Shown piece after piece: positions 1-64,000 of a stretch of DNA of 64,000 nucleotides. Below the pieces are notes generated by a model, which saw nothing but the letters and a program-made list of their open reading frames with translations, did no database searches and was not told where the DNA came from. The stretch covers positions 1 through 64,000 of the IMG/VR virus record IMGVR_UViG_3300028920_000061; one strand, 5' to 3'. This DNA is from a virus. Each line of letters starts with the position of its first letter. The stretch's first letter is position 1. The position numbers and the translations under genes are program-made.

Positions 1-2
1 CC

Positions 3-1166
3 TCAAATGAATTTGTGAGTCATGCTGTCTTTTAAAATAACTTGTTCATAAATCTGATTGTGCGGCTGATAGGTGCAACGTGGACACTTTGACACTATGA
101 TGTCATCGTGCATTTGCCAGTGCGCCTTACTTCCCCACGCCAGCTTGATCTCCATGACATCCTGGCAGTTGTGTATGAGTTCAAGCTTTGGGTCACCACG
201 GCGGTCACAACAAAGACCAAGAGTAAATCCCTCTTTTGTATCTGAAGGTGGTTCGAATACTGCTGTCATGAATATGGCATAACATTTGTCAAAATAATTT
301 GCTCTTTTGAATTGGGAGTCGAATTTGTGAGTTACCCCATAGACGCCGAATTCAGGAGAATCTAATTCTTCTATAGCTACTTCAATTTGATTATTAAAAA
401 CTGTTACCATAACAGGGTCAAATTTGATAGCATTTGGATCTTCATTAATTTGATCCCAAGGGGTTCCGGCCGGTCGGAAGTGGATATTCTTGCACCCAAT
501 CTGTTTAGCTATTTTTGCGGCATCCAACACTTCTTTCATATTGTCCTTATAGAGCAAATACTTAAAACTGACACCGTACGCGGGACGATCGAGGCCAAGT
601 TGAGTACAATGATCTTTCGAATATTGAACCAGCTTACTGATATTTTCTATCACGGGCTTGAACGACGCTTGAAGGCTTTTTCCTCTTTTGTATTTGTCAT
701 AGGTCTGAGGATTTCCGGCATCAACTGAGACGCCAACCCATGTACATTTCGATAACGGCTCAATGAACTTATCTATCAATGTACCATTAGTGACCACACC
801 AACCTCGACACCGTTCTCAACAAGCCTGTCGATAAATTTTCCAGTATGAGGATTGATGAGTGGCTCACCACCCCCAGCAATGCAGACAGCACCTACGCCG
901 TCATTATGATCGTTCCAGTGAGGCAAAAAGTCGGCTATCTGCATCAAAGATTTTTCAGACAGTGACTGGTGGTTATGCTCCATAACATACGAAGCGTTGC
1001 ACCATTCACAATTAAGATTACAGGCGTTTGTGGGATCGACCGTTACAAGTATTGGAGCTGGAATCTTTCCGCCCCCTCTTTGGATTTTTCTCCATTTTTC
1101 TACATGGGTCAACAGCTTATAGCTATTGAACGGGTTCCATCTTTTGTTGTGATTCCATTCTTGCAT
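3..1166 (-). CDS. Radical SAM enzyme with C-terminal SPASM/twitch-like Cys motifs
   Basis: CNLNCEWC (CxxxCxxC), GGGEP, VVTNG and C-terminal LCCD...CPRC motifs. Confidence 0.85.
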   Translation of the reverse strand: MQEWNHNKRWNPFNSYKLLTHVEKWRKIQRGGGKIPAPILVTVDPTNACNLNCEWCNASYVMEHNHQSLSEKSLMQIADFLPHWNDHNDGVGAVCIAGGGEPLINPHTGKFIDRLVENGVEVGVVTNGTLIDKFIEPLSKCTWVGVSVDAGNPQTYDKYKRGKSLQASFKPVIENISKLVQYSKDHCTQLGLDRPAYGVSFKYLLYKDNMKEVLDAAKIAKQIGCKNIHFRPAGTPWDQINEDPNAIKFDPVMVTVFNNQIEVAIEELDSPEFGVYGVTHKFDSQFKRANYFDKCYAIFMTAVFEPPSDTKEGFTLGLCCDRRGDPKLELIHNCQDVMEIKLAWGSKAHWQMHDDIIVSKCPRCTYQPHNQIYEQVILKDSMTHKFI

Positions 1167-1389
1167 CGTATCTCCTTATGGCTTCAAGGATATCATCAAT
1201 AAGACCCATTTTAATTTCAAGCCTTTTTGACTGTATGAAATTGTCAAGGTCATGTTTAATATAATATCTTCTATTTGTACTTGTCCTTCTAGCTATTAAT
1301 ACACATTCTCTATCAAGCCTTTGCAATGTTTTAGGATGAAGATTAAGAATTTTTGACGCTTCTGATAGTGTATATGTGGTTTTTCCCAT
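1123..1389 (-). CDS. MerR/excisionase-like helix-turn-helix protein
   Basis: YTLSEASKILNLHPKTLQRLDRE...RTSTNRRYY; likely start at the ATG of MGKTT; overlaps the start of the radical SAM gene. Confidence 0.7.
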   Translation of the reverse strand: MGKTTYTLSEASKILNLHPKTLQRLDRECVLIARRTSTNRRYYIKHDLDNFIQSKRLEIKMGLIDDILEAIRRYDARMESQQKMEPVQ

Positions 1390-1563
1390 GTTCACAATAT
1401 AATTACAAAACATGCAAAACAACAATAATTTTTGCAGTTATTTTTCATGGACTTACGGTATAAATACTATATATAGTGTTCACCTGCCACTACATGTTGC
1501 TATTGCTAGTACAGTGGCGATGACTATTTTTTATATCACACTTTTTTGAGAAAGGGTTACATC

Positions 1564-1827
1564 ATGGCTAAAGAACTCTTTGTTGGCAAATTGTCAAATG
1601 GAGTAACCGTTGAGTTGCTCGAAGCAGAATCATTCAGTGGAAAGACCGAATTTGCAGTCAAAGTTGGCGGAGAAGTCGCATCCGTATCTTCAGTCGGTAT
1701 CCTCAGAACTGGCGATGTTCAGGTTAAAACAACCTCAAAAGCCGTTCGAGTAAAGGCGAATAGCAAGAATATCCCAGAAGTCAAACCGGAAAAAGCCCCA
1801 ACCCTTGATGATGTAGCCGCTGAATAA
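1564..1827 (+). CDS. Hypothetical protein
   Basis: ORF MAKELF... preceded by GAAAGGG and followed by a terminator-like hairpin. Confidence 0.6.
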   Translation: MAKELFVGKLSNGVTVELLEAESFSGKTEFAVKVGGEVASVSSVGILRTGDVQVKTTSKAVRVKANSKNIPEVKPEKAPTLDDVAAE

Positions 1828-1856
1828 GTGGCTTTTTTTATGCTACCAGTAATTGG

Positions 1857-1896
1857 AATCCCCCCGTGGCACGCTATGCCCATGGGGGATTTTTTA
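1857..1896 (+). terminator. Rho-independent terminator-like hairpin
   Basis: ATCCCCC...GGGGGAT stem followed by a T-run. Confidence 0.5.
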
Positions 1897-1921
1897 TCCA
1901 AAATCAATTGAGGAGACTGTT

Positions 1922-4900
1922 ATGGGTTCAAAATATAAAATTCGAAAAGAAGATTTAAGGTCATTTTACAGAATGAGTGATCAGTACATGGAAACGATGG
2001 GTTATCACGAAGTGTACAAGAAGCTCGGGTGGCAGCAGGGCCCGAGCGGCAACTTCCACTGCTGGAACTCTGCAGCTCATGGCCGCGGTACCGACAACAA
2101 CCCTTCCTTATCAGTAAATGACAAGACCGGTCAATGGAATTGCTTCAGTTGCAACTGCGCCGGCAACTTCCAGTCTTACTGGAAAGAGGTTCTCAAGGGT
2201 GGTCAGTATGGAGATTCATATAGTGATTTCGTAATTGACCTGCTCAATCTAAATGTGCCGGATATCATGGGATTTTCTCAGGATTTTGATGAAAAAGAAT
2301 TTGAGGCCAATCGGGAGAAGATGGCTAAGTTTGCCGACGCTCTGAACAAGAGATTTGAAGAGCAGAAGGGCAGCAAATACCTCATGACATCAGAGCTTCA
2401 GGAGCTGATGAAAGAAGAAGCCTCCATCCCGAAAGAAGTGGTCGATGGGCTTGTCCAGAGGCTCAAAAATACCCCGCAGAAGATTAAATACCTCGAAGAG
2501 ACCAGGAACGTCACCGAGGACATTATAGACCGGCTCAGAATCGGCCTCACGGACCGTGGGGCTTATTCCATACCCATATTCGATCCGGAAGGAAACTGCC
2601 TTAACATCAAGAAATATGACCCGTTCACCGAGAAGACCGAGTACAAATGGCTGTATTGGGAGAAAGGCCTCCCAGTCCGCCCCATACCGATTGACAACTT
2701 CACCAAGCAGAAGATTTACATATTTGAGGGGGAACCCGATATGCTGTGTGCCCTGGGGTTTGGAATCGAGGGAGCGGTTACGATGGGGTCGAAGTCGAAT
2801 AAGGACGTGAATGTCGTTTTTGGGGCCGATATGGCCCGTCAAATCTTCTACAATAAGGAAGTAGTGATTGTATTCGATTCGGACAATGAGCCTGATAAGA
2901 CTGGCCGCACAAGCCAGCAGACGCTGGCACATTCATTGTACCCGTATGCAAAACAGATTAAAATCATTAATCTCGATCAGAGCGATATCAATCCGAAAGG
3001 CCTTGATCCAAATCTGATTAAAATCGTGAAAAACAAAAAAGGTCAGGAGAAAGAAAAGAGAATTGAGAAAGATTTCACAGATTTTATTCGTAGAAATGGC
3101 TTTGATGAACATGCAATTGAGGCATTTCACAGATTGGTAGAGTTAACTGAAGTGTATGTCGAGAATGAAGATCGTGTTCGTGAAACTGTTTGTAAAGTCA
3201 CCATACAGGAAGCTCGTATGGCAAAACAGTATTCTCCGGACGGATCTAAGGTTCTTGAACTTGTTGCTTCAGTATCGGATTTTGATTCAACTGCGTATCA
3301 ATACCCAAAAATATTCTGCGTCTCGTGTCCTCAAATGGGGCCTCAAGAAGATCGGGGTGGTACAAGCAAAATGCCGGGAGCATGTAAACGATGTATGATG
3401 CCGGCGTATCCTGGATTCTTCAAAGATAACAGTGTAGTTATACATTTTCACAGAAAAATCCCCAAAGAATTCTCCAACGATAGAAGGCACCTTAAGATTT
3501 CAGAACATAACATCCTTGGTCTGGTGCAAGTTACTGATTCTCAAAAACGTTACCACCATAAAAGAATGATTGGCATTAATCCACGGTGTGATCTTGTTGA
3601 TGTAACCGACCTGGCGTATGAAAAGCTTCTCCATGTCCGTTTGGTCAAGGACGTTTCTGAATATGGTGATCCGGCCACGTCAGCCATTCATATGGAAGCA
3701 TACATGGTGGGGGATCAAGATATTTATGCCAACAAGTCATACAAATTTAAAGCTGTTCATACAACGTCATGGAATGGTCAATATTCCGTCTTGTTCGCAC
3801 ATGAGGCTGAACCTATTGCCACTTCGATTGAGCGATTTAAAATGAATGAAGATATTCATAATATCCTTATGTCGTTCAGGAGAAAATCTGGCGAAAGTAT
3901 TGATGGCCACCTGGCTCGCAGATACAAGGTTCTTGGTGATGCTGCCGGTATAACTGGTCGAGATGATTTGTTTCTGGTAAATGATTTGACATTCTTTTCG
4001 GCTGCAGAAATTCATAATAAGACATTGTTACCAAGTGTTAATAGGGGCTATGTCGAATCCTTGATTGCTGGAGATTCACGATGTGGTAAGACCATCGTAT
4101 CTAAATTTCTTCACGATCATTATAAAATTGGTGAATTTGTTGCAGGCTCAGGTGCTGTTAGTAGAACGGGGCTCCTTGGTGGCATTACATCATTTAAGAA
4201 CAACCAGTCGATTTCATGGGGGAAAATACCACAAAACGACGGCGGTATCATTTCAATTGATGAGTTGACCAATATCAATTATGAGTCACTTGACAGTTTA
4301 ACCGCATGTCGATCAAGCGGTGTTGCTGATGTTCAAATGGCGAAATCAGGAAAGGTCCCTGCACGTACCAGAAAGATTATGCTGTCCAATGCTCGTGGAA
4401 ATGCTCAGACAAGGCCAAGCCACACATTCGGATTTGAAATGCTGAGAGATATTTGTTTCGGGAAAGATGAGATTCTTTCCCGTTTTGATGTTGCCTATAT
4501 TGTTAGGCAAGGTGATGTTGAATTTAAAGAATTCGCATCATCATATGATCAAATATCAACAGAATTCACCGAATTTCAATGTCAGACACTTATCAAATGG
4601 TGCTACTCTAGAAAACCTGATGATATAATCCTTGAATCAGAATTAGAAGAATATATCACCAGCAAATCTTCAGACCTTTTACAAAAATTTCATAGTTCAT
4701 CACAACTTGTCAATATAGAAATACGGGCTAAAATATTCAGAATGTCCGTTGCTCTTGCAACAATGTTATACTCAATTCCGCCCAATAACGATTGGAATAA
4801 AATTTACGTCAATCGTGAACATGTCGATTTTATATGCAAATTTCTTGATCGGGTTTATTGTCACCCAAACATGGCCCTTGATCGTTATTCGGAAATAAAA

Positions 4901-5380
4901 TTCAGAGAAGAGTCATTGGGTGATATGCGGTTCATGGAAGGCATTATGAGCCATATCGGAATCGATCAATTAATACGTGAAGATGAATTTACAGATGGCA
5001 GTATCAGGCAGATATTTTTTGATTATTTGCATGCCGTAACTGATGGTCGGGCGTTTATTGTAGATGCAAATGACGATAGCAACCGATGGTGCGGATTCAA
5101 ATACATTACTGACGCTTGCCAAAAACTAATAGGTGTTTTATGTGAAAGAAATTGCCTAAGAAGGGGCAAGCGAAACACATACAAAAAAACAGAAATGTTT
5201 TCAAAATGGCTTGTTTCCAAGAAGGATGAAAAATATGCCGGCTCGAATTATCTCGATGTTACTCCAGATGAACTCAATTCTCAAGTGGAGCAAAAGATCA
5301 AACGATTTGAGACGTTTAGTGAGCGATTTAGAAAGCGGAAGGGCGACGACGATCAAGTCGTGGGCTCATCGGGATCTTGA
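1922..5380 (+). CDS. DnaG-type primase (Zn finger + TOPRIM) fused to MCM-type AAA+ helicase
   Basis: N-terminal C...H...PSLSVN...WNCFSC Zn finger; TOPRIM IFEGEPD and VFDSD; Walker A GDSRCGKT; Walker B ISIDELT; MCM-type arginine finger LSRFD; RBS GAGGAG before ATG 1922. Confidence 0.85.
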   Translation: MGSKYKIRKEDLRSFYRMSDQYMETMGYHEVYKKLGWQQGPSGNFHCWNSAAHGRGTDNNPSLSVNDKTGQWNCFSCNCAGNFQSYWKEVLKGGQYGDSYSDFVIDLLNLNVPDIMGFSQDFDEKEFEANREKMAKFADALNKRFEEQKGSKYLMTSELQELMKEEASIPKEVVDGLVQRLKNTPQKIKYLEETRNVTEDIIDRLRIGLTDRGAYSIPIFDPEGNCLNIKKYDPFTEKTEYKWLYWEKGLPVRPIPIDNFTKQKIYIFEGEPDMLCALGFGIEGAVTMGSKSNKDVNVVFGADMARQIFYNKEVVIVFDSDNEPDKTGRTSQQTLAHSLYPYAKQIKIINLDQSDINPKGLDPNLIKIVKNKKGQEKEKRIEKDFTDFIRRNGFDEHAIEAFHRLVELTEVYVENEDRVRETVCKVTIQEARMAKQYSPDGSKVLELVASVSDFDSTAYQYPKIFCVSCPQMGPQEDRGGTSKMPGACKRCMMPAYPGFFKDNSVVIHFHRKIPKEFSNDRRHLKISEHNILGLVQVTDSQKRYHHKRMIGINPRCDLVDVTDLAYEKLLHVRLVKDVSEYGDPATSAIHMEAYMVGDQDIYANKSYKFKAVHTTSWNGQYSVLFAHEAEPIATSIERFKMNEDIHNILMSFRRKSGESIDGHLARRYKVLGDAAGITGRDDLFLVNDLTFFSAAEIHNKTLLPSVNRGYVESLIAGDSRCGKTIVSKFLHDHYKIGEFVAGSGAVSRTGLLGGITSFKNNQSISWGKIPQNDGGIISIDELTNINYESLDSLTACRSSGVADVQMAKSGKVPARTRKIMLSNARGNAQTRPSHTFGFEMLRDICFGKDEILSRFDVAYIVRQGDVEFKEFASSYDQISTEFTEFQCQTLIKWCYSRKPDDIILESELEEYITSKSSDLLQKFHSSSQLVNIEIRAKIFRMSVALATMLYSIPPNNDWNKIYVNREHVDFICKFLDRVYCHPNMALDRYSEIKFREESLGDMRFMEGIMSHIGIDQLIREDEFTDGSIRQIFFDYLHAVTDGRAFIVDANDDSNRWCGFKYITDACQKLIGVLCERNCLRRGKRNTYKKTEMFSKWLVSKKDEKYAGSNYLDVTPDELNSQVEQKIKRFETFSERFRKRKGDDDQVVGSSGS

Positions 5381-5879
5381 TAATGCTTTAAAGTATTATC
5401 AATCGATTGGATGGTGTCCTACTGCGGATGGATATTTGAATGAATTGAAGGCGCTTATGGTCACCTTTCGCAAAGTCAATAGGCATATAACAGAGATTTT
5501 GGATGGATTTATGAAAGATAAACATCTTCTTGTCTTTCTTATTATACATTCAACCTTTAATAGCGATGCTCGTACGGATGGGGACTTTATTGAAGTGTAT
5601 ATGGCGAATAAAATTCAAGTATCAGATAACCAGGTGATTAACGCATATACCAAAAAGATTCCTGACGATATTGCTAAAAAATTGTCTATATTCAATCCGA
5701 CAATAATACCATTTGAAGTTCTCAACTATAAGGTTGAATTTGGCTGTAGAAAAGATCTGGTCACAGGTAAATACCCACACGACCCGATACGCGTTATTGA
5801 TACAACACTTGATGTAGACCGAAAGCCAAATTTTAACCCTGAAGAATTTTTATCGCAATATGAGGACATTGCTCTGTAA
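5211..5879 (+). CDS. Hypothetical protein (true start probably downstream)
   Basis: 222-aa ORF overlapping the helicase 3' end; no motif recognised. Confidence 0.5.
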   Translation: MFPRRMKNMPARIISMLLQMNSILKWSKRSNDLRRLVSDLESGRATTIKSWAHRDLDNALKYYQSIGWCPTADGYLNELKALMVTFRKVNRHITEILDGFMKDKHLLVFLIIHSTFNSDARTDGDFIEVYMANKIQVSDNQVINAYTKKIPDDIAKKLSIFNPTIIPFEVLNYKVEFGCRKDLVTGKYPHDPIRVIDTTLDVDRKPNFNPEEFLSQYEDIAL

Positions 5880-5968
5880 AGCATCTCAAAGACAGGTCCT
5901 ATGTTATTTCAAAATGATTTTTGTAACCATAATTGTGACAGGTACTTTACATCCCACATGGAGGAATT

Positions 5969-6766
5969 ATGAGTGTAGGAGGAATTGATCTTTCCGGTTT
6001 CCAGAACAATGAAGCTGTGTCGCAACAGTTTGATGACACTTCAGGCAAGGATCAGGTTCAAAGCAGGTTGATCACAACTTCCGGAACATACGTTATGGAG
6101 GTGTCTACCTTCTGTTTTCGGAATAAGAAACGCAACAATGAAGTAATTATCAGCCCAACTTTGGCAAAATCTTCCAAAGGCGGAATCAATCTTGTAGCAA
6201 GCATGCAAGTCTGCAAGGGGTTTGGAACATCACAAGTGTCAGAAGGTGATTATATCACCGTTAATGTGCCCGTGTGGCCGTCGCCAAAAGCAACAAAAGA
6301 TGACGTTTCCAACATGTTCAAGCTTTCAAAGCCACGCCTGTGCGCCCTTCTTGGAGTTGACAACTTCAAGTTGGAACTTGACAACGTTGTCGATAAATTC
6401 TCAACAGAGTGGTCCGAGAACGAAGACGGAAGCTTTGAACTTAAGAAAGACCATGCGCTCAAGGGTCGCGTGGTATGTACTTTCGACGATAGCGTGTACA
6501 ACAACCGACCGACCTTGAACCTCGTCAATATGCGCAGATTCAAAGAAGGTGACAAAAGCGTTTCGAACGGCCCAGCCGAACAAGCACCACAAAATGGTTT
6601 TGGAAGTTCGCAATCTGATTCTTCTCCTGAAGAACAGGAAGAGTTGAACTTTTCCAGTGCCGGAGAAACAGCATCATCGGGTCAGGCTCCTCAGCAGGAA
6701 ACTCCTGAGACAGCCCAGGATGTTATTACGCCCGACACTGTTCAAGAAGATACATTGCCATTCTAA
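5969..6766 (+). CDS. Probable single-stranded DNA-binding protein
   Basis: RBS GGAGG; replication context; beta-rich core with a long acidic disordered tail ending EDTLPF, as in SSBs. Confidence 0.65.
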   Translation: MSVGGIDLSGFQNNEAVSQQFDDTSGKDQVQSRLITTSGTYVMEVSTFCFRNKKRNNEVIISPTLAKSSKGGINLVASMQVCKGFGTSQVSEGDYITVNVPVWPSPKATKDDVSNMFKLSKPRLCALLGVDNFKLELDNVVDKFSTEWSENEDGSFELKKDHALKGRVVCTFDDSVYNNRPTLNLVNMRRFKEGDKSVSNGPAEQAPQNGFGSSQSDSSPEEQEELNFSSAGETASSGQAPQQETPETAQDVITPDTVQEDTLPF

Positions 6767-6774
6767 TTTGTCAA

Positions 6775-6866
6775 GCAGGGGTGGTCCAGTTGGCCGGTCC
6801 TTAGATCTATGCTGATATGAGCAATCTAAAGCATGGTGTACGATGGTTCAAGTCCATCCCCCTGCA
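6775..6866 (+). tRNA. tRNA-like element with non-canonical expanded anticodon arm (identity undetermined)
   Basis: Acceptor stem GCAGGGG/CCCCTGC+A; T-arm GATGG-TTCAAGT-CCATC; D-loop AGTTGG; TTAGAT/ATCTAA stem encloses 17 nt with a TGCT/AGCA sub-hairpin. Confidence 0.55.
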
Positions 6867-6894
6867 TTTCTTTTTTTTCCTGAGAGGTAAAAAA

Positions 6895-7968
6895 ATGATC
6901 AAAGGTCTTACGCACAATGTAGACGGTTCACTGAACCATGCTACCCGGTATCGCGGAAAGATATCAACAGGATATGGCCCAGGAGAACCGCCAAACACAA
7001 CCAATCATCCGGTTGCTGCAGGATTTTTCAGAATGCTGAAAGAGGTAACTGAAACACAACAGATTGGTGCGAGCAAAAAAGAGGTTGCCATCAAAAAATG
7101 GATAACCAATTCAGTAGCCCAATCATCTCTTGAAGCGCAAAACAAGAAAAGCAAAACTCCAAGAATATTGGAATTTGTCAGCTTGTTTCATTCCCCGAAA
7201 GATTTTTGGGAAAGTTCGTTGGCAATGTTCTCATCTACTGAAGGGTTATTGTGCCGAAGTGAAGGTGAAGGAACGCCGGCACGATACCTTACCTTTGATG
7301 GAAACAACGAGCGCGTATGGGTGGATAGGGAATTCGATGGTGTTTCAGGATGCCTATATCGAAATTGTCCTGATTTCGCTTCAGGAAAATGCAAACCTCT
7401 TGGTTTGATGAAAGTTTTCCCGACATGTGACTTGTCCACAATGCCGTATCGGTTCGAAACCAGAAGTATTAATACAATCATTGGTATGGAATCGGCCCTG
7501 CAGGACCTGTGGACGCTTCTGAACGCGGCTCACGCAATCAGACAGATGGAAGCCAACAAACAGTTGCCATTTGATGGATTCTTTGGCGCAAAACTGCTTT
7601 TGGTTCATCGCAAAATAAAATCTGGTGGCCGGGAAGTTTTTGTAACTGACCTGTTCCCAAGTGCAGATTTCAATGAGATGGTCATGCAACCTATCAAACG
7701 TGGATTGGATGAAAAGAAGAACAAAGCGCTTCTTGAGGGCGCAGCCGGCTCCGTTAGTCTACTTGAGCAAGCGGCTAATAATATGATTGCCGGTCCAATA
7801 GAGAGTGCTGAATCGTCTATACCTTTGGATGCCTCTGAGGAGAGAGATATCGCTGTCAACTTCGGCGCAGATGCAGAAGAAATTCCTGCTGAAGCGACAA
7901 GCGATGGCAATGCCCCTGAGCCAAACAAAGGGGCAGAAACGCTCATGTCAGAAGGCCCTGGCAAGTAA
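6895..7968 (+). CDS. Recombination-associated protein (Gp3-like/recombination directionality factor-like)
   Basis: RGKISTG...HP...FF N-terminus, C-x4-C-x6-C cluster (CLYRNCPDFASGKCKPLG) and acidic tail; RBS GAGG; recalled resemblance only. Confidence 0.5.
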   Translation: MIKGLTHNVDGSLNHATRYRGKISTGYGPGEPPNTTNHPVAAGFFRMLKEVTETQQIGASKKEVAIKKWITNSVAQSSLEAQNKKSKTPRILEFVSLFHSPKDFWESSLAMFSSTEGLLCRSEGEGTPARYLTFDGNNERVWVDREFDGVSGCLYRNCPDFASGKCKPLGLMKVFPTCDLSTMPYRFETRSINTIIGMESALQDLWTLLNAAHAIRQMEANKQLPFDGFFGAKLLLVHRKIKSGGREVFVTDLFPSADFNEMVMQPIKRGLDEKKNKALLEGAAGSVSLLEQAANNMIAGPIESAESSIPLDASEERDIAVNFGADAEEIPAEATSDGNAPEPNKGAETLMSEGPGK

Positions 7969-8043
7969 AAATTTTCCAAGCAGCTTTCTATTTTTAGAAA
8001 GCAATCTGGAGTTTCTCCAGAAGGGTAAATAATAACCTGATTC

Positions 8044-8193
8044 GAAACATTTTGAGATGAAAAGGTTGTCTAATCGGCTTTTTACAAAAATGTCGATAAG
8101 CACTTCATCTTCGTGTCCATCGGCACTCGATGAAGTGCGGCGAGACATTTTTCGAAAAAAGCCCAACGACAACCTTTCATCTCATTTAGTTTC
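8044..8193. repeat. About 150-nt imperfect palindrome (long hairpin)
   Basis: Nested arms TGAGATGAAA/TTTCATCTCA, GGTTGTC/GACAACC, GGCTTTT/AAAAGCC, AAAAATGTC/GACATTTTT, GCACTTCATC/GATGAAGTGC. Confidence 0.85.
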
Positions 8194-8220
8194 TCACATC
8201 TATCAATAGTTGGAAAGCAA

Positions 8221-8415
8221 ATGAACTCAGTTACTGATCCATGGGTCGTTCATTACGAACGGCTCATGGATATTCTTACTAAAGCAGGTGTATCAAGGGA
8301 TCTCCCTCCTCGTATTCAAAGAAAGATACTTATTATGCATATGGGTACGATTTCAAACAAAGAGCTAAAAGAGGCTTTATCATTATTCAAAGTCGTATAT
8401 AAGGGAGAATTATGA
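8221..8415 (+). CDS. Small hypothetical protein
   Basis: ORF in a tightly packed co-oriented run. Confidence 0.5.
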   Translation: MNSVTDPWVVHYERLMDILTKAGVSRDLPPRIQRKILIMHMGTISNKELKEALSLFKVVYKGEL

Positions 8416-8618
8416 GTATTGACAAGCCTGGTATATACAAATTGAAATTATTTCATCAAAATGGTTTTGAAGAGGTTGAGATAGAAATAGGTGATGATTA
8501 TGATAATACAAGGGCGTTTCTGGTCTCAAAATGGTATGTTGAATATTTCAATTATAAAAAGCAAGATCGTGAGCGTACTAACCTTCCATACATTTTAACA
8601 TTTGATCGAAAATTTTAA
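8414..8618 (+). CDS. Small hypothetical protein (ORF track start 8412; start approximate)
   Basis: RBS GGGAG; start overlaps the upstream stop. Confidence 0.5.
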
Positions 8619-8627
8619 GGAGTTGAT

Positions 8628-9032
8628 ATGGAAATCATTTTGATATTATTCATTGTGTTGTTTCTATCCTCTCTTGGATGTGCCATTTTTTTATTCAAGA
8701 AAAATTGCCACTATAGGAGAATTATTGATAATGAAGCAAAAGCCTCAAAAGATAGAATCAGAGGACTCAATGAAGAAAAGAAGGTTCTTATAGAAAGGGT
8801 ACGAGAGCTCGAAGACGGAATCAAAGAAACATTTAGCGTTTCAGTAAGAAATGACGTAACTAAAGTAGAATGTGTTTTTGACAAAACAGAAATGGCATTT
8901 ATTATGGCTGGTATCTGGAAATTAATTCAATCTCCTGATTCGGGCATTGAAGATAAAGAGTGGTACATCAAGCTGTACAAGAAGATACAGTCTCACATTG
9001 ACGATATGGAGGAACCCAAGGATGAATCCTGA
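8628..9032 (+). CDS. Membrane-anchored coiled-coil protein
   Basis: N-terminal hydrophobic helix then coiled coil; RBS AGGAG. Confidence 0.6.
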   Translation: MEIILILFIVLFLSSLGCAIFLFKKNCHYRRIIDNEAKASKDRIRGLNEEKKVLIERVRELEDGIKETFSVSVRNDVTKVECVFDKTEMAFIMAGIWKLIQSPDSGIEDKEWYIKLYKKIQSHIDDMEEPKDES

Positions 9033-11112
9033 AATGTTTCCGCTTGTATGTGCGGATACTGAAACAAATGGTCTTGATTCACGAGTTGATGAAATTGTTG
9101 AAATCACATTGACAGAATTCAATATATCTGGAATACGCGGAGAAACATTCAGTACATTATGCTATCCAAAATCTGGTATAATTCCATTCGAGGTAACCAA
9201 TATTAATGGAATAACCATTGATATGGTTCAAGGGAAGCCGAACTATCTGGAAGATGGTGTGCGAGAAAAGGTGGCCGAAATTATTGGGTCGCGAACACTT
9301 GTCGGTCAAAATATAGAAAGCTTCGATTTGAAATTTATGAAAGTGAAACCGCAAAAGGTGGAAGATACTTTGATTATGGCACGGCGGCGCTTTCCCGGAA
9401 AATCAAACAAGTTGAAAACTCTTTGCAATCGTCTCAACATACCGTGGAACGATAAGGAATCTCATCGTGCAACATACGACGTTGACAGAACCATTGAGGC
9501 ATATCTAAAACTAAAAAATTTTGAAATCAAGCAAGCTGAGAGGTCAGCCGAAGCACCTATTTTTGCAGCTCACCTTGCTCAAAAAGTCAGCGAGGCTACT
9601 GACCCCTCAAATGTTGGCGTTGTTCCATCTGAAAAAGAAAAGAAACTAATAGCAACGCAGGCGTATTCTTATTCAAGAATAAACCTATACAAGCAGTGTC
9701 CACTCAAATGGTTTATACAATATGTCAAGGGTATTAAGCAGCCGGATGAGCCGTATCTGAAGGTTGGCAGCGTTGTTCATAAAATTGCTGAACGTTCAGG
9801 GGAATGGTGTTTTCGTGAATTGTTCGCTAACAAATTTGTAATTTTTGCAAAGAAAAAATCATTTGAAATCACTTCACCAACAATAACTGAGGTATCTCAA
9901 TATTATAATATTCCATTAGAAACCGTGACTATGCACGATTATGGGAGATTTATATTCGAGCATCCAGAGCTGATCAAAGACAGATTCAACATTCAAGGAC
10001 TGTACAAACTCATTTTCATAATCGAAAAAGAAGTGGCTGGTGAACCTGTCGAGGTTCCATCCATGCCGCCATTATCTGACTATGAGCTCATCATACAGCA
10101 ATGTGTGAATCAGTTCCAAGTAACAGATCCTGAAATCGTGGCTGACATTAGAAGATTGTCAGAACGATTCTATCGGAATGCAAATTTCTCCATGATGCCT
10201 GGAAATATGGTGCTGACAGAGAAAAGGATAGCGTTCGATCGTGAATGGAGAATTTTGTCCGACTTCTTTGCAAACAATACGTTCTTCAGAGCCATCATCG
10301 ACGTTATCTACTACTTTGGAAGAACAATTCTCATAAAAGATTACAAAACCTCACGCACAATGCTTTCAGAAAAAGATATGCCTGATGAGATCCAGCTTCT
10401 CATTTATGTTTTAATGGTGTACAAATTTATCCCTCGTGAAAGTTATGATAAGATTGTCATCGAAATTGATTACATTCGGTTTGGGAAACAGATTCAATTT
10501 GAAATAGACGATGTGGAATTCTATGCCAACAAAGCGTTGAAGTGGATATTGGACGCTATTCAGGATATAGAAAAAGAAATGCTCAAAGATGACGGGACAG
10601 CGTTTGCCCCGGTCCGAAATGAGTATTGCCACACATGCCACATCGCTGCGGATGGAATCTGCCCATTGTTCAATAAGCAGTGTATAAATCAGATTGACGA
10701 TCCTTTTAATTTCGTTGTAGACAATGCTGATGATTGCGTTAAGGCCTGGAAGCGGGTCGAAGCCAACAAATCAGAAAACTTGCGGCTAACCAAGCTCTGC
10801 AAAACGTTTGTGAAATCATCTGAACAGACTATTCGTGTTGACGAGCATGCAATCTTGGATTTCTACACTAAGAAAGATGTGTCGTACGACCCGGTAAAAA
10901 CAGTTCAGTTGCTTCTTGCCAAGAAAGTGCCTATTGAGCACATACTCAGTTGGATGAGCTTTCCGCCTTCACAAGTTCAGAAGTTCCTCGAATACAAAGA
11001 GCTGGAACTCACGGAAGAAGAATTGGAAAACATATCGACAGAGGGCACCAAGACTGAATTCAAGGCAGTAACCGAGAAGGAAGCCAAATCGAAAGGCTAC
11101 TTCAACTCATAA
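9022..11112 (+). CDS. DEDDh 3'-5' exonuclease (DnaQ-like) fused to PD-(D/E)xK RecB/Cas4-like nuclease
   Basis: ExoI DTETNG, ExoII NIESFD, ExoIII HRATYD; then SYSRINLYKQCP, IIDVI...IKDYKT, QL..Y and CHTC....GICP. Confidence 0.85.
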   Translation: MNPEMFPLVCADTETNGLDSRVDEIVEITLTEFNISGIRGETFSTLCYPKSGIIPFEVTNINGITIDMVQGKPNYLEDGVREKVAEIIGSRTLVGQNIESFDLKFMKVKPQKVEDTLIMARRRFPGKSNKLKTLCNRLNIPWNDKESHRATYDVDRTIEAYLKLKNFEIKQAERSAEAPIFAAHLAQKVSEATDPSNVGVVPSEKEKKLIATQAYSYSRINLYKQCPLKWFIQYVKGIKQPDEPYLKVGSVVHKIAERSGEWCFRELFANKFVIFAKKKSFEITSPTITEVSQYYNIPLETVTMHDYGRFIFEHPELIKDRFNIQGLYKLIFIIEKEVAGEPVEVPSMPPLSDYELIIQQCVNQFQVTDPEIVADIRRLSERFYRNANFSMMPGNMVLTEKRIAFDREWRILSDFFANNTFFRAIIDVIYYFGRTILIKDYKTSRTMLSEKDMPDEIQLLIYVLMVYKFIPRESYDKIVIEIDYIRFGKQIQFEIDDVEFYANKALKWILDAIQDIEKEMLKDDGTAFAPVRNEYCHTCHIAADGICPLFNKQCINQIDDPFNFVVDNADDCVKAWKRVEANKSENLRLTKLCKTFVKSSEQTIRVDEHAILDFYTKKDVSYDPVKTVQLLLAKKVPIEHILSWMSFPPSQVQKFLEYKELELTEEELENISTEGTKTEFKAVTEKEAKSKGYFNS

Positions 11113-11305
11113 TAGGACTAGCTTGTGCCGTCCCGAAGGCTTTTTCCAAGCCTAGTCGGAGGTGTTGTGAGTTGGTTTCTAGCCTACTCAACATTTATCA
11201 TGTATGAGCAATATGTTGATAAAATATCGATTATTGCTTACAATGTGATGGAGGCAATGGTGGTCGAAGAGTAATCTTCGACCACCTCTTTCTAAAAGGA
11301 GAATT

Positions 11306-11524
11306 ATGACTAAAACTGAATTAGAGCAACAATTCCCTCAATCACAAAGAAGATGTCGCATCTTTGGGATTGATCATGCTCCTAAAAAGGATATGACTAT
11401 TGTTGCTATGTATGAATCGTGGAACGATGGCGCCGACTGGGATGTTGTTCTTGAGCTGAAAGAAGAATTCAGTAAGTATCCAGGCTTAGTAAAGGGGACA
11501 TTACGACAATATGGATATAAGTGA
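11306..11524 (+). CDS. Small hypothetical protein
   Basis: RBS AAGGAG. Confidence 0.55.
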   Translation: MTKTELEQQFPQSQRRCRIFGIDHAPKKDMTIVAMYESWNDGADWDVVLELKEEFSKYPGLVKGTLRQYGYK

Positions 11525-12362
11525 AATTCTCAATACAATTACCTTTGAAGGTAACATTTTTTTTAAGGCTAACATTAAAGGCATTCAATACATAAAGCTG
11601 ACCCCATGCTACGATGTAGAGCATGGAATAGTTTTGAAAGCCATTACCCCCGGAATCAATGATGTAACTCTTGATAAGAAATGGCTCAAACTTGAATACA
11701 GCAAGGCGAACGAACTGTTTAGAATTAATTGTCCATCCTTTCTGAAGCAGTATCACGGATCAAGAGTTGTGGTATATGAAGATTGTTACGATTCAACAAA
11801 TGAGTTATGCCGTATTAGAAGAGAGAAAAGTGATTTTTCAAAAATTAAGCATCTCGTTAAGATACCAAAGTCAATCAAATACAAACCATTTTTTTCAAAT
11901 AATGCAAGATTACACATATCTTTATCATACGTCAGAAATAATTTCCCATCGTCTGTAAAGAACAATCCTTACATCATGGTATCTCTAATAGACAAGAATG
12001 TTATAAATCACAATATTGTGGTATCCATATTTAGTGGGAGTGATTTACGCAAAGGTGAGCTTGCATTCAAATTGAAACGGTATGAACATGAACTTGCCAC
12101 GCCTCCAATTAGAATTCTTCAAAAGCATTTGAACAATAGAATTCAAAATTTCATATATCAAAAATATGAATGGGCAAAGGATATGCTACTCATACATTTA
12201 CGCGAGGAGTTTATAATTGAAAGACGTAATAAAAGAACTAGACGACGTGTATCTAGCTTACGCAAAAGAGCTCAGCGAGCTCGTAGACAAGGAGATGCAA
12301 ATCGCGGAGCTGAGGCGGAGTATAGAAGACAAAAGAGAATCGTTAATTTCAAACGAAAGTGA
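11511..12362 (+). CDS. Hypothetical basic protein
   Basis: 283-aa ORF; C-terminus overlaps the next ORF. Confidence 0.5.
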   Translation: MDISEILNTITFEGNIFFKANIKGIQYIKLTPCYDVEHGIVLKAITPGINDVTLDKKWLKLEYSKANELFRINCPSFLKQYHGSRVVVYEDCYDSTNELCRIRREKSDFSKIKHLVKIPKSIKYKPFFSNNARLHISLSYVRNNFPSSVKNNPYIMVSLIDKNVINHNIVVSIFSGSDLRKGELAFKLKRYEHELATPPIRILQKHLNNRIQNFIYQKYEWAKDMLLIHLREEFIIERRNKRTRRRVSSLRKRAQRARRQGDANRGAEAEYRRQKRIVNFKRK

Positions 12363-12711
12363 TGGAAGTCATGGTGTTGATATAAGTGCTCATGCATTCA
12401 AACAGATAAGTGAACGCTTAGAAATGCTGGCTCTTGATAACGATATTATATATCGTGATTTTGTAAATCTTAATGAGCCAACAAAGTCTCTATCAATACC
12501 ATCAAACCTAAAATCGTTTATCTTTACCCTTGTTGCAAGCGCTAAGAAAAAAGGCAGCTACAGCAAAGAAAATTCTAAAAATACTGAAGATGGTTTTGAG
12601 TTCAGATATAATATAGAAATAAAAAAATGGAGCAGCACAAAAAGCACTCTTCAGTTTGTATGTATTGTTGAGAATGGAAATATTAAAACAGGATATTTCA
12701 ACTGGTTATGA
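12217..12711 (+). CDS. Hypothetical protein (coiled coil plus small alpha/beta domain)
   Basis: RBS GAGGAG before TTG; stop overlaps the SNF2 start. Confidence 0.6.
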   Translation: MKDVIKELDDVYLAYAKELSELVDKEMQIAELRRSIEDKRESLISNESDGSHGVDISAHAFKQISERLEMLALDNDIIYRDFVNLNEPTKSLSIPSNLKSFIFTLVASAKKKGSYSKENSKNTEDGFEFRYNIEIKKWSSTKSTLQFVCIVENGNIKTGYFNWL

Positions 12712-14525
12712 GTATTAACGTATCATTCTACGATAAATACAGGTTGAAGGTTGAGTGCATTGATCGAGACATGCTCGATTCAATCAAAATGGCTACAGAT
12801 GGAAGGCTTATTAGAAATGAGCCGGCTGCATTGATTCATTACAAATCCTGCACAAAGCTGGCCATGTGGAAGCAGATTCCATTTAAATTTGCCCCTGGAG
12901 TTCTTGAATTTATTCAAAAAGTTCATAAAAACATCCGGGAAAGAATACAGACTGTATCAAAAATAAGAAACCAATATGGCAAAAACCCTCATTTCGACTA
13001 TGATTACAAAGGGGTATATGAAGCACCACTTGAACACCAGAAAGTCATGTTCAATGGCCTCGTATACACAGACGCCTGCGCTCTGCTTGCCGATCCTGGC
13101 ACCTGCAAGACCGGCTCTTACCTCTGGGCTATTGACAAGAGAATTCAAAGGGGTCAAGTAAAAAAGGCCCTTGTCGTTACACTCTCTCCCTTGAAAGAAA
13201 ATGTGCTTGAAGAGATGGGTGTTCAAGTTCCACACCTTCGCGGCGTTGTATTGAAAAATACGGCGCATTCTAAAAATGTCCTTTTGAAAAAATACAAACA
13301 GGAGAAAAACAATAAAGACTACGATATCTACATATCCAATTATGAGGCGGTATATGGGCTTTCTGATTTTCTTCCGCAAGGATATTTTGATATGGTAGTT
13401 CTTGATGAAGCCCATCGAGCCGGAACCCCCACCTCAAGGCAGACTAAATCAATTATTAAGGCTTTTGATTTTGTACCATACAAGTACATTATCACGGCAA
13501 CCCTTCATGCAAATCATTTGATGAGCTTCTTCATGCCATTCAGATTCCTCGGGCCTGATACGGTTCCATTTGCTAATTGGGTTGAATTCAGGCGTCGATA
13601 TATGTATTCTGTCGATAAAGAAGGGCATATATGGAAGCCATCCCCAGGTTCTATAAGAGAGGCCACCAAAATAACTGGCAAACTTTCATTCCTGTTCAGA
13701 AAAGAGGATTGTCTTGATCTTCCGCCTCTAATTAAAGAGACGGTGTATTGCGATATGGCTCCTGGCCAATCCAAACTGTATGAGCAAATGAAAGCTGACA
13801 TGGTTGCGATCATTGATGACATGTGTTCAAAATGTAACAAGCGTGGTCAGTGTGACATGTCATGTCGAGAGTCTGTTTCTGCAAAAAATGCACTTGTTCT
13901 ACTGACAAAGCTCAGACAGATATGCTGCGGATTCTATATCAACACCAGAATCAAGGTGAGTGATAGTGGCCGTGAAATCAATGACAGTAATATCATAACA
14001 CTGCCTGAGAATCCGAAGCTGGACTTGTTGATGAGTATGATATCCAATGTGCCCCAGGATAAAAAAATCATTATTTGGAGCACATATGTTCACGCTATCG
14101 AATTGATAAGAGATCGTCTTCGTGCAGCATATGGAAATAAGAGCACGTTGACATGCTACGGTAGCCAGGACGCCTACAAGGTGGTTCAGGAATTCAAAAA
14201 GCCTGAGCATTCATTCGTGGTCGCAATGACATCAAAACTGGGAGTTGGTCAGAATATGCAATATTCCAACTACCAGTTCTTTTTCAACAATTCATATTCA
14301 TCAATACAGAAAGAGCAGGCACTTGGTCGCCAGCATCGTCAAGGGCAGACAGAAAAAGTGACTGCCTTTGAATTCATTGTGAAAAAATCTATTGATGAGA
14401 TTGTACTTGGTGCTTTGAATTATAAAAAAGATTTGTCTATCACGTTGTCTCGTTTATCAGTGGTTATTCAGAAAGGAGGATATGACCCGGAAAACGACAA
14501 CAGTTCAATCTCACTCGAAGATTAA
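12708..14525 (+). CDS. SNF2-family SF2 helicase
   Basis: DPGTCKT, VLDEAH, TAT, motif VI QALGRQHRQGQ. Confidence 0.9.
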   Translation: MSINVSFYDKYRLKVECIDRDMLDSIKMATDGRLIRNEPAALIHYKSCTKLAMWKQIPFKFAPGVLEFIQKVHKNIRERIQTVSKIRNQYGKNPHFDYDYKGVYEAPLEHQKVMFNGLVYTDACALLADPGTCKTGSYLWAIDKRIQRGQVKKALVVTLSPLKENVLEEMGVQVPHLRGVVLKNTAHSKNVLLKKYKQEKNNKDYDIYISNYEAVYGLSDFLPQGYFDMVVLDEAHRAGTPTSRQTKSIIKAFDFVPYKYIITATLHANHLMSFFMPFRFLGPDTVPFANWVEFRRRYMYSVDKEGHIWKPSPGSIREATKITGKLSFLFRKEDCLDLPPLIKETVYCDMAPGQSKLYEQMKADMVAIIDDMCSKCNKRGQCDMSCRESVSAKNALVLLTKLRQICCGFYINTRIKVSDSGREINDSNIITLPENPKLDLLMSMISNVPQDKKIIIWSTYVHAIELIRDRLRAAYGNKSTLTCYGSQDAYKVVQEFKKPEHSFVVAMTSKLGVGQNMQYSNYQFFFNNSYSSIQKEQALGRQHRQGQTEKVTAFEFIVKKSIDEIVLGALNYKKDLSITLSRLSVVIQKGGYDPENDNSSISLED

Positions 14526-14594
14526 TTAATAATATTGTTACATTGTTACAGAGAAGGCGCTTATGATTAAGCGCCTTTTTTATTGGAGGAAAAA

Positions 14595-14978
14595 ATGTCA
14601 AGTTTAAAAAATTACGATGCCAAACTTTTACAACTCCGTAAAATGATTGGTAAAACAAAGACTTTCAAGGCCCTTCCGGTCAATGGTTCTTTTCAGAATT
14701 TTTTGGTCAAAAATGGCTATCTCACAAAAGTTGGAAAGAATTACAAAATTGAATCTTCTGTTAGTAAGTTGAAGCCTGAAGATGTGTCAATTGCCATAAA
14801 ATCTTACTGGAAGTCAAGAGGCAAACGTGCCGCAAAGAAAAGTTCTCCAATCAAAAATGATCAACATGAGGTTGATAATAGAAACGAGATAAAACAAATT
14901 CTCGAACAATTGGAAATAACCAACCACCGTTTAACGGCAATTGAATCGGCATTGTTTCGTATTGGCTCACAAATATAG
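14595..14978 (+). CDS. Hypothetical basic protein
   Basis: RBS GGAGG before MSSLKN. Confidence 0.55.
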   Translation: MSSLKNYDAKLLQLRKMIGKTKTFKALPVNGSFQNFLVKNGYLTKVGKNYKIESSVSKLKPEDVSIAIKSYWKSRGKRAAKKSSPIKNDQHEVDNRNEIKQILEQLEITNHRLTAIESALFRIGSQI

Positions 14979-15024
14979 TGGGCCATCATTGGCCCTGTAT
15001 TAGCTCACAAATGTAAGGAGAGTT

Positions 15025-15612
15025 ATGAATCAAGAGCAAAGAAAATCGATTAATTCGTTTTTAGACAATTATACGTTACTTCATGTTAGACGCCACCCGA
15101 AGTCTAGCACAAAGAGCATATTTCTAAAAGCGATTGACAAAAATCCATTTGCGGCCCTTTCCATATTTTCACAATCACTTGATGTTATGATGAGCACAAG
15201 TGATTTAAAAGAACTTGAAAAAGCTCTTGAAAATAATGATGTGGTTGCAGGAAAAAAGATTGCCAAGAATGGAATAATTTCCTTTGACAATTACAAATGC
15301 ATGAGAATTGGCGTTATGAGAGATGTAAAAAAACGTCTTTCTGTAAGAAATGAAAGTATCGTTGGTGCCAGCACATTTGGTCAAATACATGAAAAAGACA
15401 TGACCCAGGAAGACGCGGCAGAATGGATGAAGCCGCAGCTTGCACGAATGAAAAATGAATCACCATTATGGCAAAGAATGTGCACAAAGATGGAAAAATC
15501 AAAACTTAAGAAAGCAGTTAGGACTATCAAACTGTTTTCAGAGCACATTCGCGATCAAGAGTTGGCTGACAATGCGTATGAAAGCGTAAAACTGTTTTTC
15601 AAGCGCCCATAA
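15025..15612 (+). CDS. Hypothetical protein
   Basis: RBS AAGGAG; 195 aa. Confidence 0.6.
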   Translation: MNQEQRKSINSFLDNYTLLHVRRHPKSSTKSIFLKAIDKNPFAALSIFSQSLDVMMSTSDLKELEKALENNDVVAGKKIAKNGIISFDNYKCMRIGVMRDVKKRLSVRNESIVGASTFGQIHEKDMTQEDAAEWMKPQLARMKNESPLWQRMCTKMEKSKLKKAVRTIKLFSEHIRDQELADNAYESVKLFFKRP

Positions 15613-15664
15613 CGTATTTTTGTTTCATTTGTTGTTACATTTCAATTTTAAGGAGTTACATAGC

Positions 15665-15961
15665 ATGGGAAAACTGTACGTTGGTAATCTGCCCTTCTCT
15701 TCCACCGATGAAGACCTTAAAGCGCATTTTGAACAGGCTGGCCCTGTTGATTCAGCTAAAGTAATTAAAGACTTTAGCGCTGATAAGGATAAGGGGCGGT
15801 CTCGCGGGTTTGGCTTTGTAGAGATGGAAAGTTCTGATGAGGCGATGGACCAACTTCAGGGATCTGATCTTGGTGGACGTAATATCAAGATCGACCTTGC
15901 GAGAGAAAAAGAAAGGCGTGAACCTCGCGGTGGTAAAGAAAAGAATTACCAAGGGCGATAG
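15665..15961 (+). CDS. RRM (RNP-1) RNA-binding protein
   Basis: RNP2 KLYVGNL and RNP1 RGFGFVEM; RBS AAGGAG. Confidence 0.92.
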   Translation: MGKLYVGNLPFSSTDEDLKAHFEQAGPVDSAKVIKDFSADKDKGRSRGFGFVEMESSDEAMDQLQGSDLGGRNIKIDLAREKERREPRGGKEKNYQGR

Positions 15962-16101
15962 CTTCGAACATGTTGATGAAATGAAACGACTGTTGAACGA
16001 AATCAATAATCGTTCAACAGTCGTCTGTGGCTATATTTCTGAAGTCTGCTTAGTTCCAAATATTTTGCAAATTGAAGCTAACAGACTTCGGAATTCATTG
16101 A

Positions 16102-16455
16102 GTGAATTTTCAAGACACTTTGGAAGGTTTTATAATAATGTCAACACCGCTATCCAAGATGGGAAAGAATCAAATTGAATTTCTTTTGAAAGACAACAAT
16201 GACCCGACGGTGGCAAAGCAATTTGGTATTACTAGACAGGCCGTTTATAACATCAGAAAGAAATTTGGGATCCCGTCCTCCAAATCTAAAGCTTCAGATA
16301 AGAAACAAAGAATTATTGAACTTCGCAATGAAGGGTTGTCAGTTACAAAAGTTTCATCTGTATGTAATGTTTCTCAGTCATATGTTTATAAGGTTTTGAA
16401 AGAGGCTTTCAATGCCCAGAAAAGAGAGAATTCTTCAGACCAAAATCCTTCGTGA
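16102..16455 (+). CDS. Tandem helix-turn-helix DNA-binding protein
   Basis: VAKQFGITRQAVYNIRKK and VSSVCNVSQSYVYKV HTH-like segments; start may be a downstream ATG. Confidence 0.65.
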   Translation: MNFQDTLEGFIIMSTPLSKMGKNQIEFLLKDNNDPTVAKQFGITRQAVYNIRKKFGIPSSKSKASDKKQRIIELRNEGLSVTKVSSVCNVSQSYVYKVLKEAFNAQKRENSSDQNPS

Positions 16456-16705
16456 CCTGTGCTCCCTCGGTAGATTCTGTGTTGCTTTTGATATTATAAA
16501 ATGTGGCGAAGATGGAGTTCCAGACATCTTTTTTACCACTGAGAACACAGGGGCCATTTTTATTGAAGCAAAGGATCCTGATGGCGTTCTCAGCAAAAAG
16601 CAAGAAGACATGGTAGCTAATCTAAAATCTTGCGGTGTCAAAGCTGCTGTAATATGGTCATGGCAGGAATGGGTTGAATTTAAAAGAAGGATTGGCCTTG
16701 GGTAA
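16412..16705 (+). CDS. VRR-NUC domain nuclease
   Basis: E..LQ..I, GVPDI, FIEAK..G.LS..Q motifs. Confidence 0.85.
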   Translation: MPRKERILQTKILRDLCSLGRFCVAFDIIKCGEDGVPDIFFTTENTGAIFIEAKDPDGVLSKKQEDMVANLKSCGVKAAVIWSWQEWVEFKRRIGLG

Positions 16706-17354
16706 GATATTGATAATTGGACATCCTCACGGGGCTACATCATATACTGCCTCCCTTCTTCAAAGTTTCGGTCTTGATATACGACATGAGGATCATCGTG
16801 GAAAAGACGGTGTTGTAAGCTGGCTATATGCTGTTGACGATTCGTATCTTAACGGCCGGCGCGGCCCGAGGCCTGAAAGAGTAGCCCTTAAACAAAGGGG
16901 TCCTTTAAATCAATACGATATCGTTCTGCACCAAGTTAGAGACCCTCTTAAATCAATAAGGTCAATATTTACATCGAGCATGTGGACCAGGAAATATCGC
17001 AAAAATCATATTCCAAACCTTGATGGAAGCGACATTGTAATGGGGATGATATCCTGGGTTGAGTGGCATAAGATTTGTGATAACGTATCCCAATGGACGT
17101 ATCGTGTAGAGTCTTTATCTGAAAAAATCATTTGGAACGAATTCAAGGCAAGATGCCAACTTCCAAATAACGCTGAGTTTCCAACCGATATCAGTACTAC
17201 ATGGAATAGTAAGCGTCATAAGATACCAATCGTATCTAATTATCCTGAAGAATGGACATGGAGAGAACTTTCTCAGATTGATCGCCACTGGGCCAAGCAA
17301 GCCTACCATTTAGCCAAATCCTACGGCTACGAATATGATAATTATTTGTTGTAG
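16674..17354 (+). CDS. Sulfotransferase-like (P-loop fold) protein
   Basis: IIGHPHGATSY (PAPS 5'-loop-like), VRDPLKSIRS (3'-PB-like), YRVESL, LAKSYGY. Confidence 0.55.
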   Translation: MNLKEGLALGKILIIGHPHGATSYTASLLQSFGLDIRHEDHRGKDGVVSWLYAVDDSYLNGRRGPRPERVALKQRGPLNQYDIVLHQVRDPLKSIRSIFTSSMWTRKYRKNHIPNLDGSDIVMGMISWVEWHKICDNVSQWTYRVESLSEKIIWNEFKARCQLPNNAEFPTDISTTWNSKRHKIPIVSNYPEEWTWRELSQIDRHWAKQAYHLAKSYGYEYDNYLL

Positions 17355-17425
17355 TGTTATTTCATTTTTGATTCTGTAATAATAATAGTAGAGATGTTTA
17401 TCCGCTATTTTTTTATGAAGGAGAA

Positions 17426-19237
17426 ATGATGTATGGATTTGTAGAAACGGATATTGCCGATATTTTGTTGGATCGTAACCTCATAGAGCCGTATGAAGAG
17501 TTTGCTACGACAAGCGGTGAGAGGGTAGCTATGCTTGAAAAGGAAGATTTTCTTCTTGTAAAACAAATTTTGGTTCGCATGTGTGGAGAAGAAAAAGTTC
17601 AATTACTCAGTAGCGATGTCGTTGGAATGTATATACTTCTTTATCCATATTGGATGCATGAGAATTTGTTTGACGCACTCACACCTGGCCCAGTAAAAGA
17701 ATCTCCATTATATCTTGAGATACGAACTGAACCATCAACTTCACGATTTAACTGGGATAGTTTCATAATCTCTTTTAAAGAACTTTTGGATATAATTTTA
17801 ACTGAAAATGAAGAATGTGACGATATTGATGAGGAAGAATCGACAGAAGAGGATCCAACGGAAGAAGAACAGGCCGTTCCGCCGAATTTCAATCCAGGCT
17901 ACAGTTTTGCCAAAGATTTTTTTAAATGTTATGATTTAGGATTCAGGGAAATAGAAATTGATAATATGCAATTTCTTATCCATTGGAATAGTAATATTCT
18001 GAACAAAACAGTGACGGAAATTGCTACACGGCTCAAGAAAAATGTAATTGTGCTTTCAGGATCGTGGTCTTCCAGAACTCAAGGTATTGAAAGGCATAAG
18101 GACGCGCTTAATCATGTTCTTATCATACATACCAATCCGGATCATTTAAAATTTCTCTACCCGCCAATGGAAATGGAACATACGCTATTTGGGTATGAGT
18201 TGAGAAAGCTCGCTCAGATTCATGGCAACAGTAGTGATATAAATCATGATCCAAACAATCCTCATCCTATCAGTCCTGTTTATTCTGATTTCGATTATGT
18301 ATATCGAGATTATAAAACGGGTATTGTCTGGGCGTTACAGAAGAATATGCAAATATTTTTCATGTTTGATTTGCTTGATGTTTCTGAAGACCTTCGATAT
18401 ATTGTACTTGAAGAATTGATTGATCGATTTAATGGTGCACTTTCGTATGAAGAAATGGTAAAAAGAGATATTGAACATTTCAATATGAAATCTCAGTATA
18501 TCAAGGAAGAGTTTCTGAGTATGGCCATTAAAAATTCTAATAGCCTTATAGAAGAATTAAAAAATCAATATCTTTACGCAAAAGAACAATATGCTGAAGC
18601 TCTTGACAAGGCTATGGAGTTTGGAAAAGTAGCCCAGCGTCTTGAAGAAAATCTTGTCAGCCTTGATGAAGACAAGATTAAAAATAAAGAAGCTGAACGT
18701 TGTGAAAAAATGTTTGATGACGTTCTTAACATACCTAAGGTTGCCGCGATCAAATTAAAAGGAAGTGCCGTTCATGTTTACACGAAAAATATATATGTGA
18801 AGCATGATAAAGAAGGCACTTGGCATGATGTTGGTACGTTCAATATCGAAATAGGAATGTATGGGAATACTTATAACCCATCTAAAACTGTCAAGATATT
18901 TAACACCAAACATCAAATGCATGCATTTAATTCACAAATGCAAGCCCCTCATGTATTCGATGATGGCCATTTATGTCATGGTAATTTAACTGCTGGTATG
19001 ATTGATGCCTACAAAAGACGAGATTTATACCAAATGATTTTGATGATTATCATGTTCCTTGAAAGTGCGAATCTTGACGATGCCGCTGGAGCCTATTTAC
19101 CACGATGGCCTGAGGTTTCTGAAGAAATTGCCACACAACCTGAATCAGATGATAATGAAACAACGGTTGTGTTCCAAGAACAGACAGAAGAAGAAAAAGA
19201 ATTTGATGAAATACTTGATATACCAATTCACATATAG
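17426..19237 (+). CDS. Large protein with coiled coil and C-terminal prokaryotic E2/UBC-like domain
   Basis: QAPHVFDDGHLCHGN resembles the UBC HPN...G.ICL active-site region; operonic with JAB, E1 and Ubl. Confidence 0.6.
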   Translation: MMYGFVETDIADILLDRNLIEPYEEFATTSGERVAMLEKEDFLLVKQILVRMCGEEKVQLLSSDVVGMYILLYPYWMHENLFDALTPGPVKESPLYLEIRTEPSTSRFNWDSFIISFKELLDIILTENEECDDIDEEESTEEDPTEEEQAVPPNFNPGYSFAKDFFKCYDLGFREIEIDNMQFLIHWNSNILNKTVTEIATRLKKNVIVLSGSWSSRTQGIERHKDALNHVLIIHTNPDHLKFLYPPMEMEHTLFGYELRKLAQIHGNSSDINHDPNNPHPISPVYSDFDYVYRDYKTGIVWALQKNMQIFFMFDLLDVSEDLRYIVLEELIDRFNGALSYEEMVKRDIEHFNMKSQYIKEEFLSMAIKNSNSLIEELKNQYLYAKEQYAEALDKAMEFGKVAQRLEENLVSLDEDKIKNKEAERCEKMFDDVLNIPKVAAIKLKGSAVHVYTKNIYVKHDKEGTWHDVGTFNIEIGMYGNTYNPSKTVKIFNTKHQMHAFNSQMQAPHVFDDGHLCHGNLTAGMIDAYKRRDLYQMILMIIMFLESANLDDAAGAYLPRWPEVSEEIATQPESDDNETTVVFQEQTEEEKEFDEILDIPIHI

Positions 19238-19245
19238 GAGGTATC

Positions 19246-20370
19246 GTGCAAATACGATTTTCTCGTGGTACTGGTGTCACTATTGACACTGTTCCGACTC
19301 AACTTCTTACATGGGCACAGCGATGGTGGGTTGCGGATGATGGCGATTTCTGTCTTCGGTCAGCAATGCCTACAGAGCCTATCAGTAAAACTTTGACAGA
19401 AAATGGGTTCAACAATTTCTATTATGATGATATCACTAATGTGGTAGCCATCGGTCAAAACATCACTGAAGAACATGTCAATACAGCAAGAGCGGTTGCT
19501 GAGGGCGGTGAAGCCGCGCCGGCTACCCCAAGACCCGTCGCTGCTTTAGAAACTGATATGGGTGAAGTTGAGCCCCTCCAAAGAGAAGAGGAGCCAGTAG
19601 AAGGCGTTGATTACGAAATTGAACCGGAAGAAGAAGATGACCCCGATGGTGAGGATGAAGACGATCTCGAACGTCCATTCACTCCACATCTTGATCCGGT
19701 TGTTGACATCAATAACGATGAAATTCTCAAACGCCTTCCACCAATGCTTCGTATGGAAGAAGCAAGCGCAATCAAACTGTATTGTGACAAGCTTCGTGAA
19801 TACGAACGTGTCTGGAGTCAGGCGATCACAATGAAGAGAATAATTAACGAGATGATGACCAAAATCGATGAAAACGTCCTTCTGAAAACGGTACGTGACG
19901 ATATCTCGTATCTTCAGGAAAAATGCGATGATGTTGAATCAGTACGGTTTGGAACCGGTGTCAGAGAGTATAATCTGGTTATCACAACCAAAGAAATCAT
20001 TACAGACGACCAGGAAAAGTACGGTCGGCGCAGGCTTGGTGCAATGAGGATCACAATTGATTTGAGATACCTGTATGCTCAAACACCTCCTGGATCGAAC
20101 TATACCAAAGCGATTGAAATACAAAATCTCGACCGGCACCCAAGATTTGGTGGTACTTATTGGGATTGTGGCCATGTGCATCATGAAGATGAAGGTTCTA
20201 CAATGAGCGCCTGCTTCGGTGGATATTACCAACACATATTCGAAGCGTTCGTATCACGGAACCTTCCGATGCTGTTCGATACAATCATACGTTTTATCAA
20301 GCGTCCATACGAAATGGATGAATGGGGTTGTAAGGTACGCCTCTTTCCGGAGGTAACCAGTGAATCCTGA
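19246..20370 (+). CDS. Second E2/UBC-like protein (acidic linker, coiled coil)
   Basis: C-terminal pattern parallels the upstream gene (G...I.I, I.I.N, CGHV...ACFG, II.FI, D.WG); RBS AGGAGG. Confidence 0.55.
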   Translation: MQIRFSRGTGVTIDTVPTQLLTWAQRWWVADDGDFCLRSAMPTEPISKTLTENGFNNFYYDDITNVVAIGQNITEEHVNTARAVAEGGEAAPATPRPVAALETDMGEVEPLQREEEPVEGVDYEIEPEEEDDPDGEDEDDLERPFTPHLDPVVDINNDEILKRLPPMLRMEEASAIKLYCDKLREYERVWSQAITMKRIINEMMTKIDENVLLKTVRDDISYLQEKCDDVESVRFGTGVREYNLVITTKEIITDDQEKYGRRRLGAMRITIDLRYLYAQTPPGSNYTKAIEIQNLDRHPRFGGTYWDCGHVHHEDEGSTMSACFGGYYQHIFEAFVSRNLPMLFDTIIRFIKRPYEMDEWGCKVRLFPEVTSES

Positions 20371-21337
20371 TTCAAGAAAATGCTCATGGTCGTTTCTTTC
20401 CGAAAGGACGGAAACGGCCCCTAATATTCAATTTACACCAAAGGCCTTGAAATGGATCAAGGCGATGGTTGAAGAACATAGTGAAGAAGTTGGCTTTCTT
20501 GGTATTGTTAGAGAGGTTGATTCTTCATATGTCATTGATGAAATATTCTATCCGAAACATTGCCTTGCTACTTCATCAACATGTGAAATAGCGCCCGAAG
20601 GTGAAGTAGAATTGGCGCAATATCTGATTGATAATAACAGGGTAGAAGATGTTGCTCGAGTCAGATTTTGGGGTCATTCTCATCATACGATGGGAACAAC
20701 GCCGTCTGGCCAGGATGACGATCAGGCATTACAAAAAATGAATAATAACGGTGCGTATTTCGTTCGCGCCATATGCAACAAAAAAGGCGAAATGTCAGTT
20801 TCATTCTTTGATCATGAACGACAACTCAAATTTGAGAATGTCAAATGGTCGATATGTGAAAACTACGACGAAATTCTCGCCAATGTTATTTGCGCCACAA
20901 ATATGGAATCAAATAGTAAGGGGAAAGTTCAAGCCATACGTGCTGCTATCTCTGCACAAATTGATTACAAAGATGACGAATACAAAAAGATTACCGAAAA
21001 AGTGAAAGAGCTCAAAAAGAAAAATCTCCCGGCATCCGAAACAAGGGGGTTGGCTCGGCAACCATACCAGAGAGGGGTTATACATAGCCCCGGACATTAT
21101 CCAAACGACATCCTTCCCGGGTTCCAGCAAGATATGTTCGATGATGATTGGCCCCCGTATGGTCCTGAATTCTATCGGAACAACGCTGGGCAGATGCCTT
21201 ATCAACGCCGGCAAAGTAATTTTCCAAAAGTGAATGGTGCAAGAAAAAACAAAAGAAAAAAAAATCGAAACGGGGCTCTTTTGTCCGATAAGGAAATAGA
21301 TTCGGTTGTTTCAGAGGCATGGGAGGGTGGATTATGA
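20360..21337 (+). CDS. JAB/JAMM (MPN+) metalloprotease
   Basis: Catalytic E in EEVGFLG and WGHSHHTMGTTPSGQD (HxH-x7-S-x2-D). Confidence 0.88.
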   Translation: MNPDSRKCSWSFLSERTETAPNIQFTPKALKWIKAMVEEHSEEVGFLGIVREVDSSYVIDEIFYPKHCLATSSTCEIAPEGEVELAQYLIDNNRVEDVARVRFWGHSHHTMGTTPSGQDDDQALQKMNNNGAYFVRAICNKKGEMSVSFFDHERQLKFENVKWSICENYDEILANVICATNMESNSKGKVQAIRAAISAQIDYKDDEYKKITEKVKELKKKNLPASETRGLARQPYQRGVIHSPGHYPNDILPGFQQDMFDDDWPPYGPEFYRNNAGQMPYQRRQSNFPKVNGARKNKRKKNRNGALLSDKEIDSVVSEAWEGGL

Positions 21338-22092
21338 TCGACTATCTCAGGCAGCTTGATCTGCTAGACCCGAAACAGATCGGCAATCGTTCTGTCAGCC
21401 TGATTGGGGCAGGAGCTACGGGTTCGCACATTGCATGGTATCTCGCTCAGCTCGGGTGGGGTGCTTCAAATCAAGGTCAAGGCATTCTCAAGGTATTTGA
21501 TGACGACACAATTGAAGGTCACAATCTGGCTAACCAGATATACTGGCCGGAGCATGTCGGCAAGCTGAAAGTCGAAGCTCTCAAAGATATGATAATCAAG
21601 AAGTTTGGGTTTGAAATAGAAACCCATCCTGAAAAGGTTACTGACCAGAGAAACGACGTTGCAGCAAAATATGTATTTCTTCTTACGGACACCATGAGCA
21701 GCCGTGAAGAAATATTTGAGAAATGTCTTCATTTCCAATTCGCAACAGACTTGGTGATTGAAACCCGGATGGGTTTGCGAGACGGTCGGGTCTACGCATT
21801 CAATCCGAACGATCCTAACCATATTGAGGAATGGAAAAAAACGCTCTATAAGGATGAGGAGGCGTCTGCGTCACTCTGTGGTGCAAGCGCATCCATTATA
21901 TCCACTGTAACTTTCCTGTCATCGCTTGCGGTCTGCCGGCTTGTGCAGCATTTCAATTGCAACTATGGGAGCGACACTCTCCGTGAGGAGGGTAAACCAA
22001 TGAGGATGTGGAACGAAGTCCACTTCTCCCTGTACCCCGAAGCAATGATGTTGCGCCAATTCGGTGAGGCTAAAGAGCCAATAATTTTCTGA
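21334..22092 (+). CDS. ThiF/MoeB/E1-family adenylyltransferase
   Basis: YLRQ, IGAGATGS, FDDDTIEGHNLANQ, GKLKVEA, candidate catalytic Cys in SLCG; ATGA coupling to the JAB gene. Confidence 0.9.
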   Translation: MIDYLRQLDLLDPKQIGNRSVSLIGAGATGSHIAWYLAQLGWGASNQGQGILKVFDDDTIEGHNLANQIYWPEHVGKLKVEALKDMIIKKFGFEIETHPEKVTDQRNDVAAKYVFLLTDTMSSREEIFEKCLHFQFATDLVIETRMGLRDGRVYAFNPNDPNHIEEWKKTLYKDEEASASLCGASASIISTVTFLSSLAVCRLVQHFNCNYGSDTLREEGKPMRMWNEVHFSLYPEAMMLRQFGEAKEPIIF

Positions 22093-22108
22093 CGGAAGGT
22101 TTTATCAG

Positions 22109-22576
22109 ATGGTTATCGTTCAGCTCGTTAAGGTCGGATCTGAGGTCCGTTCTTTCGACATTTCAGACAATCCCACTCTCGGCAACCTGCTTCGCATAGC
22201 TGATGAGTCTTTCACTCCCAATACCATTACTATCAATGCCCAGAACGTTGTCAGTGAAAACACCACCCTCCGTGATGGAGACCGTGTTTTTATTGGTAAC
22301 AAGGTCAAGGGAAATACTCCCTATATTGTTGAGTTTATCCGACTCGGGCAGGCTGAGGTCGTTCGCATATCCACTGAGGGTAGTGCAACCATTGGTGACT
22401 GCATCAATATGATGAGTGACACCAATCGGAACTATTTTATTGGTGGTGATGGAAACGATGTTTTTCAATACCAAATAAGCGGCGTTACCAAACAGTCCAG
22501 TGATATTGTTCCTTTGCCATCCCAGGAGGGCGGAACAGTTCGTGTTATCTGCGCGACGAAGGTAAAAGGCAATTAA
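22109..22576 (+). CDS. Tandem di-ubiquitin-like (beta-grasp) protein
   Basis: Two roughly 70-85-aa units each ending KVKGN; unit 1 has TLGNLL and TLRDGDRVFI, typical of ThiS/MoaD/Ub-like folds. Confidence 0.8.
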   Translation: MVIVQLVKVGSEVRSFDISDNPTLGNLLRIADESFTPNTITINAQNVVSENTTLRDGDRVFIGNKVKGNTPYIVEFIRLGQAEVVRISTEGSATIGDCINMMSDTNRNYFIGGDGNDVFQYQISGVTKQSSDIVPLPSQEGGTVRVICATKVKGN

Positions 22577-22600
22577 GTCGCCACTTTAATAAGCAGATTA

Positions 22601-22628
22601 ACCGGCGATGAGAAATCATCGCCGGTTC
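22601..22628 (+). terminator. Hairpin closing the Ubl operon
   Basis: ACCGGCGATGA-GAAA-TCATCGCCGGT perfect stem; weak T-tail. Confidence 0.5.
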
Positions 22629-22807
22629 TATACTGCAGAAAGGAGTAGGCATGTTTCTAACTTTAACCCATCCTCGGAGGTATTGTGTTTCATCGAATTT
22701 TCCAAAGCGCAAAAGGGGAAAACAACAACCCTACTAGATTGGTGAAACTTGCTACAATTATAAAATCATTTGTGGGCCGCGGCCCCGCAAGGGGTCGCCC
22801 ATTTTAG

Positions 22808-22845
22808 CCGTTAGTTAAATAAAAAATATGGTATAATAATAATAG
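22808..22845 (+). promoter_or_regulatory. Conserved phage promoter-like motif, copy 1
   Basis: CCGTTAG-N14-TGGTATAATAATAATAG; repeated at about 35369 and 35833. Confidence 0.65.
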
Positions 22846-22868
22846 AAAACTTTAACAAAGGAGAAGTT

Positions 22869-23690
22869 ATGAAACGCCTTTTTATTATTCTTATGCTTGC
22901 TGCTACTGCATTTTCTTATGATTCAACATGGGCTCATGCCAAATTTGAATTATCCGCCGCAGTACCAGAATGGTTTTTTCGTCAACATGATACGCTGGTA
23001 ACATGGAATTACCCTGTTCATGAGTTTGATTCAGTATGGTACGTCAAAAAACATGTTAACAGCATATCATCATGTTTTGTATCAGATACTTATACACAAA
23101 TTACCATTAATATTTGTGATAGTATGGAATTTTCTCAGCGACTTTTTGATGAATCAATTAGTTATGATGAAGATGATTACGGTTTTCATTACAGATCAAT
23201 GGTCAAGTTATACTTTTTAAGAACCGATTTTCAAATGGATAAAGTTTGGTATTGGTTCAGAACAGTTCGTAAACCTCTCGAAAGTTCTCGAACAGATACT
23301 ATCCCATGGTATAATTATGGATGGAGTTGGGACAATAATATCTATGTTCAAGGATTGCGAATTGTTAATAACGACGACGATACGTTGTTATATAGAGTTC
23401 CAATAGGATGTAGAATTTGTGACCACCTTCTTGTCAAAGGCTTTGTAATGAATATTGATAGCGTTGGCGATCTCGTTTTTGTATATAATCGGTATAATGA
23501 TTTTCAAAAATTTGACGGCTGGGAAAATCGTCTTACCATTTTACCAAAAAGGGAAGATATAGTTTCCACCAGCATGCCACAGACGCTTGCACCGTATCGT
23601 TTTCAAAATATTTTTCATGAATTTGACGCTTTAGGTAGATTAGTTAGAGAAAAGCGTCAATGGCAAATCGTTTTTAAAAAGGCGCATTGA
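22869..23690 (+). CDS. Secreted protein with signal peptide
   Basis: MKRLFIILMLAATAFS signal peptide; C-terminal FDALGRLV resembles FCB-group sorting tails. Confidence 0.65.
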   Translation: MKRLFIILMLAATAFSYDSTWAHAKFELSAAVPEWFFRQHDTLVTWNYPVHEFDSVWYVKKHVNSISSCFVSDTYTQITINICDSMEFSQRLFDESISYDEDDYGFHYRSMVKLYFLRTDFQMDKVWYWFRTVRKPLESSRTDTIPWYNYGWSWDNNIYVQGLRIVNNDDDTLLYRVPIGCRICDHLLVKGFVMNIDSVGDLVFVYNRYNDFQKFDGWENRLTILPKREDIVSTSMPQTLAPYRFQNIFHEFDALGRLVREKRQWQIVFKKAH

Positions 23691-23754
23691 TATGCGCCTT
23701 TTTTAGTTATTTGTCAATAGATTGTGGTATAGAAATTATGAAAGGAGATTAGCT

Positions 23755-24030
23755 ATGCCAACAGCGTATATTATTTGTGATAACGATTCGGCACTTCATG
23801 TTGTTATGGGTAATGACAAGGATAAGGCCGCCGACGATCATTATGCTGAACAAGTCAAGAAGAAAATAGCTGACCACGAACGGGAGCAATGCAAGAAGCA
23901 TTATGGCAATAGTGGTTGGGAAGAGGTATTCAAACGACATTTTTTTCATATTAACAGGGTTACTGCAGAGGAAGCGCCTAATGAACAAGACTCTCATCAT
24001 CAACATAAGCATGAGAATACGATTGGATGA
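23755..24030 (+). CDS. Hypothetical protein
   Basis: RBS AAGGAG before MPTAY. Confidence 0.55.
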   Translation: MPTAYIICDNDSALHVVMGNDKDKAADDHYAEQVKKKIADHEREQCKKHYGNSGWEEVFKRHFFHINRVTAEEAPNEQDSHHQHKHENTIG

Positions 24031-24161
24031 AGATGTGCAAATCCATGAAGTACTCCAAAACGCCGCCATCAGCTTTCAAGATACTACTGGGAAAGCAGAT
24101 ATCGACGAAGCACATATTTTAGATTATTCAGAAGTAGAACACTAGAGTGTATTCAAACTAT

Positions 24162-24565
24162 GGGCCCGCACTTGGGTTTCGATGTGGGTACTGAATCATA
24201 TGTAGCATGCCGAGGACGACGGTTGGCCTCGTTAATCATCCGTCAAAACAACAACTGCCAAAAACGACGGTTGTGCAATGGGCGCTGAGTTCGCAATCCA
24301 GTTCGCTGAGATTTGCAACCTGGCGACCGCACCAGCGCTGGTCTAAAGACCGGCAAACATCACTGATTGACGCCGATATGGCAGTGGTGTAAAACATCGG
24401 CTGGACGGAGAGAGGGTCGAACTCTCTGTTGAGATAAGACTAGAGTTCCAGTATAGCTGCCGTGTTCAGTAGACGGAACTGACAATAGAAATGGACCGGA
24501 TAAGCATGTAGAAGCGTGTGTGGATGTATTTACAGACATCGGTTCGATTCCGATCGGGTCCACCA
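24162..24565 (+). ncRNA. ssrA: tmRNA (transfer-messenger RNA)
   Basis: 5' GGGCCCG pairs with 3' CGGGTCC-ACCA (G3-U70 Ala identity); T-arm ATCGG-TTCGATT-CCGAT; GCATG helix and pk1-like CGAGG/CCTCG; tag frame 24257-24346. Confidence 0.92.
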
Positions 24566-24569
24566 ACTC

Positions 24570-24598
24570 AAAGGCTGTCTTCGGACAGCCTTTTTTTT
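24570..24598 (+). terminator. Rho-independent terminator after tmRNA
   Basis: AAAGGCTGTC-TTCG-GACAGCCTTT followed by T-run. Confidence 0.85.
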
Positions 24599-24610
24599 GA
24601 AAGGAGTATT

Positions 24611-25030
24611 ATGCCACCATGCTCAACATGTAACGGCGCATGCTGTTACCTATTTATGTTACGATGGTCGAAAAGGGATCTTCTGTTAAGACTGTCCGGA
24701 AAAGGTATGTTTCGAAATCTTAAAGTTTCAACTTTTGAAATAATCAAACAGCTAACCTTTCTTCGCGATGCAACCAGTCAATTTGAAAAGAATCGGGATC
24801 CATCGGTAAGATTTTTCACCTGTCTCGCCTTCTCTAATAACAGATGTTCTATTTATAAATACAGAATGGCCTTTTGTGAACCATACGATTGCAAAGGAAC
24901 CAAACAAATAGCTCATACTATGTCACTTGATGGAAAACCGCCGCTCCCAATAATGAATCAGGAGGTGGATATTGACAGACAAACAGATTATAGCCTGCAA
25001 GTTGCCCGGCGACCTGTTCTCATCTCCTGA
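24611..25030 (+). CDS. YkgJ/CxxCxxCC cysteine-cluster protein
   Basis: CSTCNGACC...C.AF...RCSIYKYR..FC..Y. Confidence 0.75.
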   Translation: MPPCSTCNGACCYLFMLRWSKRDLLLRLSGKGMFRNLKVSTFEIIKQLTFLRDATSQFEKNRDPSVRFFTCLAFSNNRCSIYKYRMAFCEPYDCKGTKQIAHTMSLDGKPPLPIMNQEVDIDRQTDYSLQVARRPVLIS

Positions 25031-25976
25031 AAACATGGAGAAGGAATTCACCGAGCTTGCCCAGCGTTGGCATCCGGACAAGATGGGCGGCAACAGCATT
25101 GTTATGGCTCATGTGAATTCTCTTCATGCGCAGGGGAGGGAGATGGTTGCATCCGGCAATTGGAAATCATCCAATAAACGATTTTTCACCCTCTCTAATG
25201 GCAGAACTGTTCGTATAAGCTTTCTGTCTGAAAATGATTTTGAACTCGGCAAATGGTACCTCTGCGAATCGGTTTGTGTCTATGCTTTCAATACTGGCTC
25301 TGCAATAAATTTCAAACTTCCGAAATTCAGATTTCGCAATACCAGTATGACAGATGAATTTACCGCATATTTGCCAAGAATTATCGACCAGTATGAAGTA
25401 AACAACGGGAAAAAGCTCATTGTCATTAATCGTGAGAAAGACCTTGTTCTTCTACGCGATTTGTTGGCATGGTTTGGAAATGCAGTACCGCCAAAGCATG
25501 TAGCGTGGATTCTCAGCTCCCTTTACAACCTTTGTGCTTTCTTCAAATATAATGGAATTGTTCACCATTCCATTAATCTGAATACATATTTTATTTCCCC
25601 AGCAAAACATAAAGGGGTCTTGCTTGGCGGGTGGTGGTATCACAAAGGGTTCGACCGTCGAATGAAAGTAGTACCAAAATCAACATACGACGTGATGACT
25701 CTAGACACGAAAAAGTCCAAAAAAGCCACGCCCATTACCGATCTCGAATGTGTAAAACTTATAGGTCGTCAGCTTCTTGGAAGTGCCAGTGGGAGCACGC
25801 TATATTCCAATCCTGATATACCGAAGCCAATGATACAATTCCTGAGAACCATCTCGTCTGAGAATGCCTACAAGGAATATGAGGCCTGGACGAATGTTCT
25901 ACAAGAAAGTTTCGGCCCAAAAAAATTCATTGAGATGGATTGCAACGCGGACGAAATTTACAAGAAGCCATCCTAA
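24972..25976 (+). CDS. J-domain-like N-terminus fused to degenerate protein-kinase-like domain
   Basis: LAQRWHPDK (HPD); kinase C-lobe pattern HVAWIL...NGIVHHSI...LLGGWWY with HRD and DFG replaced. Confidence 0.65.
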   Translation: MTDKQIIACKLPGDLFSSPENMEKEFTELAQRWHPDKMGGNSIVMAHVNSLHAQGREMVASGNWKSSNKRFFTLSNGRTVRISFLSENDFELGKWYLCESVCVYAFNTGSAINFKLPKFRFRNTSMTDEFTAYLPRIIDQYEVNNGKKLIVINREKDLVLLRDLLAWFGNAVPPKHVAWILSSLYNLCAFFKYNGIVHHSINLNTYFISPAKHKGVLLGGWWYHKGFDRRMKVVPKSTYDVMTLDTKKSKKATPITDLECVKLIGRQLLGSASGSTLYSNPDIPKPMIQFLRTISSENAYKEYEAWTNVLQESFGPKKFIEMDCNADEIYKKPS

Positions 25977-26016
25977 CAGGTGGATAATCAATAACTTATA
26001 ACAAAAGGAGTGTTTC

Positions 26017-26271
26017 ATGGGTGAAGCACCAAAGGGCTTCGAGCCCGAAACTGCCGTTGAAAAAACTGCGGACACCACCACAGAAGAAGCCCAGGCGGCC
26101 CCAGAATCCACTGGAGGGCAGCGGTCTGAAGAAGCTGCCGAAGAGGTTGCGTCGGAAGAGGCACCTGCAGAAGGCGGCTCAGAGGGCGCCGCAGAGCCTA
26201 CAGCAGAAGATCCTGACGATGAACCCTCTTCCGAGGTGCCTGAAGAGGACGAAAAAGCAGATTCCGAATAA
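26017..26271 (+). CDS. Small, very acidic disordered protein
   Basis: RBS AAGGAG; E/A/D-rich. Confidence 0.6.
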   Translation: MGEAPKGFEPETAVEKTADTTTEEAQAAPESTGGQRSEEAAEEVASEEAPAEGGSEGAAEPTAEDPDDEPSSEVPEEDEKADSE

Positions 26272-26360
26272 AAATCCAAGTAACTCCTTGATTCCAAGGC
26301 GGTTATTGTATCGGGAGACCCGAATGGGTCTCCCTTCACCATTTCAGAGAGGAATTCCAC

Positions 26361-27287
26361 ATGGGAAGTGGAAGAATGACAGCCGATGACTGGGGGGCAT
26401 ACTCGACCACCCATTTCGTAGATCGTACAGTAGACAAGATCTACACCTCATCAACCATCGATTCCCGGTTCGATCCCAAGAAAATCACCATGAGAGAGTC
26501 GTGCGACTCTGATGACAATCCCGAATCAACAGCTGCTATCATCGCCCTGGATGTCACCGGTTCGATGTCTTATGTTCTGGAGGCAACTGCAAAGAACCTT
26601 GGCGTCCTGGTTCAGGAAGTCTACGACCGGAAACCCATCACCGACCCCCACATGATGTTCATGGGAATCGGAGATGCGGAGATGAGAGACGAATATCCAC
26701 TTCAGGTGACTCAGTTCGAAGCCGACATCCGGATTGCCGAACAACTCAAAAACATCTATTTCGAACGTCATGGCGGCGGCAACTCTTATGAGTCATATGC
26801 GCTGGCGTGGTATTTCGCGGCTCTGAGGACCAAAATTGACTGCTTCGAGAAGAGGGGCAAGAAAGGCACCCTGTTCACCATCGGTGATGAGGGTCCCACG
26901 CCATACCTGAAAGCAGACGACATCGAGTACACTCTCGGGGAACGTCCTCAGAAGGACTTCACCGACAAAGAGCTGCTCGAAATGGTCTCACGGCAGTACG
27001 ACGTGTTCCATCTCATCGTTGAAGAAGGCGACTTCGCCAGCCGGCACGGCGGGGAAGTGATCAAGAAGTGGACGGAGCTTCTTGGCCAGAGAGCTATCCC
27101 GATATCCGACTGTACCAAAGTTGCCGAAGTGATCGTGTCCGTTCTTCAAGCCAATGCGGGTGAAGACAAGGATAAAATCATTTCCAGTTGGGATGGCGAC
27201 ACATCAGTCGTTGTTTCAAAAGCAATCAACGGTCTCACTAAATCCGATGGGGTGGCCTCCTCATCGGATGGCGTTGTGGAACTATAG
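26361..27287 (+). CDS. vWA-domain protein
   Basis: MIDAS-like DVTGSM, GIGD, GGGNSYESY, TIGDE. Confidence 0.8.
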   Translation: MGSGRMTADDWGAYSTTHFVDRTVDKIYTSSTIDSRFDPKKITMRESCDSDDNPESTAAIIALDVTGSMSYVLEATAKNLGVLVQEVYDRKPITDPHMMFMGIGDAEMRDEYPLQVTQFEADIRIAEQLKNIYFERHGGGNSYESYALAWYFAALRTKIDCFEKRGKKGTLFTIGDEGPTPYLKADDIEYTLGERPQKDFTDKELLEMVSRQYDVFHLIVEEGDFASRHGGEVIKKWTELLGQRAIPISDCTKVAEVIVSVLQANAGEDKDKIISSWDGDTSVVVSKAINGLTKSDGVASSSDGVVEL

Positions 27288-27359
27288 TTTCACTTCGCCC
27301 GACTGCGCCCAGGTTTCGTTAGGGTTTCCTGGGCGCTTTTTTTCTGGAGGATTTGTTAT

Positions 27360-27698
27360 ATGACTTACCCACATCCAGGAGTCGATGCCTGGGAAAGCTA
27401 CAAAGAGGAAAATCCCATGGAACTGAAAGTTCTTTTCTTCTGGGCCCCATGGTGCGCCCCATGCAAACTTATGAGTCCAGGATTTGATGATGCCTCAAAA
27501 GCAAATCCGAATATAAAATTCGAAAAAATAAATGTTGATCAGGATGACGCAACTCCAAACAGATATGGGGTATATGTTATCCCGTCAATATGTTTTTGCA
27601 TCAATGGGCTTCTCTATCATACTCATATCGGTATAATGACAGAATCTTCAATAAATGATGAAATTATGAAAATGAAAAAAGAAATCGAAAGTGGATAG
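27360..27698 (+). CDS. Thioredoxin-family protein
   Basis: FWAPWCAPCK, KINVD, YGV..IP. Confidence 0.88.
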   Translation: MTYPHPGVDAWESYKEENPMELKVLFFWAPWCAPCKLMSPGFDDASKANPNIKFEKINVDQDDATPNRYGVYVIPSICFCINGLLYHTHIGIMTESSINDEIMKMKKEIESG

Positions 27699-27719
27699 AT
27701 TATTTGAAAGGAAGAATTT

Positions 27720-28895
27720 ATGAGAATCAAAGCAATAATTGGAAGTGGCATGGGTGATGAAGGTAAGGGTCGCATGACCGAATACTTTTCCGACAGCAAA
27801 TCAATTGTTGTACGATTCAACGGAGGGGCACAAGCTGGTCATACTGTCGTACTTTCTGACTGGGCGCGTCATGTATTTCATCATTTTGGAAGTGGGAGCC
27901 TGCATGGTGCTCAAACATATCTGAGCAAATTTTTTATTGCCAATCCGATGTTCTTCTGTCGAGAGCGTAGAGAACTTCTGGCGAATTTTCAATGTAATCC
28001 TGATGTTTATATCAGTCCGTTTTGTTTTGTTACGACACCATGGGATATGATCATTAATGATCTAACAAATCAGAAAAACCAACATGGTACCTGTGGATTT
28101 GGCATTAACGAGACTGTTGAACGATGTCAGAAGATGACATTAAATGTCAGTACGCTTCAGGCGGACTACTTTGACGACCTTCTCATGCACATCGTCAATG
28201 ACTGGGTTCCGGTAAGAATTGAAGAGCTTGGGCTTGAGCCCGACGCAACATACCGCAAATGGCTTTCAAGCGAGAAGATGATAGACAATTTCAAAGATGA
28301 TGTCAAATCATTTCTCAATTGGGTAACGATAGGAGACCCAAACTTTGACTTTGCCGAACAAGTCATTTTTGAAGGCGCTCAGGGACTCATGCTCGATCAG
28401 AATCATGAAAATTTCCCATATGTTACCAGGTCGAATACGGGAACCGGAAATGTCCGCGAACTGATTGAGGATTTTCATCTTCACGATGAACTGGAAGTGA
28501 CATACGTTACCCGGTCATATGCGACCAGGCATGGGGCCGGACCTTTACTTCATGAGGATAAGACTCTCCAATATGGCGACCCAACAAACGTTCCAAACAG
28601 GTTTCAGGGAAGTCTACGATATGGCCTTCTCGATATAAATCAAATTGTTCATGAAATCAATCAAGATATGGTAAATCTAAACGGCCTGGAGTACAATCCA
28701 AGTATTGCAGTCACCTGCCTGGACCAAAATCCCGGATATTGTATCTGGGATGGTAAGGAAGAGCGCTTGTCACACAGTGAGCTATGCAAGCACGCTCTTG
28801 CGGACAATCTCCAGTTTAGCAAGGCGTATGGGTCCATTGGCCCCAGAACAACTGATCACATGAAAGTGTGGGAAAGGAAAGGGGTGCCAGTATAA
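27720..28895 (+). CDS. purA: Adenylosuccinate synthetase-like protein (divergent PurA)
   Basis: GMGDEGKG, RFNGGAQAGHT, FEGAQG, PYVTRS, YATRHGAGP. Confidence 0.8.
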   Translation: MRIKAIIGSGMGDEGKGRMTEYFSDSKSIVVRFNGGAQAGHTVVLSDWARHVFHHFGSGSLHGAQTYLSKFFIANPMFFCRERRELLANFQCNPDVYISPFCFVTTPWDMIINDLTNQKNQHGTCGFGINETVERCQKMTLNVSTLQADYFDDLLMHIVNDWVPVRIEELGLEPDATYRKWLSSEKMIDNFKDDVKSFLNWVTIGDPNFDFAEQVIFEGAQGLMLDQNHENFPYVTRSNTGTGNVRELIEDFHLHDELEVTYVTRSYATRHGAGPLLHEDKTLQYGDPTNVPNRFQGSLRYGLLDINQIVHEINQDMVNLNGLEYNPSIAVTCLDQNPGYCIWDGKEERLSHSELCKHALADNLQFSKAYGSIGPRTTDHMKVWERKGVPV

Positions 28896-29248
28896 TGGCT
28901 GAAGTAGCGCTGGTCAAAATCACTTGTTGCGCCGAAGGTTACCATGTTCCATTCTGGATATCGGCAGCGCACAATTCGCATCTTCATGATACGCATGAAT
29001 GGTTCTATTGTCCGAATGGTCATCAACAGCATTACCCGCAGGAGACCGACGAAGAAAAATTCAAGCGACTCTACGAATTCGAAAAGAAAAATCGGGTTCA
29101 GGTAGAGCGTAGAGCAGAAAGAAATTACCAGAATTTTGAACAACAGATTCGATATACAGCGGCGCAGAAAGGGCTCGTTACAAAACTTCGCAAACAACTG
29201 AGGGAAAAGAATGAAAGAGATAATCTACCCAAACGGGGAAACGCTTGA
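28895..29248 (+). CDS. Hypothetical protein with Zn-binding motif and coiled coil
   Basis: CC...FYCPNGH; start overlaps the purA stop. Confidence 0.55.
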   Translation: MAEVALVKITCCAEGYHVPFWISAAHNSHLHDTHEWFYCPNGHQQHYPQETDEEKFKRLYEFEKKNRVQVERRAERNYQNFEQQIRYTAAQKGLVTKLRKQLREKNERDNLPKRGNA

Positions 29249-29474
29249 CTTTGAAACAAAAAAAGAGAAGCCAAGTCTTAAAGAACTGCAGAAAGCGGTT
29301 GGGGGGTACATTGAGTTGGTTCAGCTTCTTGATGGCAATATCATGATCATAAATGAAGAAGGGAAGCTCAACGATCTTGAGCCGAACCATGTTGCTACTG
29401 AAAAAGCGTTTCCTAAAGGTGGTGATATTATTGTCGGGAATGCTGTCGTACTTTCACCGGAGTTGATGATCTAA
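29211..29474 (+). CDS. DUF3846-like small phage protein
   Basis: LKELQKAVGGYIE...NEEGKL..L.PN..AT...IVGNAV. Confidence 0.75.
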   Translation: MKEIIYPNGETLDFETKKEKPSLKELQKAVGGYIELVQLLDGNIMIINEEGKLNDLEPNHVATEKAFPKGGDIIVGNAVVLSPELMI

Positions 29475-29698
29475 TGCCAGAAATTATTATAACCATAGCA
29501 GCCAAAGAGCTGGATCATGAGCAGCTTGATGAGGTTCGATATACAATTGAAAAGGTGGCTTCTTTGTTAGCAAATTCAAAGCCACCAAGCTTAAATGAAG
29601 TTATGGCGAATGCGTTAACAGGCACATTACCTGAGATGAGAACTCCAACCATGGTAATGAAAGCCACTTATGATTACATGCGGGGGAATCGTGGGTGA
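29474..29698 (+). CDS. Small hypothetical protein
   Basis: Stop/start overlap with the upstream gene. Confidence 0.5.
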   Translation: MPEIIITIAAKELDHEQLDEVRYTIEKVASLLANSKPPSLNEVMANALTGTLPEMRTPTMVMKATYDYMRGNRG

Positions 29699-29842
29699 AT
29701 ACATGATACCAGCAGATGAGTTTATTGACGGGTTCGAAGACTTCCTTCGTAACTTTGAAGGTAATGTGTCAGCGGAATGTGTAGCCGAAGCGTGGAACAG
29801 GCTGGCTGAAAAATACGAATGGTCTGATAAGTTATTTGCCAA

Positions 29843-30049
29843 ATGAAAAGAAAAAGAATTGATATACCCAATGACGCGGTTCGGTCACTTGACTGGTTAT
29901 GTGAAAAATGTGGCGAATCGCGTCCTGGGTGTATTTTAAGATTAATAGCAATGGGAGTTCGTGAAACAGAACTTTTTCTTCAAAGAAAGAAGTATCAAGA
30001 AGTTATCAATCGGTGGGGAGAACCTACTCGAAAGATGGTCAAAAAATGA
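29843..30049 (+). CDS. Small protein, possible ribbon-helix-helix
   Basis: MKRKRIDIP.D....LD.LC...G.SR...ILRLI pattern. Confidence 0.45.
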   Translation: MKRKRIDIPNDAVRSLDWLCEKCGESRPGCILRLIAMGVRETELFLQRKKYQEVINRWGEPTRKMVKK

Positions 30050-30086
30050 AAGTTTGTAATACAAGGAGTTATGCAAAACTCTAGTC

Positions 30087-30344
30087 ATGCTTTTTATTGA
30101 TCGGAGGTTGCTTGTGTTTCAAATAATGTTAGCATCATTCATAACAGGGTTTGTGTGTTTCTTGCTTGGTTGCTGGTATCAGCAACGCAACAGTAACACT
30201 AAGGTAGGCACTCCTTCCGCATCGCACAACAGGCCAATTATGCAAGTTTGCCCTGTGTGCGGTAGTAGCGTTTCTTTACAACCATCTTTGGGTGCAAATA
30301 TATACGGCTGTTGCAAGTGCGAGTGGTACGGCAAACCAGCATAA
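30087..30344 (+). CDS. Cassette 1 protein: TM helix plus C-terminal Zn ribbon
   Basis: Hydrophobic segment; CPVC...CCKC encoded inside site 1; alternative GTG start at 30114 after GGAGG. Confidence 0.6.
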   Translation: MLFIDRRLLVFQIMLASFITGFVCFLLGCWYQQRNSNTKVGTPSASHNRPIMQVCPVCGSSVSLQPSLGANIYGCCKCEWYGKPA

Positions 30345-30363
30345 GTTGGCCGAACCGTTGTCG
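30224..30363 (+). repeat. attC-like site 1
   Basis: GCACAAC-A-GGCCAATTATGC...GCATAA-G-TTGGCC-GAACC-GTTGTCG. Confidence 0.75.
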
Positions 30364-30400
30364 GCAATATCTGTTGAACCATAATGTAAAGGAGTGCCTA

Positions 30401-30718
30401 ATGGCAAATTTTCGTAATCAACTTACCGACCTTATCAACTGTCACTCGCTAGAGAACGGCAGTGATACTCCAGACTACATCTTGGCAGCATACTTGGATG
30501 GTTGCCGCAAAGAATTTGACGCTGCCGTTAACGCCCGTGCTCGGCACTCCTCAGAACAAGAGGTGTCAACAGAGAAAGCCGACAACAGCGACTATGCGGC
30601 GGCGCTTGAAGTGTGGGGCGAGTTTTTGAACACGTTCGTGATAACAGAAAGCGATAATAAGGTTTTTCCAGAGTGGTGTCGTAAGCGCCTCAATTCGGAG
30701 AAACCGAACTGCGCATAA
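30401..30718 (+). CDS. Cassette 2 protein (ENGSDTPDYILA-type small phage protein plus tail)
   Basis: RBS AAGGAG; stop inside site 2. Confidence 0.7.
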   Translation: MANFRNQLTDLINCHSLENGSDTPDYILAAYLDGCRKEFDAAVNARARHSSEQEVSTEKADNSDYAAALEVWGEFLNTFVITESDNKVFPEWCRKRLNSEKPNCA

Positions 30719-30733
30719 TCGCAAACGTTGTAC
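30580..30733 (+). repeat. attC-like site 2
   Basis: CGACAAC-A-GCGACTATGCG...CGCATAATCGC-AAAC-GTTGTAC. Confidence 0.75.
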
Positions 30734-30767
30734 AAAATTTGTGCGCTTTTGAATTGGAGGTTGCGCC

Positions 30768-30971
30768 GTGAAATATTGTAAGGTTGAATTTATGTGCGAT
30801 TGGTATCCGAACGATACGAGTAAATGCCCTCACCGTGTTTTAGATAAGTACCGTGATTGCATTTACGAAAATATTATTGCCGAAAACTATGCTATTTGTG
30901 GCAGCGAAGAGGCGCAACGGGAAGCTATGGAAGCGCACAAACTTCGTACAACAGGCCAAGTGTCGCAATAG
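30768..30971 (+). CDS. Cassette 3 Cys-rich small protein
   Basis: RBS GGAGG, GTG start; stop inside site 3. Confidence 0.6.
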   Translation: MKYCKVEFMCDWYPNDTSKCPHRVLDKYRDCIYENIIAENYAICGSEEAQREAMEAHKLRTTGQVSQ

Positions 30972-31009
30972 TCAAAGCACTACTGCGCACGTTGGCCGGA
31001 ACGTTGCAG
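30946..31009 (+). repeat. attC-like site 3
   Basis: GTACAAC-A-GGCCAAGTGTCGCA...TGCGCAC-G-TTGGCC-GGAAC-GTTGCAG. Confidence 0.78.
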
Positions 31010-31042
31010 GCCATAGGGGCTGAACCATATTGGAGGTTGGTA

Positions 31043-31324
31043 GTGGTGCAAGTAAAGTGGTTGCAGATATACAAGTGTCGTGACTGTTGGCACCTTGAGC
31101 CGAGTTACGGAACTGGTGATAGGCGTTGCGGATTAACTGGGCGCAAGTGTGAATATGTCCCCGGCGTTGGGTGGTATGAGGATGTGCCGGAATGGTGTCC
31201 ACTACCAACAGCAGAATCGGAGTCAGCCCCAACAGGCCAACAACAGTCCGCAGGAACGCCATTGTCGCAGGATTATGGAATAAATAAACGGTTGGAGCGC
31301 GAACAACAGCGTCCGTGCGGCTAA
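31043..31324 (+). CDS. Cassette 4 Cys-rich protein (C..C...C...PEWCPL)
   Basis: RBS GGAGG, GTG start; stop inside site 4. Confidence 0.6.
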   Translation: MVQVKWLQIYKCRDCWHLEPSYGTGDRRCGLTGRKCEYVPGVGWYEDVPEWCPLPTAESESAPTGQQQSAGTPLSQDYGINKRLEREQQRPCG

Positions 31325-31333
31325 TCGTTGTAG
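31238..31333 (+). repeat. attC-like site 4
   Basis: CAACAAC-AGT-CCGCAGGAACGC...GCGTCC-G-TGCGG-CTAATC-GTTGTAG. Confidence 0.72.
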
Positions 31334-31370
31334 GTCATAGCTGGTGAACCATATTGTAAAGGCGGTCAAC

Positions 31371-31661
31371 ATGGATTTTGAAAATAGAAAGAAGTTGCGC
31401 GAGAAGTACCGAGAAGAAACTGGATTTATGTGGAAGGTTCCACACCCAAAGTTTCTGCTTGCATCAGAGGGGTATGTCATGTGGCTTGAAGACCGCCTTG
31501 AAAAGGCGGAGTCACCAGCAACGAACCCACAACAAACGCAGCCTGCCATTGCTCAACTCTGGGAACGGTATTCTGGTATTATGCCTGACGATACTCTGGA
31601 GAAACGTGCTTGTATTGCTAATTTTGTCAGATATGTTGAGCAACAACAGGCGGGTGCGTAA
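31371..31661 (+). CDS. Cassette 5 protein
   Basis: Y..ETG...YV.WLE pattern; stop inside site 5. Confidence 0.6.
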   Translation: MDFENRKKLREKYREETGFMWKVPHPKFLLASEGYVMWLEDRLEKAESPATNPQQTQPAIAQLWERYSGIMPDDTLEKRACIANFVRYVEQQQAGA

Positions 31662-31671
31662 TCAGTTGTGC
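31527..31671 (+). repeat. attC-like site 5
   Basis: CCACAAC-AA-ACGCAGCCTGCC...CAGGCGGGTGCGT-AATCA-GTTGTGC. Confidence 0.72.
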
Positions 31672-31718
31672 GCAATCAACTGGCGAGTCTACATTGTAGG
31701 CCGCCGAAGGAGGTAAAG

Positions 31719-31922
31719 ATGAAAGGATTTATCGGTTTGATTATTGTGGTTCAAATTGTAGTGTACATCGGGATGGTGTCACTGGTCGGATGGGGCCTCT
31801 GGACTGGCGCAAGATATGTGTCAAAGCACGGCGTAAAATCAATTGTAGAGGAAATGTGGAACGGGTCGGCGGCAGAAAAAGAGGGTTCGCCAGTTGACAA
31901 CACACAACAGCCGCAGCACTAA
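31719..31922 (+). CDS. Cassette 6 small membrane protein
   Basis: RBS AAGGAGG; long hydrophobic helix. Confidence 0.65.
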   Translation: MKGFIGLIIVVQIVVYIGMVSLVGWGLWTGARYVSKHGVKSIVEEMWNGSAAEKEGSPVDNTQQPQH

Positions 31923-31962
31923 ATACTATCGTACTTCGTGCGAGTGCGGCGATACGTTGTGT
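31902..31962 (+). repeat. attC-like site 6
   Basis: ACACAAC-A-GCCGCAGCAC...GTGCGAGTGCGGC-GATAC-GTTGTGT. Confidence 0.75.
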
Positions 31963-31999
31963 GTTCGCTTCGCAAATTTTAACCTTTGGAGTATTGTAA

Positions 32000-32272
32000 A
32001 TGGAAATACATTGTTGCGGTTGCGTTGCTGAAGATATTTGTGAGGCTGTTCAGGGCGATAATAGATGTCTTGATTTCCATAAGGCTTTGGAAGCGGTTAA
32101 AACGTCACACAACAGCGCTAGTACGCAATATTTTCCCGATGAAAAGGAGATGAAACATGCCGCGAGTCAGTGGATTGATTACCTAAGCACTATAGATTCA
32201 ACATACTCTGACTTAGAGCAAACTTTTATACAGGGAGTACGATGGGGTATCGGCCAACTGCCGGGCAAGTAG
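32000..32272 (+). CDS. Cassette 7 protein
   Basis: RBS GGAG; Cys-rich N-terminus; AA...FIQGVRW tail inside site 7. Confidence 0.6.
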   Translation: MEIHCCGCVAEDICEAVQGDNRCLDFHKALEAVKTSHNSASTQYFPDEKEMKHAASQWIDYLSTIDSTYSDLEQTFIQGVRWGIGQLPGK

Positions 32273-32287
32273 TGCGAGACGTTTTGT
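32107..32287 (+). repeat. attC-like site 7
   Basis: ACACAAC-A-GCGCTA...TAGTGC-GAGAC-GTTTTGT. Confidence 0.6.
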
Positions 32288-32318
32288 GAATATGCCGATG
32301 TAAAATGCAAATGGAGGT

Positions 32319-32639
32319 GTGATTAAACATGAAAGCTATAGTATTCGGATCAGAAGGTTGTGTGAAAGTCCAGTCAGCTTTTTAACAATTGGAGGCGGCA
32401 TGCCACATTTCAGCGAAGAAGAAACGATTTCGATAATCAAACGTCTGATTGAGTTAGCAGAAATCAAGGAAGGGCGCCTCAAATCTAAGGAGTTGGCTAC
32501 TTCACCCAACAACCGCTATGCGACGGCGCTTGAGGTGTTGAATGAGTATGAAGAGGATGATTCATATTCTCCCAACGAACCGCCGTTTGAGATATGGCTC
32601 AAGTTGCGCCTAAATGCCGATGGCACTTCGCATAGCTAA
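32319..32639 (+). CDS. Cassette 8 protein
   Basis: RBS GGAGG (alternative start 32400); tail inside site 8. Confidence 0.55.
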   Translation: MIKHESYSIRIRRLCESPVSFLTIGGGMPHFSEEETISIIKRLIELAEIKEGRLKSKELATSPNNRYATALEVLNEYEEDDSYSPNEPPFEIWLKLRLNADGTSHS

Positions 32640-32649
32640 ATCGTTATAG
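32504..32649 (+). repeat. attC-like site 8
   Basis: ACCCAAC-AACC-GCTATGCGA...TCGCATAGC-TAAATC-GTTATAG. Confidence 0.75.
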
Positions 32650-32701
32650 TCAATAAATTTGCCTTCTGATAGTATAGTCAGCTGGTAAGAAAGGAATTAT
32701 T

Positions 32702-32854
32702 ATGCCATTGTATACAGTATCAGCAGATTGTCCAATCACGGAGTACGAAGCTGATGATGAAATGGGTGCTATCGAACAGTATTCTGAGAATTATCGTGTT
32801 AATTACAAGTTTTGTTCAGCAACAAAGTGTGATGAACCCGCTGAAGAAGAATAA
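32702..32854 (+). CDS. Cassette 9 acidic 50-aa protein (not in ORF track)
   Basis: AAGGA RBS; MPLYTVSADCPITEYEADDEMGAIEQYSENYRVNYKFCSATKCDEPAEEE. Confidence 0.55.
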   Translation: MPLYTVSADCPITEYEADDEMGAIEQYSENYRVNYKFCSATKCDEPAEEE

Positions 32855-32872
32855 GGTGGGCAAATTTACAGC

Positions 32873-32940
32873 AACCAACAACCGTATGGTGTTCGTTTCA
32901 CGAATGCGGGTATGCACTTCACCATACTTTCCCGTTATAG
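32873..32940 (+). repeat. attC-like site 9
   Basis: AACCAAC-AACC-GTATGGTG...CACCATAC-TTTCCC-GTTATAG. Confidence 0.75.
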
Positions 32941-32959
32941 GCTGTTTGAGGAGGCTTTT

Positions 32960-33226
32960 ATGGATATAGCAAATTTGACCCGATACACTATTGATTATGT
33001 TCCAGACTCTTGTGATGGTGATTATGTTCAGCATAATGTAAGCAAGGATGGCGAGTATGTCAAATTTGAGGAAGCTATGGAAGCCTCCTCAAACAGCCTA
33101 CAACAGCTAAAGGCTGAAATTTTAGCACTACGCAAAGATGGTGTAGTTGCAGACGATATGTATTGGATTGGTTGGAACATGGCCCTTGAACGTACTGCTG
33201 GTATGCTAAAACAATCAGCCGTTTAG
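32960..33226 (+). CDS. Cassette 10 protein
   Basis: RBS GAGGAGG; DGEYVKFEE motif; GWNMAL tail inside site 10. Confidence 0.65.
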   Translation: MDIANLTRYTIDYVPDSCDGDYVQHNVSKDGEYVKFEEAMEASSNSLQQLKAEILALRKDGVVADDMYWIGWNMALERTAGMLKQSAV

Positions 33227-33238
33227 CAAACATTGTCG
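33098..33238 (+). repeat. attC-like site 10 (ATT instead of GTT)
   Basis: CTACAAC-A-GCTAAAGGCTGA...TCAGCC-G-TTTAGC-AAAC-ATTGTCG. Confidence 0.7.
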
Positions 33239-33272
33239 GTAATCGGTTGTCAAATTATAGAAGGGCGGCAAA

Positions 33273-33584
33273 ATGAAGTTGAAAATGCACTCGTTTGATT
33301 TTGGTGAAAACACTCTGACATTTAGTATTCCCGCTGCTACTATGGAGTCCCATGCTTGGGGTAATGTCCCTGATGGTGTAGATGTAGACCTGTCCAAGGT
33401 GACTAATGACGTTGCCCTTGGGACTAATGGAACAACCGACTCCGCTGGCGCTACCGACAACATCGCAAGGGACGAAATATTGCGCTGTATCACGTACATA
33501 GATAATTATTTATCGGCTGGCAATATTGAATCGGCTCGCAAATGGTGCAACGAAGTACGCGCAATACTATCGCCCGTTGCGTAA
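33273..33584 (+). CDS. Cassette 11 protein
   Basis: ORF with helical tail inside site 11. Confidence 0.6.
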   Translation: MKLKMHSFDFGENTLTFSIPAATMESHAWGNVPDGVDVDLSKVTNDVALGTNGTTDSAGATDNIARDEILRCITYIDNYLSAGNIESARKWCNEVRAILSPVA

Positions 33585-33593
33585 CCGTTGCAC
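33455..33593 (+). repeat. attC-like site 11
   Basis: CGACAAC-AT-CGCAAGGGACGA...TCGCCC-G-TTGCG-TAACC-GTTGCAC. Confidence 0.75.
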
Positions 33594-33621
33594 GCCAGTT
33601 TTGATTTTGGAGATTTGTATT

Positions 33622-33804
33622 ATGTCAATATTGCCTAAACGTTGCAAATGTGGCAGATGGTCGTGGAGTATTCGGCGTAGAAGATTAAACACAGCCTACG
33701 TTGACGAGGAAAGAAATTATATGTACTCGTGTCGCGAGTGCTATGAAGAGGCTTACGAATACTACGCCGAACGATGGGCGGATTATTATGCTAATTGCAT
33801 GTAG
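33622..33804 (+). CDS. Cassette 12 small Zn-finger-like protein
   Basis: RBS GGAG; CKCG...RRRLNTAYVDEERN...CRECY..Y.ERW..YY. Confidence 0.65.
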   Translation: MSILPKRCKCGRWSWSIRRRRLNTAYVDEERNYMYSCRECYEEAYEYYAERWADYYANCM

Positions 33805-33845
33805 GAAGTGCAAAACCAGCATGCAACAACAGCCGGAGGTAAAAA

Positions 33846-34088
33846 ATGCAAGAACAAAGAGAAAAAGCCCATTCGATATTACGCAAGGCATTCGATGAGG
33901 CTGGAATAGCAGATGGGTTTTATTGTGGTGTTTTAATGGATGGAACTGATGTATCCGCGTACAGTGTCGGACGTGAGAATAAGGCAGAGTATTCTAACGT
34001 AGAGCGGTATCAACGCCTTCTCGGTGTTGTTGAATCGTGCAAATACTCATTATTGGTCAAAGCTCACGAAAAGCAGGAAAAATCATGA
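33846..34088 (+). CDS. Small hypothetical protein
   Basis: RBS GGAGG. Confidence 0.55.
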   Translation: MQEQREKAHSILRKAFDEAGIADGFYCGVLMDGTDVSAYSVGRENKAEYSNVERYQRLLGVVESCKYSLLVKAHEKQEKS

Positions 34089-34197
34089 AAGGTTTTGTCA
34101 CCCCACAACAATGATGTTATTTTTTTTCACTTTGTGGAATAGTAATAATATACAGATCTTTTGAAATATCATATATTCTACAACAAAGGAGGAATTC

Positions 34198-34959
34198 ATG
34201 GCAAAGGTCCATGAAATTGTTGCTGTCGAGAAAGACGTGAAGGGCACATTCAATAAGATGCTGGGTGAAACTCGCATGACATTCCTGAAGGGTGAGCATT
34301 TCGATGAGCACCTGAAAGAATACCAGCCGCTCAATGCTGACGATCGTGAACAGCTCGATGCCGAACACAAGCCCATGGCTGACACTGTCCCCAGCAAGTT
34401 GTCATATTTCATGGGGCATATGAAGAGAATGTTCGACTTGGTGATACAGAAAGAAGTATCCAATCTGGACGCCAAAGCTGATGTCACTGTTCAAACAGAC
34501 AGTGGTGATGAAGTTGTTTTGTACGAACAGGCTCCGGTTGCGGCTATTGTTCAGCTTACCAATCTGATGGAAAGCGTTCGGATTCAGGTTCTTTTGAATA
34601 TCCCCACGCTTGATCCGGCAAGATCCTGGGCATCCGACGGAAATCGTCAGGACGTGTTTGTCACCCCCGAAGTCAGACGCGCCAGAACCAAGAAGGTGCA
34701 GGTCCCTATCGAATTGTCGCCGGCTACAGACAGACACCCGGCGCAGGTTCAGCTTGTCACGGAAGATGTGACTACCGGCCACTGGGTGCAGAAGTACTGG
34801 TCCGGTAAGATATCTTCGGCTGACAAGTCAATGATTCTGAAACGAACCGACGCCCTCATAGCAGGCCTCAAAAGAGCCAAGTCGAGGGCTAATGAGAGTG
34901 AGGCGAAGAAGGTTGCCATAGGCGATCGCTGCGCCAAATGGATTTTGACAGGAGAATAA
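34198..34959 (+). CDS. Conserved hypothetical protein (MAK.HEI.AVE / ATDRHPAQV type)
   Basis: RBS AGGAGG; motif pattern recalled from uncharacterised phage and bacterial proteins. Confidence 0.75.
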   Translation: MAKVHEIVAVEKDVKGTFNKMLGETRMTFLKGEHFDEHLKEYQPLNADDREQLDAEHKPMADTVPSKLSYFMGHMKRMFDLVIQKEVSNLDAKADVTVQTDSGDEVVLYEQAPVAAIVQLTNLMESVRIQVLLNIPTLDPARSWASDGNRQDVFVTPEVRRARTKKVQVPIELSPATDRHPAQVQLVTEDVTTGHWVQKYWSGKISSADKSMILKRTDALIAGLKRAKSRANESEAKKVAIGDRCAKWILTGE

Positions 34960-34964
34960 TCAAT

Positions 34965-35344
34965 TGGACGTATACTGAATTCGGGCTGGGGGACCAAATG
35001 AACCCGGCCCCGTCATATTCAGATTCATGTTGATGGGAGTAGTTTTTACGAAACCGCTCATGTTATTGCGTCCTATGTTCAGGTTTATAACCTCAAAAAC
35101 TTTTGATGCCGACACTAACACCTGTAACGAGAGTTCAAATCTCTCCCCGCCATCCAGAAATCAAAAATCATTTTTGGTTTCTCGATGGCGGGTAGTCCAG
35201 TGGTAAGACACAGGCATGATGTTTATGCTCGGTACGTCGATAGTCAAGAGGTGAAAAAAAATTCGTAATGAATACCAACACTTGAACTGTTGATTTATTC
35301 AATAAGTGGCGGGGTGGCAGGATACGTCTGCCCCGCCTTTTTTT
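34965..35344 (+). ncRNA. Putative structured ncRNA containing a circularly permuted tRNA-like (YrlA-like) module at 35121-35214
   Basis: Order is CCTGT, T-arm GAGAG-TTCAAAT-CTCTC, CCCGCCATC, closing hairpin, GATGGCGGG, TA, D-arm GTC-CAGTGGTAA-GAC, ACAGG; no ORF; ends in a terminator. Confidence 0.7.
35308..35344 (+). terminator. Rho-independent terminator
   Basis: GGCGGGG...CCCCGCC followed by T-run. Confidence 0.8.
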
Positions 35345-35368
35345 ATTTTGGTTACAACATTTTTTTAG

Positions 35369-35447
35369 CCGTTAGACTAACGGAAAATCTGGTATAACTA
35401 TAATAGGCAAGAGAATTCACTCTTGTCTATTTCCGTCGGAGGAAATA
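35369..35447 (+). promoter_or_regulatory. Promoter/leader module, copy 2
   Basis: CCGTTAG...TGGTATAACTATAATAG, hairpin CAAGAG/CTCTTG, TTTCCGTCGGAGGAA. Confidence 0.7.
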
Positions 35448-35756
35448 ATGGTAGCCCTTATCACAAAAACAATAAAATACGAATGCCACATTTATGAAGA
35501 GTCTGATGACGCGGCTGAAGAATTAGTTAAGATGGTTGATGAATGTCAACCTCATATTATTAAAATCCCCAAAGATATTGAAAAGTTTGCTAATGATTAT
35601 AATATTTTTATTATATACAAACTTCCCGGGGAAGGAAATCCAACTATAAAAGAATTTCTGTCAAAACCTGATGAATTTCGGCGATTTGAATGGCATGATA
35701 CCATTCATGAGATGGGGCTTCGTAATCGCTTAAAAAATGGCGTTGGGGAATCGTAA
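35448..35756 (+). CDS. Hypothetical protein
   Basis: Directly downstream of the promoter module and GGAGG. Confidence 0.65.
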   Translation: MVALITKTIKYECHIYEESDDAAEELVKMVDECQPHIIKIPKDIEKFANDYNIFIIYKLPGEGNPTIKEFLSKPDEFRRFEWHDTIHEMGLRNRLKNGVGES

Positions 35757-35832
35757 ATCCCCCGGTCCGAAAGGCCCGTTAACCGGCTGCCCTCCACAGA
35801 TACTGACATATCTGTGAAGGGCTTTTTTTTAC

Positions 35833-35914
35833 CCGTTAGAATAGAAGAAAATATGGTATAACTATAATAGACAAGAGAATTCGCTCTTGTCTATTTCCGT
35901 CGGAGGAATTCATT
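35833..35914 (+). promoter_or_regulatory. Promoter/leader module, copy 3
   Basis: Near-identical to 35369-35447. Confidence 0.7.
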
Positions 35915-36079
35915 ATGTCACAATATTTTTATAACCAATTCTATTTTAATGCGCAATTTCTTCCACATCTTCTAATAGATGATTATGTAGACGGTGGTAG
36001 CAGACGAAAGAGGAAAACCGACCCAGTCGATATGGCTGACAAATTCATCGCGAGAATGGAGATTGACTGGAGGGAATGA
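35915..36079 (+). CDS. 54-aa protein (not in ORF track)
   Basis: MSQYFYNQFYFNAQ...MEIDWRE after the GGAGG of the promoter module. Confidence 0.55.
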   Translation: MSQYFYNQFYFNAQFLPHLLIDDYVDGGSRRKRKTDPVDMADKFIARMEIDWRE

Positions 36080-36124
36080 TTTCTCTCCTTTTTATCCATC
36101 AGGTTGGCAAACCCTTTGCCCATA

Positions 36125-36155
36125 AAAAACCCCTCCCGAGGGAAAACGGGAGGGG
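36125..36155 (-). terminator. Terminator at the convergence of the two transcription arms
   Basis: CCCCTCCCG...CGGGAGGGG preceded by an A-run (T-run on the - strand). Confidence 0.6.
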
Positions 36156-36210
36156 CCGGAGGTCGCACCTCAAGAAGAATAGAAAAGGTGCGTGGCCAGC
36201 AACAGGCTGG

Positions 36211-38283
36211 TTAAATCTGCGAACTCACTTTCGACCCAGGCGGTCGCTGTTCAGGAAGAGCTGCAATATCAACTCCAGCTTCCGCCGGACCTGGCGGCTC
36301 TTCTCCATACGTGTCCCCCTGAGTTGTTGAAGGTATCTGCCCAGGTGTGTATTTCTGGACAGTCTCCATATCTGGTTTTGTATCTGCAAGAATAACATTC
36401 ATCTCCTTCAGGTTCGAATAGACCTCCTGATAGAGAGATGGCATGGAATTCTTCATGGCAAGCATTCTAATCTTGAATTCTTCAGGATTAATATCAGCAA
36501 GTCTTGCAAATCGCTGTGTAATAATCATTATCAGGTTCGGAACTGAGATTTTGCCCGGATCCATACCTCTCTGCTGACTAAGTGCGGCAGTTTCCTGCGC
36601 AACCCCTTCAGCGTTCATCATTCTCTGCTCTTCAATCTGCTGCTCACGAGTAGCCTGATACTCTCGCTCGTTTTGTTCCATACGGCTACGATTGGCAAGC
36701 TCAGCATCAGCAGCATACATCGCATTTACAACTGTGGCACCACCAGCAGCCTCAGCCTCACCTTCAGCGGCTTTGACCTTCATTTCAATCATTCTCTTGA
36801 GTTCCTGCTCTTTGAGATTGTATTCTTTCTCAGGATCAAGACCAAGCTCTTTTTGCATGGATGTACGGGAAATAAGCGATGTCGCCGGGTCATCCCCTGC
36901 GTTTCTCATCATCATTTCCTTCTTCTGAAGATCGTCAGCCATTTTGAAGTCTGACATTTTGATATCAATTGTCGGTATACTGAAATAGGCTGAAGTCTTA
37001 TTCTTCACCCAGTCTATAAACTCGATCATATCATTACGATGATTGAGAAACGTGTTCTCAACAACACGCAGGGATACGTTACTTCCAGACCATGATGCTC
37101 CACCACGAATAATTTCAGGTATCATCCCAACACCGGTAATGATATCATCTTCAACGAATTTCAACTCTTGAGAAATCAAAAGTAGTTTTGCATCGCCGCT
37201 GAAATTTTGCATTCCAAGAGGTAACGGTACGATTGACACGTAGTTCGGGTCTGCTCTCCACTTTCGTATCTCATCCTCGACTTTGGTTCTCCAGCTACCA
37301 AGGTTCATTATGGCATGAGGACTGACATCGCCTTGAGACATTGGAAACAGAATTCGAAGAGGCACGATATGATCAAACGCAATCATCTCGTTGCCCTTCT
37401 TAAGAACCCTGACGTGGAATATGTCTTTCAAAACAGGCATAACCGCGGGTATTCCCCAACCTCTCTGACCGGGTATGAGATATTGGGGCCCTGGGCGCTT
37501 GAGGTGATACACGTTGTCTGAAAGAAGCTTCAGCTGCTTACGCTTCTGAACCGCTTCAATAACTTCAAGCCTGAGAGTGCTGACAATATCCATATCCCCC
37601 TGACGAACCGCTGTAGCAATAGATGGCGGTATAGTATAGTAATAGAAATGGTCGTCAGAAATGGGATTGTATTTAATGTCAATAAATGTGAGATCCCAGG
37701 AAATGATAGACATCTTGGACATCTCTCGACTGTTCACATCACGGGCTTCCATTACCCCGTTGTATCCACAGTCTTTTTTGATGCACTTCGCGACAAACTT
37801 GAAATTCTTGAAAGAAGCGTTGAGACCTTCCGCCGTATGCTCTTCATTGCATTTTGGGCATTTCAGCATGCGTTTGAACGGATAGTGAATTGACATTATC
37901 GAATTGCCATAAGCGTAATAATCCATTCCACACTGTTTGAGAACGCGAGTCATTTTCATATGATCTTCAAACAGTTTTTTCCACTTATCGACAGTCTTGT
38001 CATTTTCCAGATTAGCCGGCTTTTCCTCATCACCATATATGAGGTCGGTGATGGGATATTCAGACATCTTATTGACGCATTGTGATATCAGACCATCGCC
38101 AAGAACAAAAGAAGCAATAAATGATATGAGACTCTTGATGGTCTTAGGAAGGAACGTGGATGTCATATCAAGAAACGGGCTATCGTACTTGATAGAACCA
38201 CGATGAAACGTAACCGGCGTAGTGGTAGAAGTACTTGTACTGGTGGCCGCGGTAACCAGCCCCTGTCCTGACAAATCAGCCAT
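36211..38283 (-). CDS. Probable portal protein
   Basis: 690 aa; DYYAYGN, VYHLK, RGWGIP.V.P.L, I..G.G..PE.I patterns typical of portals; Zn-ribbon insert CPKC. Confidence 0.65.
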   Translation of the reverse strand: MADLSGQGLVTAATSTSTSTTTPVTFHRGSIKYDSPFLDMTSTFLPKTIKSLISFIASFVLGDGLISQCVNKMSEYPITDLIYGDEEKPANLENDKTVDKWKKLFEDHMKMTRVLKQCGMDYYAYGNSIMSIHYPFKRMLKCPKCNEEHTAEGLNASFKNFKFVAKCIKKDCGYNGVMEARDVNSREMSKMSIISWDLTFIDIKYNPISDDHFYYYTIPPSIATAVRQGDMDIVSTLRLEVIEAVQKRKQLKLLSDNVYHLKRPGPQYLIPGQRGWGIPAVMPVLKDIFHVRVLKKGNEMIAFDHIVPLRILFPMSQGDVSPHAIMNLGSWRTKVEDEIRKWRADPNYVSIVPLPLGMQNFSGDAKLLLISQELKFVEDDIITGVGMIPEIIRGGASWSGSNVSLRVVENTFLNHRNDMIEFIDWVKNKTSAYFSIPTIDIKMSDFKMADDLQKKEMMMRNAGDDPATSLISRTSMQKELGLDPEKEYNLKEQELKRMIEMKVKAAEGEAEAAGGATVVNAMYAADAELANRSRMEQNEREYQATREQQIEEQRMMNAEGVAQETAALSQQRGMDPGKISVPNLIMIITQRFARLADINPEEFKIRMLAMKNSMPSLYQEVYSNLKEMNVILADTKPDMETVQKYTPGQIPSTTQGDTYGEEPPGPAEAGVDIAALPEQRPPGSKVSSQI

Positions 38284-38295
38284 TATGTCTACTTT

Positions 38296-39042
38296 CTATT
38301 CAAAGTATGTTAAAGCCGCTGCTTCTGCATTTACAAGCCGCTTGGCTTGAATATCAACCATTTCTTCTTTTATCACAGTATCTTTTTCAGTTACAATCTC
38401 ATTGTATCGCTTTAGTATCTTCAGCCAGTTCTTTTTCGTTTCTTCAGAAACAAGTTTGGACATTCTTTTTTTAATCAGAAGTAAAATTGATGGTGGCGGA
38501 ATATACAGCCCATCATCAATCAAAGCTATGCTGGCATATTTGAGAACATCATCACCAAAAAAACCTTCACGGTCAGGTCTGATATGAATCATTGCCTTGA
38601 AAGTATTGATAACCATTCCAGGAGATGGTTTTCTCAACATCTCAAAATCGGCTATAGCCCCGGCAAATGACAGAGCTATTTGATTGAACTCGAACCAGTC
38701 ATGAAATGCCCGGTCGCTCTGACAGAGGTGCCTGATAGCCTGAATCTTGTCACGGTTCACATCCTCGAGAGCGACGCCGTATTTGATGAACAACATCTTC
38801 TCAATCGTTTCCCATTCCCATTCCCACCAGTCAGTACCAAGCGCTTTATTGAGAAAATCATAGACTTTGATTACTGACGCCTTCTCGTTATTGAGAACGG
38901 TATTAAGCTGTATCACATCTCTTTTTTTAGCCGTCAAGTGAGACTTTTGAAAATCAGAAATCTCCCGACGGACAGATTCGATGTCTTCAGGAGTTCCGCC
39001 CATGTAGGCGTTCATGAGACGCTGTGAGAGTTGTGATGGCAC
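38296..39042 (-). CDS. Hypothetical (probable virion) protein
   Basis: Adjacent to the portal in the late arm. Confidence 0.55.
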   Translation of the reverse strand: MPSQLSQRLMNAYMGGTPEDIESVRREISDFQKSHLTAKKRDVIQLNTVLNNEKASVIKVYDFLNKALGTDWWEWEWETIEKMLFIKYGVALEDVNRDKIQAIRHLCQSDRAFHDWFEFNQIALSFAGAIADFEMLRKPSPGMVINTFKAMIHIRPDREGFFGDDVLKYASIALIDDGLYIPPPSILLLIKKRMSKLVSEETKKNWLKILKRYNEIVTEKDTVIKEEMVDIQAKRLVNAEAAALTYFE

Positions 39043-39096
39043 TTAATGATCCTTTTCACCTGCCACGCTTTTTTCCGGTGCTTTTGAATAAATGAT

Positions 39097-39705
39097 TCAC
39101 GTTATTGCTCTCTTTAATAGATAGGACCCATTAATAAACTCTATAATATCTTTTTGCAAAAGTGAAACAATTAATTTTTCTATGGAATGATGCCCTTTTA
39201 TATGATCGCTTTCATTTTTATATAACCAAAGATTTTCAATGTTATTATTTTCTTTATTCAAATCAATGTGATGCACTGTCTCATTTGAACTTAATTGTCT
39301 TCCAATTTTTTGTTCAATTAAATATCGATGTATGTATATTCTTCTTCCTTTTGACGTTACCAGTTGTGGTCGCCATTTTTTAAATTTATTAGAACTTTTT
39401 TTTCGACCTTTCTTTTTTTTACCCCTATTAAATTCAATACCACATTCAAAAGAACAAAATTTCTTTTTTTTCCATTTTTCAATTTGAAAAATCACCCTAC
39501 ACTGTGGGCATTTTCTCGATTCATAAAATACGTGCCTAGGTTTTAACCCACATTTTATAGAACAAAATTTTTGCTTATTCCATTTTTGAGTAAAAAATGT
39601 TTTTTTACAACTTGGACAAACCCTTTGATCGTTTTTATACGATCCATATTTTGCTACAGATTCTTTTGTTGGCATAACATCATCCTCCTTGACAACATTA
39701 TACAT
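39097..39705 (-). CDS. HNH homing-endonuclease-like protein
   Basis: Two CPxC...KFCS..C Zn repeats, then YIHRYL...VHHIDLNKENNNIENL...H; AT-rich insert. Confidence 0.85.
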   Translation of the reverse strand: MYNVVKEDDVMPTKESVAKYGSYKNDQRVCPSCKKTFFTQKWNKQKFCSIKCGLKPRHVFYESRKCPQCRVIFQIEKWKKKKFCSFECGIEFNRGKKKKGRKKSSNKFKKWRPQLVTSKGRRIYIHRYLIEQKIGRQLSSNETVHHIDLNKENNNIENLWLYKNESDHIKGHHSIEKLIVSLLQKDIIEFINGSYLLKRAIT

Positions 39706-39734
39706 CCAAGGTAATGGTTAAGGCAAAGGAAAAT

Positions 39735-39989
39735 CTAATTTGTTCTATTACGACCTTGACCAGACCCTTTTCCTTCTCCGCCACCAGGACCGTCAGCTTC
39801 GCACTCTTCTTCATTCTTGTTGCGACGCATACCACCCGGCATTCCTTTGCCTTTACCGGCTCCGCTTTTGAGACCACGGCCCAGGCGAGCCATACGAGAA
39901 ACGACTTCATCATCGCTTTCGGCAAGCTTGTTCATTTCATCCTCGAATGCTGCCTGCCGAACCTCTTCCAATAAGGCTTGCTTGTTCAT
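39735..39989 (-). CDS. Small protein (AFEDEMNKLA motif, Gly-rich tail)
   Basis: Co-oriented; start overlaps the upstream stop. Confidence 0.55.
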   Translation of the reverse strand: MNKQALLEEVRQAAFEDEMNKLAESDDEVVSRMARLGRGLKSGAGKGKGMPGGMRRNKNEEECEADGPGGGEGKGSGQGRNRTN

Positions 39990-40285
39990 TTTTTTTCCTT
40001 CCCGAGCTTCTTCTTAGCCCATTCATTAAATGTTTCGAGCGACCGCTCGATGACGGTTGTGACTTTCAGCACCTTCGGTAGGTATGCATGAATTACCCCT
40101 CCGCTCCAGATAACAGTGCCGACACCGAACAGGATATTCAGAAGGTCGTCATCGATCTCAAAATCGGTTCCGGCCTGAGCGTTTGATATCCTGATGACGT
40201 ACTTCACGATCATGGGGATCATGACGATGAGTGCGCCGAGGCCACGTTTCTTGCCGGTGCTTTTGGTCAATGATTTGAAATTCAT
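39986..40285 (-). CDS. Two-TM membrane protein, holin-like
   Basis: Two hydrophobic helices and basic termini. Confidence 0.45.
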   Translation of the reverse strand: MNFKSLTKSTGKKRGLGALIVMIPMIVKYVIRISNAQAGTDFEIDDDLLNILFGVGTVIWSGGVIHAYLPKVLKVTTVIERSLETFNEWAKKKLGKEKK

Positions 40286-40950
40286 ATTACCTCCCCAAGG
40301 GCAGCCCTCTCAGCTGCACCTAATGCTGAAACAGTACCCAAAGGGTCCTTACCGAAAGCGTCGGCGAACTTCTTCCCAAGTGACTTGGCGACCTTCTCCA
40401 GCGTCTCAGGCGTTCGTGAGGCCCTCGTAAGGTCATACTGGGTCTTATCACCCGCCAGCTTCACCGCGTCGTATTCCGGGTTTGTATAGCCACCAAACAC
40501 AGCCATGTACGGGTCAGGGATGAGAGTATCATAATGATGTTCCAGATTTGCCAGCTTATCAAACTCCTGAACAGCGCTGAGGACCTCAAGAGGGGAAAGA
40601 TCTGACGCCTGCTTTACGAGGGCTTCAACAACGCCAGTTCCTTCAACCTGCTTGCCACCAACATTTACTTTCACTTTATGGGTAAGACAGGCCTGTTTAC
40701 GCATTTCCATAGAACGCCTGAAATCGGGCGAAATTGGAGACCCCTCTTTCAAAGGGCGTGAATAGTTGGTTACCCAGTCTTCCGACAAGGCAACGCCGAG
40801 GTCGGCAGCACGTTTCTCGATATTACACGCCGCGGTTACACGGTCGTTAGGGGAGAACCGATGCAGGTTCTTCTTGAAATAGACACAGGCCGTCTTGACC
40901 TGACGGTCTGTTTCGATTGGATACCTGTTTTTCAGTGCGTAATGCATCAT
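40282..40950 (-). CDS. Hypothetical head-associated protein
   Basis: RYPI...QVK.A..YF pattern; EKVA/KQAS/KLA motifs. Confidence 0.55.
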   Translation of the reverse strand: MMHYALKNRYPIETDRQVKTACVYFKKNLHRFSPNDRVTAACNIEKRAADLGVALSEDWVTNYSRPLKEGSPISPDFRRSMEMRKQACLTHKVKVNVGGKQVEGTGVVEALVKQASDLSPLEVLSAVQEFDKLANLEHHYDTLIPDPYMAVFGGYTNPEYDAVKLAGDKTQYDLTRASRTPETLEKVAKSLGKKFADAFGKDPLGTVSALGAAERAALGEVI

Positions 40951-40958
40951 AACTCCCT

Positions 40959-41981
40959 TTAATAGTCTGTTATTGTTGATATAGTCAAATAACGATCGTT
41001 ATTATTTGAAGCTGGAATTGTCTGATTATTTCCTGAATTTTGATAAATATTCAATTTAACATAATCGCCGGCTGATAGATATACAAGAGCACTACCAATA
41101 GATTCTCTCTCTATAACACCCTCAGCATTGTTTGCAAAACCTCTATATGACCCCTTAAAACAATAATTGGAATCAATATTGTCATTGATACATATGTACG
41201 TTTTACAAAATTCTTGAACTGCCCAATTTGAAGAGTCTTGCAAAGAAATTTTCCATGATATCTGACGAAAACCATTTGTTCTTGCAGTATAATAATTCGG
41301 GGTCCCGTCGCTCCATTCTTCAGCAGTATCTTGAAGAACTGTTCCAAATGATAGATGAAAATCGTTGCCAGAAGTTATCGTTAGCTCGCTTCCGCCAACA
41401 ACAATAACTTGCCCTCTAGATGCGCCACTTCTTGTTATTCCTGTAATTGATCCACTCGCCATTGTTATTGTGGCAATATGAACCAAATCATGATCTGCTT
41501 GTATTTGTGATATTGATGATTTTACTTCAAGAATGTTGCTATTAACTGGTGATGATGCGAATCCAAGTTCATCAAAAACTATTTGCTCATTTGCTGCCCC
41601 AATAAGCGGTGTAAACTTTCCATATGAAAGTGTATTATCAACAGATGATAAACTATATCTTAGACACAAATAATTGTCAGCATCGTCAGTCAGATCGCCA
41701 CTTAAATCCTTTTCAAGTGAGCTTTCAAGCGATATAATTCCACCATTTAGGGTAACGGCATATCCAGACGCAACAGTAACAACCAATCCGGAATTTGTAA
41801 CTGTAAGTCCTGATAGAATTTTACCTATACTTGATCCTGAATTGAGCGCTTTGGCAATCCTTTCAAAATTACTGAGCATTGCTGATTGAATAGACCACGC
41901 GGTCAGGTCACCGTCAGTTCCCTGACCGAGTATTTCATTAATCCTTTGCTTAATTCCAGTAACGATATTGACACGTCTCAT
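40959..41981 (-). CDS. Tail/baseplate protein with C-terminal C1q-like beta domain
   Basis: GL.V...VTVASGYA N-terminus; YTARTNG...LVYLSAGDYVKL C-terminus. Confidence 0.55.
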   Translation of the reverse strand: MRRVNIVTGIKQRINEILGQGTDGDLTAWSIQSAMLSNFERIAKALNSGSSIGKILSGLTVTNSGLVVTVASGYAVTLNGGIISLESSLEKDLSGDLTDDADNYLCLRYSLSSVDNTLSYGKFTPLIGAANEQIVFDELGFASSPVNSNILEVKSSISQIQADHDLVHIATITMASGSITGITRSGASRGQVIVVGGSELTITSGNDFHLSFGTVLQDTAEEWSDGTPNYYTARTNGFRQISWKISLQDSSNWAVQEFCKTYICINDNIDSNYCFKGSYRGFANNAEGVIERESIGSALVYLSAGDYVKLNIYQNSGNNQTIPASNNNDRYLTISTITDY

Positions 41982-42367
41982 TTTACCAACCCTTGAGGTG
42001 GCGTGATAATTGTCGATTTAGGAGCTGTTGCGCCAGCCATGTCGGCTGGTGCATTTTCAGGAACCTGAAACTGTTTCGGTTCGAACTTACTGGCAAACTC
42101 ATCAATCTGTTCCGGGGTCATTTTTTCCCCAATAAGTTCAAAAAGCATTTTTGCTCCGCCAAGCTTCTGACCAAGCTCAGCATCGAGAGCTTCCATTTGT
42201 GCCTTTATGGACTGAATTTGTTTGACAATATCCATTCCCTCGGAATTAATTTTGATGAGCTTTTCAAGCTCTTTTTGAGTTCCATCAGGAGCGAGTTCTG
42301 GATTCTTTGAAAGAAAAGCTACGGCCGCTGAGGCCTTCTGCTCACGAGAAGCGTTCGAAATGTCCAT
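41978..42367 (-). CDS. Coiled-coil hypothetical protein
   Basis: Operonic ORF. Confidence 0.55.
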   Translation of the reverse strand: MDISNASREQKASAAVAFLSKNPELAPDGTQKELEKLIKINSEGMDIVKQIQSIKAQMEALDAELGQKLGGAKMLFELIGEKMTPEQIDEFASKFEPKQFQVPENAPADMAGATAPKSTIITPPQGLVK

Positions 42368-43458
42368 TAAATATACCTTCCACTATAGTTATACAATTCA
42401 GTTCCAACAGTTTGCTGATACAAATTCTCAGCAACAGTAAAGTAATCACTCACCGTTGATGACAATGATGCCATCCCCTGGAATATGCCATGATACGCTC
42501 TGATTTTTAGAACATCAGTTCCAGCAACAGGAGCTGTACCACTCGTAAATCTTGAACTATTCCATTTTTCAAGAGCGATATTATACGCGCTTCCTGAAAT
42601 AGTTTTTGATAGAACGATACCATAACATGTCACGTCTGGAGTGTCGTCAAAAACGACTTTAAGAATGTCTCCAATCCCAACATTGTTGTATATCGTTAAA
42701 TAATCAGCAACACTCGCGTCCCCGGTAATTGTGAACGTATAAGCGTTGCTTGATTGCATTTCAACTTCGTCAGTAGAAAACTCGTCGCCCTCTTTTGAGA
42801 TCAAAAATGGATTGTTTGTTGTGATCGAAAAATAATCGAGAGGTACGACGAGTTTTGAATCTGACTTGAACCGTATGCCGGGAACACCGGCCCATTTAAT
42901 TCTTCGGTACGCTGTCTGCGAAGCGGTAAGAGGTTGGTAATATTCTATATCAAAACGTGGAATTGTGATTCTAGCATTGGCTGAAAATCCAAAAAATTGA
43001 GATAACTCATACAAGTCACTGTCGTCATCATGCAGACTCGATAACAATTTATTATAGATTGGAAATGAGCTACCAAGAAGGTCAACACTCATGCTCTCCG
43101 GCTCTATCTGAAGAAAATACTTGTATTTCTGCAGACGCTCTTCTTCAACAAGGGTAGAAAAAGGAGTAATATCAGAATCAAAATAGTTGTATGCATCAGC
43201 CTTGAATGCTGGAATTGATACACGGTCAGGCGTATGAATAATTCTTGAAGTGACAATGCCTGACTCTATTATATCGTAGGTTCCATTTGGTAGTGGGGAA
43301 CTGACAAAATATCCTTGATCGTCAGATGATACAGAGTCAACAGTAACTGACCCGGAAGGGTCGTTTCTGGCTATTGAAATTGTAGTATTACGAATGACAT
43401 TACCGGCACTGTCGGTAATAAATCCTTGTATCGGGCTGGATCGAAGATTTGATATCAT
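42367..43458 (-). CDS. Virion protein with N-terminal carboxypeptidase-regulatory-like beta sandwich
   Basis: IQGFITDSAGN...SDDQGYF...LPNGTYDI. Confidence 0.55.
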   Translation of the reverse strand: MISNLRSSPIQGFITDSAGNVIRNTTISIARNDPSGSVTVDSVSSDDQGYFVSSPLPNGTYDIIESGIVTSRIIHTPDRVSIPAFKADAYNYFDSDITPFSTLVEEERLQKYKYFLQIEPESMSVDLLGSSFPIYNKLLSSLHDDDSDLYELSQFFGFSANARITIPRFDIEYYQPLTASQTAYRRIKWAGVPGIRFKSDSKLVVPLDYFSITTNNPFLISKEGDEFSTDEVEMQSSNAYTFTITGDASVADYLTIYNNVGIGDILKVVFDDTPDVTCYGIVLSKTISGSAYNIALEKWNSSRFTSGTAPVAGTDVLKIRAYHGIFQGMASLSSTVSDYFTVAENLYQQTVGTELYNYSGRYI

Positions 43459-43462
43459 AATA

Positions 43463-46400
43463 TCATCTGGAAAGGAGTGAAAAATAGCTCAAACCGAACC
43501 TGCGTATATATTCTACAATGTCGATCTTAGACCAGTCAAGGCCGTCATCCCAGTCTCCTGAAGGGGGCGTTATCGGATTCCACCATGGCATATTTGTATA
43601 ATCATTTACTACACCGGTAACCCTACTATCAATATACTGCATGGTATCCGATCCGGTCCCAAAATTCCCATAGGAAACCGGGTAGGTTCTCGCCTTTAAA
43701 GGTCTTATTCGAATATATATTTTGCTGTTTTCATCCACATATCTATCAAAATCGCTATCGTCACCCCTTGATCCAAAATCCATGTGTCTTGTTTTAAAAA
43801 GCGTATCCACAGCTGAAGATGAAAACTGTGTTTCACAGCTCTTAAACTCAAAATCAGTTTTCTTATTCAATTTCGAATAGGGCTTATGAAGGGAAACGGG
43901 CCCTTCCCAGTCATATATATTTGCTGGTATGCCAGAGCCGTCAGTGATATTGTATGAGGCGCTTGGTGTTGTGAAATACACCTTTAAGCGTGTATTGTTC
44001 GGGTAGACGGTGTCCTGCTCCACATAGGCAACATGATACATTCTTCCAGTTTCACTGTCATACATGACGAGGTTTGATTTTTCATCAACTTCAGCTGCCT
44101 CTTCGTCTGTTAATCCATAATCAATTGCTGAAGAGTCGTATTTTTCCAATATGACAAAATAAAGATTATTATGCACTAAAACTTTTGAAACTGCTGCATG
44201 AAGTCCTGAGACAAGGGTTTTAGCAGTGTATTTCTTATTGTCATACAGAGTCATTGAAAACGGTCGCCACATTGCCCTTGTTGAACCATTGACTGGGTAA
44301 GCAGTATCCCATACTTCAATTATCACATCCGACAGAGATTCTTCAGTTGGTTTGTACCTGGTCCCATCCGTATAATCTTCATTGCTTGTTGCGGGTGGCC
44401 AGTATGCGGTATGACAAAACGCTGACACTTTTGAATAAATCCATCGTTTAATATCAGGAATCCCAGCATATTCATCCTGCTTTCGTCCTGTTGTACTTGA
44501 CAACTCAGCAGTATCAAGCTCAAGCACATAAGATGGATACTCACGGTTGATATACGAACTGAATTTATTGTCTCCATATTTCCAGACGCGATTATCAACA
44601 TTCCAAACCATTTTCATATCGGCTGGATTATGTGAAAAAAGCGAATCATCAATATCAATATCAAACGTACCAAATGTTGGATAAGTCTGTCTTGGTTTTG
44701 TCATTGATATGAAAATGGATGTCTCATCAACTCGATAATAACATAGATGCGCAGGATATATCAGACGATTAGCCGGTCGTGACACCATTTGTGTCAGATG
44801 ACCGCCGGCGGATTCTGGGTCGCTTTCAATGGTGTCCTCAGTTGGTGAATCCATTCCTTTGAAATAATCTATTCGACAAAATGCGTCATCACCTTCAGGG
44901 GCATACCTGGCGTTGTAGGAATCATAATGATTGTTGGAATCCAACGCCCATGATCCGGCGTTAATATAGGATGATTTTTTGAATATTTGAGTTTTCTTGA
45001 ATTCAGACTGCCCTGCTACTCTGACCTGATATGAGCCGGCGCAAAATGGAAATTCCACTTCATACATTATTTCTTCACGGCCATCACTTAGCAATACCGG
45101 TTCGATATATGGGTCCCTTCTAATGATTTTAACATACCCATGTATTCCAGGTATTCTCAGCATTGGTCTGAAAAGTTCATAATTGTCTATTTGGTGAATC
45201 CATTGAGGCATTGTTATGAGGGAGTCGCTTACAGTATCAGGACCGCCGGGTACATAATTAGTACAATAGAGTTTCGCATACACAGACGCTGAGCCCATTC
45301 CATTTTTTTTAGAATAATGACCGGCACCACAAATTCTAATCTTTTGGTCGGTGTAATAGCTTTCTATATCAGCAACTTCAGGACTGGCTGCTGAATTAGT
45401 ATAAAAACTAAAACGTTTTACTCCTGTATCACCAACAAGTCCGCCAAGTAAATCATCAAGGGCATATTCTTCTCTTTTGAAATAGTCATTTAAAGAGGCT
45501 CCCTTGAAAGTATCATATGCCTCCGTGTCTTCACCTTCCATTTTCATTTCTGGGCCGTTCAAATGAAGAACATGAAGAATATCAGTATTATATTCTTCTC
45601 TATCAAGTTCACGGTCAAGTTCACGAATATATGCTCTTGGCGCACGTATTTTAACACATGCTGTCCAAGCTTTTGGCCAACTAAAACTTATGTCACCCCC
45701 ATCAGCTCCAACGATTTTGTAATCTATCGCCTGTCCGTTCGCAAGGGGTCTCACTTTCATGTACGGCTCTGTTGTAACGATAGAGGAATACCGGCGATTT
45801 CGTTCTGTCTGTACATCTATACCGCGTATGAAATTTGAACTATCATACATTTCCTGACCAATCACATAATTTCCACCGCCTTCATCGTATACGTTATTGC
45901 GAGAAATATGAAAGGCTATTTGTGACTGATCATCCTCTTCATATGATAAGCCTGGAGCATGAAAAAATGATTTTCCTTCTGGGGTAACAGGCCCCGAATG
46001 TGCCAATTTTTGTTTTTCAATAACATTTTTCTGAGACAATTGAGGCAATAGGCGCGTAGTTAATAGTGCAATAGTTGCTTCCTGAAATTGGCCATCAACT
46101 TTATCGTCTCCATCGTAAACTTGATTATAGAAAAGTGGCAATCCGATATACGGATGGCACGTCCATGGTTCTTCCGATTTGAAATCATACGGATAGTGAA
46201 TAAATTCTACTATTCCGCCATCGCAAAAACCCCAGTTGATGTCAGTTGGTACAACTTTATAATCAAGTAGTCTTGTAGTGTGTGCGATATCTGCATTAGC
46301 TACAAGGGCCTGTGCGGCACTCGTACAGTCCGCGTTGTATGTCCCCATTACCACAGAGAAACTGTAATCCTTCAGGGTTAATGGGCTGAATGATCGGTGT

Positions 46401-46927
46401 GCCCATATATAAAGGTCATAACCGGGTTTTGAAGTATATGGTAAGCTTAAATATTCCTGATCGATTTTGTATCCGGTTTCATAAATTACAGGAGCAAAAT
46501 AAAAAGAATGATACCTGCTGATTGTCCCATCTGCGTCAGTAACCAGCTCAGATTGATTAATGAATTCGATAATATCAAAAGCAGCGTGCCTTTGTCCTAC
46601 TTTGGAATACTGTTTGGTAGAAAGTTCATGCTCATATCCAAGCTTTTCATCTGCTATCAGAAGTATAATACCGTATACATCTGTAAGCTGCGTCACATTG
46701 GCGTATTCACTAATGAATATGTCATGGTTGCTGAAAAATGAGACGTATCCGACGTGCGGATTGAATGATGTATTGTTATTGAACTTGTGAAGAAAGTCGG
46801 CAAACCAGACATACCTCTCCGCAACAAACCCCTTGGCTGCCCCGGAGGCAAGAAAGCGTGACGACTCTGAAAAATCATTTATCAAAGCGTGGTGATACGA
46901 TTCTTTATCTGGATTTATGCATTTCAT
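43463..46927 (-). CDS. Large hypothetical virion protein
   Basis: 1154-aa ORF in the structural arm. Confidence 0.6.
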   Translation of the reverse strand: MKCINPDKESYHHALINDFSESSRFLASGAAKGFVAERYVWFADFLHKFNNNTSFNPHVGYVSFFSNHDIFISEYANVTQLTDVYGIILLIADEKLGYEHELSTKQYSKVGQRHAAFDIIEFINQSELVTDADGTISRYHSFYFAPVIYETGYKIDQEYLSLPYTSKPGYDLYIWAHRSFSPLTLKDYSFSVVMGTYNADCTSAAQALVANADIAHTTRLLDYKVVPTDINWGFCDGGIVEFIHYPYDFKSEEPWTCHPYIGLPLFYNQVYDGDDKVDGQFQEATIALLTTRLLPQLSQKNVIEKQKLAHSGPVTPEGKSFFHAPGLSYEEDDQSQIAFHISRNNVYDEGGGNYVIGQEMYDSSNFIRGIDVQTERNRRYSSIVTTEPYMKVRPLANGQAIDYKIVGADGGDISFSWPKAWTACVKIRAPRAYIRELDRELDREEYNTDILHVLHLNGPEMKMEGEDTEAYDTFKGASLNDYFKREEYALDDLLGGLVGDTGVKRFSFYTNSAASPEVADIESYYTDQKIRICGAGHYSKKNGMGSASVYAKLYCTNYVPGGPDTVSDSLITMPQWIHQIDNYELFRPMLRIPGIHGYVKIIRRDPYIEPVLLSDGREEIMYEVEFPFCAGSYQVRVAGQSEFKKTQIFKKSSYINAGSWALDSNNHYDSYNARYAPEGDDAFCRIDYFKGMDSPTEDTIESDPESAGGHLTQMVSRPANRLIYPAHLCYYRVDETSIFISMTKPRQTYPTFGTFDIDIDDSLFSHNPADMKMVWNVDNRVWKYGDNKFSSYINREYPSYVLELDTAELSSTTGRKQDEYAGIPDIKRWIYSKVSAFCHTAYWPPATSNEDYTDGTRYKPTEESLSDVIIEVWDTAYPVNGSTRAMWRPFSMTLYDNKKYTAKTLVSGLHAAVSKVLVHNNLYFVILEKYDSSAIDYGLTDEEAAEVDEKSNLVMYDSETGRMYHVAYVEQDTVYPNNTRLKVYFTTPSASYNITDGSGIPANIYDWEGPVSLHKPYSKLNKKTDFEFKSCETQFSSSAVDTLFKTRHMDFGSRGDDSDFDRYVDENSKIYIRIRPLKARTYPVSYGNFGTGSDTMQYIDSRVTGVVNDYTNMPWWNPITPPSGDWDDGLDWSKIDIVEYIRRFGLSYFSLLSR

Positions 46928-49900
46928 AGGTTGAAAATTGGCCCTCCGCCAAATTTGACATTCTTAATCGGATTCTTTGCCCCGGAGATACAAAGGGTCA
47001 CAGCCTCATTCAAAAGAAGCTGAAGCTTATTCTCCTGTTCATTAAAATAGAGTGAATACCTGTCATCATCAAGCATTCTACCAAGAATGAATGGGGATTC
47101 GCTGTTTATCTTTGTTGCAATAATTGTCATTGATTCCGCATCATAATACGCAGTAAATTCTTCCACTACTTTTCTAACCTTATCGGTTTTCAAAAGAATA
47201 GAAGGTTCAGCCTTTAATTGAATTGCGATTTTCTGTTCACGTATGAACTCTTCAAGCTCATCCTGATTGTATTGAAATCTTGCATACAAATCTTCATACA
47301 CTGTATCATTTTTCAGACAAATAAGACGCTTATTTTCTCGATCAAGGTCAATTCGTATTTGATCAACAGACCGCACATCAGATGATTCAAGATCAAAAAT
47401 GTGAATAGCCAGCTCATAAGGGCCTATATCAATAAATCCACCCCTGAATTGCCTATCGCTTCCTTCTATATCAGTCGTCATTGAATACAAGGTAACGGCA
47501 GAATCGTTTCCAGTATTGGCAACAATACTTGTAAGAAGTGGCTTGAGGTTTGATTGAGTCATAACTGTTGATGGAGCTGAAAAACTTTCAATTTCTGTGA
47601 ACTCAGGATCTTCGTTTTCTTGAGGATTAACAACTCTCGAAGACGTTATACCTATATCAAAGTCACCAGATCCGATATTGTATGTTAAACCATTGTACAT
47701 GTAATCATCAAGAGAGCCTGTGCATGTTTTAAATGTGAGAGTGCTTGACTCGTCACAAATGAATATCGAATTGTAATTTTTGTGACCTGTCAGTGTGGTT
47801 TTGGCCAAATACATCGTTGATAAAGAACCGTCATTAAAATATAAAACTATCGAATTCACGATTTCGATATTGGTATCAGAATTGACAAGTGTATCATTGT
47901 TTACCTGAACGATGCAATTGATTAAAATGATTTTTGACGTAAGTGCAGAGTGCGATTCGTTCAGACTGTAATTTCCACTTGAGTCAACACTGTAAATTTT
48001 TATGTTTTCAAAAGTCAAACTGCCTTGTTTGCTGTCATCATCGAAAAGGCCATCTGAATTATACCGTATTGATGCCGGGCCCTCAGCCGCCTCGTTTGGA
48101 TCAGTCATCACCTTAACGGTTCTATCTTCACGATTGTCAAATTCGAACATTCCTTCAAATGTCTTATTGGCTTCTACATATATGAGTATGTTATCAATTG
48201 TGTTTGTTGCCAGATATGCATTAAGAGTTGTTATAGTGTGAAACTGATAAATGGTTGAAACGCTGTCATAAAAATTATCTCTTAAATAAAGAGTTTGCGT
48301 TGGAAATTCGTCAGTTGCTATTCCAAATTGATTTGATATACTGACGGGGCCTATTTGCAGGGACCCTGTTCCTATTAACTGACTTTGTTCTATGGCACCC
48401 CTATCCCATTGCTCCTCTTCACGATCTACACCGCGGCAGTCTTCAAAGAAATAATATGGTGAGGTTTCTCGGAGATCATAAGCTGAATTGATTGCGACAG
48501 AATCTACATCCAAGTCAGGGGTGTAATCTTCAGTTAATCGGTCAATGAATTTTATATATTGCTTGTTGATATTTCCATTATTAGTTCCGGCAGTCACGTC
48601 TCGGCTGATGTTGTACAACAAAAGGAATTTGCCGGTATTCTCAGGATGATCTTCTATGAAATCTCCAGCAACATTGTCTTGACATATGTTATTGTACATC
48701 TGCACAATAGTAGAAAGTCCAGAACTTTTAATTTGATAAATTCCATAATAGCAATTGACAATTGTGTTATTCATCACCCAAACATAATTGGTATAACCGC
48801 CTTCCATTGAGATGCCGCCTATGCATCTGCTTAGAATATTATTGACGATTACATAGATTATACCATTGACCATTCCATCGTCGCAATCACAATGAATGGC
48901 TTTGGCGCCACATTCATGAATTATGTTTGAATCAATTAAGAACCCTTTTGAATATTGTATGTATATACCGCCACCGTTTGCATTACTATTTTCAAGAATA
49001 ATTCCAGAAATTTCAATATACCTTGCATTATTAACATTAATGGCATAGCCTAAATCGTTCAAAAGAACTTCGGATCCAGAGCTGGGGTTCCCTTTGTGCC
49101 TGTGAGGCACATTGCAGTGTTTTGTAATATCAATTGGTGAGAATATGCGTATGAAATAATCAACATCGCATGTGTACCCGGAAATCGTACATGCACTTGA
49201 AACAAGACCGACGCTGTCATCTGAAACAACAATATTGACCTGTACTTCAGCAGAAGTTAAATCACTTCCTACAATTGTTTCAATCCCACCGGAAAATGCA
49301 CTTGGAAGATTACTGAATTTTCTCTTTATAATAGTAATCAGATGTTCACCAGAAACAGCATCATCACCATTTTCATCAGATATATACCAGTTTAAACTGT
49401 CAATTTTTTCTCCAAGATATCCAATAACAGTGGAGACGCCCGTTATAACCACATCACCTGATGCAATTTTATCGTTTGTTTGAGGGGTCCCAAACGTAAT
49501 GATGGAACCGATTACGGTGGCCTTTGCGGCAGATGCTGTGTGATAATTCTGTGTAATATCTCCAACAGAAAAGAACACTTTTTTTGCTTGATACTCAAGG
49601 GCACCCATGTCCCAGAATCTGCCACGGGCATTTCCAACGGCGTCTGTATCAAAAGGATATGTGGTATCACCGTTAAGCTGTGTGCCAACCCCTCGAGGAG
49701 AGTCTTTTGTTAGATTATAATTTCTGTTTGGAACATCTTCAAATTCCGCTGTAGTTGAATCAAGATCCCCAGTTCCGCCACCGGTACTCGCATCTTCAGC
49801 CATACAGTATCTCGTATTGGGAACGCCACCATAACATCCTGAAGGGCAATTCTGAACAATATTATTTGTCAAGTTGCACAATACTGTAGAGTATATCCCC

Positions 49901-52900
49901 ACATCGCAATCGTCTATGGTGTTGCTGTAGATGTAATCAGTAAGTGATGCTAATATTCCTTTATTTAAAAAATCATAAATTATGTTATTTACGATTTTTG
50001 ATTTCAAATCTGACGAAACACATTCAATTCCATGTTTACCATTGAAAATGATATTGTTTATGATCTTACAATTTGATGCGTTTACATATATACAAGAAAG
50101 GGTGCTTGCCCCACTTACTGATATTAAAATTCCATCTATTTCTGTGTAATCGCATGATATGTCTACCATTGGTTGTAAAGTGGTAGAACTGTAAATCATT
50201 CTTGCATACGAATCGTATACACCATCGTGTCTTTGGGTAGAATAGCATTCATCAGTTTCATATGGGGCATACAATCTTAGATAATTATCTTCATCAGTTG
50301 TGAATCCTGAAATGACTGCAGGTTCAATATTATTTGACCCTTTGTCCATAGCAATGCTTATTTGAAGCTTTGCTTTAACAAGGTCGGTCATTGGATTGGT
50401 AGCGTCTCCGTATGGAGAAAATTGAGCAATACTTTCGGAATCAGTTGAATCATAAACTTTTTCAACATAATTGAATGTTCGCTTGATTGATATAACCAAA
50501 ACGCCCGATGCCGCTTCCGGAATTTCACCAACATCGTTCACAACGGTCCATGATGTATCTGAAATTTTATTTTTTAGATAAGCTGTTTTAGTGCTTGGCG
50601 CAATATCATATAGAAGAGTATCTCCAATAATAACACCGCTATCGGAAATATCCGTTGAAAATGTAGCCACATTTCCTGAAATGGTTACTGTCAACCCGGT
50701 TAAAGACAGTACTTTATTGTCTGTTGATGTACCACAAGAAAAAGTTTGAACCGTCGTAGTCAAATCTTGACAGTCAGCACCAATACTGTATTCCGGTATC
50801 AATTCCGAATCTATGTCCCGAGTGGGGTTGTTACTGTCAATCGCCCCCTGATTGAGTGCTTCAAAATCATTTCTAGCCAAATGGTAATCATCGGTACCGG
50901 CAAATGATAAAGTGACACTTGTAATTGTGCCTGTTGCATCTTCACTAATACAATTTGAAATTGAGCCTCCACCGGAGTAACCTGTTGCAGACCCTTGAGC
51001 AATATCGTTATTCAATGCGGCTGTCGCCTGGGTTGTATAGGCTGTCCCATTGTCAGAAACAATAGTATTATTATTGCTGTAACCATTCTTAATATCGAGC
51101 CCAACGGTGGTGGTATCGTAAATAATATTTGCTTTTGCATATATCACATATGCATTCGTGTCCTGCGTTACTCCATCGGTGCTATCCTTGATGATACATC
51201 GCTTTACAGATGATCCGCCGGCAGACGAAAAAGCGACACCAGTACTGCTGGCTGCTTTGATTTGCAAACCATCAATATGTATGTATTGATTTGAAACTGC
51301 AATTGCAACTGCAGCTGAAGTTTCGATTCGATATCTCGTATCAAGCCATGCGCCTGAATGCCTTTGCCTTGTATTGCATTGGGTTAGAGTATCAAAAGGG
51401 GCTTCAATGGTCATGAAATATGTGGAGCTTGTCGTCCACCCCGAAACAGTGACTGTTGATGTATCTGCTGAAGCATCGTCCTGGTAGCACTCGATTTTGA
51501 TATCAGCAGTATTCGTAACAAGATCTTTGGACCCAAACTCAGCAGAGATATCGGTGCTCAAAGCTGTATGAAGGGCGTTCGAGACGCGTTTGATATCTGT
51601 AACAGTGTTAGAAAAATTTGCGACAGTTCCACCGGTATTGTCTACAACCCTCCAGATACTCGCTGAGCCCTTTTCTGCCAGATAAACGTCCCCTCCAGGA
51701 GTTGTTACTTTATCACCTATGCCAATTCCGCTATCGAGAGATGCGCTGAATGTAGCAATACCGCCCACAACGTCAATGTTTACTGAGCCAGATTGAAGAT
51801 CTGATGAATTATGACCGACTGAAAAATATGCAGCATTCTTTGTTGGTAACGAGTACTGATCAGCCCCAATGCTCCACCCATAAGGCTCATTATAGTATGT
51901 CTCGGGCCTTGTTTCACTGTCAATATCAATATATGCCTGAAAGAAATGATCAACATTTGCGGCATAACCTGAACTCATCAAAATCTGTTGAGCAAAAGGT
52001 ATATGAAAATCCCGAACATCTCTGAATGTAACCGTTTTTAAGGCGTCGTTATTCCGATCGAGCTTCAGCGAAAGTCCGGTAGAGTCAGAAGTCCAGTTTG
52101 ATTCTGAGGTTATGTAATCTGATGTTGGCTCATCACCCTCCAAATCAATTCCGTTTTGAAGCATCAAATTGTTAAGAAGTCGTATCTGATTAATTGCGCT
52201 GGAATCTACTGATCCTCTTGCAAGATATTTGATACCGTATCCGCAATTGTAAACAGTATTGTTGAAAATGGCAAATAGATAACCACCACTATCTGTGTTG
52301 TAATTATCAATCAATATTCCAGCATTCGTATTGTCATACACCACATTACTGAGAACAGCAATTTTTGAATCCTGTCCAGTTTCAGAAATAACTTGAATCC
52401 CTGCTTCTTTAACTATGTTGGCTTCAACTCTGGAAATTGCGTTCAGCAAATAGATATCATCATCGAGTTGCATTCCAATAATTTTGAAATATCCACCTGT
52501 TGAACTTGCTTGTATTCCACTCACATACATCAAATCATTATCCCACACCCCTGCATGACGACGGTTCGAGTTTGATTTAGAGTCAGAACCTGTCGGGGTA
52601 TAAATAGTAATACCTCTTGTTTCATCGCATGTGTATCCAGTAAAAGAAGCGTAAGAATCCGATGTCGCAGTTTTTTCAACACACACAAGTTCAATCTGAA
52701 TATCGCTACTAACAAGATTGGTCGGTGCACCGCTTAATATGAAAGCTGCCAAACTATTAAATTGAGGAAGGATAGATGTAATAGCTGACGGGCCTGCGAC
52801 ATCTGCAGGTGCCAATCCGTTTGTTGCTGTAGTCCTCCATTGGGTGGAACTTATTTTTTCAGTGAGTATGCAGCTTCCAGACGCATGAGTCAGAACGTAG

Positions 52901-54249
52901 CCTGCCGATACCAGTGGGTTCAATTGGTCGGTGCTGAATGTCACAACCCCATTTGATATGCTGATACTGGCGGCGGTATGAACACTGCCACCTAATGTGT
53001 TTCCAATTCCATACGGAACAACCCGAACAAACTCAAGAGCACCCATTGTCGGGGTACTGTCGACCGGGTTTCCTTCGATATCTTCGCTAATCGCGAATAG
53101 CGAATACTTTGAAAGGTCGAGGGCCGCATCCATGACGCTCGTGTTGTTGGCGTTGGTAAGCCTGAAATCACCATTGGCGGCGTCGTAGAAATCAAGCGCG
53201 GCACTTGTTACGCAGTTGGTGCCTGTTGCCGTCGCATCATCACTGGCTGAATTGTAGAATGCGGCTGGAGGGGTTACAAAACCATTTGTGGCGTTACTTG
53301 CCGCCAAACAATTGGCACAATATGTACTGGCTCCCGCGGCGGTAAATTCGTATCCAACTGGATACCCATGAACGGTGTTCTGAATCACTTTTGAAGATGC
53401 GTTTGCGCCAATACCTTTCCCCGCACTTCCATGTACAATATTTCTAGCTACTACCACATCATCAGACGATTCAGTGACAAGTATGCCATATCCTGTAAAA
53501 TCTTTTAATTTGCAATCAGAAACAACCCCTGTACCTTGCATGTCAATTCCGTTAGTGCAGGCACCATTCTTCTGCAGGTGGAGGCCTTCAACAAGCACAT
53601 TGTCGTCTGAGCATTGAAGGAGCGTCGTGACAGCGTTCGACTCGATAACAAACCCGTCAGACGAATGGGTGTGACGTTGAGACTTGTTGCATTCTTTGGC
53701 AATGCTGGTTGGCGTGTATATCTTTATGAATGACGAATTGGATGTGGTCCAGCCGGTAACGTCAATAGTATTGCTTGTGTACGATGACTTTTCGTAACAC
53801 GGGAAATATACTGTATAACCATTTGATGCAATGTTGGCGCCTATTTCAGATTTTGTGTCACTCAAGGCGTCTATGAGATTGGAATAGACCTTATCTATTC
53901 TTTCGATATTACCTGAATGGTCGTATGGGACTTCACCATTATAAGTGCTAACTTCCCATTGCCGTGTGGATATCTTCCTTGTAAGATATACATACGGTCC
54001 AACAGATTTGTGAACGATATCCCCAATTCCAATATACGGATGTGTTTGAGGGCAGGAAAAAGTAAGTACACCGTTTTCTAACGAAAAGGTAGGTAAGCTG
54101 CCGTCGGTTTCTCGCGTAACATATGTACTGTTTAAAACCTGATCGCCAACCGACCTGGCAATAATTGTTCCTGATGGCTTATATCCATAGGTGGAGTATG
54201 CAGCGCCCTGAATTGGATTTGCAGGGCTGTATATGCGCCCGAAGAACAT
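46924..54249 (-). CDS. Giant repeat protein with several right-handed beta-helix (pectate-lyase-like) modules; probable tail spike/fibre
   Basis: About five repeats of G.ATFS...IG.GD...YL.EK.S...W...SG.T.....I.IY.P...CN...RH.G, each followed by NN.I/NNT.V ladders and D.GA.E closures. Confidence 0.7.
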   Translation of the reverse strand: MFFGRIYSPANPIQGAAYSTYGYKPSGTIIARSVGDQVLNSTYVTRETDGSLPTFSLENGVLTFSCPQTHPYIGIGDIVHKSVGPYVYLTRKISTRQWEVSTYNGEVPYDHSGNIERIDKVYSNLIDALSDTKSEIGANIASNGYTVYFPCYEKSSYTSNTIDVTGWTTSNSSFIKIYTPTSIAKECNKSQRHTHSSDGFVIESNAVTTLLQCSDDNVLVEGLHLQKNGACTNGIDMQGTGVVSDCKLKDFTGYGILVTESSDDVVVARNIVHGSAGKGIGANASSKVIQNTVHGYPVGYEFTAAGASTYCANCLAASNATNGFVTPPAAFYNSASDDATATGTNCVTSAALDFYDAANGDFRLTNANNTSVMDAALDLSKYSLFAISEDIEGNPVDSTPTMGALEFVRVVPYGIGNTLGGSVHTAASISISNGVVTFSTDQLNPLVSAGYVLTHASGSCILTEKISSTQWRTTATNGLAPADVAGPSAITSILPQFNSLAAFILSGAPTNLVSSDIQIELVCVEKTATSDSYASFTGYTCDETRGITIYTPTGSDSKSNSNRRHAGVWDNDLMYVSGIQASSTGGYFKIIGMQLDDDIYLLNAISRVEANIVKEAGIQVISETGQDSKIAVLSNVVYDNTNAGILIDNYNTDSGGYLFAIFNNTVYNCGYGIKYLARGSVDSSAINQIRLLNNLMLQNGIDLEGDEPTSDYITSESNWTSDSTGLSLKLDRNNDALKTVTFRDVRDFHIPFAQQILMSSGYAANVDHFFQAYIDIDSETRPETYYNEPYGWSIGADQYSLPTKNAAYFSVGHNSSDLQSGSVNIDVVGGIATFSASLDSGIGIGDKVTTPGGDVYLAEKGSASIWRVVDNTGGTVANFSNTVTDIKRVSNALHTALSTDISAEFGSKDLVTNTADIKIECYQDDASADTSTVTVSGWTTSSTYFMTIEAPFDTLTQCNTRQRHSGAWLDTRYRIETSAAVAIAVSNQYIHIDGLQIKAASSTGVAFSSAGGSSVKRCIIKDSTDGVTQDTNAYVIYAKANIIYDTTTVGLDIKNGYSNNNTIVSDNGTAYTTQATAALNNDIAQGSATGYSGGGSISNCISEDATGTITSVTLSFAGTDDYHLARNDFEALNQGAIDSNNPTRDIDSELIPEYSIGADCQDLTTTVQTFSCGTSTDNKVLSLTGLTVTISGNVATFSTDISDSGVIIGDTLLYDIAPSTKTAYLKNKISDTSWTVVNDVGEIPEAASGVLVISIKRTFNYVEKVYDSTDSESIAQFSPYGDATNPMTDLVKAKLQISIAMDKGSNNIEPAVISGFTTDEDNYLRLYAPYETDECYSTQRHDGVYDSYARMIYSSTTLQPMVDISCDYTEIDGILISVSGASTLSCIYVNASNCKIINNIIFNGKHGIECVSSDLKSKIVNNIIYDFLNKGILASLTDYIYSNTIDDCDVGIYSTVLCNLTNNIVQNCPSGCYGGVPNTRYCMAEDASTGGGTGDLDSTTAEFEDVPNRNYNLTKDSPRGVGTQLNGDTTYPFDTDAVGNARGRFWDMGALEYQAKKVFFSVGDITQNYHTASAAKATVIGSIITFGTPQTNDKIASGDVVITGVSTVIGYLGEKIDSLNWYISDENGDDAVSGEHLITIIKRKFSNLPSAFSGGIETIVGSDLTSAEVQVNIVVSDDSVGLVSSACTISGYTCDVDYFIRIFSPIDITKHCNVPHRHKGNPSSGSEVLLNDLGYAINVNNARYIEISGIILENSNANGGGIYIQYSKGFLIDSNIIHECGAKAIHCDCDDGMVNGIIYVIVNNILSRCIGGISMEGGYTNYVWVMNNTIVNCYYGIYQIKSSGLSTIVQMYNNICQDNVAGDFIEDHPENTGKFLLLYNISRDVTAGTNNGNINKQYIKFIDRLTEDYTPDLDVDSVAINSAYDLRETSPYYFFEDCRGVDREEEQWDRGAIEQSQLIGTGSLQIGPVSISNQFGIATDEFPTQTLYLRDNFYDSVSTIYQFHTITTLNAYLATNTIDNILIYVEANKTFEGMFEFDNREDRTVKVMTDPNEAAEGPASIRYNSDGLFDDDSKQGSLTFENIKIYSVDSSGNYSLNESHSALTSKIILINCIVQVNNDTLVNSDTNIEIVNSIVLYFNDGSLSTMYLAKTTLTGHKNYNSIFICDESSTLTFKTCTGSLDDYMYNGLTYNIGSGDFDIGITSSRVVNPQENEDPEFTEIESFSAPSTVMTQSNLKPLLTSIVANTGNDSAVTLYSMTTDIEGSDRQFRGGFIDIGPYELAIHIFDLESSDVRSVDQIRIDLDRENKRLICLKNDTVYEDLYARFQYNQDELEEFIREQKIAIQLKAEPSILLKTDKVRKVVEEFTAYYDAESMTIIATKINSESPFILGRMLDDDRYSLYFNEQENKLQLLLNEAVTLCISGAKNPIKNVKFGGGPIFNL

Positions 54250-54261
54250 TGACAGCCTTCC

Positions 54262-54804
54262 TTATATCGCTTCAATTGGGCCACGGTGAGTAACCTTTGT
54301 GGCATCAGTGGCTGCTGTAGTACCAGTCGAACCTTCGTATATTTCAGCACGAAATTTGGCCACAGCCCATGTCGTGTCTTCATACCATGTGATATATGAG
54401 GGTGTTCCAAAACTGTATTTGAACGGGAGTCTCATCAGTGTCTCTTCGAACGAATTGTTATCTACACCGAATTCAGTAAGATAGAAATCTCTCATATTAG
54501 CTGTTCCACCAGAATGTTCTGATATTTTGGCGACATATTTATGCCTGTCCGTCAATGCTGAAGAAATACTTGAAACGGGTATGGACCAGAAACCAGATGC
54601 AGAATTGTATGTCATTGTGACAGACGAAACGGTAGCAACAGCGCTTCCAGCAGTAACATCGTAAAAATCAATATCAATTGTTATTGGGGAAACGGCAACT
54701 GTAAGCGCGGTCTGAGTTGTATCATCAATAACATCTGCACCAATAACAACCAGGGAAGTGTCAGGGTTTGCTCCGGCAATTGAAATAGTCTGTGGGTATT
54801 TCAT
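54262..54804 (-). CDS. Hypothetical virion protein
   Basis: Beta-rich ORF; RBS AGGA. Confidence 0.55.
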   Translation of the reverse strand: MKYPQTISIAGANPDTSLVVIGADVIDDTTQTALTVAVSPITIDIDFYDVTAGSAVATVSSVTMTYNSASGFWSIPVSSISSALTDRHKYVAKISEHSGGTANMRDFYLTEFGVDNNSFEETLMRLPFKYSFGTPSYITWYEDTTWAVAKFRAEIYEGSTGTTAATDATKVTHRGPIEAI

Positions 54805-54814
54805 AATTTTTCCT

Positions 54815-56188
54815 TTATGTATCCATGACGTGAATTCTTCCCGTCATAAACATGCTCCATTCACTTGTTGACAAACCATTGTATATAAAGGCTATTCCAT
54901 CAGCTTTAGCAATCACACTGACCGGCCCTTCAGGAGTATTATCAAAATCAAAAAATGTTCCAGAGGCATATTGACTGCTATTAATTGCTGTGGATTTTGG
55001 CGTGATAGTATATGCGCTATCATAACGTCGTGAAATCACCTCATCCGCCGGCCATGTACCCTCTCCAGAAATATTAAAGGCAGAATCTAAACGATGCAAA
55101 TATATTGTAGAACCAACTCTTACTTTTATGAATAAATCAAAAGCCATTAATGCATCTGAAGCCGGTATAGAAATTCCAACATTTGCATATTCAAAAAACC
55201 ATGCTGCGCTTAAAACTGGCGTTATTGCAGCAGAACCTGTTTTTTTCAAGGATGCGAAAACATCATGAGATGACATATCGTCAGAATCCCAACCTGTTAA
55301 TGAGTATACAGGGGTTTGATGTTTTACTGAAACATATACCGTTCCAAGATTATTAGCCAATACTTGGGTCCAATTAGTTGTTGCTTCAGCAATAGATACG
55401 CTTCCACCGGAAGGTTGAAACCTGACTGATGGTCCTATAAAATTTCCAGCTTGCGCTTGAACATCACCCACTGTTGCTATAATATCACCAGAAGAAGATG
55501 TTATAGCACCGCCGGCATCTATATCACCGCTTGCATCAACTTCGTCAGTTGTGACAGTGTTGGCAATTATTTCATCACAATTTTCGATATCCTGACCGCT
55601 CATATCAAGAGATCCGCCCCATCCAGAAAGTATGGTCAACCCTCGAAATGATGGGGAAGAATTGATTCCAACATTTTGTAAATTAGCAACATAGTCCCAT
55701 TCTGCTTGCGTAATCGAAGAGGCAATGCCGGTCATATTTACAAGGTTTTCTGCCGTGCCATAACTTATTTCAGAAAGCTTTTCCCATGTTCTCCAGGGGT
55801 TCGCCGGCCACGCAGGGTTACAGTTATCATAGAATTTTATGAACTGGTCACATAATGGACCAAGAACAAACGCTCTTGCAGTGTCGCTCGATGTAAGAGT
55901 GGCGTCACCCGTCATTAAAGCCTGTTCTATGAAGGATGTTTTATACTTGAATTCATAACGAGCGCCGGCGGTTGCAACTGAAGTGCCACCAAAAACAAAT
56001 GTCCGTGAACCCGATGGGTTGAAATATGAATTACCAAGATCCGTTATGAGAATATTCGTTCCAACATAAATACGTGACGTTGTAATAGAATAGATTAAAT
56101 CTATACTGTTAGAGGACGCTGAACTATTCAGAATCTTCTTAGCTGAAATAGAATGATCAAGAGTTTCGGTTGGAACAAAGCTTTCCAT
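54815..56188 (-). CDS. Tail fibre-like protein
   Basis: SSPSF.GLT and short G.I.A repeats of fibre shafts. Confidence 0.5.
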   Translation of the reverse strand: MESFVPTETLDHSISAKKILNSSASSNSIDLIYSITTSRIYVGTNILITDLGNSYFNPSGSRTFVFGGTSVATAGARYEFKYKTSFIEQALMTGDATLTSSDTARAFVLGPLCDQFIKFYDNCNPAWPANPWRTWEKLSEISYGTAENLVNMTGIASSITQAEWDYVANLQNVGINSSPSFRGLTILSGWGGSLDMSGQDIENCDEIIANTVTTDEVDASGDIDAGGAITSSSGDIIATVGDVQAQAGNFIGPSVRFQPSGGSVSIAEATTNWTQVLANNLGTVYVSVKHQTPVYSLTGWDSDDMSSHDVFASLKKTGSAAITPVLSAAWFFEYANVGISIPASDALMAFDLFIKVRVGSTIYLHRLDSAFNISGEGTWPADEVISRRYDSAYTITPKSTAINSSQYASGTFFDFDNTPEGPVSVIAKADGIAFIYNGLSTSEWSMFMTGRIHVMDT

Positions 56189-56189
56189 A

Positions 56190-56576
56190 TTATGACCCCG
56201 TAGGAAATGCGAATTTGAGCTGAGAAATAATCACGATTTGATTTGCCTGCCATTCCACTTCGTTGAATTCTATATCGCTTCCTGAATTAATTAAACCTAC
56301 TGTTCCGGACACGATAATTGCGGGTGTTGAATCGTAAATATTGAATTTACTGACAGTTCCGGTAGAACTTACAATTCCACGTATTATTCTTGAATCAGAG
56401 GAATCCTGAAAATAAAATTCGTTCGGAAAGCTGCCATCTGCTTCAATATCATCAAATGCTACATTACAAAGAGCCGTGCCATTAGATGTGGTGAAATAGA
56501 CACGCTTATCTCCAGCGACTATCTCATCGTGGAGCACATCAAACATATCTGCAATAATGGCAAGAGTCAGATTCAT
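56190..56576 (-). CDS. Small virion protein
   Basis: Start MNLTL after GAGG; GTVSKF.I...GTVG...DIEFN pattern. Confidence 0.55.
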   Translation of the reverse strand: MNLTLAIIADMFDVLHDEIVAGDKRVYFTTSNGTALCNVAFDDIEADGSFPNEFYFQDSSDSRIIRGIVSSTGTVSKFNIYDSTPAIIVSGTVGLINSGSDIEFNEVEWQANQIVIISQLKFAFPTGS

Positions 56577-56604
56577 ATGTACCTCTATTATACAATATAA
56601 TTGG

Positions 56605-59295
56605 TCACAGGACAATATACCCAGATGGGAAATATTGTCCAAATTTTGCCGATGAATCAGCAAAGACCAGCTCCACAATGTCAGTATCCACATTGATACC
56701 GGGCGACCGTCTAAAATTCATGTATTGGTTCCAGTGTGGAAACAGGCCGCCATTCAAAACTGACGCATTTCTACAAATAATTTGATATTGCTGCAATGTA
56801 TCCCCGGCGTCATAAATAGTGTCCATGGGAGAATCCATATAAGCTCGATAAAGCCGGTCGCTTTCCATCATATACAGATACAGGAACTTATGCGTCGGCC
56901 AGCACATATGGGCAAACCCAAGAGTCAAGCTTTCATTAAGACATGTGCCAGTCGGAGGCTCGCTCAAATACGTTGTTTCAACATAATCGTTATACAATGG
57001 GTCTGTCGCTTCGTCAGGAGCGTACAGCGTTATTCTGACAACATTAGCAAACCCAAGCGGATGAGTTGCGGCGTTCGTCGCATGATACAGGCCATTATAG
57101 TTTATATCATTGCTTTCAGTACCGTGAATTATTAATTCAGGATATTTCCCATAAAGACCGTAGACAGTGTCAATAATATGCTGGACCGGCTTGTAACCTT
57201 CGGGAATGTACACGTCAATATACGGCGCCGAACTGCCTGAATTCGCATAAATATTTTTTATCGGGAATCGGTTGTTCAATCTCAAATACAGATGGTCACC
57301 ATACGACAGCTCATCAAAATCTCCCGAAAGCTGAATCTTACCCGACGTTCTTGGGTTGATAACGTTTTCAATGGAAAACCCTTTACCCGAATCATTAATC
57401 ATGGTGCAATGATTCTGAATAAACGGATGAAGCTCTTCATCATCTTTAATTTCAAGAGTCACTATCGGATTTGAAACATCAATAATCTTGTACCCGTAGG
57501 ATTCGAAGAGCCCGACAGTCTTACACTTTTCAGGAGAGACCGGGAGCCCGTAGTAGACATTGAGCGCTTTTTGATATTCAGATATCGTACTCGAATCTCT
57601 CATAGAGGAGAGAAGCGTGTTGAGAGCAGCTTTTCCTGGGATATTTTTGTATTCGTACTGAGCCCACTGGTTGATACCAACCATGCCACCATGCTGGTCA
57701 AACAGGTAACGTTCAATGATAGGTGTTTTCTTGCTATACAGATAAGAATCAATTTCGACACTATCGTTAACAAATATATCTCTATTAAATTCAAGGACAT
57801 ACGAGTTTATGACAAAATCAGTCTCTTTATCAAATTGCGTTCCTGGTATCTCAATCCCGGTTGTCAGATATGGAATATCCAGAACCTCGTTGTTGATATC
57901 ATAGGACTTCCCGGTCGTGAGATATATCGAGAACGTCTCAACGCCAAGATAGTTCAGACTTCCTTCAACTTCAATCATATATTTGAACTTGGCACGACTT
58001 TCTGCCCAATAACCCTGACTATCTGTACCAACAGTTCCGGTACTGTCAGACCATCCGGGGTACCACTTCCATACCTTCGCCGTGTCAGGATAATAGCGCC
58101 CTTCGCCGGTTTGAGCATTCACATAGCTGTCAAGATCCTCGAAATCCTCATTGGCGACTTCAGGACAGTCTGTTTTCAATGTCGATGGGTCGCTTGGGTC
58201 AACTGGGTCTGAAATGTCTGACAAGGTAGCCCACGGTGTCCCCGTAGCAACCGCGGCAAGAACATCTGCTATCTGTGTCAAGCTCGTATTATCAAACGTA
58301 ATATCAAGAGATGTTGCCGTCCATGCAACCGCTGTCGGGCCGCCAGCAGATCCTGTAATCGTAATTTTGTATTGCGACACATCGGTTGTATCAACAGACT
58401 CAATTCTGAGAGCTCCCTGGGAACTTGTCCCACTTATTATAGCCCAAGCCTCACGGTCATATGCTTCAGAAGAAGCATAGAAATCAGTAACAGGAAACCA
58501 TTTTGTATCAAGAGAAGTGTCTTTTGGAGTGATTACAACATAGCATTCACTGACAATCTTGCCACCGCTCCGGTATCCAAGGTATCGAATCTGTTCATAA
58601 TCATTGCCACGCACTTCAATCAAGTCATTATATATTGGACTAAGGTCAGAGTCATATGTTGGCTCTATGAGAACTGTCCCAATAGGATTGATAATTGATT
58701 TTGGGGACTTGAGTGTCGGGTCAAGAAATACTGGCCTTGAATATAATGGCCCTACCTGAAGGTCATAATAATCTTCAAATGGGCAAACGCCAGGCTCCTC
58801 AGGATTGACCGCAGCCAGGAAGCGCAGCCCTTTCTTAACAAGCGATCCGCCGGCTATGACAAGTCCAAACCAGAAATTTTCAGTCATGTCTCTGGAATCA
58901 TCTTCAAGGAAATTCCAGAATGTGCTGAGATAGTCCCAGAATTGAACTCGTTCAAAATCATCTTCAGTACATGCTTCTGGAGCATCTATTGATTCATATT
59001 CGCTTCCAGGGAGTGTCGTGTAAAAATAGAAGAACCCTATTCCGTCACGAAGAGTATTGTAAATTCCATAGTTATAATTATTCGCAAGCCATGTTGATAC
59101 CCCAGACCCAGAATTAACAAATCCGAATATGGCATAAATGAAATCAATCTCATTGAAATCTGCGGCATCGAAGTAGTCCGGAAGCAAATCTGTCGGATCT
59201 GTTGAATCAAATGTACAGTCAGTTATAATAGTAGATGTCAAATCGGAACTTGGCCGATTTGTTTCTACATGCGTCCAGTTAACTGTACCTGCCAT
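56605..59295 (-). CDS. Probable baseplate protein
   Basis: 896 aa; W.YLS.FW and ALN.YYGLP segments; structural context. Confidence 0.45.
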   Translation of the reverse strand: MAGTVNWTHVETNRPSSDLTSTIITDCTFDSTDPTDLLPDYFDAADFNEIDFIYAIFGFVNSGSGVSTWLANNYNYGIYNTLRDGIGFFYFYTTLPGSEYESIDAPEACTEDDFERVQFWDYLSTFWNFLEDDSRDMTENFWFGLVIAGGSLVKKGLRFLAAVNPEEPGVCPFEDYYDLQVGPLYSRPVFLDPTLKSPKSIINPIGTVLIEPTYDSDLSPIYNDLIEVRGNDYEQIRYLGYRSGGKIVSECYVVITPKDTSLDTKWFPVTDFYASSEAYDREAWAIISGTSSQGALRIESVDTTDVSQYKITITGSAGGPTAVAWTATSLDITFDNTSLTQIADVLAAVATGTPWATLSDISDPVDPSDPSTLKTDCPEVANEDFEDLDSYVNAQTGEGRYYPDTAKVWKWYPGWSDSTGTVGTDSQGYWAESRAKFKYMIEVEGSLNYLGVETFSIYLTTGKSYDINNEVLDIPYLTTGIEIPGTQFDKETDFVINSYVLEFNRDIFVNDSVEIDSYLYSKKTPIIERYLFDQHGGMVGINQWAQYEYKNIPGKAALNTLLSSMRDSSTISEYQKALNVYYGLPVSPEKCKTVGLFESYGYKIIDVSNPIVTLEIKDDEELHPFIQNHCTMINDSGKGFSIENVINPRTSGKIQLSGDFDELSYGDHLYLRLNNRFPIKNIYANSGSSAPYIDVYIPEGYKPVQHIIDTVYGLYGKYPELIIHGTESNDINYNGLYHATNAATHPLGFANVVRITLYAPDEATDPLYNDYVETTYLSEPPTGTCLNESLTLGFAHMCWPTHKFLYLYMMESDRLYRAYMDSPMDTIYDAGDTLQQYQIICRNASVLNGGLFPHWNQYMNFRRSPGINVDTDIVELVFADSSAKFGQYFPSGYIVL

Positions 59296-59297
59296 AA

Positions 59298-61193
59298 TTA
59301 CGCCCCCATTGGCGGACCACCGCCGCCACCAAGAGTATCATACAATTCACCAGCCTTGACGACAGAATCAATTAAATCGACTATAGATCCGGTTTCTGCA
59401 GTCGTAATAAAATCTCCAGGAGTTTTTATTGTTAAGCCTTCTCCTGACACATCCATGTTCCCATCAAAACTTGAAAAGAAAATATCTGCTGATTTGCAAT
59501 ATAACATTGCATTTTTAATATGAACATAAGATTTTTGAGAGACGCCCAATGAATCTACAGTAACAATTGTATTTGTATCTTCCGTGTTTTGCGTAAGAAT
59601 AAAATCCTTAACTATAAGCTTTTTCATATTGGTAGATGTATCTATTTGTATAATTATGAATTCATCCGCTGGTGCATAGTCTTTCGTTTCTATGAACCAG
59701 GCTTTATCACGACCAATATCAGCAGCTTTAATGAAGGAATATCCGCCAATTTCTTCGTTTACATTAATAAAGAAATTATCAACCGGAGTAAATATGTTTT
59801 TCAAAAGAAATGTATCATATCCGGTTGGTGACACGCCGCATGAATCGCCTTCCGTATTATCAAAATAATTTCTCAATTGTCTGAACATGAACTGGTCGGA
59901 TTCGCTACCGTCTCCTGAAAACCCCTTTTCCCCATCTACATAATAAGAATACGCTTCAAACCTGAATGCGCCAATACCAGCCCTGGTATATCCTTTAATA
60001 TCGAGCAGTATGCCATTAGCAATCCAGAATACTGAACCGTTACCGGAATTAGTAATTTCATAGATGTAGTAATTAAAATCATTTTCAAGAAATGTGGTAG
60101 CCGTCAAGCTTGTCGGCATATCATCAATGGAACTGTTACTGAAGGTACAATCAGTTTTTGTACCCGGTATCAAACCTGTCACAACGTTTGTTTCACAATG
60201 ATCCCATGTCAGGGTTCCGCCAGAGTCGTTAATCGAAGCCGTTCCCTGCAGATTGATAACAGAATCGTATACCAAAGTGGTATCTGAATATTCATTGATT
60301 TCAAATGCGGCGTCCTCGAATGAGAAGTTGCATCCGTAAGCGGTAATGTTAGTCTTCTCAGTAGTGCTTGCTCCAGTCATATGCACTTCTTGATCACTGA
60401 TAATCATTGACCCTCTTAGAATAACACTATTCGGACCAGAAGTATTATCAGTTGATTTGGCTATGATTAAATCAGATGGTCCGGAGCCGGCTGTATCTTG
60501 AGGTATTACTACCATATCGCTTACATTAAGCGTTACATCGGAAGACGCGATTCTGAATATTTCATGCCCCGAATTTGGGGTGGTAACTGTCCACAAACCA
60601 TTTGTAGACTTGTCCCATGCTCTTAAAGTAATCTCTATGCTATCCCCAGGATCAACCAGAAACATGTATGCATTGACAGTGTCAATCGGTATGTCACCTT
60701 TAATATTGACAATATCCCCATCAACTGGGAAATATGTCGGAGCATCGGCCAGGTACAATTTAAGCTGTGCAAGATTCCACGGGCTTGCCTCTGTTCCAGC
60801 ACCGGTCGCCACTTGGTTTACATCAACGTAATAGTCGCTGGATGTTGAGGGATCGACATCAAATGCATTAAGAAGAGTGTCCTCTTGAGCATCAGATCGG
60901 ACGACCTTGAGATCATATGTGCCATACAACAGTGCTAATGGCACACTCATGATAATTTGACCGTTCGTCCATGTATCATAAACCCCGGTTGTTACCCATG
61001 GGCCGCCATCTTTACGATAATATAACACACCCGGATACAGGAAAAAATTCTCTCCAGATGCAGTGATATCAAGAGTAATTGGATTGTAAGCACCTGATAT
61101 GATATTAGGTGCTCCAAGCTCTGTTAGCCAGATATGTGGGTCAACAAACCCGTCTTCCCACATATCGGATTCAAGGTAGCCGGATTGATACAT
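59298..61193 (-). CDS. Virion protein with Ig-like domain and two beta-helix-cap repeats
   Basis: GTYDLKV...; YYVD....G.G.E..P/F repeated twice. Confidence 0.55.
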   Translation of the reverse strand: MYQSGYLESDMWEDGFVDPHIWLTELGAPNIISGAYNPITLDITASGENFFLYPGVLYYRKDGGPWVTTGVYDTWTNGQIIMSVPLALLYGTYDLKVVRSDAQEDTLLNAFDVDPSTSSDYYVDVNQVATGAGTEASPWNLAQLKLYLADAPTYFPVDGDIVNIKGDIPIDTVNAYMFLVDPGDSIEITLRAWDKSTNGLWTVTTPNSGHEIFRIASSDVTLNVSDMVVIPQDTAGSGPSDLIIAKSTDNTSGPNSVILRGSMIISDQEVHMTGASTTEKTNITAYGCNFSFEDAAFEINEYSDTTLVYDSVINLQGTASINDSGGTLTWDHCETNVVTGLIPGTKTDCTFSNSSIDDMPTSLTATTFLENDFNYYIYEITNSGNGSVFWIANGILLDIKGYTRAGIGAFRFEAYSYYVDGEKGFSGDGSESDQFMFRQLRNYFDNTEGDSCGVSPTGYDTFLLKNIFTPVDNFFINVNEEIGGYSFIKAADIGRDKAWFIETKDYAPADEFIIIQIDTSTNMKKLIVKDFILTQNTEDTNTIVTVDSLGVSQKSYVHIKNAMLYCKSADIFFSSFDGNMDVSGEGLTIKTPGDFITTAETGSIVDLIDSVVKAGELYDTLGGGGGPPMGA

Positions 61194-61194
61194 A

Positions 61195-62061
61195 TCAGTA
61201 CGTTTCTATTTTAATGTAATCCGTCATGCCGACAGCAGTATCGAGAGTTGTTGTTACAGTCTCGTCCGTGCCAGTAGCCGCGTCTCCAACGTCAATTAAT
61301 TGAGGTTTACCATTGGCGTGGCGATTAGTAACATTTCTCTTGAACAACAGGTCTTTCATCTGAACAAGAGTTACGTTATCTGATTCAGAATCCGCAAGCC
61401 CCTCTTGAGAATCGTACAGACGATTGTATGAAGCAGCCCCGGCAGTCTTACCAGCCATCGCGGTCAGCATGGACACAATGTCAGTGTCACCGTCACCCAA
61501 ATCTATTGGCGCACCAACCCGACCATAAACATTATTTATGGCCGTATCAATATCTGAATTGTTATCTCCAAGAGTTGCCCCACTTCCAAGGTCGGAAGGT
61601 GTTCCAATTCTGGCATAGTTATAATTTAAAATGGAGTTAATATCAACAACATTTTGAGAAATTGTTGCCCCGCCACCAATATCAGATGGTATTCCAATAT
61701 GTCCATATAAATAATTTATAAGTGGATCGTAAGATCCGTCTCTCATTTGAAATGATTTTAATTCAGTCATTCCAACTGATGAAATTTCATAATAGACATA
61801 TATATTATAACATTTTGCCTTTTCGAAACCGGCCGCAGCAGTCAATTGTATTTTTTCCGAATAAAATCCGATAGTGCCGGCGTCATCAAGCTTTGTCATT
61901 GTTCCTGTGAGAATTGGCGTTGCCGTCTCTTCTTCATAAATACGATAAGACGGATTAGAATCAGCGTCAACAGCCTGACCACCACCAGCAAATGTTGTTG
62001 GTGATTTTGCACATATTGCGAATGTCAGATATTGATTTATTACACATTCTCCCAGGTACAT
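61195..62061 (-). CDS. Virion protein with RIG.P.DLG.G repeats
   Basis: Three copies of IG.P.D.G.G.T; RBS GGGGA. Confidence 0.55.
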   Translation of the reverse strand: MYLGECVINQYLTFAICAKSPTTFAGGGQAVDADSNPSYRIYEEETATPILTGTMTKLDDAGTIGFYSEKIQLTAAAGFEKAKCYNIYVYYEISSVGMTELKSFQMRDGSYDPLINYLYGHIGIPSDIGGGATISQNVVDINSILNYNYARIGTPSDLGSGATLGDNNSDIDTAINNVYGRVGAPIDLGDGDTDIVSMLTAMAGKTAGAASYNRLYDSQEGLADSESDNVTLVQMKDLLFKRNVTNRHANGKPQLIDVGDAATGTDETVTTTLDTAVGMTDYIKIETY

Positions 62062-62216
62062 ATTATTCCCCTTTATCTATTTCATTATTTAATTGCTTCA
62101 TTTGAGCAATCTCATCTTCTAATTCTTTAATTCTTTTGCCACGTAATATTATTTCTTGACGCAAAATGCTTAATTCTTCATTTATAGATATAATGATATC
62201 GTTAACGGATTTCACT

Positions 62217-62717
62217 CTAATGCCTCCAATTAATTCCAATACTTTTTAAAAGATCAATATCCCTATCAAATGTAAACTGATTATCAAATACGGAATCATC
62301 AATAAAGTTAACTTTTTTAATACGAAGAATTTTTCTGAACCCCCACAAATTATTGAATAAATTTCTTTCTTTAATTTGTTGAAGCATTTTCTTAAAAAAT
62401 TTAATATTTTCACCATTATAACAAAGCATTTCATCACCAACGCCGCTCGAATGTCTGGCAAAATATGGTCGATTATTTTCAGAATCAAATAATGGCCAAG
62501 ATTTCAAAACAATATCACGATCGATATAAAAAGTATTCGAAAAATTTGACATGATATCAAAAATAATTTCATGCCTATCTTTTATTTCATTTTCACAATT
62601 GCCACGATATATACGTTCGTATTCAGCGCCATTAGTATGAGCAATGGCCTCAGTCCCATTCAACCTTTCTACCGTTTGCTCCGACAGATTCCCATGGATG
62701 ATCTGAACCACTTTCAT
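62217..62717 (-). CDS. DxD glycosyltransferase-like protein
   Basis: FYIDRDIV; paralogous to the upstream gene. Confidence 0.5.
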   Translation of the reverse strand: MKVVQIIHGNLSEQTVERLNGTEAIAHTNGAEYERIYRGNCENEIKDRHEIIFDIMSNFSNTFYIDRDIVLKSWPLFDSENNRPYFARHSSGVGDEMLCYNGENIKFFKKMLQQIKERNLFNNLWGFRKILRIKKVNFIDDSVFDNQFTFDRDIDLLKSIGINWRH

Positions 62718-63201
62718 ATTTCCTCCATATTTCAGTACTTGTATAACAATGATGATTATATAAATTTTTTGGTATTACGTTAACTTTCTTTTTTCGTATT
62801 ATCTTCATCGGCCACCCATGCACATATGGAAGATTTCTATCATTTCTTTCATCAATAATTTTTTGAAAAAATTTTGTATTATTATTCACATAAAATAGAC
62901 AATGGTTTATCTTTCCCTTTATTCCATGCCCAAAGTATGGTCTACCATTTCCAGTTTCAAAATCTGGAATTTTTTTAAATTCAATATCGCAATCGGCATA
63001 CAACATTTCCGGCTCTTGCGTGGCATATTCTATTCTGACAGTATCTGTAACAATTATTGGACTAAAAAAACCTTTCATGTCCTTTATAATAATTCTTTCA
63101 TAATTAGGTAAAAACATTTCACGAACCATATCCATAGATCGTTCATATTTTTTATACAAGTCAGTATTAGTTTCTCCGCACCAAATCTGAATCAATTTCA
63201 T
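62650..63201 (-). CDS. DxD glycosyltransferase-like protein (GT32-like)
   Basis: IQIWCG, TDTVRIE, LYADCDI. Confidence 0.55.
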   Translation of the reverse strand: MKLIQIWCGETNTDLYKKYERSMDMVREMFLPNYERIIIKDMKGFFSPIIVTDTVRIEYATQEPEMLYADCDIEFKKIPDFETGNGRPYFGHGIKGKINHCLFYVNNNTKFFQKIIDERNDRNLPYVHGWPMKIIRKKKVNVIPKNLYNHHCYTSTEIWRKYESGSDHPWESVGANGRKVEWD

Positions 63202-63202
63202 G

Positions 63203-63949
63203 TTATGCAGCTTGGCAAGGTATTTTATATGATGTACCACTTGAATCTTTAATAGTGAGATATCCGTCAGGTGTCGGCGCTCCGGCCTGTCTTGCGTTAC
63301 CTAATTGTAAAGATTTGCCAGATGCTATTTCTAAATTAACAGATGTATATAACTGATATTCACTATTATTGTACCCAAGGCAAACATATGCATTTTCAGA
63401 ATCATCAAAAGAACTATATGTTGACATACGAAGAAGGCCTTGAGGAATTCCGCCGCCATCTTGAGTTTGAACGCATTGTATTCTTGCCGATTTAGTTAAA
63501 CCTCCGGGCTCAGAATCGCCAGAACCTTCTGTTATAAAATCCATACCAACAGCTTTATTAACATACCCCCATGCCGTATCACTATGACATAACGTAAGAA
63601 GAATCTTAAGATCGTCATCACCATCTTCTACACCAATGAATAATTGTGGAGGGCTGCTTAATGATGTTGCTGGATCTCCAATTACTATACTGTCATGTAT
63701 TTTTAAGTAATCTTCATCTTCCATCCACGACATCTGGCCAATTGATGAATTCGCAGAAAATATTAGTAGAACATCATCATCTGTTCCACCTCCGATTGTC
63801 ATACTATTACTTTTACATACTATTGCACCAGATGCATCAACAGTAATACTTTCCACTGGTGCCGAAACATCTGATGCTATAATTCTATGTAAAGCAGAAT
63901 GATCTGGTGATGATAAAGGATCTGTTGCGGTTGGTTGGGATATCGCCAT
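63203..63949 (-). CDS. Tail fibre-like protein
   Basis: Beta-rich; C-terminal PDGYL.I....YKIPC pattern. Confidence 0.45.
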   Translation of the reverse strand: MAISQPTATDPLSSPDHSALHRIIASDVSAPVESITVDASGAIVCKSNSMTIGGGTDDDVLLIFSANSSIGQMSWMEDEDYLKIHDSIVIGDPATSLSSPPQLFIGVEDGDDDLKILLTLCHSDTAWGYVNKAVGMDFITEGSGDSEPGGLTKSARIQCVQTQDGGGIPQGLLRMSTYSSFDDSENAYVCLGYNNSEYQLYTSVNLEIASGKSLQLGNARQAGAPTPDGYLTIKDSSGTSYKIPCQAA

Positions 63950-64000
63950 AGTGTTACCTCATATTTTTAAAACTGTTAGATTGTCAATACGAAAAAACTC

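What the first reader, a model, noticed from the sequence alone, without database searches (positions are those of the whole stretch)
30050..33830. Phage-borne integron-like cassette array with extended end-to-end complementarity
Seen: 11 imperfect hairpins bounded by AAC and GTT, each separating single short ORFs that carry their own RBS. The sequence after each GTT is reverse-complementary to the sequence before the NEXT AAC rather than its own. Examples: GTTGTCGGC-aata-TCTGTTGA (30357) with TCAACAGA-gaaa-GCCGACAAC (to 30586); GTTGTACAAAATTTGTGCGCTT (30727) with AAGCGCACAAACTTCGTACAAC (to 30952); GTTATAGGCTGTTTGAGGAGGCTT (32934) with AAGCCTCCTCAAACAGCCTACAAC (to 33104, 23 of 24 paired); GTTGCACGCCAGTTTTG (33587) with CAAAACCAGCATGCAAC (to 33827). 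Some pairing is visible for all 11 units between sites. Known: this offset pairing is the signature of integron cassettes recombined at G|TT, but canonical R boxes pair over about 7 bp, not 15-24. Inference: a mobile, reorderable mini-gene array in a phage accessory region, moved by an IntI-like recombinase encoded elsewhere in the phage or by the host.
Basis: partly seen in the sequence, partly recalled or inferred. Interest (0 to 1): 0.93.

Follow-up and report, generated by a model that had tools for sequence, protein, structure and literature searches.

The report
Integron-like gene cassettes in a phage
A marine-sediment phage keeps about a dozen tiny genes as swappable cassettes, each bracketed by its own matching DNA arms and separated by folding hairpins, a design that resembles bacterial integrons but is built differently.

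Summary
Window 30068-33827 holds 12 same-strand units that start GTT(G/A)T and end ACAAC. They are separated by 11 imperfect hairpins. Each unit's first 20-46 nt pair with its own last 20-46 nt, not with the neighbouring hairpin's other flank (permutation p<1e-5).

The same layout, with other genes, occurs in tandem on seven metagenome contigs. These represent at least two other phage backbones. Arms covary and carry a conserved A.A/A.C tandem mismatch. Hairpins are kept by compensatory changes although they encode protein tails.

In the source sample one contig lacks exactly the first unit, with a GTT/GTT junction. In a second study, homology stops at the AAC/GTT points.

My reading is a structure-specific, integron-like cassette system (confidence 0.55). 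It is not a canonical integron:
- The R-box consensus is not met.
- The bulge and spacer asymmetry is mirrored.
- The 81-kb fragment, about 45% of the genome, encodes no tyrosine recombinase.
- The same arm pair flanks unrelated genes.

One relative contig encodes a Xer-like recombinase.

This scan's earlier notes report similar integron-like phage arrays on other genomes. I found no printed description beyond phage CALINs (PMC9892861).

The parts
30052..30070 (+). Left border of the array. It holds a short palindrome (TTGTAATACAA) and the GTT at 30068-30070 where unit 0 is joined. It is an attI-like position without a hairpin.
   Evidence: Sequence. The joint 30067->30357 in run X1 shares 3 letters (GTT) on both sides.
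30068..30356 (+). Cassette 0. Arms lie at about 30068-30091 and 30207-30230. The ORF runs from 30114 (or 30087) to 30344. Hairpin V0 is 30231-30356. This cassette is present or absent within the source sample.
   Evidence: In one search the contig with the unit has depth 17.4 and the joined form without it has depth 21.1.
30357..30726 (+). Cassette 1. Arms are 30357-30377 and 30566-30586. The ORF is 30401-30718. Hairpin V1 (30587-30726) encodes the C-terminal tail DYAAAL..RLN.
30727..31002 (+). Cassette 2. Arms are 30727-30748 and 30931-30952. The ORF is 30768-30971. Hairpin V2 is 30953-31002 (50 nt).
31003..31326 (+). Cassette 3. Arms begin at 31003 and end at 31244. The ORF is 31043-31324. 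Hairpin V3 is 31245-31326.
31327..31664 (+). Cassette 4. Arms begin at 31327 and end at 31533. The ORF is 31371-31661. Hairpin V4 is 31534-31664.
   Evidence: (I16, I7).
31665..31955 (+). Cassette 5. Arms are 31665-31707 and 31866-31908 (43 nt, 72%). The ORF is 31719-31922. Hairpin V5 is 31909-31955.
   Evidence: (I2).
31956..32280 (+). Cassette 6. The arms are weak (31956.. and ..32113). The ORF is 32000-32272. Hairpin V6 is 32114-32280 and ends in an atypical GTTTTGT.
32281..32642 (+). Cassette 7. The arms are weak. The ORF is 32400-32639. Hairpin V7 (32514-32642) encodes a tail homologous to that of V1.
32643..32933 (+). Cassette 8. Arms begin at 32643 and end at 32882, and pair only with indels. 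The ORF is 32702-32854 and stops before the right arm. Hairpin V8 is 32883-32933.
32934..33231 (+). Cassette 9. Arms are 32934-32979 and 33059-33104 (46 nt, 80%) and include the ribosome-binding site and start codon. The ORF is 32960-33226. Hairpin V9 (33105-33231) encodes the tail QQLKAEI..SAV.
   Evidence: (I1).
33232..33586 (+). Cassette 10. It starts ATT instead of GTT. The arms pair over 10 nt and then again after an indel. The ORF is 33273-33584. Hairpin V10 is 33462-33586.
33587..33827 (+). Unit 11, the last one. Arms begin at 33587 and end at 33827. The ORF is 33622-33804. No hairpin or GTT follows, and the next gene starts at 33846.

Best explanation
This is an array of mobile single-gene cassettes that are exchanged at folded, structure-defined DNA sites, as in an integron, but with a distinct site design.

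Each site has these parts:
- a 5-bp stem, ACAAC/GTTGT;
- a one-sided spacer (0-2 nt after AAC, 4-6 nt before GTT, consensus AAAC);
- an inner stem, often with a bulged G;
- a loop of variable length that can encode the C-terminal tail of the upstream protein.

Outside the AAC/GTT core, each cassette carries two long arms: box 1 of about 8 bp, a conserved 2-nt A.A/A.C mismatch, then box 2 of about 9-10 bp. These arms pair with each other. In an excised circle they would extend the site's stem, and in single-stranded DNA they would bring the two flanking sites together.

Shown here: the architecture, its covariation, its recurrence in other phage contigs, and natural variants whose breakpoints lie at GTT and AAC.

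Inferred: a tyrosine recombinase of the Xer/IntI clade, from the missing part of the phage, a co-infecting element or the host, cuts at the conserved triplets of the folded strand. Cassettes would enter at the left border (GTT 30068).

Not explained: how the same arm pair comes to flank unrelated genes.
For: 1. Offset complementarity is highly non-random (14.0 vs 4.0, sd 2.9; p<1e-5). The GTT..AAC inverted-repeat scan is specific to the array.
2. DNA folding favours the circle form. A site closed by its own left arm averages -29.0 kcal/mol (top strand) and -31.1 (bottom). As arranged in the array it averages -22.2 and -23.8. With foreign left arms it averages -21.8 and -22.6.
3. The design recurs. 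A scan with one arm pattern returned 80 loci. Seven of them (28 kb) carry 22 tandem GTT..AAC units at 17 of 22 or better, and 17 of those units were not forced by the pattern. The other 73 loci (545 kb) carry 2.
4. The arms covary. Among 28 ungapped units, positions 6, 16 and 17 are Watson-Crick in 28 of 28, with 4 pair types each. Position 10 is A.A in 24 of 28 and position 11 is A.C in 20 of 28.
5. The site consensus over 25 sites is A at +1 after AAC in 22, C at -1 before GTT in 24, and the longer spacer on the 3' side in 25 of 25.
6. In the V9 hairpin family, 8 compensatory pairs are kept while the sequence encodes homologous peptides.
7. The bottom strand folds better: -19.25 vs -17.30 kcal/mol, more stable at 19 of 25 sites (p=8e-4). 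It has 2.60 G.T pairs against 0.96 on the top strand (p=1e-4). Passages of PMC5027507 report the same bias for attC.
8. In run X1 a contig joins 30067 to 30357, skipping 289 nt with GTT shared on both sides, at depth 21.1. A contig that holds unit 0 has depth 17.4. In run X2 (another study), 4 of the 6 loose ends shown lie within 3 nt of an AAC or GTT point.
9. In blastn among the arrays, 17 of 21 blocks that cover a left arm start 0-4 nt before GTT.
10. Relative contig L118 encodes a Xer-like tyrosine recombinase four genes from its array.
Against: - No tyrosine recombinase is present in the 81 kb held, and no other recombinase was found among the 20 large ORFs scanned.
- None of the 12 GTT heptamers fits GTTRRRY.
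- The bulge and long spacer sit on the arm opposite AAC on the coding strand. This is the mirror of canonical attC relative to gene direction (PMC5027507 passages).
- The same arm pair flanks at least four unrelated ORFs. The arm/cargo borders are not at AAC or GTT, so a second process is needed.
- There is only one clean presence/absence joint. It comes from contigs of the probable source run, and the tool marks 'between: not known'. Only 12 of 72 loose ends were shown.
- No excised circle was seen.
- The arm pattern was not found in IMG/VR. In GTDB genomes it occurred only as single hits consistent with chance.
- Many of the units compared belong to one arm family, so the counts are not independent.
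- IntegronFinder's attC model could not be run.
Confidence: 0.55

Rival explanations
1. Modular shuffling by ordinary homologous or short-homology recombination at conserved linker sequences, as proposed for PeSLs in T4-type phages. The arms would be conserved boundary sequences at which co-infecting phages swap genes. The hairpins would be regulatory elements. No dedicated site-specific recombinase would be involved.
For: Arms are 85-100% identical between contigs whose cargo genes and hairpins are unrelated. This is what recombination within linkers would leave behind. It also explains the arm/cargo borders, which the site-specific model does not. No recombinase was found in 81 kb. The precedent is PMC2839356 (abstract and section 13 read), where PeSLs mediate shuffling and form mini-circles.
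Against: Linkers do not need to be inverted copies of each other, yet left and right arms covary across 28 units and keep a fixed, polar tandem mismatch. The unit-0 indel shares only GTT, which is too short for homologous exchange. Only 2 of 12 left arms match a sigma-70-like promoter, and none of the 11 hairpins is a terminator-like site with a T run, so the PeSL definition is not met. The conserved ACAAC / AAAC-GTTGT core and the bulge are not explained.
Confidence: 0.2
2. The pairings serve the RNA. In read-through transcripts, the 5' arm and the arm inside the coding region would form a helix of about 21 bp with an internal loop. That helix would be an RNase III-type processing or translation-control element, and the hairpins would be processing or stabilising structures. 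Recombination at their edges would be incidental.
For: The helix length (8 + 2-4 + 9-10 bp) with a central internal loop resembles phage RNase III sites (recalled, not tested). In units 0 and 9 the arm includes the ribosome-binding site and pairs with a CTCC stretch. In the distal part of some arms the mismatches are G.U-compatible on the sense strand.
Against: The non-coding strand folds better and has 2.6 G.T pairs against 0.96 on the sense strand. The conserved loop is A.A/A.C on the sense strand. No Rfam family matches. An RNA role does not explain the exact GTT/GTT deletion or homology blocks that begin at GTT. Cutting the right arm would sever most ORFs before their stop codon.
Confidence: 0.1
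3. Each GTT...AAC unit is a small non-autonomous element with terminal inverted repeats (MITE-like), or an invertible segment (inverton) flipped by an invertase.
For: Units of 158-244 nt (141-336 nt in the relative contigs) flanked by 20-46-nt inverted repeats have the geometry of MITEs and invertons. The same repeats carry different cargo.
Against: The repeats differ between units of one array apart from GTTGT, unlike one transposon family. No target-site duplications are visible at the borders (sequence). Most ORFs start inside the unit and end outside it. Arm polarity (left NAAN, right NTGN) matches gene direction in all 28 units, and no strand-changing joint was listed.
Confidence: 0.05

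Closest known systems
Integron gene cassettes and attC sites, including CALINs (attC clusters lacking an integrase)
   Same: Single, same-direction genes are separated by imperfect hairpins closed by the conserved triplets AAC and GTT. The start of each cassette is complementary to the sequence before its own AAC. Sequence is poorly conserved but structure is. There is an unpaired spacer, a bulged base and a variable terminal loop. The non-coding strand folds better and has more G.T pairs (passages of PMC5027507). A variant lacks the first cassette, with the junction at G|TT.
   Different: The R box is NNRCAAC/GTTGYNN, not RYYYAAC/GTTRRRY. Pairing extends to 20-46 bp with a conserved A.A/A.C mismatch. 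The spacer is one-sided, and the bulge lies on the other arm relative to gene direction. Eight of the 12 ORFs run through the site, so hairpins encode protein tails. AAC is also an exchange point. Arms are shared between unrelated genes. No integrase is in the 81 kb held. The carrier is a phage.
attC sites and CALINs reported in phage genomes (Qi et al. 2023, PMC9892861; abstract and section 3.4 read)
   Same: These are clusters of cassette recombination sites without an integrase in virulent or uncharacterised phages, some of them from marine hosts.
   Different: Those sites were called by IntegronFinder/HattCI as canonical attC, with G|TTRRRY junctions confirmed using IntI1, and each CALIN has as few as two sites. 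Here there are 11-12 sites that do not fit the R-box consensus and have long self-pairing arms. The paper's supplementary tables could not be seen, so overlap with their 17 CALINs cannot be excluded.
PeSLs (promoter-early stem-loops) of T4-type phages (PMC2839356, abstract and one section read; PMC4122927, search listing only)
   Same: These are short structured motifs between small accessory genes in a hyperplastic region of a myovirus-like phage. They mark the borders of gene gain, loss and replacement, and can give mini-circles.
   Different: PeSLs are defined by a strong sigma-70-like promoter plus a terminator stem-loop, and they recombine through sequence identity. Here 2 of 12 left arms look promoter-like and no hairpin looks like a terminator. 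The units have offset complementarity and an AAC/GTT core.
pdif (XerC/XerD) modules of Acinetobacter plasmids (recalled, no call)
   Same: Rows of small gene modules are each flanked by inversely oriented recombination sites used by Xer-type tyrosine recombinases. One relative contig here encodes a Xer-like enzyme.
   Different: pdif sites are 28-bp double-stranded sites of conserved sequence. Here the arm sequence varies from unit to unit and only the pairing is kept.

Membership tests
Canonical integron attC site | Imperfect hairpin bounded by the conserved triplets 5'-AAC-3' and 5'-GTT-3' | tested here: met
   Of the 11 window sites, 10 have AAC...GTT and one has AAC...ATT. The same holds at 14 more sites in relative contigs.
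Canonical integron attC site | R-box consensus RYYYAAC / GTTRRRY (passage of PMC5027507) | tested here: not met
   None of the 12 window heptamers after G fits GTTRRRY. They read GTTGTCG, GTTGTAC, GTTGCAG and similar. The left side reads NNRCAAC.
Canonical integron attC site | Extrahelical bases on the arm opposite the AAC triplet of the recombined (bottom, non-coding) strand | tested here: not met
   A bulge lies on the 3' arm of the coding strand in 12 of 25 sites (a G in 8) and on the 5' arm in 3. On the non-coding strand it therefore lies on the same arm as AAC. The rule comes from PMC5027507 passages.
Canonical integron attC site | Bottom strand more stable and richer in G:T mispairs than the top strand | tested here: met
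   Energies are -19.25 vs -17.30 kcal/mol, and G.T pairs number 2.60 vs 0.96, over 25 sites. The sites are not all independent.
Canonical integron attC site | Recognised by the IntegronFinder/HattCI attC models | not testable with these tools
   These models are not available here. Rfam has no match.
Complete integron | intI gene (tyrosine recombinase with the IntI-specific insertion) next to attI and the array | tested here: not met
   PF00589 finds nothing in the 81-kb record, while the control genomes all respond. The record is about 45% complete, so a distant gene is not excluded.
CALIN | Two or more attC sites called by the attC model, with no integrase nearby | tested here: inconclusive
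   There are many sites and no integrase, but whether the attC model would call them could not be tested.
PeSL (T4-type phages) | Sigma-70-like early promoter joined to a terminator stem-loop | tested here: not met
   Promoter-like matches occur at 2 of 12 left arms (30358, 33247). None of the 11 hairpins is listed as terminator-like with a T run.
MITE / inverton | One repeat family at many sites with target duplications, or both orientations present | tested here: not met
   Arm sequences differ between units. No duplication is visible at the borders. No strand-changing joints were listed, though that evidence is from contigs only and is weak.

The most novel reading that the evidence does not exclude
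This is a separate, phage-borne family of structure-specific recombination cassettes with three distinguishing properties.

1. Every cassette carries long self-pairing arms with a fixed A.A/A.C mismatch. These arms fold its two ends, and so the two neighbouring sites, together.
2. Both edges of the folded site (AA|C and G|TT) serve as exchange points.
3. Because reading frames run through the AAC edge into hairpins that encode about 40-residue tails, recombination joins protein front halves to alternative back halves in frame. This would be protein domain shuffling by site-specific recombination, driven by a Xer-like enzyme that lacks the integron-integrase insertion.
Probability: 0.3. Interest if true: 0.9.

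Novelty: new variant of a known kind. Interest (0 to 1): 0.8.

Why it matters
Integrons are the textbook case of recombination sites recognised by shape rather than sequence. They are thought of as bacterial, and how their cassettes arise is unknown.

A second design of folded-site cassettes, carried by phages, would matter in three ways:
- It would show that this way of stockpiling and swapping small genes evolved, or diversified, outside the IntI/attC rules used by current search tools.
- It would give phage accessory regions, where anti-defence and host-takeover genes sit, a defined exchange mechanism.
- It would offer sites that can lie inside coding sequence, so that proteins are rebuilt from interchangeable halves. 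Three unrelated front halves share the DYAAAL..RLN tail here.

It would also provide new sequence-free recombination sites for engineering.

Tried and rejected
**Close relatives of the phage**
- blastn of 29000-35000 against 50,697 phage records gave no match.
- Protein-anchored scans of IMG/VR with the 253-aa neighbour gene, the PurZ-like gene and the L118 recombinase gave nothing.
- Two DNA patterns from the arms also gave nothing in IMG/VR. The window's own record may be left out of these collections.

**Loci with the unit-1 protein family**
Eighty IMG/VR loci that encode this family have no such arrays. The gene family is therefore widespread without the architecture.

**C-terminal tail search**
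A word-based search with the tail of unit 7 found only the protein itself.

**Bacterial genomes**
- The arm pattern gave 47 single hits in GTDB species genomes, which is about what chance predicts, and none were paired.
- The motif AAACGTTGTNNNMAAT was no more frequent than its reversed control in 191 Flavobacteriales genomes.
- The 30 loci fetched from those genomes hold no inverted-repeat units.
- The host clade suggested by earlier scan notes was therefore not confirmed for this flavour of site.

**Strand bias of mismatches in the arms**
Over all columns there were 22 A.C against 13 G.T on the coding strand. Outside the conserved loop the counts were 8 against 7. The arms alone show no clear polarity. 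The polarity seen comes from the loop and from the hairpins.

**Promoter and terminator reading:** rejected.

**Closing hairpin after the last AAC:** none found.

**Cargo function**
Pfam and PHROGs name none of the 10 ORFs tested. There are only weak DUF7248/phrog_2401 hits for unit 5, and unknown-function phrogs for unit 1.

**RNA evidence**
No RNA holder was listed by the look-up of sequencing runs.

**Unresolved joints**
The joints 30070->32945, 29865->31622 and 30604->30708 could not be interpreted. The tool marks 'between: not known' and their sides are 25-46 nt. The joint 32107->33100 (depth 2, side 22, one extra letter) comes from a related variant, not from this genome.

**Limits of the literature check**
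Supplementary files of papers were not consulted. The CALIN list of PMC9892861 may bear on the novelty claim. The statement that this design is not in print rests only on searches.

Full report
**What the window is**

The window is the first 64 kb of an 81,022-bp IMG/VR virus record that CheckV rates about 45% complete. It has no close relative among 50,697 deposited phages. It encodes:
- a PurZ-like adenylosuccinate synthetase, under 40% identical to those of Vibrio and Rhizobium jumbo phages;
- a tmRNA;
- an MCM-like helicase, an SNF2 helicase, nucleases and a baseplate J protein.

Two public runs, both labelled marine sediment metagenome, hold the stretch. One of them is probably the source of the record.

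**The observation**

Reading 29800-34100 and listing ORFs shows 12 short units on the + strand. Each begins GTT(G/A)T, except one that begins ATT, and each ends ACAAC.
- Unit starts: 30068, 30357, 30727, 31003, 31327, 31665, 31956, 32281, 32643, 32934, 33232, 33587.
- Unit ends: 30230, 30586, 30952, 31244, 31533, 31908, 32113, 32513, 32882, 33104, 33461, 33827.

Between successive units lie 11 stretches of 47-167 nt that fold as imperfect hairpins. Every unit holds one ORF with a ribosome-binding site just after the left arm. Eight of the 12 ORFs read through the right arm and the AAC and stop inside the following hairpin. The ORFs of units 2 and 5 stop within 20 nt after the AAC, and those of units 8 and 11 stop before it.

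It extends the 32934/33104 pair to 46 nt and the 31665/31908 pair to 43 nt.

A unit's first 25 nt match the reverse complement of its own last 25 nt with a mean score of 14.0. Against other units' ends the mean is 4.0 (sd 2.9). Across its own hairpin the mean is 2.5. None of 100,000 permutations reached the observed total.

A purpose-written scan for GTT...AAC inverted repeats gave these results:
- In the 81-kb record, 5 hits at 18 of 22 or better, all inside the array.
- In 878 kb of unrelated phage loci, none at that level.
- In 353 kb of bacterial control loci, eight hits at 17-19.

Units 0, 6, 7 and 10 pair weakly or only with indels.

**Anatomy of a site**

Over 25 sites (11 in the window, 14 in relatives) the consensus is ...NNRCAAC | A G C ... 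inner stem ... G C N A A A C | GTTGT....
- The base after AAC is A in 22 of 25.
- The base before GTT is C in 24 of 25.
- The unpaired spacer is 0-2 nt on the 5' side and 4-6 nt on the 3' side in all 25.
- After a first inner stem of about 6 bp, a base is bulged on the 3' arm in 12 of 25 sites (a G in 8) and on the 5' arm in 3.
- The rest of the hairpin varies in length and often encodes about 40 residues.

The arms outside the core have their own layout: GTTGT plus about 3 variable pairs, a 4-nt segment, then 9-10 pairs. In the 4-nt segment the left arm reads NAAN and the right arm, read as its reverse complement, reads NTGN.

In 28 units that align without gaps:
- Positions 6, 16 and 17 are Watson-Crick in 28 of 28, with four pair types each.
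- Position 10 is A.A in 24.
- Position 11 is A.C in 20.

The covariation shows that pairing, not sequence, is kept. The fixed mismatch gives every unit the same polarity relative to its gene.

**Relatives**

The protein of unit 1 has an N-terminal part that belongs to a widespread family of roughly 65-residue phage proteins. The 80 IMG/VR loci that encode this family lack the architecture.

One database protein (P0008) has the same front half and the same peptide, STEKADN, that is encoded by the right arm. Its tail is different.

I scanned JGI and ENA metagenome contigs with the unit-1 arm pattern. Five contigs held the pattern twice in inverted orientation, 172-210 nt apart. The repeat scan then showed tandem units of the same design on seven contigs: L087, L088 (7 units in 4.1 kb), L107, L109, L118, L131 and L143. 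That is 22 hits at 17 of 22 or better, of which 17 were not forced by the pattern. The other 73 loci gave 2 hits.

L118 places its array between a DUF2800 nuclease gene and SSB/DNA polymerase A genes. This backbone differs from that of the window.

**Mosaic structure**

I aligned the unit-1 family from the window and five contigs. Only two blocks are shared: the left arm through the ribosome-binding site, and about 27 nt ending at ACAAC. Between them lie four unrelated ORFs. The hairpins on either side also differ.

In an all-against-all blastn, shared blocks are mostly arms of 20-60 nt at 85-100% identity. Of 21 blocks that cover a left arm, 17 begin 0-4 nt before GTT. Most of these belong to one arm family, so they are not independent.

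The hairpins form families of their own:
- The tail DYAAAL..RLN follows three unrelated front halves (window units 1 and 7, and L088 unit 1466).
- QQLKAEI..SAV follows at least two (window unit 9 with its homologue L143 207, and L088 unit 153).
- L088 2097 and L109 293 share a front half (83%) but differ in the tail.

The AAC is read in three different frames, and each hairpin family keeps its own frame. In the QQLKAEI family, eight pairs of the inner stems changed on both sides without breaking, the bulged G is conserved, and the peptide is kept.

**Population evidence (Logan contigs, not reads)**

In the probable source run X1:
- One contig of depth 17.4 covers 30041-30386 with unit 0.
- Another, of depth 21.1, joins 30067 to 30357. 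It skips exactly 289 nt, from GT to CC, with three letters (GTT) that fit both sides.
- A third continuation has depth 8.9.
- These depths add up to roughly the flanking depth of 42-46.

The first cassette is thus present in only part of the population, and its borders are the two GTTs. This is what integron-type insertion at the array's head would give.

In run X2, from another study, contigs match only pieces of the array. Of the six loose ends shown for X2, four lie at 30231, 30356, 31326 and 33235, within 3 nt of an AAC or GTT point. The other two lie at the outer ends of arms. Sixty further loose ends were not shown.

A low-depth contig places a unit-6-like right arm directly before a V9-like hairpin, so AAC is also a border.

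**Which strand?**

With DNA parameters, the site plus its own left arm (the form expected in an excised circle) is 7 kcal/mol more stable than the form in the array or with foreign arms.

The non-coding strand is the more stable one at 19 of 25 sites, and it carries 2.6 G.T pairs against 0.96. Passages of PMC5027507 report the same bias for attC (1.24 vs 0.39). They also state that the recombined bottom strand has its extrahelical bases on the arm opposite the AAC triplet.

Here the bulge and the long spacer lie opposite AAC on the coding strand. The asymmetry is therefore mirrored relative to gene direction. I cannot decide which strand is cut. The GTT/GTT deletion argues for the non-coding strand, and the AAC borders argue for the coding strand. 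Both may be used.

**The enzyme**

No PF00589 domain is present in the 81 kb, and no recombinase was found among the large ORFs scanned.

L118 encodes a 323-residue tyrosine recombinase four genes from its array.
- It scores below the cut-offs of XerA, XerC and integron-integrase models.
- Its best solved relative is archaeal XerA.
- It matches Vibrio IntI4 in two stretches. This fits absence of the IntI-specific insertion, but I did not verify it residue by residue.

It may simply be that phage's integrase.

Earlier notes of this scan describe similar arrays with Xer-like recombinases in Bacteroidota phages and chromosomes. My test of that lead was negative for this flavour of site: a site motif in 191 Flavobacteriales genomes was not above its control, and the fetched loci had no units.

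**Comparison with what is known**

Phage genomes with attC sites and CALINs have been reported and tested with IntI1 (PMC9892861, abstract and section 3.4 read). Those are canonical sites with G|TTRRRY junctions.

PeSLs of T4-type phages mark gene-swap borders and give mini-circles (PMC2839356, abstract and one section read). They are promoter-terminator motifs. Here only 2 of 12 left arms look like promoters and no hairpin looks like a terminator.

Rfam has no matching family.

Five full-text searches found no description of cassettes with long self-pairing arms, a fixed mismatch and translated hairpins. Supplementary files could not be consulted.

**Verdict**

The feature is real and recurrent, and natural variants break at its conserved triplets. 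It works like an integron cassette array but fails two defining tests of canonical attC, and it has no known integrase.

I rate it a new variant of a known kind, with interest 0.8. The main open points are the enzyme, the strand that is cut, and how identical arms come to flank unrelated genes.

Noticed in passing
window 27720-28895 (+): A PurZ-like adenylosuccinate synthetase. Its best matches, at 37-40% identity, are annotated as 2-aminooxy adenylosuccinate synthetase in Vibrio and Rhizobium jumbo phages. The phage may replace adenine with 2-aminoadenine, which would change the stability of all the A-containing pairs and mismatches discussed here.
   Followed up: partly
window 24162-24565 (+): A phage-encoded tmRNA (Rfam 141 bits; ARAGORN) whose predicted tag is long and ends ...APALV, not the usual ALAA-type end.
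   Followed up: no
window 6775-6866 (+): ARAGORN calls a 92-nt tRNA with anticodon CTA (labelled Pyl), which would be a possible amber suppressor. It overlaps the start of the Gp3-like ORF 6817-7968. Four of the 12 cassette ORFs stop at TAG. In unit 11, read-through of TAG would continue through the right arm.
   Followed up: no
window 30378-30382 and relatives; distal ends of both arms: Just outside box 2, the coding strand often reads GAGTC, GAACC or GACTC at both arms (a GANTC-like pentamer). A GGAG stretch precedes many right arms inside the ORFs.
   Followed up: no
L118 8952-9923 (-): A Xer-like tyrosine recombinase (P0013) on a metagenome contig that also carries a cassette array, a DUF2800 nuclease, an Enc34-type SSB and a family A DNA polymerase.
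   Followed up: partly
window 6817-7968 (+) and 3-1166 (-): A Gp3-like 'recombination directionality factor-like' domain protein and a radical SAM protein lie in the early region. Neither is linked to the array by any test here.
   Followed up: no
window 32330-32386 (+): A tiny 18-codon ORF with its own ribosome-binding site lies inside unit 7, ahead of the main ORF that starts at 32400.
   Followed up: no

Follow-up and report, generated by a model that had tools for sequence, protein, structure and literature searches.

An integron-like cassette array was detected on the + strand of the window, the 64,000-nt stretch of phage DNA analysed here (IMG/VR record IMGVR_UViG_3300028920_000061). It contains 11 complete cassettes and a 12th with the P-AAC half-site only, and 11 AAC...GTT hairpins were located on the + strand between 30052 and 33830. 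The left edge (30052) is tentative because of the weak F5/P match there. Each cassette appears to run from a GTT through a 5' arm (F5), expression signals, a small ORF, a 3' arm (P) and AAC into an imperfect hairpin followed by the next GTT, P being the predicted reverse complement of F5 in each cassette. In the list, the paired numbers after each site are the first bases of its AAC and GTT, and delta denotes one family of hairpins.

29843-30049, 68-aa gene, upstream flank of the array
30052-33830, + strand, cassette array
30226-30361, + strand, site 1, ACAAC...GTTGT, 30228/30357, interior 126 nt; ORF 30087-30344 reads through, CPVC...CCKC encoded in the loop
30582-30731, + strand, site 2, delta family, 30584/30727, interior 140 nt; ORF 30401-30718, tail 44 aa, head of the widespread LINCHSLENGSDTPD phage protein family
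30948-31007, + strand, site 3, short, 30950/31003, interior 50 nt; ORF 30768/30792-30971, stop 6 codons past AAC
31240-31331, + strand, site 4, 31242/31327, interior 82 nt; ORF 31043-31324, GTT begins 2 nt past the stop
31529-31669, + strand, site 5, 31531/31665, interior 131 nt; ORF 31372-31661, GTT begins 3 nt past the stop
31904-31960, + strand, site 6, short, 31906/31956, interior 47 nt; ORF 31719-31922, stop 4 codons past AAC
32109-32285, + strand, site 7, weak fold, 32111/32281, interior 167 nt; ORF 32000-32272, head 37 aa, FIQGVRW in the tail
32506-32647, + strand, site 8, delta family, 32511 (or 32506)/32643, interior ~130 nt; ORF 32400-32639, tail 43 aa
32878-32938, + strand, site 9, short, 32880/32934; ORF 32702-32854 ends 26 nt upstream of AAC (sole complete cassette without read-through)
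33100-33236, + strand, site 10, 33102/33232, right junction ATT, interior 127 nt; ORF 32960-33226, GWNMAL in the tail
33457-33591, + strand, site 11, 33459/33587, interior 125 nt; ORF 33273-33584
33587-33830, + strand, cassette 12, 5' arm 33587-33603 complementary to the P-AAC half-site 33811-33827; ORF 33632-33804, stop precedes AAC, no clear right arm downstream
33846-34088, ORF, downstream flank of the array
34198-34959, DUF7873 gene, downstream flank of the array

The F5/P complementarity extends over 17-46 nt in five cassettes, and the array is retrieved by a chain walk; in sites 4 and 5, AAC was assigned by complementarity with the 5' end of the same cassette. Hairpin length is bimodal, with full coding confined to the long sites. 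Long hairpins (82-167 nt) would carry a coding loop adding 26-53 residues, Zn-ribbon-like or helical, and short hairpins (47-58 nt) would add few residues to the protein. None of 10 cassette proteins matched any Pfam family above its cut-off.

According to the sequence-only reading of this DNA, the ORF upstream continues past the AAC to a stop codon within the hairpin in 10 of 11 sites. We confirmed this count, cassette 9 being the exception, and the motifs named for sites 1, 7 and 10 are all present. The stop precedes GTT by 2-12 nt in the eight long sites and by 31-33 nt in the short sites 3 and 6. The chance of a frame open to the observed extent per long interior, estimated by shuffles, is 0.035-0.29, and the product over eight sites is 10^-8.4 (~4e-9), showing that the hairpin interiors, as predicted reading frames, are under coding constraint. 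A single set of bases appears to act both as the swap site and as the predicted protein tail. Among the 10 read-through sites AAC is read as Asn in five (1, 2, 7, 8, 11), in the Gln phase (xxA CAA Cxx) in four (4, 5, 6, 10) and in the Thr phase (ACA ACA) in site 3, and therefore most random exchanges at AAC would be out of frame. Cassette 8 of phage G1, where a longer head ORF is out of frame with its own Zn-ribbon tail, looks like the product of such an exchange.

Comparison with related sequences demonstrated that heads do not keep the same tails. P0027 joins the head of cassette 7 (39 aa, 100% identity) to a delta tail of the site 2 type, and in P0008 a head of the cassette 2 family, together with STEKADN, precedes another Cys tail; the head is common to L112 cassette 2 and P0019 but the tails differ, several of the key re-pairings being seen at the protein level only. 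In G1, cassettes 8 and 11 have a common interior behind different heads, and cassettes 4 and 14 have common F5 and P with different bodies and interiors. Site 10 and L105 (5153-5445) share head, P and arms and differ in the loop, and the site 11 arms are common to G1/G2 sites with a Zn-ribbon loop or located after methyltransferases. The site 3 interior matches a site of G2, an unrelated phage contig, with full identity in the 42 nt adjoining AAC and 94% over 67 nt. Homology begins or ends precisely at the AAC, at single-base resolution: ungapped identity across AAC changes from 0.24 to 1.00 or from 0.98 to 0.50, and across GTT from 0.98 to 0.33. In same-head pairs with tails of different families, the junction sequence common to the parents is limited to ACAAC(AG). 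These alignments show heads and hairpin interiors as separate modules with sharp junctions at AAC and GTT, and among the sequences compared the combinatorial pairing of heads and tails is a real evolutionary pattern.

The tails of sites 2 and 8, proposed earlier to be homologous, form one family in the same frame (AAC = Asn in both; BLASTP E 7e-5, 15/45 identical) behind unrelated heads (no alignment at E <= 100). The similarity lies mostly in base-paired DNA arms, the peptide ends co-vary in a stem-like way and protein-level conservation is absent from the loops. Across its 10 copies the delta family conserves a three-stem DNA hairpin, and arms of 20-30 nt are near-identical within families; of the 25 pairs given by RNAalifold, 7 show compensatory double changes. 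NSDYAAAL... and ...RLNSxKPNCA, the conserved ends of the peptide, are the translated base-paired arms. The right arm is in frame with the left arm in 10/10 sites, though the loops have 37-52 codons, and aromatic positions of the tails are retained via different codons. A profile of three delta tails matched 170 proteins at E <= 1e-3, nearly all at the extreme C-terminus. The tail is recognisable in 135 of the 149 matches listed, that is, in at least 135 small metagenomic proteins, and BLASTP sorts the 132 heads with a length of 25 aa or more among these listed matches into 108 mutually unrelated groups. Tail residue 3 co-varies with the C-terminal end among the listed matches: PN[CVI]x occurs with D in 42 and with R in 1, and SHS with R in 6 and with D in 0. 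One delta tail ends early (37 aa) and other delta tails lack the right arm.

The folding statistic is of moderate strength, with DNA-fold z-scores of -0.9 to -4.1 for 10 sites and +0.2/+0.3 for site 7, where pairing is limited to short outer arms. Covariation over the 10 family members is stronger structural evidence for the predicted hairpin than the z-scores. In 2/10 delta sites, sense-strand A:C mismatches become G:T on the complementary strand, a sign that the folding molecule is DNA and not mRNA.

Breakpoints were analysed in 49 HSPs of >=30 nt among 9 arrays, with G1-G2 pairs excluded. The left end is the AAC in both partners in 11/49 and the right end is the GTT in 12/49, the AAC and GTT junction windows together making up 5.3% of array positions (~2.7% per junction type when halved). 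Only 3/49 right ends fall at AAC, in 20/49 HSPs both ends lie away from junctions, and many mosaic edges are off AAC, either ~19-28 nt into the arms or in P, ~25-58 nt upstream. Between the G1 and G2 phages (~99% identical) head and tail stay together in each common cassette, and the breaks on either side of it are at GTT; an AAC-to-AAC unit was not seen between them. The whole cassette from GTT to GTT, head and tail together, is the only directly documented mobile unit. In a second sediment run two contigs diverge directly past the site 1 AAC, and contigs also diverge at the GTT junctions 30356, 31326 and 33235. The source run gave a single, weak joint of the AAC type (depth 2, short side of 22 letters, one extra base).

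The tails could be passengers of a compact genome whose sites tolerate any pairing sequence and form a homogeneous family, as in chromosomal-integron repeats, with neither AAC exchange nor tail function. Conservation concentrated in paired arms that co-vary as DNA, the short, arbitrary tails of methyltransferase cassettes, whole-cassette movement at GTT and the absence of Pfam matches above the cut-off (0/10) would agree with this. However, the frame is open in eight long interiors (10^-8.4), delta loop lengths are in frame in 10/10, only long sites of the bimodal distribution are fully coding, and CxxC...CxxC loop motifs are not derivable from DNA symmetry. Identical or near-identical heads carry unrelated tails and identical interiors lie behind unrelated heads, with base-sharp breaks; therefore descent alone is insufficient, and we consider passenger tails unlikely. 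Somewhat less likely again is translation for the sake of expression, in which ribosomes near GTT would keep the mRNA hairpin melted for the next cassette, the peptide being irrelevant to the open frame. According to the cited part of PMC8876359, attC stem-loops of class 1 integrons are obstacles to ribosomes, an effect relieved by short ORFs within attC; stops clustering 2-12 nt before GTT in the eight long sites and loops unconserved as protein fit as well. This would leave unexplained the AAC re-pairing, the Zn-ribbon loops and the aromatics retained via different codons. The right arm is untranslated in short sites, the A:C to G:T changes in 2/10 delta sites favour DNA over mRNA folding, and the next start codon is ~50-60 nt downstream, so translational coupling is not tight.

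Phage recombinases acting on short homology where F5, P or arms are shared would make AAC the mere start of homology, as suggested by the many mosaic edges off AAC, the 20/49 HSPs with neither end at a junction and the near-identical arms of 20-30 nt. Yet ACAAC(AG), all that the parents share at junctions between the same head and tails of different families, is too short for homologous exchange, and the hairpin geometry with compensatory changes indicates selection on the folded structure; this explanation is slightly less likely still. Very improbable is a selfish, MITE-like palindrome entering gene ends in frame. It would resemble the ~150 bp Rickettsia palindromic elements, which insert in frame into unrelated genes as described in the cited part of PMC10969869, and here palindromic units of ~130-150 nt are translated as a conserved ~44-aa peptide in many unrelated small proteins. 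The units are, however, confined to ORF 3' ends in tandem arrays and always lie between AAC and GTT, no target duplication was seen in them, whole cassettes move at GTT, and the cassette-specific F5/P complementarity fits a circular-cassette intermediate. The cited text describes the Rickettsia elements as scattered in genes of one bacterial genus, without arrays, AAC/GTT junctions or cassette structure.

We suggest, as the rather probable reading, that this is an integrase-less, integron-like array of an uncultured marine-sediment phage in which AAC is a second crossover point and heads and tails have been re-paired. The ORF, lacking its own stop, would cross P and AAC and end within the hairpin, and therefore the hairpin would be a folded-DNA recombination structure and the gene 3' end at once. 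With AAC as second crossover, heads and hairpin-encoded tails would be re-paired over evolutionary time, possibly by a structure-specific, integron-type reaction on the other strand. The earlier interpretation, that crossover at AAC swaps C-terminal modules, is thus partly supported: its underlying observation and the re-pairing pattern hold, and the AAC crossover itself is inferred, the documented mobile unit being the whole cassette. The top strand has the bulged arm opposite its AAC, potentially the geometry that IntI prefers by the rule of Nivina et al. 2016 (PMC5027507); that paper, in the part cited, reports IntI cutting within the 5'-AAC-3' triplet, in R'' on the top strand, and strand choice shifted or relaxed by inverting extrahelical bases. 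Top-strand recombination at R'' is the mechanism that we propose for the AAC junction, by analogy with results obtained in E. coli on class 1 and Vibrio sites, where its frequency is low for wild-type sites. A tyrosine recombinase was not found in six array-bearing phage records; the enzyme would be host-encoded or of unknown kind.

Phage attC clusters without integrase (CALINs) were described by Qi et al. 2023 (PMC9892861). As far as the cited text goes, our array resembles integron/CALIN cassettes in being tandem, same-direction and small with no integrase in cis, in its imperfect AAC...GTT hairpins with unpaired spacer and bulged base, in the complementarity of the cassette 5' end to its own inverse core, in whole-cassette exchange at GTT and in the methyltransferase cassettes of related arrays. 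It differs in the absence of the 7-bp RYYYAAC/GTTRRRY consensus (outer complementarity is 12-46 nt), in interiors predicted to be translated for up to 53 codons, in the re-assortment of interiors and heads at AAC and in cassettes that seem to bring their own expression signals. The bulged arm of the coding strand is here the GTT-proximal one, unlike in integrons, and the integron analogy is imperfect for either strand.

The premise that attC variable terminal regions are non-coding needs nuance, since short ORFs within attC and translation across recombination sites (PMC8876359) and engineered attC sites that work embedded in coding sequence (Nivina et al. 2020, PMC7439510) have been described, going by the portions cited. 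As with ORF-11 and short attI/attC ORFs that aid downstream cassette translation, the recombination site is translated with a stop at the core site; those peptides are separate, leader-type and of 11-18 aa, whereas the phage tails are predicted C-terminal extensions of the cassette protein. The synthetic sites likewise fit hairpin and peptide into one DNA stretch and encode linker-like peptides, but they were engineered, are short, with a VTS of 3-21 nt, and were assayed with IntI1; the phage sites are natural candidates known from sequence, with loops to ~100 nt encoding predicted mini-domains. In the literature covered, phage attC clusters and engineered coding attC sites are published and no report on natural translated attC sites was found. 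The array places putative hairpin recombination sites within the genes' own frames, and related sequences re-pair gene fronts and tails exactly at the site edge.

The array on the + strand (~30052-33830) consists of 11 complete units followed by a twelfth with a half-site only. Each unit opens with GTTGT and the 5' arm (F5). A short leader follows, in which a motif recurs and a Shine-Dalgarno sequence is present, and after it a small ORF and the 3' arm (P), whose last bases are ACAAC. Next comes the imperfect hairpin (the site, from AAC to GTT), and a 4-6-nt unpaired spacer precedes the GTTGT of the following unit. Two inverted repeats interlock, one formed by the hairpin arms AAC...GTT and the other by F5 and the P of the same unit. 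AAC is at the left end of 11/11 sites and GTT at the right end of 10/11 (ATT in one), with the local core consensus ACAAC / GTTGT. The boundaries were set manually and by an anchored chain walk (GTT to the complementary P-AAC to the next GTT), which regains the array except for cassette 8. Automated site finders were unsuited: the strict stem scan, the 7/7 stem scan and the Smith-Waterman site finder were insensitive or noisy, and the ungapped F5/P scan was full of chance pairs.

Features of the array and its surroundings
27720-28895, + strand: 391-aa adenylosuccinate-synthetase homologue (PF00709, E 4.7e-43)
29843-30049, + strand: small gene immediately 5' of the array
30052-33830, + strand: array of 11 units and a half-site unit
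30357-30376: 5' arm of cassette 2
30376-30392 and 31346-31362: leader motif GAACCATAWTGTAAAGG
30722-30729, 30998-31005 and 33227-33234: right junctions in which AAC directly precedes GTT

The window covers the initial 64 kb of an IMG/VR record of 81 kb (~45% complete by CheckV), and the public runs containing the array are marine-sediment metagenomes. Replication genes in the window encode an MCM-type primase-helicase, an exonuclease/PD-(D/E)XK protein, a SNF2 helicase and the adenylosuccinate-synthetase homologue; the latter may be a PurZ-type enzyme of 2-aminoadenine genomes, and 2-aminoadenine, if present, would alter hairpin stability too. The array and one neighbouring gene, used in DNA and protein searches against the INPHARED phage collection, brought up no record resembling the window, and the DUF7873 protein alone as query gave no relative locus. 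An Rfam scan of 29500-35500 gave three chance-level matches only, one of them L20-leader at 35240-35350.

Two IMG/VR phage contigs with related arrays, G1 (45.6 kb) and G2 (35.2 kb), were found by leader motif scan and tblastx. Outside the array the two agree at ~99% identity; which cassettes they carry, and in what order, differs. The ORF and F5/P pair of G1 cassette 3 cross the contig ends in frame (45502-45625 / 1-244; L020-L022), so that the 45.6-kb G1 is a closed circle or a permuted whole genome. A small gene stands immediately 5' of the array in both phage groups (G1 44572-44845); to our eye its products in the window and G1 have the loose pattern [VI]P...[LV].WL in common, and on this impression they might be ribbon-helix-helix-like. 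The leader motif of the window is also present in the fetched loci L006 (1319-1335) and L011 (5276-5292), with a TTATAGG-type motif in G1 and G2, and lies 10-20 nt 5' of cassette start codons. Integron cassettes are promoterless, whereas the cassettes described here may carry their own promoter or translation signal.

The first bases of integron cassettes pair with the cassette's own inverse core in the circular form. The 5' end is likewise complementary to its own inverse core in the majority of the G0, G1 and G2 cassettes, though only weakly so in window cassettes 1 and 8; such complementarity is the signature of integron cassettes and of a circular intermediate.

F5/P complementarity
I1: 46 nt, 80%
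I2: 43 nt, 72%
I3: 22 nt, 91%
I4: 21 nt, 86%
I9: 17 nt, 82%

The sequence-only reading had claimed that the upstream ORF reads through AAC and stops within the hairpin in 10/11 sites, and this was borne out, the exception being cassette 9, whose ORF ends before AAC. In the short interiors (47-58 nt between AAC and GTT; sites 3, 6, 9) the ORF stops 4-6 codons past AAC or before it, and in the long interiors (82-167 nt; sites 1, 2, 4, 5, 7, 8, 10, 11) the frame stays open until 2-12 nt from GTT; the same split is present in G1 and G2. Shuffled interiors are open as far as observed with a probability of 0.035-0.29 each, jointly 10^-8.4 for the eight long sites. AAC encodes an in-frame Asn in only 5/10 read-through sites. 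The motifs quoted earlier (CPVC...CCKC, FIQGVRW, GWNMAL) are all present in the translations, and the proposed homology of the site 2 and site 8 tails, in the same frame on unrelated heads (the ORF parts before AAC), was recovered (tails E 7e-5, heads without alignment). This reading of ORFs into the hairpins is real and far beyond chance.

Much of the similarity between tails is conservation of the hairpin arms. Among 10 intact members of the site 2/8 family (the delta family) the arms align well and the loop does not. The RNAalifold structure has three stems (R-box, outer and inner) plus a small side hairpin, which sits on the right arm. It contains 25 pairs, 7 of them with compensatory double changes; the side hairpin varies as TTCGG/CCGAA, TGCC/GGCA, TCCGC/GCGGA, TGCGC/GCGCA and TGCG/CGCA. 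The conserved peptide blocks NSDYAAAL and RLNS.K.PNCA are the translated stems, and tail residue 3 co-varies with the C-terminal end in the protein set, as a base-paired stem predicts. The tails are also under coding constraint: both arms are read in the same frame in 10/10 delta sites despite differing loop lengths, aromatic/hydrophobic positions persist although their codons differ (E-[YFW] follows the left inner stem, and F..[WYF][CL]..RLN precedes the right inner stem), and CxxC...CxxC motifs are present in other loops (window site 1; G1 cassettes 8, 11, 13), beyond the reach of DNA symmetry. By stem covariation together with the frame and codon evidence, the site 2/8-type stretch is subject to two constraints, one on the hairpin and one on the reading frame. 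None of the 10 cassette proteins scored above a Pfam family cut-off, and any intrinsic function of the tail peptide is putative.

The tails of window sites 2 and 8 and of G1 cassette 3 were combined in a profile. Searched exhaustively against 1.84 billion representative proteins, it matched 170 proteins at E <= 1e-3, nearly all of 52-144 aa and matched at the extreme C-terminus; a word-based search with the cassette 2 tail alone returned only the query. Peptide-pattern scans gave 3 viral and 9 metagenome loci, and chains of such cassettes were present in at least seven fetched loci (L105, L106/L107, L108, L110, L111, L112, L116). By the peptide pattern used, the delta tail was absent from one genome each of 185,579 prokaryote species. 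For the pattern of sites 1 and 3, L011 was the sole find in IMG/VR.

Heads and tails are not in fixed pairing. The head of cassette 2 is a member of a phage family that is widespread and stands alone (LINCHSLENGSDTPD), and 10/10 database homologues match the head only. Its relatives are encoded at 169 viral loci, of which 80 were kept for analysis; the cassette F5/P signature was detected in 0/80, which makes this head an ordinary phage gene elsewhere. The database protein P0008 has the cassette 2 head with the seven pre-Asn residues (STEKADN) followed by a different Cys-rich tail, while the first 39 residues of P0027 are 100% identical to the cassette 7 protein and precede a site-2-type tail. 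L112 cassette 2 and P0019 have a common head and different tails, and in P0017 and P0074 the site-2-type tail follows cassette-10-like heads. In total, 132 heads (>= 25 aa) on the site-2-type tail fall into 108 BLASTP groups.

Families of residues before the Asn (..APSAS, ..ALKPSH, ..VEGQKPTT, ..STEKAD, ..KTSH) recur on different heads (P0013-P0160; L108, L109, L111-L113, L115, L116), so that P, the outer arm, is encoded by the site as well and translates into a linker-like peptide. A 264-nt empty cassette (L112 2097-2361 and L110 634-898) has the 5' arm of window cassette 2 and a 3' arm that is its perfect 20/20 complement; it may be a frame receiving cargo. A cassette without a credible ORF (L011 7496-7719; G2 30436-30659) contains the long stem CTTATGG...CCATAAG and a site 94% identical to window site 3, and is possibly a structured RNA.

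Ungapped identity over 45 nt on each side jumps at AAC, so that the breaks between heads and tails coincide with this triplet. Of the three outcomes named in the sequence-only reading as refuting it, fixed head-tail pairing, tails without coding constraint and breaks away from AAC, none was borne out.

Ungapped identity left and right of AAC
Window site 3 and a G2 site: 0.24 / 1.00
G1 cassettes 8 and 11: 0.49 / 0.95
Two G1 N6-methyltransferase cassettes (F5 and P shared; gene body and interior different): 0.98 / 0.50

Jumps across GTT were detected as well (0.98 / 0.33 and 0.29 / 1.00). Among nine arrays, G1-G2 pairs excluded, 49 HSPs of at least 30 nt were obtained. In 11 of them the left end coincides with AAC in both partners, and in 12 the right end falls on GTT; the AAC and GTT junction windows cover 5.3% of array positions, or ~2.7% per junction type by our halving. 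Only 3 HSPs end at AAC, and neither end is at a junction in 20/49.

The comparison of G1 with G2, the only direct natural experiment on the mobile unit, identified whole cassettes as this unit: three shared blocks stand in different order and context, with GTT breaks on both sides and head and tail intact, and both ends of the variable array join the conserved backbone exactly at GTTG.

Blocks shared by G1 and G2
G1 1300-1646: G2 28197-28543
G1 1035-1300: G2 30171-30436
G1 2224-4070: G2 30659-32505

Since the blocks and both array ends break at GTT, an array read backwards as its only register, with cassettes bounded at AAC and genes antisense to the canonical direction, was rejected for the window/G1/G2 group. 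The idea from the sequence-only reading that crossover at AAC swaps C-terminal modules stands in its core, site-encoded C-terminal modules joined at AAC to unrelated heads, and needs correction in that the documented mobile unit is the whole cassette bounded at GTT and the AAC crossover is putative.

Contigs from the source sediment run (X1) and a second run (X2) diverge from the window at GTT junctions about 30357, 31327 and 33235. Two sediment-run contigs diverge directly past the AAC of site 1 and others 19-20 nt past an AAC, which is the left-arm end. The mosaic thus has edges of several kinds, the sharp ones being GTT and AAC. One weak joint links P of cassette 7 to ACAAC and the interior of site 10 (depth 2, short side 22 letters, one extra base). 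The first cassettes vary within the source population. In X1, cassette 2 (30335-30668) has a word depth of 1-9 against ~42 in the flanks, and a depth-21 contig links 30067 to the GTT at 30357; array parts uncovered in X2 and the low X1 depth of cassette 2 were excluded from evidence.

Tyrosine recombinases were sought in the window's own record, in G1 and G2, and in records of 467 kb and 40 kb (the latter rated complete), and none was detected. Six-frame PF00589 searches gave no match at E <= 1 in the 81-kb record (~45% complete), G1 and G2, and none at E <= 0.1 in the further array-bearing records G003 (467 kb), G004 and G005. BLASTP of ORFs from G0, G1, G5 and 80 kb of G3 detected no backbone protein in common, leaving no candidate for a common recombinase, and together these results suggest that the enzyme is host-encoded or unrecognised.

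According to PMC5027507, IntI cleaves within 5'-AAC-3' of a folded single strand (at R', the GTT side, on the bottom strand and at R'' on the top strand), strand choice is set by unpaired features, with extrahelical bases opposite the AAC in the recombined strand, and inverting these bases shifts or relaxes the choice. The extrahelical bases of canonical attC lie opposite the AAC of the recombined bottom strand (PMC5027507), whereas the window sites carry both a bulged base and the 4-6-nt spacer on the + strand arm proximal to GTT, where the bottom-strand AAC also lies. By the rules of PMC5027507 the + strand looks recombinogenic, with cleavage at the AAC inside the ORF. Contrary to this geometry, whole cassettes break at GTT. 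The right junction often has AAC directly before GTT because the unpaired spacer ends in AAC; the resulting palindrome AACGTT, also present at many G1/G2 sites, makes the exact cleavage position and strand ambiguous.

From the observed modules and junctions we infer how they were made. Both strands would be used over evolutionary time, one register moving cassettes and the other re-pairing heads with hairpins; this as yet unproven two-strand use is the simplest reading covering both junction sets. Homologous exchange via the conserved arms, which align well across the delta family, could contribute, and so could template switching at hairpin bases; the sharp mosaic edges are at GTT and AAC, and others lie at the left-arm end or, in the HSP set, away from either junction. 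Returning to two-strand use, we tentatively suggest, rating it less likely than not, that sediment and soil phages run a two-register hairpin system in which AAC on one strand and GTT on the other are both crossovers. As both junctions would be crossovers, gene bodies and hairpin-encoded C-terminal modules (a linker plus a Zn-ribbon or helical tail) would be shuffled independently, by a host or still unknown enzyme, since the phages carry no integrase.

The array shares with attC arrays the AAC/GTT triplets, the complementarity to its own inverse core and cassette movement bounded at G/TT. The attC core consensus is RYYYAAC (R'') / GTTRRRY (R'), 7 bp, and the window sites differ in that it is not kept: 30000-34200 contains 3 RYYYAAC matches, one of them (32504) at a site edge, and 6 GTTRRRY matches, none at a site's GTT. 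The core is written G/TTRRRY in PMC9892861, which describes phage-borne integrons and 17 CALINs, with methyltransferase cassettes among them, and reports IntI1 activity on attC sites of virulent phages. An integron, unlike a CALIN, requires an adjoining integrase, and none was found here. Short ORFs in attI/attC aid translation, as PMC8876359 describes, and Rickettsia palindromic elements translated inside genes are a distant analogue (PMC10969869). Rickettsia-type elements and MITEs are scattered through ordinary genes as in-frame insertions that have terminal inverted repeats and target duplications, whereas every translated-hairpin copy seen here lies at the 3' end of an ORF within an array, flanked by AAC and GTT. 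In the literature covered, taken apart from the supplementary phage lists of PMC9892861, where related phages may already appear, no description was found of attC-like sites that are natural and translated in phages, nor of heads and tails being re-paired at such sites.

Integron attC sites are regarded as recombination signals that follow genes. Here the signal is inside the gene and is read as protein, and one site-encoded tail ends more than 100 unrelated small phage proteins, whose C-termini should not be taken for ordinary homology; this large pool of small proteins probably represents early or anti-defence genes. The system bears on cassette birth, as F5/P frames were seen to hold differing cargo and one frame is apparently empty. 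It bears on strand choice too, because the sites have an inverted geometry with respect to the cassette boundary that was observed. Engineered attC sites work in linkers and in lacZ (PMC7439510), and protein-module recombination at a structure-defined point has so far been synthetic only; a real AAC crossover would be its natural counterpart, and the two-register system, if true, would mean natural protein-domain shuffling by structure-specific recombination in these phages.
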